DNA from: Candidatus Midichloria mitochondrii IricVA
Lineage (GTDB): Bacteria > Pseudomonadota > Alphaproteobacteria > Rickettsiales > Midichloriaceae
Reading direction: 5' to 3'
Length of the DNA: 32,000 bases
NCBI RefSeq assembly: GCF_000219355.1
Contig: NC_015722.1
Coordinates: 510,001 to 542,000 of the forward strand
The position numbers and the translations under genes were made by a program. A model generated the notes under the pieces. The model was not told the DNA's origin. It ran no database searches and worked only from the letters and a program-made list of their open reading frames with translations. Below, in pieces: positions 1 through 32,000 of the stretch (position 1 is its first letter; each line of letters starts with the position of its first letter).

Positions 1-407
1 CAACGAATAACAGTCATGACGCTTGGTTTATCGGCTTTACTCCCTACATAACTGCAGGTACATACATAGGCTATGATATACCCAGAGATATGGGGCAAAG
101 AGAAACTGGCTCTACTGTTTCATTACCAATCTTTATAGATTTTATGCAAGCTGCCGTTAATGACTTGCCTGATGTATCTTTCAAAGTTCCTAAAAATATC
201 ATTTTAAGAAAAATTGATAGACATAGCGGTAAATTTGTAGAAGATTATAATAGCATAGATTATAAAGATGTAATTTTAGAAGCGTTTCAAAATGGAAATT
301 TTCAAGATAAAAGTTTCTCAAGTGAAAAAAGCACTAATCGACATGCGGATTATAATCTTCGCAGTATAGTAGATTCACTAGACATTGAGGATGAGACTAA
401 TAATTAA
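1..407 (+). CDS. mrcA: Class A penicillin-binding protein (PBP1A-like), C-terminal fragment; the gene starts upstream of the window
   Basis: Frame 3 is open from the window edge. The translation TNNSHDAWFIGFTPYITAGTYIGYDIPRDMGQRETGSTVSLPIFIDFMQAA matches the conserved end of the PBP1A transpeptidase module (DAWF.GFTP, ETG, PIW..FM). Track ORF 90..407 is only the Met-initiated tail. Confidence 0.75.
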   Translation, partial: TNNSHDAWFIGFTPYITAGTYIGYDIPRDMGQRETGSTVSLPIFIDFMQAAVNDLPDVSFKVPKNIILRKIDRHSGKFVEDYNSIDYKDVILEAFQNGNFQDKSFSSEKSTNRHADYNLRSIVDSLDIEDETNN

Positions 408-409
408 GA

Positions 410-919
410 ATGACAAAGTTAAAAAATTGGCATAGGAGGTTAGTAATACTATTTTTAAGTCTGCTGTTTGTTGCTTCAGGCCTATTCCTTGCTTTAAAAA
501 CTTTCAGTGAAAATATAGTGTTTTTTGTTACTCCAACGGAACTTAAAGCTCAAGAAAAGAAGTATAGCAATAAATTGATTAGGCTAGGAGGAATAGTCAA
601 AGTTGGTAGTATAAAAAATATTTCTTCGGACCACTCTATAGAATTCATAATAACAGATTTAAAGAATGAAGTAGTTGTAAGATATAAGGGCGCTGTTCCT
701 GTATTGTTTAAAGAAGATAGTGGTACTATAGTGCAGGGTAAAGTTAAAGACAATATTTTTTATGCCCAGGAACTACTTGCGAAACATGATGAAAATTATA
801 TGCCTAAAGAAGTTGTGGATGAGTTGAAGAAATCAGGTAGATGGAAAGAAAATTCTATCAAATATCCAGGAGATGACCCCGATCTTTTAAATAAGCCGCC
901 TTACGATATATGCAATTAG
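410..919 (+). CDS. ccmE: Cytochrome c-type biogenesis protein CcmE (heme chaperone)
   Basis: N-terminal membrane anchor, OB-fold body and the diagnostic heme-binding motif LAKHDENYMPKEV. It starts 2 nt after the PBP stop. Confidence 0.9.
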   Translation: MTKLKNWHRRLVILFLSLLFVASGLFLALKTFSENIVFFVTPTELKAQEKKYSNKLIRLGGIVKVGSIKNISSDHSIEFIITDLKNEVVVRYKGAVPVLFKEDSGTIVQGKVKDNIFYAQELLAKHDENYMPKEVVDELKKSGRWKENSIKYPGDDPDLLNKPPYDICN

Positions 920-920
920 G

Positions 921-962
921 AGCGTTATTAATATCTCGATAATAAATCTTACGCTATTTTTT
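921..962 (+). terminator. Possible weak rho-independent terminator after ccmE
   Basis: Imperfect AT-rich hairpin (agcg/ttatta pairing with taataa/acgct) followed by a run of six T at 957-962. Confidence 0.3.
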
Positions 963-1054
963 AACAATATCACTAAAACAAAATATAAGGATTGCAAACA
1001 TTGACATCATATATAATAATTCAACCGTTTGCTTAAAAATTCTTCCAAGATAAA

Positions 1055-2026
1055 ATGAGTCATCAAAATGTAAAAGGGATGGGCTTGATGGTAATTAACG
1101 CTCTGGGCCTGGCCGCGCTCTACGCCGTTATGAAAATGGTAACTGTTTCATTAAACTCTAGTCAAGCTGTTTTCTTTTATAAATTCTCTGTTTTTTTATT
1201 TATACTTCCTTGGATTTTTTATAAGGATGGAATAAAGGCCATACAAACTCCAAATTTAAGATTACATTTCTACCGCAGTATTTTCAGTACTACTGGCTCA
1301 TTAACATTAATGCATTCACTAAATTATTTGAAATTAATTGATATTACCGTTCTCACTCACCTTGAACAGATGCTATGGCTCATTATAGGGACTTTGTTTT
1401 TTAATGAGAAATTAAATTACTATAAAGTAGCTGCTATTTTGTTTGGCTTTGCAGGTGGTTTTTTGATAGTAAGACCAGAATTAATACATAATATTTTCTT
1501 TGGAAATCAAATAGAGATTCCTGAGTTTAATAAAGCCTATATTTTCATTGCGATTACGATACTTTGTTGGTCAATTAATAGTACTTTAGTCAAAGTCCTT
1601 GGACACAGAAAAGCCTCCAATAAAGCGCAGTTATTTTATGTTATGCTATTTGCTTCACTCTTTTCGTATGTAGTAGCATTTATAGATTGGAACTTAATTG
1701 GTTGCTTTGGATTCGTAATTTACGTGCCTGGACGATTGCATTTTCCATTTTGTTTAGGGATCGAAACTTGGCAAATTGTAGGCATTGCTGCTTCTGCACT
1801 ATTCTACTTGATTCATAATGTGGCATTCTTCAATGCTATGAAATATGGTGAGATGACAGTTATAGCTCCATTTGTCTACTTTAAATTAGTCTTTGCTGGA
1901 ATACTAGGTTATATAGTATTTGGTGAAGCGCCTAAGGTGACTATCTCCTATATTGGCTACTCTTTCATAGTAATCGCAGGTCTGTTGCTTATTTGGAGTC
2001 AATATCAACAACATAAAAAAAATTAA
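1055..2026 (+). CDS. DMT-superfamily (EamA-like) permease
   Basis: 323 aa with about 10 hydrophobic segments arranged as two halves, typical of EamA/DMT carriers. The substrate cannot be inferred from the sequence. Confidence 0.7.
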   Translation: MSHQNVKGMGLMVINALGLAALYAVMKMVTVSLNSSQAVFFYKFSVFLFILPWIFYKDGIKAIQTPNLRLHFYRSIFSTTGSLTLMHSLNYLKLIDITVLTHLEQMLWLIIGTLFFNEKLNYYKVAAILFGFAGGFLIVRPELIHNIFFGNQIEIPEFNKAYIFIAITILCWSINSTLVKVLGHRKASNKAQLFYVMLFASLFSYVVAFIDWNLIGCFGFVIYVPGRLHFPFCLGIETWQIVGIAASALFYLIHNVAFFNAMKYGEMTVIAPFVYFKLVFAGILGYIVFGEAPKVTISYIGYSFIVIAGLLLIWSQYQQHKKN

Positions 2027-2126
2027 AAAAGCGGATTACAAGAAAAGGTAGTACCCTAGCTCTTAGGGCTGCTGCTGAAGTTATTTCAAAAATTTTAAAT
2101 GTTAATGTTCAATTGTTTACCAAGAA

Positions 2127-2135
2127 TGGTATAAT
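2127..2135 (+). promoter_or_regulatory. Candidate extended -10 promoter element for trmD-rplS
   Basis: TGgTATAAT lies 27 nt upstream of the trmD ATG. The usual upstream partners rpsP-rimM are absent, so a local promoter is needed. Confidence 0.3.
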
Positions 2136-2162
2136 CCTCGCGTAGTTTTGAATTGAAAATAT

Positions 2163-2876
2163 ATGTGGTCTGTGCGTATCCTGACGTTATTTCCTGAATT
2201 ATTTCCAGGGCCGCTAGCGTCTTCTATAACTGGTAGAGCCTTAAAAGAGGCCATATGGGAAATTAAGGCGATTGATGTGAGAGATTATGCCACAGATAAA
2301 CATAAAACCGTGGATGATTGCCCTTATGGAGGCGGAGGCGGGATGGTCGCGCGGCCTGATATTTTAGGTCAGGCCATAGAGGAGAATTTTATTTCTAATC
2401 AGAACGAAATTATTTATTTATCACCGCGCGGAGAGCTTTTTAATCAAGGCCTGGCGAGAGAGCTTACACAAAGAAAAGGAATAAATATTATATGTGGGAG
2501 GTTTGAAGGTATTGACGAAAGAGTAATAAATGAGTATAGAATACGTGAAGTTAGTATAGGGGATTTTGTATTATCGTCTGGTGATGTGGCTGCGTACTCT
2601 CTTTTGGATGCGTGCGTACGGCTTCTGCCAGGAGTTCTTGGCAATGGTGGTTCATTGGTTCAAGAAAGTTTTGGTTTGGACCATAATTATGAGATGTTGT
2701 TAGAGTACCCGCACTTTACAAGACCGCAAAATTGGAGGGATAGGCAGGTTCCGGAAGTTTTACTTTCGGGGAATCATCAATTGGTAGAAAATTGGCGATT
2801 AGAACAGGCGAAACAGAAAACGAAGGAGCAGCGCCCAGATCTTTGGAATAGATATTTGAGCAGGAAAGAAAAATGA
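2163..2876 (+). CDS. trmD: tRNA (guanine37-N1)-methyltransferase TrmD
   Basis: Full-length match to the TrmD pattern ([41 protein letters not shown]). Confidence 0.95.
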
Positions 2877-3253
2877 ATTTATTGGAAAAATATGAAGCTA
2901 GTCAACTCAAGAGACTGACAGAAGGGAAAGCTGTTCCGAGTTTTGCCCCTGGTGATCAGCTTGTTGTTAGCGTTGAAATCACAGAAGGAACAGCAAAGCG
3001 TATACAGTTGTTTGAAGGCTTATGTATAGCAAGGAAAAGCAGAGGACTAGGCTCAAGCTTTACTGTAAGAAAATTAAGTCATGGTGAGGGCGTAGAGCGT
3101 ATATTTCCTCTATATTCTCCGCGTGTTACAAAGATTGAGGTTCTTCGTCGCGGTAGAGTAAGAAGGGCAAAGTTATATTATATGAGAGCATTAAGGGGCA
3201 AAGCAGCTAGAATTAAAGAAAAAGCTGTTGCGCGTAATAAATCTAAAGTCTAG
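2873..3253 (+). CDS. rplS: 50S ribosomal protein L19
   Basis: Typical L19 sequence (FAPGD.L.V.V...EG...R.Q.FEG.CIA, YSP....IEV). ATGA overlap with trmD, the conserved trmD-rplS pair. Confidence 0.95.
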
Positions 3254-3273
3254 GTTTTAGGATTAGCATCTTA

Positions 3274-3876
3274 ATGCAAGATAGAATTTTCAACTACAGC
3301 TCTTTTTTTAGCAAATTCCCAGTTATAAACCTTGAAAATTTTATTTTGCGAGACTTGAGTTTATCCGATAATCAGAGATATTTTGAGGTTTTGAGCGATC
3401 CGAATGTCGCTCAATTCCTTTCTGATGAAGATGTTCCAGAGTCACCTTATAAAGCCCTAGAAGAAATAAAATTCTGGGGTAGCTTATTTTATAAGAAACA
3501 ATCAATCTTTTGGGCGATCGTAGAAAAAGAGACTAATAATCTAATAGGAACAGTGGGGTTCAACTCTTGGAATTTTAGCAGCCAACGTGCTGAGATGAGT
3601 TACGACTTAGCAAGTACCCATTGGCGTCGTAATATTATGTCTGAAGTTTTGTTTCATGTTTTAACTTTTGCCTTTACTAAAATGTGTATCAATAGAATAG
3701 AAGCTAAAACAATGACTCACAATGTAGCTTCTGCTGCTCTCTTACTAAAAATGGGTTTTAAAAAAGAAGGTGTATTAAAAAGCTATCGAAAAGTACGCAG
3801 TAAATTCATAGACGTAGATTTATATTCTCTACTTCGAGAAGAGTGGTCAGCTGCTAAAAATAAAGGCATTGCCTAA
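3274..3876 (+). CDS. GNAT family N-acetyltransferase (RimJ/RimL-like)
   Basis: RimJ/RimL-like pattern: L.LR.L...D...Y.E...DP.V, IGTVGF, and NRIEAKT...N.AS..LL.KMGFKKEG. The last three codons and the stop (GIA*) lie inside the IS1 terminus that begins at 3865. Confidence 0.8.
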   Translation: MQDRIFNYSSFFSKFPVINLENFILRDLSLSDNQRYFEVLSDPNVAQFLSDEDVPESPYKALEEIKFWGSLFYKKQSIFWAIVEKETNNLIGTVGFNSWNFSSQRAEMSYDLASTHWRRNIMSEVLFHVLTFAFTKMCINRIEAKTMTHNVASAALLLKMGFKKEGVLKSYRKVRSKFIDVDLYSLLREEWSAAKNKGIA

Positions 3877-4336
3877 TATTTATAGATAGGAGTTTCAGAT
3901 CCAGCAAATGCCTATGGAAGAAGAGGGTAAGAATAGCGCAAAGCATCCTCAGGAATTTGCTATAGCGCTTCGTTCTTCGATTAAAACTAGCTAGATAATG
4001 CCTTATTAAAGAATTCTTTGATTCTACAAATGAGGTCTCAGCTTTTGTTTTGTGATGGTGCGTGGAGATTTTATAGTATTCATAAACGCTGTAATCATCT
4101 GTACATGCTCAATTTATAACGTTCTTCCAAGCCTAAATGACAGGTTCAGGTGGGTTGCCTTGCTCCCGTCACCTACTTCAAAATCAATAATTTCACCCGC
4201 TCCTCTATCAACAGCAATCAATATAAAGGTGTACTCCCACTTCCATTCTTTGGTCTTTTTTTATATATGTGCACGGCTCATCGATCTCTAGGATCTCGAT
4301 ATCCTTAAGTGACTTTGTGCTGTTGCAGCTCTTATA
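3865..4336 (-). mobile_element. IS1-family element, 3' portion only (copy C), truncated by the IS982 insertion
   Basis: It begins with the terminal sequence ggcattgcctaatatttatagat, the reverse complement of the right end seen at 12399, 14689 and 21176. It is colinear with 20700-21176. Homology stops at 4336, where an IS982 terminus starts. Confidence 0.8.
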
Positions 4337-5253
4337 TAATCTCAGTTTGACGTAAGGAGTAGGGCCCGTGAGCCTATTTTCCATGAGATATATTGGGTTT
4401 GAAGACATAAGCCAAGAGCCCTGAGAGGAGGTCTGCCAAGAAATTGTTTGGCAAGCGATGCCGTGTTGTGCTGGACTTGGCAAATCTCTTTCAATTGTCC
4501 GATGGCTGTTTCAATCAATCCACGCCCTGCAAGAAGCAGTTGTTTAAAAGCCGCAAGCGGGTTTTGTCCTTGATTGCTCAGTGTTTGCTTATATACCACC
4601 GATCTCCGAATAGAAGGCCTGTCAAATATTGAGTCAGTTTCTCGACAACGGCTCGATCATCTGTATTACCCGAAGTCAGTGTGAATGACATAATCTCTCC
4701 TTGATCATTGAAGCCAAAGAACCATCCGGGTCGACGTTTTCCCACGCTGAGCGATGCCTTTAAGGATCTTATTACTGCTAGTACGTGAGTTATGACAAAC
4801 CTTCTCCAGCTTTTTGTTGAGTCAACGTACCTGTTTGTTTCCCTTTGCAGCAATTCAGCAGAATGACCAACGGGATGACCGCGTCTCGCATCAGCTCAAC
4901 AAAGCGATTGTAGCTGATAAGCTTCGGCAATTCCTCTCTGAGAGAGATTTGAACACAGTTTAGGTAAAAATCTTTGAATCCGGTAATGCCCTCTCAAATG
5001 AAACAAAACGAGGATCGTTATAACTTCGGAAAGCATCATCCCAGACTCTCGTTCCCTTTGTCTCTGCGAGTTTCTTAAGGATCTTTGGTACGTGAGTTGT
5101 CGCTTGCAAAAATCATCAATCAAACAAAATATTTCTACTAGGGGAACCACTTTTCTTATTTATCGTGAAATTGAGAAGAACTTAATGATTACACAGCTTC
5201 TTTAAGACCATATCAGATAATTTCTTTAAGACTTACCTCAAACTGGGGTTAAC
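4337..5253 (-). mobile_element. IS982-family insertion sequence with a frameshifted transposase (pseudogene)
   Basis: Three ORF pieces (4896-5150, 4578-4853, 4342-4599) carry IS982 hallmarks: EIFCLIDDFCK, SEVITILVLFH, VDST, GWFFGF, GEIMSFTLTSGNTDDR, LFGDRWYISK, GRGLIETAIGQLK. The terminal inverted repeats are ataatctcagtttgacgtaagg (4337) and cttacctcaaactggggttaac (about 5232-5253). Confidence 0.85.
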
Positions 5254-5546
5254 AAAAACACTGAGCAATCAAGGTATTGAGCTCGTCACCCACGGCTTAA
5301 GAAAAACATGAAAAACAAAACCCGCTTGCGGCTTTTAAACAACTGCTTCTTGCAGGGCGTGGATTGATTGAAACAGCCATCGGAGAATTGAAAGAGATTT
5401 GCCAAATCCAGTACACCACGGCATTGCTTGCCAAACAATTTCTTGGCAGACCTCCTCTCAAGGCTCTTGGCTTATGTCTTCAAACCCAATATATCTCATG
5501 GAAAATAGGCTCACGGGCTCTACTCCTTACGTCAAACTGAGGTTAT
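5254..5546 (+). mobile_element. Second IS982-family copy, 3' fragment only, inverted relative to the first
   Basis: Reverse-complement match to 4337-4590, including the terminal repeat ccttacgtcaaactgaggttat. It retains a segment of about 40 nt (tattgagctcgtcacccacggcttaagaaaaacatgaaaa) that the other copy has lost. Confidence 0.8.
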
Positions 5547-6224
5547 ATTAAGGAAATCCCTTGCTCTTTTAGTCGACGGAGAATTAAAAAAGTTACCTGC
5601 ATTATTATCCTCTATCAATTCTCCATGATCCAAAAATAAAACGCGATCAGCAATGCTTGCAGCAAACTTCATTGCGTGGGTTACTATTAGCATAGTAATA
5701 CCTGTATGGGCTAGGGACTTAATCACATCCAACACTTCCTTTACATTTTCAGGATCTAACGCTGATGTTGGCTCATCAAACAAAACAATCTCCGGGTCCA
5801 TGCATAAGGTCCTTGCAATTGCTGCCCTTTGTTTTTGCCCTCCTGACAAGGCCCAAGGGTAAGTATCTTTCAAATTATCTAGATTTACTCGCTCAAGCCA
5901 CTTGGTAGCTATGGAGATAGCGTCCTTTTTATTATACTTCAATACATTAATAGGCGCATAAGTTAGGTTCTCAATCAATGTCATGTTGTGAAACAAATTG
6001 AAATGTTGAAAAACCATCCCTATCTTGGTTTGAGGGAGGCCCTTTGCCTTAACAGAGCCACTTTCATACTTCTCTAAGTTACTAATACACCTCAGTACGG
6101 TGGATTTACCGCTGCCAGAAGGACCAATTAAAACCACTACTTGTCCCTTAAGTATCACAAAAGATACTTCATTCAGTATGATTTTTCCATTATATTTTTT
6201 AATTAACTTACTTATAGTTAGCAT
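5532..6224 (-). CDS. Polar amino-acid ABC transporter ATP-binding protein (GlnQ-like)
   Basis: Walker A GPSGSGKST, Q-loop, signature LSGGQKQR, Walker B VLFDEPTSALD and the H-loop are present. The preferred start is MLTISKL (6224); the track ORF runs to 6251. The last four codons and the stop come from the IS982 terminus. Confidence 0.9.
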   Translation of the reverse strand: MLTISKLIKKYNGKIILNEVSFVILKGQVVVLIGPSGSGKSTVLRCISNLEKYESGSVKAKGLPQTKIGMVFQHFNLFHNMTLIENLTYAPINVLKYNKKDAISIATKWLERVNLDNLKDTYPWALSGGQKQRAAIARTLCMDPEIVLFDEPTSALDPENVKEVLDVIKSLAHTGITMLIVTHAMKFAASIADRVLFLDHGELIEDNNAGNFFNSPSTKRARDFLNITSV

Positions 6225-6849
6225 TGATTTTATCTTCCATATATTTAGCAATTATACTTAAAACCAAAACTAATACATAGTAACACAACGCTGCAAACAA
6301 TAATGGCTTAAAGAAATCATAAGTAGCAGAGGCAGCAAGTTGAGCTCGCCTCATGATATCTGACTCACCGATAATTGCAATGATTGCTGATTCTTTAATT
6401 AAACTAATCACCTCATTTACTAATGAGGGCGAAATATTTCTAAAGACTTGGGGAATGATAATATCTTTCATCGTCAGATAATGAGGAATTGATAATGCTT
6501 TAGCTGCTTCAAATTGCCCCTTATCAATTGCTAAAATCCCGCCTCTTACAACTTCAGCAATATACGCACTAGAATTCATCGAAAATGCTACTAAACCAGC
6601 CACTGTAGGAGAGATTCTAACCTCAAACACTCCAGAAATCCCAAAATAAATAATACTCAATTGAACCATTAAGGGAGTGCCACGAATTAGTGAGATGTAA
6701 AGCCTTGATATATTTTTCAGCAGAATATTCTCGCTTATCCTGGCAATCGCTAAAATAGAACCAAATGATATCCCGACTATTGCAGCAAAAAAAGCGTACT
6801 TAAGTGTTACAACTATTCCTGATAATATATATAGATACCACCCATTCAT
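6208..6849 (-). CDS. Amino-acid ABC transporter permease (His/Glu/Gln/Arg/opine family)
   Basis: 213 aa with the typical pattern (IRGTPLMVQL..IYFG, EAA-type loop FEAAKALSIP). It overlaps the ATPase gene. Confidence 0.9.
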   Translation of the reverse strand: MNGWYLYILSGIVVTLKYAFFAAIVGISFGSILAIARISENILLKNISRLYISLIRGTPLMVQLSIIYFGISGVFEVRISPTVAGLVAFSMNSSAYIAEVVRGGILAIDKGQFEAAKALSIPHYLTMKDIIIPQVFRNISPSLVNEVISLIKESAIIAIIGESDIMRRAQLAASATYDFFKPLLFAALCYYVLVLVLSIIAKYMEDKINANYK

Positions 6850-6850
6850 A

Positions 6851-7987
6851 CTACTTTAAAGTAAATATATTAGAGATCTGATTTGAGAGAGTGGTGATAT
6901 CAGCGCCACCCACTTTAAAATCGGATTCCGAAGACTTCTCAATATTGAAACTCATATCTTGACCTATAATTTTTGCCTTTGGCAATTTTGAAAAAACTTC
7001 TACTATTTTCTCAACTTGTGCCTCGGTTGCAAACTCAGTTTGCTCCTTGCTTACTCCTCTTACCGAGTAATTCAGTATATCAAAATATGATCGTATAATT
7101 TCTCTATAATTAATTGCATCTACTGTTAAATTCCATTCTGGCATCCTTTGGGTTTCATTTCTTAGGCCTTTACCTGATATATTTAATGCAAATACGTCAT
7201 TTACTGAGCTAATTTTGTGGATATTAAACTCTTCTGCTACCCGTAAATCATGGCCCATTAAATGCGTATAAGTCAGCTTAAAATCGCCAGAAGCTTTACC
7301 AAATTTTGCCAGGGTCTTTACATTCTCATCGGTAGAATTTGGATTATAAAAGCCTTCTTTCATGCCACCACTGATTTCTAATTTATAATTTTCTTTTTCT
7401 TTAAACTTTTTATCGTTGCTTCTCTCGATAAAAACAAAGCTATCAACTGCATTAAAGAGTGGTTCACTTAACTCATCATGCTTTAGCTCATAGGTTGCAA
7501 ATTTATCATTCTTAAGATGAAGACTCTTTATCTTTGAAAACAAATCATTATTTAAATCCCTTAGGAAAAGATCAATCGAATCAGTTAATTTGATTTCTAA
7601 AACAACACCATCACCTACTTTATAGATAAAGTGGTGCTCTTTACTTGGAGTATGTTCTTTAAGACTAATGTCCTTTAAAAGATTTAGCTTAACTTTTTTA
7701 TTAAAAGTTGAAATTTTAATTAGTAAATCCTTGAGTACAAAGTGGGCTCTATCATTTTTATTGCCACGCCTTAAATCAATAGTTTTTATAGAAAAAACTG
7801 GTTTCCAAGCAATATAATTTTTAAATTTTGGCTCGGTAAATTCTATAAAGGTACCTTGCTCCTCTAGTTTGGATTTCATAGTTAAGAGTGCGGCATTCAG
7901 CGACTTCTTATGCATAAAAAGTGCAGCCATATTTAGAGTGATAAGAGATATTAAAATTATCAGCAAAGATATAAAGACTTTTCTCAT
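6851..7987 (-). CDS. Hypothetical membrane-anchored periplasmic protein occupying the binding-protein slot of the ABC operon
   Basis: 378 aa with one N-terminal TM/signal anchor (ISLLIILISLITLNMAALF) and a Lys/Asn-rich soluble body. Its stop is 1 nt from the permease start. I see no resemblance to family-3 solute-binding proteins. A DUF2125-like assignment is only a vague impression. Confidence 0.5.
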   Translation of the reverse strand: MRKVFISLLIILISLITLNMAALFMHKKSLNAALLTMKSKLEEQGTFIEFTEPKFKNYIAWKPVFSIKTIDLRRGNKNDRAHFVLKDLLIKISTFNKKVKLNLLKDISLKEHTPSKEHHFIYKVGDGVVLEIKLTDSIDLFLRDLNNDLFSKIKSLHLKNDKFATYELKHDELSEPLFNAVDSFVFIERSNDKKFKEKENYKLEISGGMKEGFYNPNSTDENVKTLAKFGKASGDFKLTYTHLMGHDLRVAEEFNIHKISSVNDVFALNISGKGLRNETQRMPEWNLTVDAINYREIIRSYFDILNYSVRGVSKEQTEFATEAQVEKIVEVFSKLPKAKIIGQDMSFNIEKSSESDFKVGGADITTLSNQISNIFTLK

Positions 7988-8014
7988 GTAGGCCTTAAGG
8001 TTTATTAATCAAAG

Positions 8015-8092
8015 TGGCGCGCCCGAAAGGAGTCGAACCCTTGACCTTTAGATCCGTAGTCTAACGCTCTATCCAGCTGAGCTACGGGCGCC
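8015..8092 (-). tRNA. tRNA-Arg (anticodon ACG), CCA encoded
   Basis: The minus strand reads GGCGCCCGTAGCTCAGCTGGATAGAGCGTTAGACTACGGATCTAAAGGTCAAGGGTTCGACTCCTTTCGGGCGCGCCA. It folds as a cloverleaf, with anticodon stem ttaga/tctaa and loop CTACGGA. Confidence 0.9.
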
Positions 8093-8271
8093 ATTAAAGA
8101 CCGAAAAATACATATTTATGAACTATATGTCAAAGTAATTTTTTATAAACCACGCGCCGAAGCGACTTTTTATAAACCGTATATAAAAAAACAAATTTTT
8201 ATATTAAAATCTTGTAGACAAGAGCAAGAAGCATGTAGGCGATATAGCAGTTTTGGTAGTACTAAAACATT

Positions 8272-8937
8272 TTAAGTTTCTCTTAACATGTACCCTTTAT
8301 TCCTTATAGTGTGTAAATAAAGAGGGTTTTTAGGTTTTCTTTCTATCTTATTCCTAAGCCTTGCCACTCGTGCATCGACCGCTCTTTCTGTTAGTTCTTC
8401 TTCATTATTTAAAACGATTTCTTCTCTAGCTACAATCCTTCCATATTTTTTTGCTAGTATATTGAGCAATTTGCTTTCATTGGTAGTAAGGTGGATTTTG
8501 TTCTTTTGACAGGTTAAGGAATTTTTATCTAAATCAAATTCATACGGCCCAAATCTCACTACTTGAGTATAAGAAGTTTTCCAGTATAGAAGATTTTTGA
8601 TTCTTAAAATTAATTCCTTTACTTCGAAGGGCTTTGCTAAATAATCAGCTGCTCCGAGCTCAAGGCCATTAATTCTGTCATCGACATCAGCCATAGCAGT
8701 GAGCATTATAATTGGAGGCTGATTTTTTTTCATCCTAGTTAGAAATTGAATCCCGCTCTCTTTTGGCATCATGACATCTAGTATGATCAAATCAAATATA
8801 ATAAGTTGAAGTAATTTATCCGCTTCTTCTGTATCTTTGGCTGTACTTACAATGAAAGAATTCTTAATTAAGAGCTCAGATAATAAAGATCTAATTTCAA
8901 AATCGTCATCAACAATCAAAATATGGGATCCGGTCAC
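8272..8937 (-). CDS. OmpR-family two-component response regulator (no kinase gene nearby)
   Basis: Receiver domain (ILIVDDD, LIILDVMMP, AADYLAKPF) plus a winged-helix output domain (LTTNESKLL, VDARVARLRNKIE, IRNKGYML). Confidence 0.9.
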   Translation of the reverse strand: MTGSHILIVDDDFEIRSLLSELLIKNSFIVSTAKDTEEADKLLQLIIFDLIILDVMMPKESGIQFLTRMKKNQPPIIMLTAMADVDDRINGLELGAADYLAKPFEVKELILRIKNLLYWKTSYTQVVRFGPYEFDLDKNSLTCQKNKIHLTTNESKLLNILAKKYGRIVAREEIVLNNEEELTERAVDARVARLRNKIERKPKNPLYLHTIRNKGYMLRET

Positions 8938-8941
8938 AACC

Positions 8942-9232
8942 TTATTCTATTACTCTTGGAACAACAAAATAACCATATTTGGCTTTTGGAGCATTTTTTA
9001 ATATTTCCTGTTGTAAATTATTGTTATCAGCCACATCCTCTAAAAATGTTAACGCCTCATCATTAGGGTTAACCAACGGGTTAACATTATCTGTGTCGAT
9101 ACCCTGTATTTTTTCAATCCAACGTAATACCCCATCTAATTCTTTCGTAATTTTTTCTAAGTGCGAGTCTGAAAAATGGATTCTGGAAAGGAACGCGACT
9201 TTTTTAGCCTGCTCTAAAGTAATTTTATCCAT
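8942..9232 (-). CDS. gatC: Asp/Glu-tRNA amidotransferase subunit C
   Basis: 96 aa with the typical GatC pattern (VAFLSRIHFSD..LEK.TKEL..VL.WIEK....DT.NV.P). Confidence 0.9.
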   Translation of the reverse strand: MDKITLEQAKKVAFLSRIHFSDSHLEKITKELDGVLRWIEKIQGIDTDNVNPLVNPNDEALTFLEDVADNNNLQQEILKNAPKAKYGYFVVPRVIE

Positions 9233-9248
9233 ATAGTACCGTCATTTT

Positions 9249-9380
9249 TTATTTAATTAAGTAATCTGAAAAATATATATTGGCTTTAGTTATTATCTCA
9301 TCTTCTAGCAATCTTACAAGTTCGTTAACTTGTTCTGCAATGATTGCTGCTTTTTCTTGGTCGCTCGTGCCGCGATACAT
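9249..9380 (-). CDS. Possible small ORF (43 aa), below the ORF-track cut-off
   Basis: ATG at 9380 through TAA at 9249-9251 encodes MYRGTSDQEKAAIIAEQVNELVRLLEDEIITKANIYFSDYLIK. It sits in an otherwise unexplained 160-nt gap inside a same-strand gene string. There is no clear SD. Confidence 0.3.
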   Translation of the reverse strand: MYRGTSDQEKAAIIAEQVNELVRLLEDEIITKANIYFSDYLIK

Positions 9381-9393
9381 GGTTCTAGAATTT

Positions 9394-9798
9394 TCAGCAA
9401 TAACATTTTAACTCAATGTAGCTATCCGGCCATTTTTCATCACTTAGCAGCCTTAAAGTCACATCATAAAGTCCATGATAAATTTCCATCTTCCTCTTAA
9501 CTTTAGAACGCTGCAAAGTTGCACTATTGATTATAACACGGAGCACCCCTTTACTACCGCTTATCCTGACGTTATGCTCAATCCAATCTAATAATAAATC
9601 TCTTGGACAAATGTTACTGGTAGGCTCGCAATATGTGTTAACGGCAGTTATACCTTCAATTTTTATTTTCTCGACATTAAACCTAAGTATTTTGCTAGAT
9701 ACCGAATTTAAAGAAGGAGCACAAGGGCTTCTTGTTGTGCACGGTGCGAGCCCTAATAGAAAAAAAACAAGGAGAAAATTTCTTATGATAACTTGCAT
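9394..9798 (-). CDS. Hypothetical exported protein or lipoprotein, Cys-rich
   Basis: Signal-like N-terminus with FLLGLAPC (an imperfect lipobox). It starts 2 nt after the upstream symporter stop. No recognisable family. Confidence 0.5.
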   Translation of the reverse strand: MQVIIRNFLLVFFLLGLAPCTTRSPCAPSLNSVSSKILRFNVEKIKIEGITAVNTYCEPTSNICPRDLLLDWIEHNVRISGSKGVLRVIINSATLQRSKVKRKMEIYHGLYDVTLRLLSDEKWPDSYIELKCYC

Positions 9799-9800
9799 AC

Positions 9801-11018
9801 TTAGCTATAATAGATTTTTTTATTTAAGCTACCATCCATTTTATCGACGATTACGGTAACTGTGCAATCGCCTGTTATATTTATTGTAGTTCTTAACATA
9901 TCAAGCAGCCTATCTATACCAACTAACAAGGACATTCCTTCCAAGGGTAGTCCAACAGATGATAAAACCATGCTCATCATTATCATACCGCCCCCTGGAA
10001 ATCCAGCTGCACCAATTGAGCCTATAGTTGAAGTCATCATGATTATGAAGTATTGAGCCATCGTCAGTTCAACCCCTATTACTTGAGCAAAAAATACCGC
10101 ACATATACCAAGATATATAGCAGTTGCATCCATATTCATGGAAGCACCTAAAGGCAAAATGAAAGAAGAGGATTGTTTAGAAACCCCCATTTTTTCTCTT
10201 AAATCGAGCATTGCAGTAGATATAGTTGCCTTACTGCTCGCTGTCGCAAAAGCTAATGTCTGTACGTTTATAATCTTTTTATAAAAAGGGAGGGGGTTTA
10301 ACCCTGATATCATAAGCATAACCCCAAACAATAAGTATTGCAGAGCAAGTGCACCACAAACTACTGCTGCAAACTTGCCTAGGATTAACATAACATTTAA
10401 GCCATATTCCCCAATAACCCAGGACATTAAAGCAAAAACTCCATAGGGGGTTAATTTAATTACTAGTTCAACCATTTTAAAAACTAAATGGGCTGCTGAA
10501 ACTATGAAATCTCTAACAATTCTGCCCTTATCACCAATGAGTATTAAGGAAAATCCCGTAAAAAAAGCGAAAACCACTACCTGCAAGGTGTTAGCAGAAG
10601 CCATAGCTTGAATAGGGTTAGTTGGAATGATATTCATCAAAATATCAAATATAGTATGACTAGCATTATGATGTTCAGGGTCAACATTTAACTCTATATT
10701 TAAACCAACCCCTGGCTTAAACACATTTGCAAAAATAATTCCTATTAGCACAGCAAAAGTTGTAGTACATGTATATATCAACGCTGCCCTTGTCCCAAGT
10801 CGAGCAAAAGAAGAGGCATCATTCAGACTTGTTACTCCATAAAGAACGGCAAAAAATATTAATGGAATCACTATCATCTTTATTAAATTAATAAACAGTG
10901 TTCCTATAGGCTTTAGAATAACAGCCTGCTCCCTAAAGACTGCGCCAACAATTATACCTAAAAACATTGCTATAAGCACCTTGTGCCACAGCTTGATTTC
11001 TCTCTTTTTCTTTGTCAT
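9801..11018 (-). CDS. Dicarboxylate/amino acid:cation symporter (DAACS, GltP/DctA-like)
   Basis: 405 aa polytopic protein with DAACS motifs (ATASSKATIS, PLGASMNMDATAIY, DRLLDMLRTTINITGD). Confidence 0.9.
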   Translation of the reverse strand: MTKKKREIKLWHKVLIAMFLGIIVGAVFREQAVILKPIGTLFINLIKMIVIPLIFFAVLYGVTSLNDASSFARLGTRAALIYTCTTTFAVLIGIIFANVFKPGVGLNIELNVDPEHHNASHTIFDILMNIIPTNPIQAMASANTLQVVVFAFFTGFSLILIGDKGRIVRDFIVSAAHLVFKMVELVIKLTPYGVFALMSWVIGEYGLNVMLILGKFAAVVCGALALQYLLFGVMLMISGLNPLPFYKKIINVQTLAFATASSKATISTAMLDLREKMGVSKQSSSFILPLGASMNMDATAIYLGICAVFFAQVIGVELTMAQYFIIMMTSTIGSIGAAGFPGGGMIMMSMVLSSVGLPLEGMSLLVGIDRLLDMLRTTINITGDCTVTVIVDKMDGSLNKKIYYS

Positions 11019-11355
11019 AAAAAAAGCAATTCCTCTTAACTGATTCTTTATTTAATACAAAACGATTTGGCTATTTATACATCTTTAATCGTATAATATG
11101 AAGCAGTAATTCATAGTATAAATAAAATAATAACATGATGAGCAACAAAATATTAACTTATTGATACATAATTTTTTCTAAAGATTAACAAAAAAATCCA
11201 GAATTATAACAAAAATCATGATCGTAACAATGAAGAGATTTGCGATAAAGCAACGATCATCTATCCAGCTCCTGAATTCTATATTGATGGCAACCTTGGG
11301 CTGATGGCCAATGTAGAAAACGTATTTGATTATTTGAGCTGCTAAGCTTCTTCCA

Positions 11356-11999
11356 GCAATGCCTGGTAATTATAGACAGCAATGAGAGGGTGTTGATATC
11401 TTCTAGTAGAATAGGTGGAGTAGAAATGGACAATCAAGTGTAAATATTGCGGCTCTAGCGAGCAGGTGAAGAATGGTGTGGTATAGGGACAGCAAGAGGT
11501 AATATAGGTGCAAGAATTGCAAAAAGAATTACCGAGAAGGTAATAAGCGACAGAAATACACTATGAATGATAGACTTAAAACCTAATCTTGAGGACTGCG
11601 GGATTAGGACGATAGAGAGACTGACTGGAATCCATAACAGCCAAATATCTTCATGGATCGAAGGACGGGGGGCGCTATGTGCAAGAAAAGTTAGATAAGA
11701 GCTGCAACAGCACAAAGTCACTTAAGGATATCGAGGTCCTAGAGATTGGCGAGCTGTGCACATATATAAAAAAAGACCAAAGAATGGAAGTGGGGTACAC
11801 CTTTATATTGATTGCAGTTGATAGAGGAGCGGGTGAAATTATTGATTTTGAAGTAGGTGACCGGGGAGTAAGGCAACCCACCTGAACCTGTCATTTAGGC
11901 TTTGAGGAACGTTATAAATGAGCATGTACAGATGATTACAGCGTTTATGAATACTATAAAATCTCCACGCACCATCACAGAACAAAAGCTGAGACATCA
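11356..11999 (+). mobile_element. IS1-family element copy A, 5' part (degenerate transposase)
   Basis: The left end caatgcctggtaattatagac is shared with 20369. It encodes the InsA-like zinc finger KCKYCGSSEQVKNG, an HTH (RTIERLTGIHNSQISSWI) and an InsB-like core (ELCTYIKKDQRMEVG, ILIAVDRGAGEIIDFEVGDRG), all broken by stops and frameshifts. Confidence 0.8.
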
Positions 12000-12202
12000 G
12001 TGAAATATCAAACAAAAAGGGCGACCAAAAAGTATAAACTTTTCAACGCCTTTTTGAAACAATTTCCAAGCTTATAAAACTTGATAAGGAACCGGTCTTC
12101 CAGCCGCATCACGCACTAAATCACCGTTATCAAATTTAGCTGCTACATAATTGCCATGCCCAATTTTTCCGCCCTTATACATTACAGGTTTCACTTCTTT
12201 TG
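12000..12202 (-). pseudogene. Non-IS insert carrying the 3' end (43 codons plus stop) of an unidentified gene
   Basis: Track ORF 12072-12266: its first 21 codons are antisense IS1 sequence. The remainder, AKEVKPVMYKGGKIGHGNYVAAKFDNGDLVRDAAGRPVPYQVL*, is unrelated to the IS. The insert is flanked by a duplicated 30-bp IS1 segment. Confidence 0.35.
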
Positions 12203-12399
12203 CACCATCACAAAACAAAGGCTGGGACATCATTGTGGTAGAATCAAAGAATTCTTTAAGAGGCATTATCTAGCTAGTTTTAATCGAAGAACGAAGCGCT
12301 ATAGCAAATTCCTGAGGATGCTTTGCACTATTCTTAACCTCTTCTTCCATAGGCATCTGCTGGATTTGAAACTCCTATCTATAAATATTAGGCAATGCC
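12203..12399 (+). mobile_element. IS1-family element copy A, 3' part with the right terminus
   Basis: Colinear with 20980-21176 (ITKQRLGHHCGRIKEFFKRHYLASFNRRTKRYSK). It ends with ctatctataaatattaggcaatgcc. Confidence 0.8.
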
Positions 12400-12462
12400 G
12401 AAAAATTTGATATAACTTTGTTGCAATCATGAGAAAAGTATGGTTGAATGGCCCGGAAAATT

Positions 12463-12548
12463 GGAGGGGTGGCCGAGTGGACAAAGGCAGCAGACTGTAA
12501 ATCTGCCCGCGTATGCGTTCGTAGGTTCGAATCCTACCTCCTCCACCA
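12463..12548 (+). tRNA. tRNA-Tyr (anticodon GTA), long variable arm, CCA encoded
   Basis: GGAGGGGTGGCCGAGTGG...CAGACTGTAAATCTG...GGTTCGAATCCTACCTCCTCCACCA; the acceptor strands are complementary. Confidence 0.9.
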
Positions 12549-12634
12549 CCTTTTAATTAAGTTATTAAGGTTATAAGAATTTGACATTATGCAGGGATCG
12601 TTGTAAGCATAATGGAAGTTTTTAAGAATATTAC

Positions 12635-12709
12635 GCGGGCGTAGCTCAATGGTAGAGTCCCAGCCTTCCAAGCTGGTAGTTGTGGGTTCGATTCCCATCG
12701 CCCGCTCCA
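12635..12709 (+). tRNA. tRNA-Gly (anticodon TCC), CCA encoded
   Basis: GCGGGCGTAGCTCAATGGTAGAGTCCCAGCCTTCCAAGCTGGTAGTTGTGGGTTCGATTCCCATCGCCCGCTCCA. Confidence 0.9.
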
Positions 12710-12731
12710 TTACGTAAATAAAAAGGAGCAT

Positions 12732-13910
12732 ATGGCAAAGGAGAAATTTGTAAGAAATAAACCGCACGTGAATATAGGAACTATAGGTCACGTGGATCAT
12801 GGTAAGACAAGCTTGACAGCAGCACTAACCAAGATGTTTGGAAGGTATGTTAAGTATGATGAGATAGATAAGGCGCCAGAAGAGAAGGCAAGAGGAATCA
12901 CCATTAACTCAGCTCACGTTGAGTACGAAACAGAAAACAGACACTATGCGCACGTTGATTGTCCTGGACACGCGGATTATGTAAAAAACATGATTACAGG
13001 AGCTGCCCAAATGGATGGAGCTATACTCGTAGTCAGTGCAGCTGATGGTCCTATGCCACAGACTAGGGAGCATATCTTACTTGCTCGCCAGGTTGGTGTA
13101 CCTGCTCTGGTAGTATTCCTGAATAAGGTGGACATGGTGGATGATCCGGAACTATTAGAATTAGTTGAAATGGAAGTGAGGGATCTATTAAATCAATATG
13201 GGTTTCCAGGAGATCAAATTCCAGTTATTAAGGGATCAGCGCTGATGGCGTTGGAAGGAAAGAATCCAGCTCTTGGAGAAGAAGCGATTAAGGAATTAAT
13301 GAAGCAAGTTGATGAGTATATTCCACTACCTACTCGTAGTGTAGATAAACCATTCTTAATGCCAGTAGAAGACGTGTTCTCAATATCAGGAAGAGGAACT
13401 GTTGCAACTGGTCGTGTAGAACAAGGAGTTGTTAAGGTGGGTGAAGAGATTGAGATAGTGGGACTAAAGGCGCAGAGTAGCAAGACTACATGTACTGGAG
13501 TAGAAATGTTTAGAAGGTTACTTGATCAAGGAGAAGCTGGAGATAACGTAGGATTATTGTTAAGGGGGATAGAGAGAGATCAAATAGAAAGGGGTCAAGT
13601 ATTGGCTAAACCTGGAACAATTAAGCCTCATAAGAAATTCAGAGCAGAAGTATATATCTTAAAGAAGGAAGAAGGAGGAAGACATACACCGTTTGTGAGC
13701 AATTATAGGCCACAGTTTTACTTCAGAACTACCGATGTTACTGGAACTATCAACTTAAAGGCAGGGGTAGAGATGGTAATGCCAGGAGATAATACTGAAA
13801 TCATGGTTGAATTAATTTCACCTATTGCGATGGATAAAGGATTAAAATTTGCGATTCGTGAAGGCGGCAGAACAGTTGGTGCAGGCGTTGTTGCAGAAAT
13901 TATTGAATAA
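12732..13910 (+). CDS. tuf: Translation elongation factor Tu
   Basis: Unambiguous EF-Tu ([32 protein letters not shown]). There is a strong SD (aaaggag) 5 nt upstream. Confidence 0.98.
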
Positions 13911-13933
13911 TAAGTTATGGGGATTTAAATTTT

Positions 13934-14009
13934 AGGAGTGTAGCTCAACTGGTAGAGCACCGGTCTCCAAAACCGGGGGTTGGGGGTTCGATCCCTCTCG
14001 CTCCTGCCA
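13934..14009 (+). tRNA. tRNA-Trp (anticodon CCA), CCA encoded
   Basis: AGGAGTGTAGCTCAACTGGTAGAGCACCGGTCTCCAAAACCGGGGGTTGGGGGTTCGATCCCTCTCGCTCCTGCCA. Confidence 0.9.
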
Positions 14010-14299
14010 TACTATAAGCGCCCGAAACTTTTTATCTATACTTGCTCATAATATCCATATTTTATAATAAAACAAGCTAATAAGGGCGGTTGAAAATATC
14101 GTCCTATGGCTCTGCATCACATTTTTGCGGCGAAATATATGTTTAGCTAAATTTTATTTGTTTAGGAGAGGCATGTATAAACATAATAGAAGGATTATAT
14201 TGATTTATAAAGGTTGTGCGTGTTTTTTGTTTTTTCTTAAATGGTTGGCTTTAGCCTTCCTGGACAAAAGGGCAGCCATTTTTTTCAACCTGCCTCCAA

Positions 14300-14640
14300 A
14301 AAAGCGTGCTTGAAAAAAACTTTATGAGCAAAAGTATGCACATAGATTAAGTAGTTTGCGGATACTTTTGTTCTCAGGTCCTTTATTTGGGCGTTTTCTA
14401 AGAACATGTCTTGAAAGCTTTGGGAAGATATCTAGGATAGCTGAAAGTTTTTTAAATTATAGATGTATGATATCAAAAATATAATAGAGCAATTCGCTAT
14501 ATAATGAAAACAAATTACGATGCTGGTAAAAAAGTGAAGGGCAGAAAACATTATATAAAATCACAGATACTCTTGGCTTAGTACTACCATGTGAAGTGCA
14601 TAGCGCCAGTATGCAAGATCGTGTTGCTGCCTTCTGATAT
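14300..14640 (+). mobile_element. IS5-family transposase remnant (heavily deleted)
   Basis: The best segment is 14513-14640: NYDAGKKVKGRKHYI then, after a frameshift, ITDTLGLVLPCEVHSASMQDRVAA. This matches the IS5 motif GYDAGKK.KGRKRH..VDT.GL...V.VH.A..QDR.GA. Upstream, FVLRSFIWAFSKN resembles the N-terminal YVLRTG..WR.LP block; that part is weaker. Confidence 0.5.
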
Positions 14641-14689
14641 AGGCGTTTGCTGGATTTGAAACTCCTATCTATAAATATTAGGCAATGCC
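14641..14689 (+). mobile_element. Solo IS1-family right-terminal fragment
   Basis: gctggatttgaaactcctatctataaatattaggcaatgcc is identical to the last ~40 nt of copy A (12359-12399). Confidence 0.75.
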
Positions 14690-15340
14690 ATATTACTTAC
14701 CCGATAACAAACCTACATGAGACACTATTGTATTAACCTTACAGGGATGTCATAGCAATTCTCTACACCACAAAAGTATTTTATATAGGTAAAGGCAGTC
14801 AAAACAGATCAAAACCCGCAATAGTTAAACATTTATACTGCATTATAACTCTCCAAAATGTGAAAATATGTTGAGAGCGCCTCCCTCCATAAGGATCCTC
14901 CAGGCTGTGCTGAATTGAAGTACTTTATGTTTTCAACTCTAGCTGTTCCAATCGCTGTAATACTTATTGATAGTTTATCGGAAGATTTAGTTGTATCACC
15001 CCCAATCAGCACTATCGAATTATTTTTACAGATAGCGGTAAAAGCCTGCAAAAATTCACTTATATATTTTTCATATGAGAGCGGTATCGCAATATCCATA
15101 AGTACAAACAGAGGAGTAGCTCCCATCGCAGCAATATCGCTTAAGTTAACATGGAGGGATTTGTGAGCAAGACCACTTGGCTTAAAGTAAGAGGTACGAA
15201 AATGCACATCTTCTACTAATATATCCTAGTAACAATATACTTTTGCTCGCCTTGGTAAGGTATAACCGCTGCGTCATCTCCAATATATTGTGGGGAAACT
15301 CTGATTTTAAGAAATTAACCAATTTTTCTTCACTTAACAT
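14690..15340 (-). pseudogene. thiL: Thiamine-monophosphate kinase, frameshifted and 3'-truncated
   Basis: The ATG at 15340 gives MLSEEKLVNFLKSEFPH. After frameshifts the reading continues NIGDDAAVIP, EDVHFRTSY, LHVNLSDIAAMGATP, VLIGGDTT, ISITAIG and AQPG. The expected last third is missing, cut off at the IS1 fragment. Confidence 0.8.
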
Positions 15341-16121
15341 AAAATTGCTTCATATAATCAAAGTTTGCAGCATATAACTCATCAATAAAAGCCACCATAA
15401 AAGATGCGGGACTGTTCGCTCTCTTCTACGCTAAATTACCACGCAAACCAAAATAACTTGTAGCAAAAAGTGAGCCGCTTCAAACGAATTAGGGATACCG
15501 CTCTAAAAGTAGCTATAACAGCTGTTAAATACACACCTCATACCAGTAACTAACGGCATAAGAGGAGAGCCAAATGGTGTAGAATTTTTTTCTTTATCAG
15601 CATCAGTAATAAAATCTTTCTCACCACTTACAACCACCGTAATATTATGTTCCTTGGCCAAGGCTTGAGCTTTGTCTTTTGTTTCTTCAATTGTATTAAG
15701 AGTCTCAACTCCGAAAGTTTTATTTTGTGTGTTGTGAAGCGCAATAATTTCACTAGCATTGCCCCTTACAATATCAGCATATTGTAGAAGATCACCCAGC
15801 AACCCTTATTCTAATGTGAGCTGCACCAGCTCCTACCGGATCTGGAATAACAGGTTTTTTGCATTTTTTAGCAATTTCTGCTGCACTTTCACATCTTTTA
15901 ATAAAATCTAAATCTAACGTTCCAATATTTAGATTAACTGCTGAAGAAATTTTAATTAACTCTTCCAATTCTTCCTAGCAAATATACATAATTGGGGCAG
16001 CCCCAATTGCAAGCAGAGCATTAGCCATAAACCTCACAGTGACATAAATTAGTCAATTTAATAGCAAAGGCTTAGACTGTCTTATGTTATTCACTGCTAT
16101 TTCTTCTATACCTCTTAGCAC
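15330..16121 (-). pseudogene. thiM: Hydroxyethylthiazole kinase, full length but riddled with stops and frameshifts
   Basis: Pieces across frames: NNIRQSKPLLLN*LIYVTV, MANALLAIGAAPIM, AVNLNIGTL, PVIPDPVGAGA, VRGNASEIIAL, VVVSGEKDFITD, SPLMPLVTGM.C, GPASFMVAFIDELY. The span is about 264 codons, as expected for ThiM. The stop overlaps the thiL start. Confidence 0.8.
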
Positions 16122-16170
16122 GAATTGACCTCTCTTAGATACAATTTAAAGCAGATTTTTAGCAGCTTGT

Positions 16171-16679
16171 TCAGGATTTTAGCGTATCATGAAAGACGCT
16201 AATAGCGGCAATTCCTGCAGCACCCGCAAGTTATGACTTCTTATACGTTTAACTAATTGATCCCACCAACCGCAATGACTGGACGTTTCGAAAATTGTGC
16301 TACTCCTTTTAACCCTGCAAGACCCCAAATCGTCTCCACATTGCTTTTACTTTTAGTCTGGCACATAAGCACCAGCTCCAACATAATCTATTGGTAACTC
16401 TCTTCATCGGTTTGTCCTAAATGTAGGCCTTCTACATCTAATTCTAAAGCAAGTTCTAGGCCACCATTTATAATAAAGCAGTATTTGAAAAGGCTTCAGC
16501 ACAACTTTCAGCTGTCTACCAAATTCTATTAATTCTTTATAGCTTTTTTTGCCTTTTTCGTGGAGCTGTACAGAAGTGATTCCAGCCTCAGCGCAAGCCT
16601 CAATAAATCTAAGATAATTATTTAAAGGCTGATCATTTTTATAGGTAATCAGCATTAATTGATGAAATGAACCTACCAA
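16171..16679 (-). pseudogene. thiE: Thiamine-phosphate synthase, frameshifted
   Basis: The TTG start has a GAGG SD. The translation includes LMLITYKN, GITSVQLHEKGK, then frameshifts, then KRPVIAVGGIN and AGAAGIAAISVF in other frames. Confidence 0.8.
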
Positions 16680-16769
16680 CGTTACCTCAAATTTTTAAAA
16701 AGAGGAAGTAAATTCAAAAAACCAACAAGGCCTATAAGCAGAAGTATAAGCACAAAAATCTTATTGTTT

Positions 16770-16850
16770 CACACTCCCCTCGCTAGATTTAACTAGACCA
16801 GGTCCTAAGGTTTTTTTCAGCCAACCTTCAACCAGCACCCCTAGCGATAC
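16770..16850 (-). promoter_or_regulatory. TPP (THI-box) riboswitch aptamer upstream of thiE
   Basis: Minus-strand RNA: GCUAGGGGUGCUGGUUGAAGGUUGGCUGAAAAAAACCUUAGGACCUGGUCUAGUUAAAUCUAGCGAGGGGAGU. It contains GGGGUGC, a CUGA(G>A)A junction, ACCU, ACCUGGUCUAG-UUAAAU-CUAGCG (E. coli thiM has ACCUGAUCUGGAUAAUGCCAGCG) and GGGGA, in canonical order. It lies about 90 nt 5' of the thiE start. Confidence 0.7.
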
Positions 16851-16862
16851 TTACCTTCTGAG

Positions 16863-16891
16863 CTTCTATCTTAAAAATACAAAACTGTCAA
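16863..16891 (-). promoter_or_regulatory. Candidate sigma70 promoter for the riboswitch-thiEML transcript
   Basis: On the minus strand: TTGACA (16891-16886), a 17-nt spacer, then TAGAAG (16868-16863), just upstream of the aptamer. Confidence 0.3.
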
Positions 16892-16908
16892 TTATTAAAA
16901 AATAAAGG

Positions 16909-16937
16909 TTGAATTTCAGAAGGTTTTATATTATTAA
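16909..16937 (+). promoter_or_regulatory. Candidate sigma70 promoter for rpmI-rplT
   Basis: TTGAAT, a 17-nt spacer, then TATTAA, about 70 nt upstream of the rpmI ATG. It is divergent from the thi promoter. Confidence 0.3.
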
Positions 16938-17008
16938 TTTCCCAGTCGTTTAACCGCATAGGGTTGGGGCATGCCTTAAACGGTATTTATTTTTTTATAG
17001 GAGTAAAA

Positions 17009-17209
17009 ATGTCTAAGTTAAAAACAAAAAGCGGGGTGAAGAAAAGGTTTTCTTTAACCGCAACTGGTTTAGTTAGATCTACTCAAGCCAACAAACGGCA
17101 TAACATGCGTAAGCGCAGTAAAAGACAGTTAAGGGTTCAAAGAGGAACGGTGATCCTTAACGACGTCGAATGCAGAAGGTTAATCAGATTCATGCCATAC
17201 GGCAGTTAA
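17009..17209 (+). CDS. rpmI: 50S ribosomal protein L35
   Basis: [42 protein letters not shown] is typical L35. There is an AGGAG SD upstream of the 17009 ATG. The track start at 16964 is an artefactual extension. Confidence 0.9.
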
Positions 17210-17234
17210 TCATTTATAAATAAGGGGTTAAAAT

Positions 17235-17597
17235 ATGGCTAGAGTAAAGCGTGGTGTGACTGCAAGGGCCCGTCACAAAAAGATTTTAGATATGGCAAAA
17301 GGCTATAGGGGCCGCTCTAAAAACTGTTTTAGAGTTGCAATTGAGAAAGTAGAAAAAGGTTTACAATATGCTTATAGGGATCGCAAAAACAAAAAGCGCG
17401 ACTTTAGAGGCATTTGGATTCAAAGAATAAACGCAGCTGCCAGATTACATGGTATGGTTTATTCCCAATTTATTAGAGGACTTAATCTTGCAAATGTCGG
17501 CTTAAATAGAAAGATGCTTGCCGAGATTGCTATACATCAACCAGAAACATTTGCATCTCTAGTTGAACAAGCTAAAAACATTAACAGCTTAAAATAA
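17235..17597 (+). CDS. rplT: 50S ribosomal protein L20
   Basis: [27 protein letters not shown]...[25 protein letters not shown] is canonical L20. Confidence 0.95.
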
Positions 17598-18020
17598 TGT
17601 CAGTTAGCTTTCTGTTCTGCTCAGGGATGGCGTTGTACGTTCTCCTTTAACTGTTAAACATTTCTGGAAGCTTCTCGGTGGAAAGAGGAAGGGGTTGGGC
17701 CTGCTGGCGCGCTTGGGGGCGGCCGTTTGAAGCAGCGAGAGGCTTTATAAGGTATTTTTCACTTATATACACTCCTTTTACCTGGAAGAATTGATAACTA
17801 AAGCGAGTTCGTATTGAAAAACCCATAGCGCATTTTTCACCCTTTAGCAAGCGAAGCTTGCAAGGCATGCGATAATGAAAGCGAGCCTTTCAGCAGTAAA
17901 TCTAGTATAACTCGCATCCTGCTGAGGATTTGCAAGAAATGATAAGCAACTAGTTAGGTATATTGGTGTTGTTATCCTGACCCTACTACTGCATTTTTTT
18001 ATTTTGTTACTAATTACCTA

Positions 18021-18500
18021 GTGATTGGTGTAAAAGGTTTGGTTATTGCAGGCTTGCTTGCAGTTATAATGTCTACTGCTGATTCTTGGCTAAATACTAC
18101 AAGTACGCTGGTAACAAATGATGTTATTTTACCATTAGTACCTATGACTGAAAAGAAGGTTTTAATTATTGCTAGATGTGCTACTTTTATAATAGCTATT
18201 TTATCCATCCTTCTATCTCTGTCTGGAAAGGGTGTAGTGGAACTAAATTGGCTGGCTGGTAATTTCTGGGAACCACTAATTATATTACCTCTTGCCGCTG
18301 GTTTTTTAAAATTTTGGACGAATTCTAAATCTTTTATATAGCATCAGTGACGCTTGCAGTCGCCTTTGCCTGTATCAGTGCCTGTATAGTAGGGTGTAGG
18401 TGACTTCTCAACGATCAGCCCCTAATGTGGTGGCATGATAGGTAGTGCTATAGGTTTATTTGGTATGCATCACTGGCAGAAAGGTCAAGGTATGGACCCA
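18021..18500 (+). pseudogene. Sodium:solute symporter (SSS family) fragment
   Basis: IGVKGLVIAGLLAVIMSTADSWLNTTSTLVTNDV is the conserved SSS TM segment (GL..AG.LAA.MST.DS.L). There is no N-terminal two-thirds. The downstream TM-like pieces (after 18341) are in other frames. The 3' limit is approximate. Confidence 0.6.
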
Positions 18501-18899
18501 GCCGCCAAACATAAAAAAAACTAGCTGCTATAGAGAAAGAACGAGTTAAAATTGGACATGCTAACAGTGCTGAACAAATTGAAGAATGGCATAAAGAAAG
18601 TAGTGACAGAAATCGAAAAATAGAATCTTTAGTAAATGATTTATCAAAAGATCGACGTTGACATACTGCTAGCTAGTTAAATGAGATGAAGAGATTCGAG
18701 GCAGCCTCTCAAATATCCCAATGATATGCCAGACTGAATAAAAAAATGTTTTTTTAGTACCGATATATTAAAAGATTTATAGGCATTTTTAGTATGATTG
18801 TATTTTAAATATGATGTAAGAGTATGTGTTTAAATTGTTATTTCGAACAAAGAGTACGAATATTCAGTTACTTCCTCAAAATCTTAGGCTATAGAGAGC

Positions 18900-20219
18900 A
18901 TGAATAGAATAGCAATTATAGGAGCGGGTCTTGCTGGCCTTACCGCGGCTTATCGTCTACATAAGGAAAATTCAAATGTTGATATATTTGAAGCAAGAAA
19001 CAGAGTGGGTGGTAGAGTTTTTACAGTACTAATGGAAAAATTATCTTGGGCAAAAAACAGAAGTAGAACTCGGAGGACAAAATATTACTGATGGTGGAGA
19101 AGCAGTAAATTTATTAGGATTGATAAAAGAATTAAGTCTTGAAGTACAAGAAAAACCAATCAAGTTGAATTTGCTGGTGATTACTATGATTATGACGAGC
19201 TAGTAAAGGATCATAGTAAGACTTATAAAGACCTTCCACTGTTAGCGAATAGCGCAGAAAATATAGGTATAGATATGTTTTGAGGCAAGAGTGCAATTTT
19301 AAAGCAAGCACTGCTCACCAGGATCACTGCTTATGAAGGCATAGACGTTTATCAACAATCTATCTATCATAACATAGAAAGCTTAGAATATATGATACGT
19401 AGCGGCTTATCAAAATTCCATAAACTTAATGCAGATAACGATGATTATATTACAACTAGCTCTATTGCTGGAGGGAATGCTCGTTTGCCAATCTCTATTT
19501 CAGAAATTATAAAAAACAATATCCACTCTAACAAAGTGCTGTCTAAAGTCAGTTTTGATAGTAGTGCTGTTAAAATAGAATTTACTGATAAATCTTATTA
19601 TAGCTACGACTTAGTTGTATTGGCAACACCAGCTTCTACATTCAAATTTATAGACTTCTCTGATGTTGGAATAGAAGATAGAAGATTATCTTATATTCGT
19701 TCAATTCAGTATGGGAAAATTTTAAAATTGCCATGTCACTCAATTAAAACTCTGCAAATTCTTATCGTTCTGTGATAACAGACAGTACAATATCGTTTTA
19801 ATCATGATAAAACTATACAACTAGTGTATGCTTACGAACCAGTATTAGATGCATCAAAATTTGTGAATATCACCATTGTAGATCTTGATGCAATACAGCA
19901 AGAATTTTCAAGCGAACCCATCCCCGGGGTTATGCAAAAGTATTATAGTATCTATAAAGAGCCTATTCAATGTCATTGGCATAATGATTTATTTTCAATG
20001 GGTTCATATTCAGGATATTCAACTGCGATTTCAAAAGAACTTGATAATATCACTCAGCATAATGGTACATATTATAAAACAATGTTTTTACCTGTTCAAA
20101 ATTCTATGTTCTTTGTTGGTGAACATACAACTATTCTAGAATGTATAGGTACAATGGAAGCTGCTGTTGAATCGGGTGAACGTATAGCATGCGCTATTAT
20201 AAAAAGATGTAAAAAATAA
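18900..20219 (+). pseudogene. Flavin-containing amine oxidase, broken into at least three frames
   Basis: FAD dinucleotide-binding N-terminus IAIIGAGLAGLTAAYRL...FEARNRVGGRV. Later pieces are ELGGQNITDGGE (shifted frame), SIAGGNARLP, YDLVVLATPAS and the C-terminal FFVGEHT...GTMEAAVESGERIA. Confidence 0.8.
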
Positions 20220-20368
20220 TTTACAATAATTTTTATGAATTGCCATAGACGACAAGAAACTTTGAAAAGGGCTAGAAGCTACAAAGTTTACATGAGGCGC
20301 ATATTGAAATATGTAACGAAATGCAAATTTTTGGAGCGACGACTTTTCAAGTTAACAGAGTATATCGT

Positions 20369-21176
20369 CAATGCCTGGTAATTATAGACGGCAACAAGAT
20401 GGTATGATATCTTCATAGTATAATAGGTGGAGTAGAAATGGACAATCAAGTGTAAATATTGTGGCTCTCGAGCAGGTGAAGAATGGCGTGGTATAGGGAC
20501 AGCAGAGGTATAGATGCAAGAATTGCAAAAAGAATTACCGAGAAGGTAATAAGCGACAGAAATACACTATGAATGATAGACTTAAAACCTAATCTTGAGG
20601 ACTGCGGGATTAGGACGATAAGAGAGACTGACTGGAATCCATAACAGCCAAATATCTTCATGGATCGAAGGACGGGGGGACGCTATGTGCAAGAAAAGTT
20701 AGATAAGAGCTGCAACAGCACAAAGTCACTTAAGGATATCGAGGTCCTAGAGATTGAGGAGCTGTGCACATATATAAAAAAAGACCAAAGAATGGAAGTG
20801 GGAGTACACCTTTATATGGATTACTGTTGATAGAGGAGCGGGTGAAATTATTGATTTTGAAGGTAGGTGACGGGAGCAAGGCAACCCACCTGAACCTGTC
20901 ATTTAGGCTTTGAGGAACGTTATAAATTGAGCATGTACAGATGATTACAGCGTTTACGAATACTATAAAATCTCCACGCACCATCACAAAACAAAGGCTG
21001 AGACATCATTGTGGTAGAATCAAAGAATTCTTTAAGAGGCATTATCTAGCTAGTTTTAATCGAAGAACGAAGCGCTATAGCAAACCCCTGAGGATGCTTT
21101 GCGCTACTCTTACCCTCTTCTTCCATAGGCATTTGTTGGATTTGAAACTTCTATCTACTAAATATTAGGCAACGCC
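20369..21176 (+). mobile_element. IS1-family element copy B, complete length (~0.8 kb) with both termini; the transposase is degenerate
   Basis: Left end caatgcctggtaattatagac, right end ctactaaatattaggcaacgcc. Colinear with copy A and copy C. The reading frame is interrupted repeatedly. Confidence 0.85.
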
Positions 21177-21657
21177 GAAAATATTTACAGCCTCTCGAAG
21201 TGTTCCATTTCCATTTGATAATAAGATGGAACCAATTGCCGTATTGTGGTCGATATTTACTATATCATATTTTCCATCACCGTTCAGATCTGTTGCTGCT
21301 AGTCCTACGGGATGGCTAGCAACGTTGTAGCTTGCTGCACCTTGCAAAGAGTTCCATCTCCATTTCCCAATAAGATTGAAATAGAACCGTCACCCTGGTC
21401 GCTGTTAATTATATCTTGTTTACCATCATGGTTAAAATCTGCTGTTATGATTGCAGTTGGCTAACTACTGACTCCACAACTTATTGCAGGTTGAAAAGTC
21501 CCATTACTGTTTCCCAATAAAATCGATACAGTTTCTGCATAAGGCTGGGTACAAGCGATGTCTGAATTACCATCTCGATTAAAGTCGCTTACTACCACTC
21601 TACCAGAAACCCCCGTTGAGGTTATAATTTAACAGTAGGTGCAAAAATGTTACTCAT
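21177..21657 (-). pseudogene. FG-GAP/VCBS-repeat protein remnant, truncated by IS1 copy B
   Basis: There are three repeat units: VSDFNRDGNSDIA...ILLGNSNGTF, TADFNHDGKQDII...ILLGNGDGT and ATDLNGDGKYDIV...ILLSNGNGT. They are separated by an in-frame stop and a frameshift. The reading frame runs straight into the IS terminus at 21176. Confidence 0.7.
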
Positions 21658-21977
21658 TTGTACATAGCCTCTTTAATGCACTTATTAAAGTAAATGAAAA
21701 TACAATGGTAGCCATAATGTTTTTCCTTGCTGTAGAATTTCTAGCAGTCTGCCAATTGGAACTTTAAAGAGTTATATAGCTAATGCAACTCTCTTTTCTT
21801 TCTTTATTGAATTATCAGGCAAGTTTTTTTTGAGTAAAGATTAAGGAGATTCTAAGCATTTTGTGAGTAAATTAGAATCATATAGTAAGTTGATTTTATG
21901 CGGCGTCGCTCACCTATTATTTACAGAGTTCGCTCCAGCATTTCTAGTACCAAATGCTACTAAACTTACTGTATAAG

Positions 21978-22011
21978 TTGGTCATGACTTAAGCTTTTTA
22001 GTCATGACCAA
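21978..22011. terminator. Perfect 12-bp hairpin 5 nt beyond the stop of the 22017-22616 gene
   Basis: ttggtcatgact, a 10-nt loop, then agtcatgaccaa. The T-run (ggttttt) lies only on the plus-strand side, so the terminator direction is ambiguous. Confidence 0.4.
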
Positions 22012-22016
22012 GGTTT

Positions 22017-22616
22017 TTACTCTTTATCGCTTGGCTTGGTAATTATTACAGTTTCTTTGATAACTGGGGTTTCTGACTCACCAATTACTGGATATGAAGT
22101 ATATACTATAAAACTACAGTTAGGAATTTTTCTAAGCACAACAGCCGCTTCGGAAGTATCTATTTGCTTGGTATCGCCTTTTTTAATTCCTGATTCATAC
22201 TGATTTTGATAGCTGGTACTCAAGCTTAAGTGTCCTTCCAGTATCAGGGCCATTGACCCAATTAATAATTCTTTTGGCATCTTTTTGGATACCATTTTTA
22301 ATTACGTATCCTGCTATTAATTGATCATAATAACTGCTTACTGCTTTTGATTTTTTCTCTAAAGCTGGTAGAAGTTCTTTATAGTCTTTTCCTACATGCA
22401 GTTTTGATGTATGGTTGCCTGTTTTTTTGATCGTGTTTATGATATTGAAATCTTTAATAAAATTTTTTACATATTCCTCGTTGATATCACATATTTTAAC
22501 TGGGTTGATTTGGGGAATTCCTAAATCCGCAGGTTCGGGGTCAGCAGCAAAAGAGGAATGAGTGGTAAAGCTTAAAGCTAAGATAAAGTAGTAGCTAGGA
22601 AAGAATATTTTGTCAT
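22017..22616 (-). pseudogene. Secreted hypothetical protein, frameshifted
   Basis: The ATG at 22616 has a strong SD (gcAGGAGGtcaca). MTKYSFLATTL is followed, after a frameshift, by ILALSFTTHSSFAADPEP (the signal peptide is split across two frames). About 130 codons are then open without a Met, and a second shift leads into track ORF 22017-22295. Confidence 0.55.
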
Positions 22617-22639
22617 TGTGACCTCCTGCATCAGCTATA

Positions 22640-22948
22640 TTATTTGACAGTATTAAGAGATTTTATTAAATCTCTGCTCGCTCTAAAGTAAAGAGAACCC
22701 TTGTCTCCCACCACTATTTTAGCGTTAGTTCTAGGGTTTCTAACCGTTTTTCCCTCTCTTTTTCTAACGACCCAAGAGCCAAATTTTCTTAATTCAACTC
22801 TATCTCCACAAACCAAAGCTGTTGTGATCTCGTTAAAAAATATATCAACAACTTTTTCAAGAAGGTCATTACCCAATTCCGGGTGTGACTTTTTCAAAGA
22901 ATCAACTATTGATGCTTTTGTAAATAAACTATTACGCGCCATATTCAA
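22640..22948 (-). CDS. ihfB: Integration host factor subunit beta (HU/IHF family)
   Basis: SLKKSHPELGNDLLEKVVDIFFNEITTALVCGDRVELRKFGSW...RNPRTN matches the alphaproteobacterial IHF-beta pattern (GDRVELRGFG.F, GRNPRTG). Confidence 0.8.
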   Translation of the reverse strand: MNMARNSLFTKASIVDSLKKSHPELGNDLLEKVVDIFFNEITTALVCGDRVELRKFGSWVVRKREGKTVRNPRTNAKIVVGDKGSLYFRASRDLIKSLNTVK

Positions 22949-23085
22949 CTAAAAGTATAAAAAATTCTAGACATAATAGAAAACAATTGATAGGATGTTT
23001 TCCACATAACAAATTCAGATATTAGCAAATATTTTTATTAAATCAACAATATGTCATCACTATTCTGTGATATTCGAGCAACGGG

Positions 23086-25164
23086 CTATGCCGTTGAAAT
23101 TGCTGCAATTGAGGAGAGGCTAGTATCACTATACAAGTTAATTAGCACAGAAAATTTTTCATCTAAGTTGTTACTTTGTTCTAGAGCGATATGATTTGCA
23201 TACCTAATCAAGTGCTGTTGGGTAAAAAAATCATAAATTTTAAATAAAGGTAACCCACTTTGTTGAGTACCGAGTATTTTACCGCTACCCCTAATACGTA
23301 AATCTTCTTCAGCGAGTTTAGAGCCATCATTTGTCTTCTTCATTGCTTCTAGTCTATACTTAGCAGTCACGCTAAGAGGATGGCTATATAAAAGTATGCA
23401 ATGAGACTGTTTATTGCCCCTCCCAACTCGGCCTCTTAATTGGTGCATTTGTGCTAATCCAAAGCGTTCAGCATGTTCTATTACCATAATCGTTGCATCA
23501 GGTACATCCACTCCCACTTCTATAACTGTAGTTGCTACAAGGATTTTTATATTGCCACTCTGGGAGGCAAAGTCTTCCATAATCTTTTCCCTTTCTTCAA
23601 CCTTAACTCGGCTGTGAATTACTGCAACCTGGTTACCAAATATTTTTTCTAGCGAGTCATAACGTTGTTTGACATTATTTAAAGATAAATTTTCTGACTC
23701 TTCTATTAAAGGACAGATCCAATACACTTTTGCTCCGTGCTCTATAGCGTTTTTTATACTGTGGATTAAAAAATCTGATTTCTTTGAAGAGAGTAAGGAA
23801 GTGATAATTTGGAGTCTGCCAGCAGGTTTTTCTTTTAAAGTTGAAATTTTCATGCTACCATAATGCATCATAATTAATGTTCTGGGTATTGGAGTTGCAG
23901 ACATCATAAGAAAGTCACAGGTCACACCTTTTTCTAATAACTCTAAGCGCTGTGCTACTCCAAATTTATGTTGCTCATCTATAATTATCAAACCCGGTTT
24001 GTGAAATTGAACTTCTGATTGTATTAAAGCATGGGTTCCAATAATTAATTTAATTTTCCCATTTCTAATATCATCATAGAGCTGCTTTTTTTGAGAATTT
24101 GGTATTTTGCTGATTAATGGACTACTTTCTATTTGGGAATTAGGAAAAAGTTTTTTAAAATTAGAAAAGTGCTGTCTAGCTAAAAGCTCGGTTGGCACCA
24201 TAATTATAGCCTGGGCTCCTGCTTCTATTACGTTGATGGCTGCAAGAAAAGCGATAATAGTTTTTCCACTGCCAACATCTCCTTGCAAAATTCTTACCAT
24301 ATGTTGGTCAGATTTTTGATCGTTATTTATCTCCTCTAAGACCTCTTTTTGGTTATTGGTTAACTTAAAGGGAAGGGAAGAGAGAAAACTATTTTGTAGC
24401 AAGCCTGTAAAGGTAAGAGGTGTTTTTTTGTGTTCCAGTAGTTTGCTTTGCGCGATTTCAAGCATTATTTGTTCAGTTAATATTTCATCAAAAGCTAGCC
24501 GCTCGAGCGCTTTATCTATCATTTTAATCTCAGCATCATTTTTAGGATTATGGATAATATTAATCGCTTCATTCCATGAAGGTAATTGTAATTTTTCTTT
24601 TAAATCCAAGGGTATCCATTCTGGTAATAAAGGTAGCACTTTTAATATCTCCTTAATTACGGAAGCTATACTTTTTGAGCTGAGCCTAAGGCTTGCTGGA
24701 TAAACTGGTTCGATTGTAAAACTTTGCTCTGCTTTACTAGCGGGCACCATTATGTCTGGATGGAGCATCTGTAAATTGCCGTAATTCCAATCAACTTTAC
24801 CGCTAATCGCTATTTTGTCTCCAACCTTCCAAGAAGATAAAGCAGATTTATTAATATGAAAAAAGATCAAGGTTATTGAACCGGTTTGGTTTTGACAGAG
24901 TATCTTAGTTATTTTCTGCCCTCTACTCTTGGGCAACATCACTTCAATAGTTACGATCTGACTTAATATCTGCCCGGATTCAGCTTGATCAAGCGCCGTT
25001 ATTTTTCTTCTGTCGATATAATGAGTTGGAACACGAAAGATTAATTCCCTTACGGAGTTATATCCTAAATCGCTCAACAATTCCGCTTTCTTCGGCCCGA
25101 CTCCTTTTATATATTGTAGTGGATTATTGAAAACACGGTTGATGAAAAAAACAGAATTGTTCAT
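23086..25164 (-). CDS. recG: ATP-dependent DNA helicase RecG
   Basis: 692 aa with a wedge/OB N-terminal domain and SF2 helicase motifs (LQGDVGSGKT, IIIDEQHKFGV, MSATPIPRT, HQLRGRVGRG). Confidence 0.95.
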   Translation of the reverse strand: MNNSVFFINRVFNNPLQYIKGVGPKKAELLSDLGYNSVRELIFRVPTHYIDRRKITALDQAESGQILSQIVTIEVMLPKSRGQKITKILCQNQTGSITLIFFHINKSALSSWKVGDKIAISGKVDWNYGNLQMLHPDIMVPASKAEQSFTIEPVYPASLRLSSKSIASVIKEILKVLPLLPEWIPLDLKEKLQLPSWNEAINIIHNPKNDAEIKMIDKALERLAFDEILTEQIMLEIAQSKLLEHKKTPLTFTGLLQNSFLSSLPFKLTNNQKEVLEEINNDQKSDQHMVRILQGDVGSGKTIIAFLAAINVIEAGAQAIIMVPTELLARQHFSNFKKLFPNSQIESSPLISKIPNSQKKQLYDDIRNGKIKLIIGTHALIQSEVQFHKPGLIIIDEQHKFGVAQRLELLEKGVTCDFLMMSATPIPRTLIMMHYGSMKISTLKEKPAGRLQIITSLLSSKKSDFLIHSIKNAIEHGAKVYWICPLIEESENLSLNNVKQRYDSLEKIFGNQVAVIHSRVKVEEREKIMEDFASQSGNIKILVATTVIEVGVDVPDATIMVIEHAERFGLAQMHQLRGRVGRGNKQSHCILLYSHPLSVTAKYRLEAMKKTNDGSKLAEEDLRIRGSGKILGTQQSGLPLFKIYDFFTQQHLIRYANHIALEQSNNLDEKFSVLINLYSDTSLSSIAAISTA

Positions 25165-26033
25165 TTCTTCTCTTTAAATTCCAACTCAACTAAGTAATTA
25201 AACTCAGCTCCGTATATTAGGATTAAACTACAAAAGTAAAAAAATAGCAAAGATATAATAATACCTGCAATACTGCCATATATCATATTAATCTGCGGAA
25301 AATAAGAAATGTAATACTTAAAGATTTTAGAAAAAGCTGCCCAGCAGAATAGCACTAATACAGCACCAGGTAGTATTTTAGTGAATTTTTGCTTTTTGTT
25401 TGGCAAGGAATAGTAGAGATATGAAACAAATACAATGCTAAAGAGATAAAGGATTGTGCTTCTTAGGACTTCCAAATCTTTATCTATTAAAGAAATAATT
25501 TGGGCGTCCGGTATGACAATATGCTTTTCTAAAAAATCCCACATAGCTGGAATTATTATTAATGTGCATATTGCAACTGCTAAAATGATTATAACGATAA
25601 TAAATTCCAAGATACTAAATAGCCTTCTGAGCAGATAAGCTGGTGGGTTTTTTACGTGATATGCGCGGTTTAGTGTAGTTCTTATACCTTCAAAGATTGA
25701 GGAAGCCGTCCAGATTGCACTAATTATAGCAATAGTTAAAAAGCTTTGAGGAGGCAGAGTGGTAATTTCGATTATTCTTGGCTTTAAAGAATCTATAAAG
25801 CTAGCCCAGGGGCTATTTATGATAAGATTTGTAAGAGTGGTAACTAAAGGTATGTCTACTAGGCTACTTAAAGTACCAATTATTGCTGTGAAAAATACTA
25901 AAAATGGAAAAATTGCAAGCATTAATAAAAATGATAGATACCCAGCATGCTCGATACCATCATGATTAATAGTGTTAATCAAACTTTGGTAAATAATTTT
26001 TATAAAAGTTATAATTTTAGTACTTCTTACCAT
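25161..26033 (-). CDS. YihY/BrkB family inner-membrane protein
   Basis: 290 aa polytopic protein with the YihY pattern (AGYLSFLLMLAIFPFLVF, RAY, YGSIAGIII.LLFFYF...ILIYGAEFN). ATGA overlap with recG. Confidence 0.8.
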   Translation of the reverse strand: MVRSTKIITFIKIIYQSLINTINHDGIEHAGYLSFLLMLAIFPFLVFFTAIIGTLSSLVDIPLVTTLTNLIINSPWASFIDSLKPRIIEITTLPPQSFLTIAIISAIWTASSIFEGIRTTLNRAYHVKNPPAYLLRRLFSILEFIIVIIILAVAICTLIIIPAMWDFLEKHIVIPDAQIISLIDKDLEVLRSTILYLFSIVFVSYLYYSLPNKKQKFTKILPGAVLVLFCWAAFSKIFKYYISYFPQINMIYGSIAGIIISLLFFYFCSLILIYGAEFNYLVELEFKEKK

Positions 26034-26905
26034 TTTATATCATATTGCTTATAAGCAGCTTTTATTGTGTTAAGCATTAAGCACGAAACCGTCATAGGGC
26101 CAACTCCGCCTGGTACTGGAGTCAGGAACCCAGCAACTTTTCTTACACTCTCAAAGTCAACATCACCATATAATTTATCATTTACTTTAACAATACCAAC
26201 ATCAATTACACAAGCTCCCTTTTTAATCCAATCGCCTTTAATAAAAGAGGGCGAACCAACTGCTGAGATCAATATATCTGCAGTTCTACATTCGTCTTTT
26301 ATATTATAAGAGTTTGAATTTAATGAAGTAACGCTGCAACCTTTTCTGATTAATATTGAAGCCATAGGCCGGCCTACTATTCTTGACCGACCTAGAATTA
26401 CTGCTTTTTTTCCACTTATATTTGTTCCCAATATCTCGTGTAATAAAATTAAAACTCCTTGGGGGGTGCAAGGTTCTAAACTGTCTTGCCATGAGTTTAA
26501 TAAGCCAACGTTATAGGTGCTAAACCCATCTACATCTTTTTCATAATTTACAGTATCTATGATTTTTTGAGTGTTAATATGCTGCGGTAAAGGCAACTGA
26601 ACTAGTATTCCATTGACGTTTGGATCAGAGTTTAATCTTTCTATACATTCTATTATTTCCTGTTCGGTTGCGGTTTGAGGAAATTTATAAACTTCTGAAT
26701 TAAAGCCAATTTCTTTTGCTTTTTTAGCTTTATTATTGACATAAATTTGGCTTGCTGCATCGGTACCAACTAAGATTACGGCAAGCCCAAGAGTAGCTCT
26801 TTGTGTCTTACAAATAACTGTAGAAAGATGTCCGATCTTACTTTTCACTCTTTCCAAGACTTCGGCTGCATATAATTTCCCATCTATAATTTCACAATTC
26901 TGCAT
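26027..26905 (-). CDS. folD: Bifunctional methylenetetrahydrofolate dehydrogenase/cyclohydrolase
   Basis: IDGK..A, LAVILVG.D.ASQIYV..K, NGILVQLPLP, DVDGF, GK.AVILGRS.IVG.P and PVPGGVGPMT are present. The preferred start is MQNCEIIDGK at 26905. The track start at 27016 would overlap the upstream gene by about 100 nt. Confidence 0.9.
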   Translation of the reverse strand: MQNCEIIDGKLYAAEVLERVKSKIGHLSTVICKTQRATLGLAVILVGTDAASQIYVNNKAKKAKEIGFNSEVYKFPQTATEQEIIECIERLNSDPNVNGILVQLPLPQHINTQKIIDTVNYEKDVDGFSTYNVGLLNSWQDSLEPCTPQGVLILLHEILGTNISGKKAVILGRSRIVGRPMASILIRKGCSVTSLNSNSYNIKDECRTADILISAVGSPSFIKGDWIKKGACVIDVGIVKVNDKLYGDVDFESVRKVAGFLTPVPGGVGPMTVSCLMLNTIKAAYKQYDIKW

Positions 26906-26912
26906 ATTGCAA

Positions 26913-27914
26913 TTATTTGTTAGGTATCCCTTTGGTTGTTGAGTATTCAAAGTGCACTTCAGCTCCATTATTAACAATAGAATAGACGCTATGGCACGCA
27001 AGAGCGGCTTCTGCAAACCCGGTTAGTATTAATTTTAGTTTCCCAGGGTAATTTATTATATCTCCAACTGCAAAAACACCTTTTATATTGGTTTGCATAG
27101 TGCTTGGATCAACTCTTATATGCTTATCTTCTATCTCTATTCCCCAATCTGATATTGGCCCTACATTCATCGAGAGGCCAAAAAAAGGCAAAAGATAATC
27201 CGCTTCTATTAGTTTGGTATTATTGTCAAAGTCTATTACTTCTACGGTGTCTAGTCTTCCATTTTGTCCATGGATTTTATGTAATTGATATGGAATAACT
27301 AGTTCCATCTTTCCTTCTTCAACTTGGGTATAAATTCTTTTCATACTTTCTGGAGTTGCTTTGAATTTATTACGTCTATGAACCAGATATATTTTTGAAG
27401 CGATTTCGGAAAGAGATAAGCTCCAATCTATTGCTGAGTCCCCACCTCCAGCTATTACTATTTTTTTATCCTGAAATATTTCCTGTTTAGTGACACTATA
27501 AAAAACGCTCTTGTTTTCAAATTCTAAAATATTTTCTATCGCAGGCCTGTTTGGACCAAATGACCCGCCACCTGCTGCAATTATTATAGTTCTGCCCTCT
27601 ATTTTATTATTAGCGGCAGTAGTTACGGTAAAATTTTGATCTTCATTTTGGTGGATTGATAGAGCTTGCTGATCTAAGAAAAATATAGGTTTAAATGGCT
27701 CTATTTGTCTATAAAGTTGATCAATTAATTCTTGCGCTAAAATTCGCGGATAGGCCGGTATGTCATATATTGGCTTTTCTGGATATAATGCATTACATTG
27801 TCCTCCAAGAGAGGGAAGAGCATCTATAACGGCGCAGCTGAGTCCCATCATTCCTGCTTGGAATATTGAAAAAAGTCCAGATGGCCCAGCTCCTATAATT
27901 ATTACATCAAACAT
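26913..27914 (-). CDS. Ferredoxin--NADP(+) reductase, thioredoxin-reductase-like (type 2)
   Basis: DVIIIGAGPSGLF, LGGQ...LYPEK.IYD and GGGDSA.DW are present, and the CxxC redox pair of true TrxB is absent. The C-terminal aromatic tail is typical of YumC-type FNR. Confidence 0.85.
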   Translation of the reverse strand: MFDVIIIGAGPSGLFSIFQAGMMGLSCAVIDALPSLGGQCNALYPEKPIYDIPAYPRILAQELIDQLYRQIEPFKPIFFLDQQALSIHQNEDQNFTVTTAANNKIEGRTIIIAAGGGSFGPNRPAIENILEFENKSVFYSVTKQEIFQDKKIVIAGGGDSAIDWSLSLSEIASKIYLVHRRNKFKATPESMKRIYTQVEEGKMELVIPYQLHKIHGQNGRLDTVEVIDFDNNTKLIEADYLLPFFGLSMNVGPISDWGIEIEDKHIRVDPSTMQTNIKGVFAVGDIINYPGKLKLILTGFAEAALACHSVYSIVNNGAEVHFEYSTTKGIPNK

Positions 27915-27948
27915 CTCATAGAAAAGTTAGTTTTATTAATGCTCGGGG

Positions 27949-27977
27949 ATTATAAGATTTTAAAGGGATCAATACAA
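27949..27977 (-). promoter_or_regulatory. Candidate promoter for the fnr-folD-yihY-recG string
   Basis: On the minus strand: TTGTAT, a 17-nt spacer, then TATAAT, with the -10 about 35 nt upstream of the 27914 ATG. Confidence 0.3.
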
Positions 27978-28002
27978 TATAATAAATAAATTAGGGGATA
28001 TT

Positions 28003-29445
28003 TTATTTGTTTTTGATAAGTAAATAATATTTTTTTGAATTATAAACTATATTCCAATTTTTTTTCTGGCTTTCACTTTCTTGTTTAAAAACCATTTCAT
28101 GTATAATAACTCCATCTACATTATGTTTTACAGCAGTTTCCAATACGCTTGTTTTTCTATTAATTATGTCCACAAATTCATTCAATATACTTTCATTAAA
28201 CGCAGTTCCTGCCCTTCCATCTATCAAGTGTTTTATTTTGCCGTTACCAAATAGAATTATGTATCCCCCTAAGTTATAGTTGTTAATAATTCTTGAGCCG
28301 GGGTAATTATCTGCCGTATATTGAATTAACTCCACTGGGACTCTATTTAGTCCTATCTTTTTATCATTTTTAGTAATAACTAAAAAAGCATGGATAGAAA
28401 TTGATACAATGATTAATAAAATACTGATTAAAGCTTTATGTGAATTTTTTAGTTTGATAGTAAATTTAGAAGTAGGAAGGGATCTGTCAACTATACCAGC
28501 TATAAATGGCGCTCCTGAAGTAGCTAAATTACTAAAATTTCTTACTGATAATAAAGAGGCAATTAAAAAAGCTAACCCAATAAGCCAATCACTGTTTTTT
28601 ATTCTAAGTTCTGTGTAATGAGTATGAAAGGCGCAGCCAGCCATTATTAACACTAAAAATAACATACTAAAAGAATAGGATTGGCCGAAAAAGAAGGGGC
28701 GCCATTCGTTGATATAATCTATAACCACGCTATTTAAGGTTCTAAGTGAGCCGATGTATATTTTATAACTTATTGGATTTACAAGAGTAGTTAATGAGCA
28801 TATTACCGAGATTTTAATGATTTTTTTTATGGCAACTTTATTCTTTTCGTATACAGCAATAGCCATAAATACTGCTAATAAAGCATAGAGAATAAGGAAT
28901 CCGCCGTGACTATTTGTCCAAATTAGAGTGGCAAAAGGCAATTTGTTTAGAGCTTTTTCATCATTTAGGTAACAAAAATTATGTAACTTGTTCATGAAGA
29001 AGGTTATCATAACACAAGATGTTAGCTGCGGCCTTAGGCAGCCTATTTCGATGAATAGCAAGGATGTTAATGCTAAGCTTATCATTGTAGCATCATGAGA
29101 AATGGGATACTTTCTTGATACCAGGCTTTGATAGCAATACGTACAGATTAGTGATAGAAAAACCGTGAGTAATATTGATAAGCCGTGAAACCCTACCAAC
29201 TGATTAAGAAAAGAGCATAACATATCCCAAAGCCAAGAAATATTATACCATTGCTGCTCAAGTCCTACATACGACCAGGGATCATAAAAAGGAATACTTT
29301 TTGATTTTATAATATAATCACCGGCAGCTATATGCCAAGCAACATCCGGATCCAAAAATAGTGGAGGAGATGAAAGAGTAAATGAAAAAAATGCTATGGA
29401 GAAAAGTAGTAAATTATTACGGTAATTTATATTAGTTTTGTTCAT
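28003..29445 (-). CDS. Polytopic membrane protein with a C-terminal periplasmic domain, GT-C-like (putative lipid-linked glycosyl or other transferase)
   Basis: 480 aa with about 11-12 TM segments. An acidic motif lies in the first extracytoplasmic loop (LDPDVAWHIAAGDY...FYDPWSY). The soluble tail of about 100 aa contains GGYIILFGNGKIKHLIDGRAG. The architecture resembles ArnT/PMT/O-antigen-polymerase-like enzymes; there is no specific family call. Confidence 0.45.
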   Translation of the reverse strand: MNKTNINYRNNLLLFSIAFFSFTLSSPPLFLDPDVAWHIAAGDYIIKSKSIPFYDPWSYVGLEQQWYNISWLWDMLCSFLNQLVGFHGLSILLTVFLSLICTYCYQSLVSRKYPISHDATMISLALTSLLFIEIGCLRPQLTSCVMITFFMNKLHNFCYLNDEKALNKLPFATLIWTNSHGGFLILYALLAVFMAIAVYEKNKVAIKKIIKISVICSLTTLVNPISYKIYIGSLRTLNSVVIDYINEWRPFFFGQSYSFSMLFLVLIMAGCAFHTHYTELRIKNSDWLIGLAFLIASLLSVRNFSNLATSGAPFIAGIVDRSLPTSKFTIKLKNSHKALISILLIIVSISIHAFLVITKNDKKIGLNRVPVELIQYTADNYPGSRIINNYNLGGYIILFGNGKIKHLIDGRAGTAFNESILNEFVDIINRKTSVLETAVKHNVDGVIIHEMVFKQESESQKKNWNIVYNSKKYYLLIKNK

Positions 29446-29455
29446 TAAACAGCTT

Positions 29456-29641
29456 TCATTGTATTCTTTTTTCTATAGCTTTCCCAACCGCAAACCTTTG
29501 TTGCTCCTCAGTCATATCATCCCATTTTTCATAATTCGGTTCTTTATTACAATCTTCCCCATCGCAGTCAATGGAATTTGCTGAAAACATAAAGTTAGAA
29601 TAGTATATTAAAGCTGTTGTAACAATCAGTATTATTCCCAT
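29456..29641 (-). CDS. Small membrane-anchored protein with a CDGEDC motif
   Basis: 61 aa: an N-terminal hydrophobic anchor followed by the acidic tail SIDCDGEDCNKEPNYEKWDDMTEEQQRF. It is 5 nt and 10 nt from its flanking genes, so it is operonic. Confidence 0.5.
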   Translation of the reverse strand: MGIILIVTTALIYYSNFMFSANSIDCDGEDCNKEPNYEKWDDMTEEQQRFAVGKAIEKRIQ

Positions 29642-29646
29642 AGGAG

Positions 29647-30300
29647 TTAATAATTCTTATAATTAGTTTTTCCTTCTATTATAATTTTAAATTCATAAAT
29701 AGGGGCTCCCTCATTATTTGGGCAATTTTTGCATTTTGCAATTAAAAGATTTTTTTCCTGTGCGGTTAAGTTTTTTAGTTCCGCGTCATTGTTCTGATTT
29801 TTTGGAAAGAGCATAATTGTCTCAAAGTTTATGATATCAGGGTGTGAAATATGAAAATAAACTCTTGGACTCTCATTTGGCTCCGGAGCTGGCATTATAG
29901 TATGGAAACTAAAATGTCCTAAATTATCAGAGATATTGGAGCCAGTATATTTGGTTTTATCCGTACGAGAAGATGGTTTACCAAGATTTTTTTGCCAAAT
30001 TTTGACATTTGCTCCAGTTATCGGGACACAATTTTGATCGAGAATAGTTCCAGAAATTATAATACTTTGGCCTTGTGCAAATACTGAAGATCCAGTTTGC
30101 TTTCTTAATTCTGAGGTAGTTGCAAATTTTGTTGGCGCTTCTAAAGACCAAATTTGCGGAGTGATGATACAGTCTTTAATTAAAATGCTATCTTGGATAT
30201 TATCGACAGCAAAGCTTTCGATTAATATAAGCTTTACTATAAGGATTAAATAACTCACCCCGGTGATTATTTTCATAATAAATTTTCCAAATATAACCAA
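29647..30300 (-). CDS. Secreted intradiol-dioxygenase-fold (protocatechuate dioxygenase beta-like) protein
   Basis: A signal peptide (MKIITGVSYLILIVKLILIESFA, possibly starting at 30276). Blocks then match the Dioxygenase_C core: ISGTILDQNCVPITGANVKIWQKN, SDNLGHFSFHTIMPAP and PRVYFHISHPD...ETIMLFP. Confidence 0.6.
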   Translation of the reverse strand: MVIFGKFIMKIITGVSYLILIVKLILIESFAVDNIQDSILIKDCIITPQIWSLEAPTKFATTSELRKQTGSSVFAQGQSIIISGTILDQNCVPITGANVKIWQKNLGKPSSRTDKTKYTGSNISDNLGHFSFHTIMPAPEPNESPRVYFHISHPDIINFETIMLFPKNQNNDAELKNLTAQEKNLLIAKCKNCPNNEGAPIYEFKIIIEGKTNYKNY

Positions 30301-30343
30301 AATGATAATATTAATTATCTAAACATGTAATTGAATTTATGAT

Positions 30344-30859
30344 ATGAGCAATGAAAACCGAAATCAAGCTTCTTATGCGATTAAAGAATGCTACAATATT
30401 ATCTCTGATATTGTAAATAAGAATAAAAAAGTTTCCGAAGAAGATAGCGGTGGCTTGAAAATGGTTTTGATGAGGTTACTGGAGCACTTAATCACTACAA
30501 AGGGTAACCTAGAGCTAGATAAGTTGATTAAGATAATACTAGCCCTTTTGAAAATGAAGAAAAACTCCATGAAGAAGGAGGAGGAACTCTCGGAAGAGGA
30601 GCTAAAAACTCAGACCAGATTTGTTATATATGAAATATATAAAATGCTAAATCCAAGCCGCATAGCAGGTGAAACTGAGATACAGAATTTTATAGATAAT
30701 GTGATGATTAGGGGAGTAGAAGCTGCACTTTACTATGATAGAAGAAATATAAGTAGAGGGTTTAGCAAAGAAGAATTGAAGATTTTAGGGCAGCGTTCAA
30801 AGACTGCTTTAAGGCGCATAGATGCGTTTGGCTCTAGAGGTTGGGGAAAAGGAATGTAA
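30344..30859 (+). CDS. Hypothetical protein (171 aa, predicted helical, Lys/Glu-rich)
   Basis: An intact ORF divergent from the dioxygenase-like operon, with only 43 nt between the annotated starts. No signal peptide and no recognisable domain. Confidence 0.5.
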   Translation: MSNENRNQASYAIKECYNIISDIVNKNKKVSEEDSGGLKMVLMRLLEHLITTKGNLELDKLIKIILALLKMKKNSMKKEEELSEEELKTQTRFVIYEIYKMLNPSRIAGETEIQNFIDNVMIRGVEAALYYDRRNISRGFSKEELKILGQRSKTALRRIDAFGSRGWGKGM

Positions 30860-30977
30860 AGAGGTTTTCTAAAAAAACTTGCTAAACATTAAACGTAACC
30901 CTTTATTTAAAAGATTTATTTATGGGAAATGCTATTATTAATATATATATGAAGGTGTATAAATTAGGCTTCATTTT

Positions 30978-32000
30978 ATGTTACAGGCTAAAAATTCAAG
31001 AACTGCATTAACAAAGCAGGATTTATCAATTCTAATCGGCAATAGCTTGGATCATTTTGATACTGCAATTTATAGTTTTATAGCGCCAGTTATTTCGGAA
31101 ATTTTTTTTCCTAACTATGATCCTATAGTGAGCTTAATCCTAACCTATAGTGTATTTGCGAGCTCTCTGTTTACGAGACCCATAGGGTCTATAGTTTTTA
31201 GTGTAGTTGCCAGAAATAAGGGAGCAGCTCTTGCCTTATCCTATTCATTAATAGGGTTGTCGATAACTACTATTGCAATTGGATTTATACCAACTTATGC
31301 AGTGCTTGGTTGCTTTGCTCCTTTTATTCTCACCATTTTTAGGATGCTACAAGGAATATTTGCAGAAGGAGAGAAAGCTATAGCGAAGTTATATATTCTA
31401 GAAAATAAATTACATGTACAAGCTGTTAAAGCTTCTACGCTTTATCAATTTTCAAGTATGGTAGGGATTATTTTGGCTTCTTTTGCGGGTACGTTATTGA
31501 TTAATTACAATTATAGCAATTACTGGCGCCTATGTTTTATCCTAGGAGGAGGCAGCGGCATTATAGGATATAATCTTAGAAAGTATGTCTATAGAGTAGA
31601 GATGGATCAGGTGAAACCACTATATTATGAGATAAGGTTAGTAAGGGATAATAAGTTGAAAATCTTCAGTGTTGCGGTAGTAAGCTGTTTTTCTTATGTA
31701 ACCTATTCTATAGTTTTTATAGTAATGAATAATTTTGTTCCAGGCATTACTTCTATCTCTTTGGAGCTAATGATGAGCTATAATATAATATTGTTAGTAG
31801 TAGACGCTGGTATGTTGTTATTAATAGGGTACCTTATAAGAGAATATAACTCTACTAGAGTCATGATGATCTCGACCGCTGTGTTATTTATTACTATAGT
31901 GCCATTATGGAGAAACATAGATGGCAGTGGTTTATGGTATGTGAATTTTGTTCGTTTATGGATTATTACCATAGGGGTCTTCTTCACTTGCTCTATTAAT
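30978..32000 (+). CDS. MFS transporter, ProP-like paralog (3' end beyond the window)
   Basis: Open from the ATG at 30978 to the window edge (341 codons). It is not in the track because no stop is reached. LDHFDTAIYSFIAPVISEIFFP, TRPIGSIVFS and FRMLQGIFAEGE follow the ProP/metabolite:H+ symporter pattern (E.YDF..Y, RP.G...FG, R..QG.S.GGE), but with degenerate signature residues. Confidence 0.7.
   Translation, partial: MLQAKNSRTALTKQDLSILIGNSLDHFDTAIYSFIAPVISEIFFPNYDPIVSLILTYSVFASSLFTRPIGSIVFSVVARNKGAALALSYSLIGLSITTIAIGFIPTYAVLGCFAPFILTIFRMLQGIFAEGEKAIAKLYILENKLHVQAVKASTLYQFSSMVGIILASFAGTLLINYNYSNYWRLCFILGGGSGIIGYNLRKYVYRVEMDQVKPLYYEIRLVRDNKLKIFSVAVVSCFSYVTYSIVFIVMNNFVPGITSISLELMMSYNIILLVVDAGMLLLIGYLIREYNSTRVMMISTAVLFITIVPLWRNIDGSGLWYVNFVRLWIITIGVFFTCSIN

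Follow-up and report, generated by a model that had tools for sequence, protein, structure and literature searches.

A probable relic TPP riboswitch of the tick symbiont Candidatus Midichloria mitochondrii, ahead of a pseudogenised operon for thiamine salvage

In the aptamer of TPP riboswitches, the highly conserved residues are U39-A43, U59, A80, G60, C77 and G78 (PMC3764141; aptamer residues are numbered here as in E. coli thiM). Residue G42 sits in the G19-G42-A47 triple and position 55 in the 55-A80-U59 triple, and the A-minor contacts of A41, A56 and A84 enter the P2 pairs G16-C50, G17-C49 and G18-C48 (PMC3764141). In endosymbiont or otherwise reduced genomes, riboswitches have mostly been lost along with their cognate genes, and TPP and thiamine biosynthesis in Buchnera is the example that the authors of that survey give themselves (Matelska et al. 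2016, PMC4779614). The survey scored presence or absence at the level of families.

The locus analysed here belongs to Candidatus Midichloria mitochondrii, a tick symbiont, and lies on the minus strand of a 32,000-nucleotide stretch of its genome, which we call the window. It is similar to the co-loss described in PMC4779614 in that a cis-regulator vanishes with its pathway. In contrast to family-level presence and absence, it displays intermediate stages of this process side by side within one genus. The element also shares much with the E. coli thiM-type TPP switch (RF00059), including a match over the full length of the model with the P1 to P5 segments aligned in canonical order, a position within the thiE-thiM 5' leader, the GGGGUGC motif, the ACCUG...GCG...GGGA arm, residues G60, C77 and G78, and a leader with a predicted hairpin that would sequester the Shine-Dalgarno (SD) sequence. 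Unlike the thiM-type switch, it carries G42A, A55G, A61G and A80G together with the loss of a P2 cytosine, reaches only 43.7 bits against RF00059, has a wobble-rich P3, and precedes genes that are pseudogenes with no function left. Several defining features of the family thus fail, and the element is not filed as a functional RF00059 member. It is a degenerate RF00059 homolog of the kind that genome reduction is expected to leave behind, rather than a regulator that has survived. The features of the locus are collected in Table 1.

Table 1. Positions in the window of the aptamer, its damaged residues, the leader, the candidate promoter and the thi pseudogenes
Feature	Position	Strand	Description
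TPP (THI-box) aptamer, probable relic	16757..16852	minus	RF00059 43.7 bits; R1 66.6 bits; sister orthologs
P1 5' strand UCGC	16844..16847	minus	pairs with GUGA at 16769-16772
P2 3' strand	16808..16811	minus	ACCC -> ACC(U), one C gone; 5' strand 16839-16842
P3 arm GCUGGUUGAAGGUUGGC	16820..16836	minus	2 G-C pairs plus wobble pairs; ancestral within the genus
J3-2 pyrimidine-sensor T-loop	16814..16819	minus	UGAAAA vs UGAGAA; G42>A at 16816
J2-4	16803..16807	minus	A55>G at 16804
Pyrophosphate-sensor arm	16777..16802	minus	P4, J4-5, P5, L5
P4	16799-16802 with 16777-16780	minus	A80>G at 16779: U-A -> U.G
J4-5		minus	A61>G at 16798
P5	16793-16796 with 16783-16786	minus	intact, CUAG/CUAG, perfectly paired
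L5	16787-16792	minus	
G42	16816		G in 33/33 other aligned aptamers; A in window
First C of P2 ACCC	16811 (aligned)		C in 34/40 others; one C missing in window
A55	16804		A in 37/40 others; G in window
A61	16798		A in 33/40, G in 0/40 others; G in window
A80	16779		A in 40/40 others; G in window
Leader, putative expression-platform remnant	16680..16756	minus	predicted SD hairpin
Possible promoter, weak candidate	16863..16891	minus	TTGACA 16891-16886, 17 nt, TAGAAG 16868-16863
thiE pseudogene (thiamine-phosphate synthase)	16171..16679	minus	PF02581, TIGR00693; fragments in three frames
thiM pseudogene (hydroxyethylthiazole kinase)	15330..16150	minus	PF02110; stops, frameshifts
thiL pseudogene (thiamine-phosphate kinase)	14833..15325	minus	PF00586; TIGR01379 120.5 bits vs cut-off 184

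The initial annotation had read the minus strand of 16770-16850, whose letters are exactly as transcribed there, as a TPP riboswitch in an intergenic stretch that no ORF accounts for. The latter point holds, as no ORF of at least 40 aa overlaps 16680-16963 on either strand. We carried out a permissive cmscan of 16600-17000, and the resulting RF00059 match spanned model positions 1-105 of 105 (E=1.9e-7; by an arithmetic estimate ~1.5e-5 when rescaled to the full 32 kb window). Its score is under the RF00059 gathering score of 54.3 bits, and when the complete window was scanned against Rfam with the default gathering cut-offs, only four tRNAs and no TPP match were reported. A score below the gathering threshold had been named at the outset as grounds for abandoning the identification, and such a score is what was found; homology is still certain. 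A covariance model of our own (R1), which was built from 12 Rfam-validated aptamers with the window sequence left out, matched the element over 16763-16849 with E=3e-16. Sequences with a P3a insert were excluded from the MAFFT alignment behind R1, as they were misplaced when included. The R1 consensus structure had 87.7% of cells paired and a covariation score of 0.43, compared to 0.14 in shuffles, and R1 recovered 42 aptamers from 90 loci. A profile search of genome contigs with a ThiM alignment, among whose listed matches there were no close relatives, served only as a broad aptamer sample. The element is, on the strength of these sequence matches, certainly a homolog of the TPP riboswitch RF00059, and the original view that it is a real TPP-riboswitch-derived element is upheld by the full-model match and by sister orthologs that score above the gathering threshold. 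A match below an Rfam threshold can therefore still be a true homolog. Of the landmarks listed earlier, GGGGUGC, the pyrophosphate arm (ACCUG...GCG) and GGGA are all present, CUGAAA does stand where CUGAGA is usual, and the element lies, as claimed, about 90 nt upstream of the thiE start, a TTG at 16679.

The genes behind the element are dead. On the downstream minus strand, stops occur throughout all three frames and the protein-like segments change frame. The aptamer ends ~90 nt upstream of thiE, which is followed by thiM and thiL, the location typical of a thi leader. Within thiE, the window has a private 84-nt deletion and an in-frame TAG at 16390-16388 that is common to the window and both sister lineages described below. 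Because this TAG is common to the three lineages, the operon was already dead in their common ancestor. The thiM sequence, reconstructed across two stops and one frameshift, matched PF02110 with 161 bits, and its TGA at 16055-16053 is common to the window and one of the sister lineages (L090). In thiL, the N-terminal AIRS domain alone is recognisable, and it is frameshifted; the C-terminal half is gone. Thus, with stops and frameshifts in thiE, thiM and thiL in all frames, the thiamine operon is fully pseudogenised, as first proposed. When ThiE, ThiD and TenA of the nearest intact operon were used as tblastn queries against the Midichloria loci, no matches were obtained, and no remnant of thiD or tenA was detectable in these loci. 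The ThiE query is too divergent for this purpose, and the assignment of the Midichloria thiE rests on its Pfam and NCBIfam matches. Upstream of the aptamer, rpmI and rplT are intact and divergent from the thi operon. The next feature past the thi pseudogenes is a tRNA-Trp on the opposite strand. There is no other minus-strand gene downstream of the thi remnants before this tRNA, and therefore nothing intact remains under the control of the leader. These results confirm that thiamine salvage by thiE, thiM and thiL has been lost at this locus in M. mitochondrii, which bears on the question of which B vitamins the tick symbiont can supply or must import.

The element itself is damaged at five near-invariant positions (Table 1). 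The J3-2 T-loop, U39-G40-A41-G42-A43 in the known aptamer, reads UGAAA in the window; one C of the three P2 pairs G16-C50, G17-C49 and G18-C48 is deleted; and the U59-A80 pair and the position-55 adenine are altered by A80G and A55G. The pair formed by residues 59 and 80 is U-A in 40/41 sequences, and the sole U.G is that of the window. Thus, the damage falls on the elements described in PMC3764141, both of the triples and the P2 receptors of the A-minor contacts, and the five damaged residues bring the score under the Rfam threshold. Pyrophosphate-sensor residues G60 (16799), C77 (16782) and G78 (16781) are kept.

Two sister contigs, reached through variant L20 proteins of other Midichloria sp., carry the aptamer at the same site adjoining rpmI. 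They scored 64.9 bits (GCA_030068805.1, L090) and 59.5 bits (GCA_030068825.1, L088) against RF00059, above the gathering score in both cases, and are ~90% identical to the window aptamer in a three-way alignment. Like the window, both have the position divergent from rpmI-rplT, the P3 arm, L5 (UUAAAU), P5 (CUAG/CUAG) and a dead thi operon; their thi genes are degraded too, with extra deletions. Unlike the window, they keep CUGAGA, ACCC, A55, A61 and A80, and their aptamers read CUGAGA, ACCC, GAUC and GAAGGGA/GAAAGGA. Since both sister aptamers have the consensus base at all five damaged positions, the five changes are derived in M. mitochondrii. L088 differs from the window in two substitutions of its own, which lead to C.A mismatches in P3 and P4. 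In L090, where the aptamer occupies 2266-2361 (minus strand), ~107 nt with the leader, the SD sequence and the thiE start are deleted, equivalent to window 16620-16726. Despite its high score, the L090 aptamer is unable to regulate anything; the riboswitch is dead, yet standard annotation pipelines would report it. Hence, a match above the Rfam gathering score is no proof of a working riboswitch, as the sisters score 59-65 bits ahead of a dead operon. No TPP match was found in a third sister lineage (L089, L091 and L092), and homology to this lineage starts exactly at the 5' edge of the aptamer (window 16855, L090 2364). From a breakpoint at this edge, the third lineage has lost both the aptamer and the operon. 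Three stages of riboswitch loss, an intact-looking, a mutated and a deleted aptamer, are thus found in one genus.

The comparison with the sisters also changes how P3 and P5 should be read. The P3 arm had been correctly described as having two G-C pairs and wobble pairs otherwise, next to a CUGAAA junction. In the window it is GCUGG/UUGGC, and its wobble-rich composition had been attributed to C-to-T decay of a G-C helix. We rejected recent C-to-T decay in M. mitochondrii, as the same arm is common to the sister lineages; the wobble-rich arm is older than the M. mitochondrii lineage. The sister P3 (GCGGGUU...GGUUGGC) has an extra G.G mismatch where the window U forms U.G. This U is probably ancestral and the sisters' G derived, because U is the commonest base there among the other aptamers. 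As for P5, CUAG/CUAG does support a real helix, as had been argued, but not a compensatory change specific to this lineage. The variant is common among natural aptamers (A-U in 13/41), ancestral in the genus and present in the sisters as well, and says nothing of recent selection.

We counted the substitutions unique to the window in the three-way alignment of the window, L090 and L088, which corresponds to a three-taxon unrooted tree. The aptamer has 8 such substitutions in 96 sites and a 1-nt deletion (0.083 per site), as compared to 12/156 in the promoter intergenic region (0.077 per site), 21/434 in the thiE pseudogene (0.048), 17/522 in the thiM pseudogene (0.033), 3/201 in rpmI (0.015) and 11/363 in rplT (0.030). 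By Fisher tests, the aptamer did not differ from the promoter intergenic region (p=1.0), was marginally above the thiE and thiM pseudogenes (38/956; OR 2.2, p=0.06) and was faster than rpmI and rplT (14/564; p=0.008), with all of these comparisons resting on small counts. Of the 9 changes that appear window-specific on this tree, the broad aptamer sample allowed no more than 5 to be polarised; among the remainder, at least the P3 U/G difference is probably a change on the sister side. The rate comparison gave no sign of purifying selection on the aptamer along the window branch. The sister branches, with 0 and 2 changes observed and ~1.1 and 2.5 expected, are too short to test constraint. We also observed that, read on the RNA-sense strand, 5 of the 8 window-specific substitutions in the aptamer were A>G. 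In thiE and thiM, too, this class outnumbered every other (13/41), which is unexpected for an AT-rich genome, and part of this excess may reflect reversed polarity on the unrooted tree.

The RecG and L20 proteins of the window match those of M. mitochondrii exactly, and within this species the window is 99.8-99.9% identical to other assemblies from position 12731 onward. Comparison of the strains gave 7 differences in 3.4 kb and 0 in the aptamer, which is identical in five M. mitochondrii sequences; as only ~0.2 differences were expected in the aptamer, the zero strain polymorphism is uninformative. At position 16544, in a homopolymer of the thiE pseudogene, the window has one T that is missing from four other assemblies of the species; either the run is polymorphic in length or the difference arose in sequencing.

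Folding of the element was examined next to that of its relatives. In the window, 20/22 model pairs are standard pairs, and the canonical fold is 17.1 kcal/mol less stable than the minimum free energy (MFE) fold, which is a different structure. The corresponding gap is 18.0 kcal/mol in L088 and 10.9 kcal/mol in L090, and before intact operons it is mostly 1-7 kcal/mol, with a maximum of 11.2 kcal/mol. The unconstrained MFE fold of the element is not the THI-box fold (z=-1.5), a result that is not evidence either way. The leader is predicted to form a hairpin (z=-2.27) in which CCUC (16705-16702) is base-paired with GAGG (16688-16685), the Shine-Dalgarno sequence, and the TTG start is covered. 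L088 has kept the hairpin sequence, and L090 has lost it by deletion. A promoter and terminator scan found no intrinsic terminator in the leader, and a transcription-termination platform was accordingly dropped for SD sequestration. In the folding model, the leader hairpin could have acted as the switch.

Upstream of the aptamer, the initial annotation had placed a TTGACA -35 element. The hexamer is indeed present, but it has no consensus -10 at 16-18 nt, TAGAAG being the best, and the consensus promoter scan did not call it. The candidate promoter is conserved in the sister lineages, including those without the aptamer.

Taken together, the changes at five conserved positions, the neutral rates and the dead cargo lead us to conclude that the element is, with high probability, a fossil TPP riboswitch that is decaying neutrally along with its dead thi cargo. 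Of the two possibilities raised at first, that of a regulator decaying together with its cargo fits the rates and the damaged near-invariant positions. That of a riboswitch which has been retained, or has outlived its cargo, does not, given that the aptamer changes at a rate at or above that of the pseudogenes and that five near-invariant positions are altered. Against the conclusion of a decaying fossil stand the intact G60, C77, G78 and P5, and the 20/22 model pairs that can still form.

The following course of events would account for the locus. The ancestor of the tick-associated Midichloria would have possessed a thiamine-salvage operon, thiE-thiM-thiL, divergent from rpmI-rplT and with a THI-box aptamer ahead of it. 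This aptamer most likely controlled translation in the manner of thiM. With TPP bound, the anti-SD segment could have paired with the Shine-Dalgarno sequence and the start codon, giving a translational OFF switch. The operon would have been inactivated before the sampled Midichloria lineages split, which would have left the aptamer without anything to regulate and evolving neutrally. In M. mitochondrii, it would then have lost 1 nt and taken 8 substitutions, with five of the changes falling on residues that build the pocket for the ligand and the tertiary scaffold. The sisters would represent other stages, two with aptamers that are still intact-looking (one without its expression platform) and a third lineage without the aptamer. 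To judge by the residues altered, the window aptamer has very probably lost any useful affinity for TPP. With its cargo dead, the ancestral switch no longer has an output. The locus implies no new mechanism; it offers a well-resolved snapshot of a known process of co-loss, a small natural experiment that could help to calibrate the speed at which structured cis-regulators decay once their cargo has gone.

The strongest competitor to neutral decay, which we regard as improbable, is that the element is an orphan but functional riboswitch, which still senses TPP and is selected for another role despite the death of thiE, thiM and thiL. Such a role might be, for instance, to attenuate divergent transcription next to the rpmI-rplT promoter or to act as a regulatory or sponge RNA. 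Consistent with such a role, the full-length element is still recognisable, the two sister aptamers exceed the Rfam threshold though the operon died before the split, P5, G60, C77 and G78 are intact with 20/22 pairs formable, and the element shows no strain polymorphism in five M. mitochondrii sequences. The last of these observations carries no weight, as ~0.2 differences were expected. Along the window branch, the aptamer has changed no more slowly than the pseudogenes and at the same rate as the flanking intergenic DNA, five near-invariant residues are altered, and no intact gene lies downstream; moreover, L090 lacks the expression platform and the L089 lineage lacks the whole element, with no visible replacement. 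In a variant that we consider somewhat less probable again, the aptamer was kept as an orphan TPP-binding RNA after the death of the operon, and only M. mitochondrii was recently released from constraint; the above-threshold scores of the two sister aptamers, in L090 despite the deleted platform, would be in keeping with this. If an orphan TPP-binding RNA did exist here, riboswitch aptamer function would be independent of any downstream gene.

Intact relatives of the operon give a baseline of function. The closest intact ThiM proteins, with 54-62% identity to the Midichloria thiM, are encoded on metagenome contigs in thiE-thiM-thiD(-tenA) operons. Each of these nearest intact operons has an RF00059 match of 56-60 bits directly upstream of thiE that is visibly homologous to the window element. 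We also noted that the named ThiM homologs (46-54% identity) include those of Legionellales, Francisellaceae, an Alphaproteobacteria MAG and Wolbachia wCfeT, and that vertical relatives in the Rickettsiales are not prominent among them. It is possible, from this distribution of sequences, that the salvage operon and its riboswitch were acquired horizontally among intracellular bacteria. A metagenome scan for CUGAAA-type aptamers gave 8 pattern matches, of which 2 were credible aptamers and the other 6 were rejected. One CUGAAA aptamer (L095, metagenome contig Ga0105048_10056045, GC-rich) is located at 4216-4303 and overlaps the start codon of thiD (ORF 4301-5188). This thiD (HMP-P kinase) is intact (TIGR00097, 292.7 bits). 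The L095 aptamer is like that of the window in having G42A (CUGAAA) in J3-2, and differs in being otherwise canonical, with P2 ACCC, A61 and an intact U59-A80 pair, and in having intact cargo; the window has four more changes at conserved positions and no intact cargo. G42A is very rare, and alone it is no proof of lost function, because L095, canonical otherwise, abuts an intact thiD. L095 is therefore a candidate for gauging how far the pyrimidine sensor tolerates G42A.

It is conceivable that the element is a functional variant of altered specificity, in which G42A and the junction changes have shifted ligand preference towards a precursor or analogue of thiamine. The clustering of the changes in ligand-proximal regions and the rare natural CUGAAA variant ahead of an intact thiD are in keeping with this explanation. 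Nevertheless, we consider it very unlikely, in view of the missing intact cargo, damage that extends to the scaffold (P2 with its deletion, and the triple of position 55 with U59-A80), changes none of which is compensatory, and pseudogene-like rates across the element in the same lineage. Finally, a chance resemblance to a THI box in AT-rich intergenic DNA, for which the score under the Rfam gathering threshold and an MFE fold that is not the THI-box fold (z only -1.5) might speak, has next to no probability given E=1.9e-7 over the full model and the correct position and orientation before thiE, and is refuted by orthology with the above-threshold sister elements, which are syntenic and ~90% identical. 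Neutral decay of a once-functional TPP riboswitch thus remains our preferred explanation.

Several further observations concern the surroundings of the locus. A rearrangement breakpoint lies at tuf, as seen when window 12463-13910 is compared with positions 2516-6677 of L001/L002. The gene order in the window is tRNA-Tyr, tRNA-Gly, tuf, tRNA-Trp, and at the same junction the 99.9%-identical assemblies have rpsL-rpsG-fusA-tuf, with identity setting in precisely where tuf begins (12731). The pattern points to two tuf copies having recombined, with a result that varies among strains or assemblies. A repeat family is present in the window at 3865-4574, 5308-5548, 11357-11999, 12202-12408 and 20369-21176. 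Its copies are 92-96% identical to one another, and there are more of them in L001. One ORF, at 4578-4853 on the minus strand, encodes part of a DDE transposase (PF13612), and the family represents IS remnants strewn over the region, one copy of which adjoins the tuf breakpoint. Further pseudogenes are found past rplT (18021-18341 and 19392-20219), namely part of a sodium:solute symporter gene (PF00474) and an amine oxidase gene (PF01593) that is broken into several ORFs. In the L089/L091 lineage, an intact symporter of 474-520 aa is located upstream of rpmI, with a DNA identity of only 72%.
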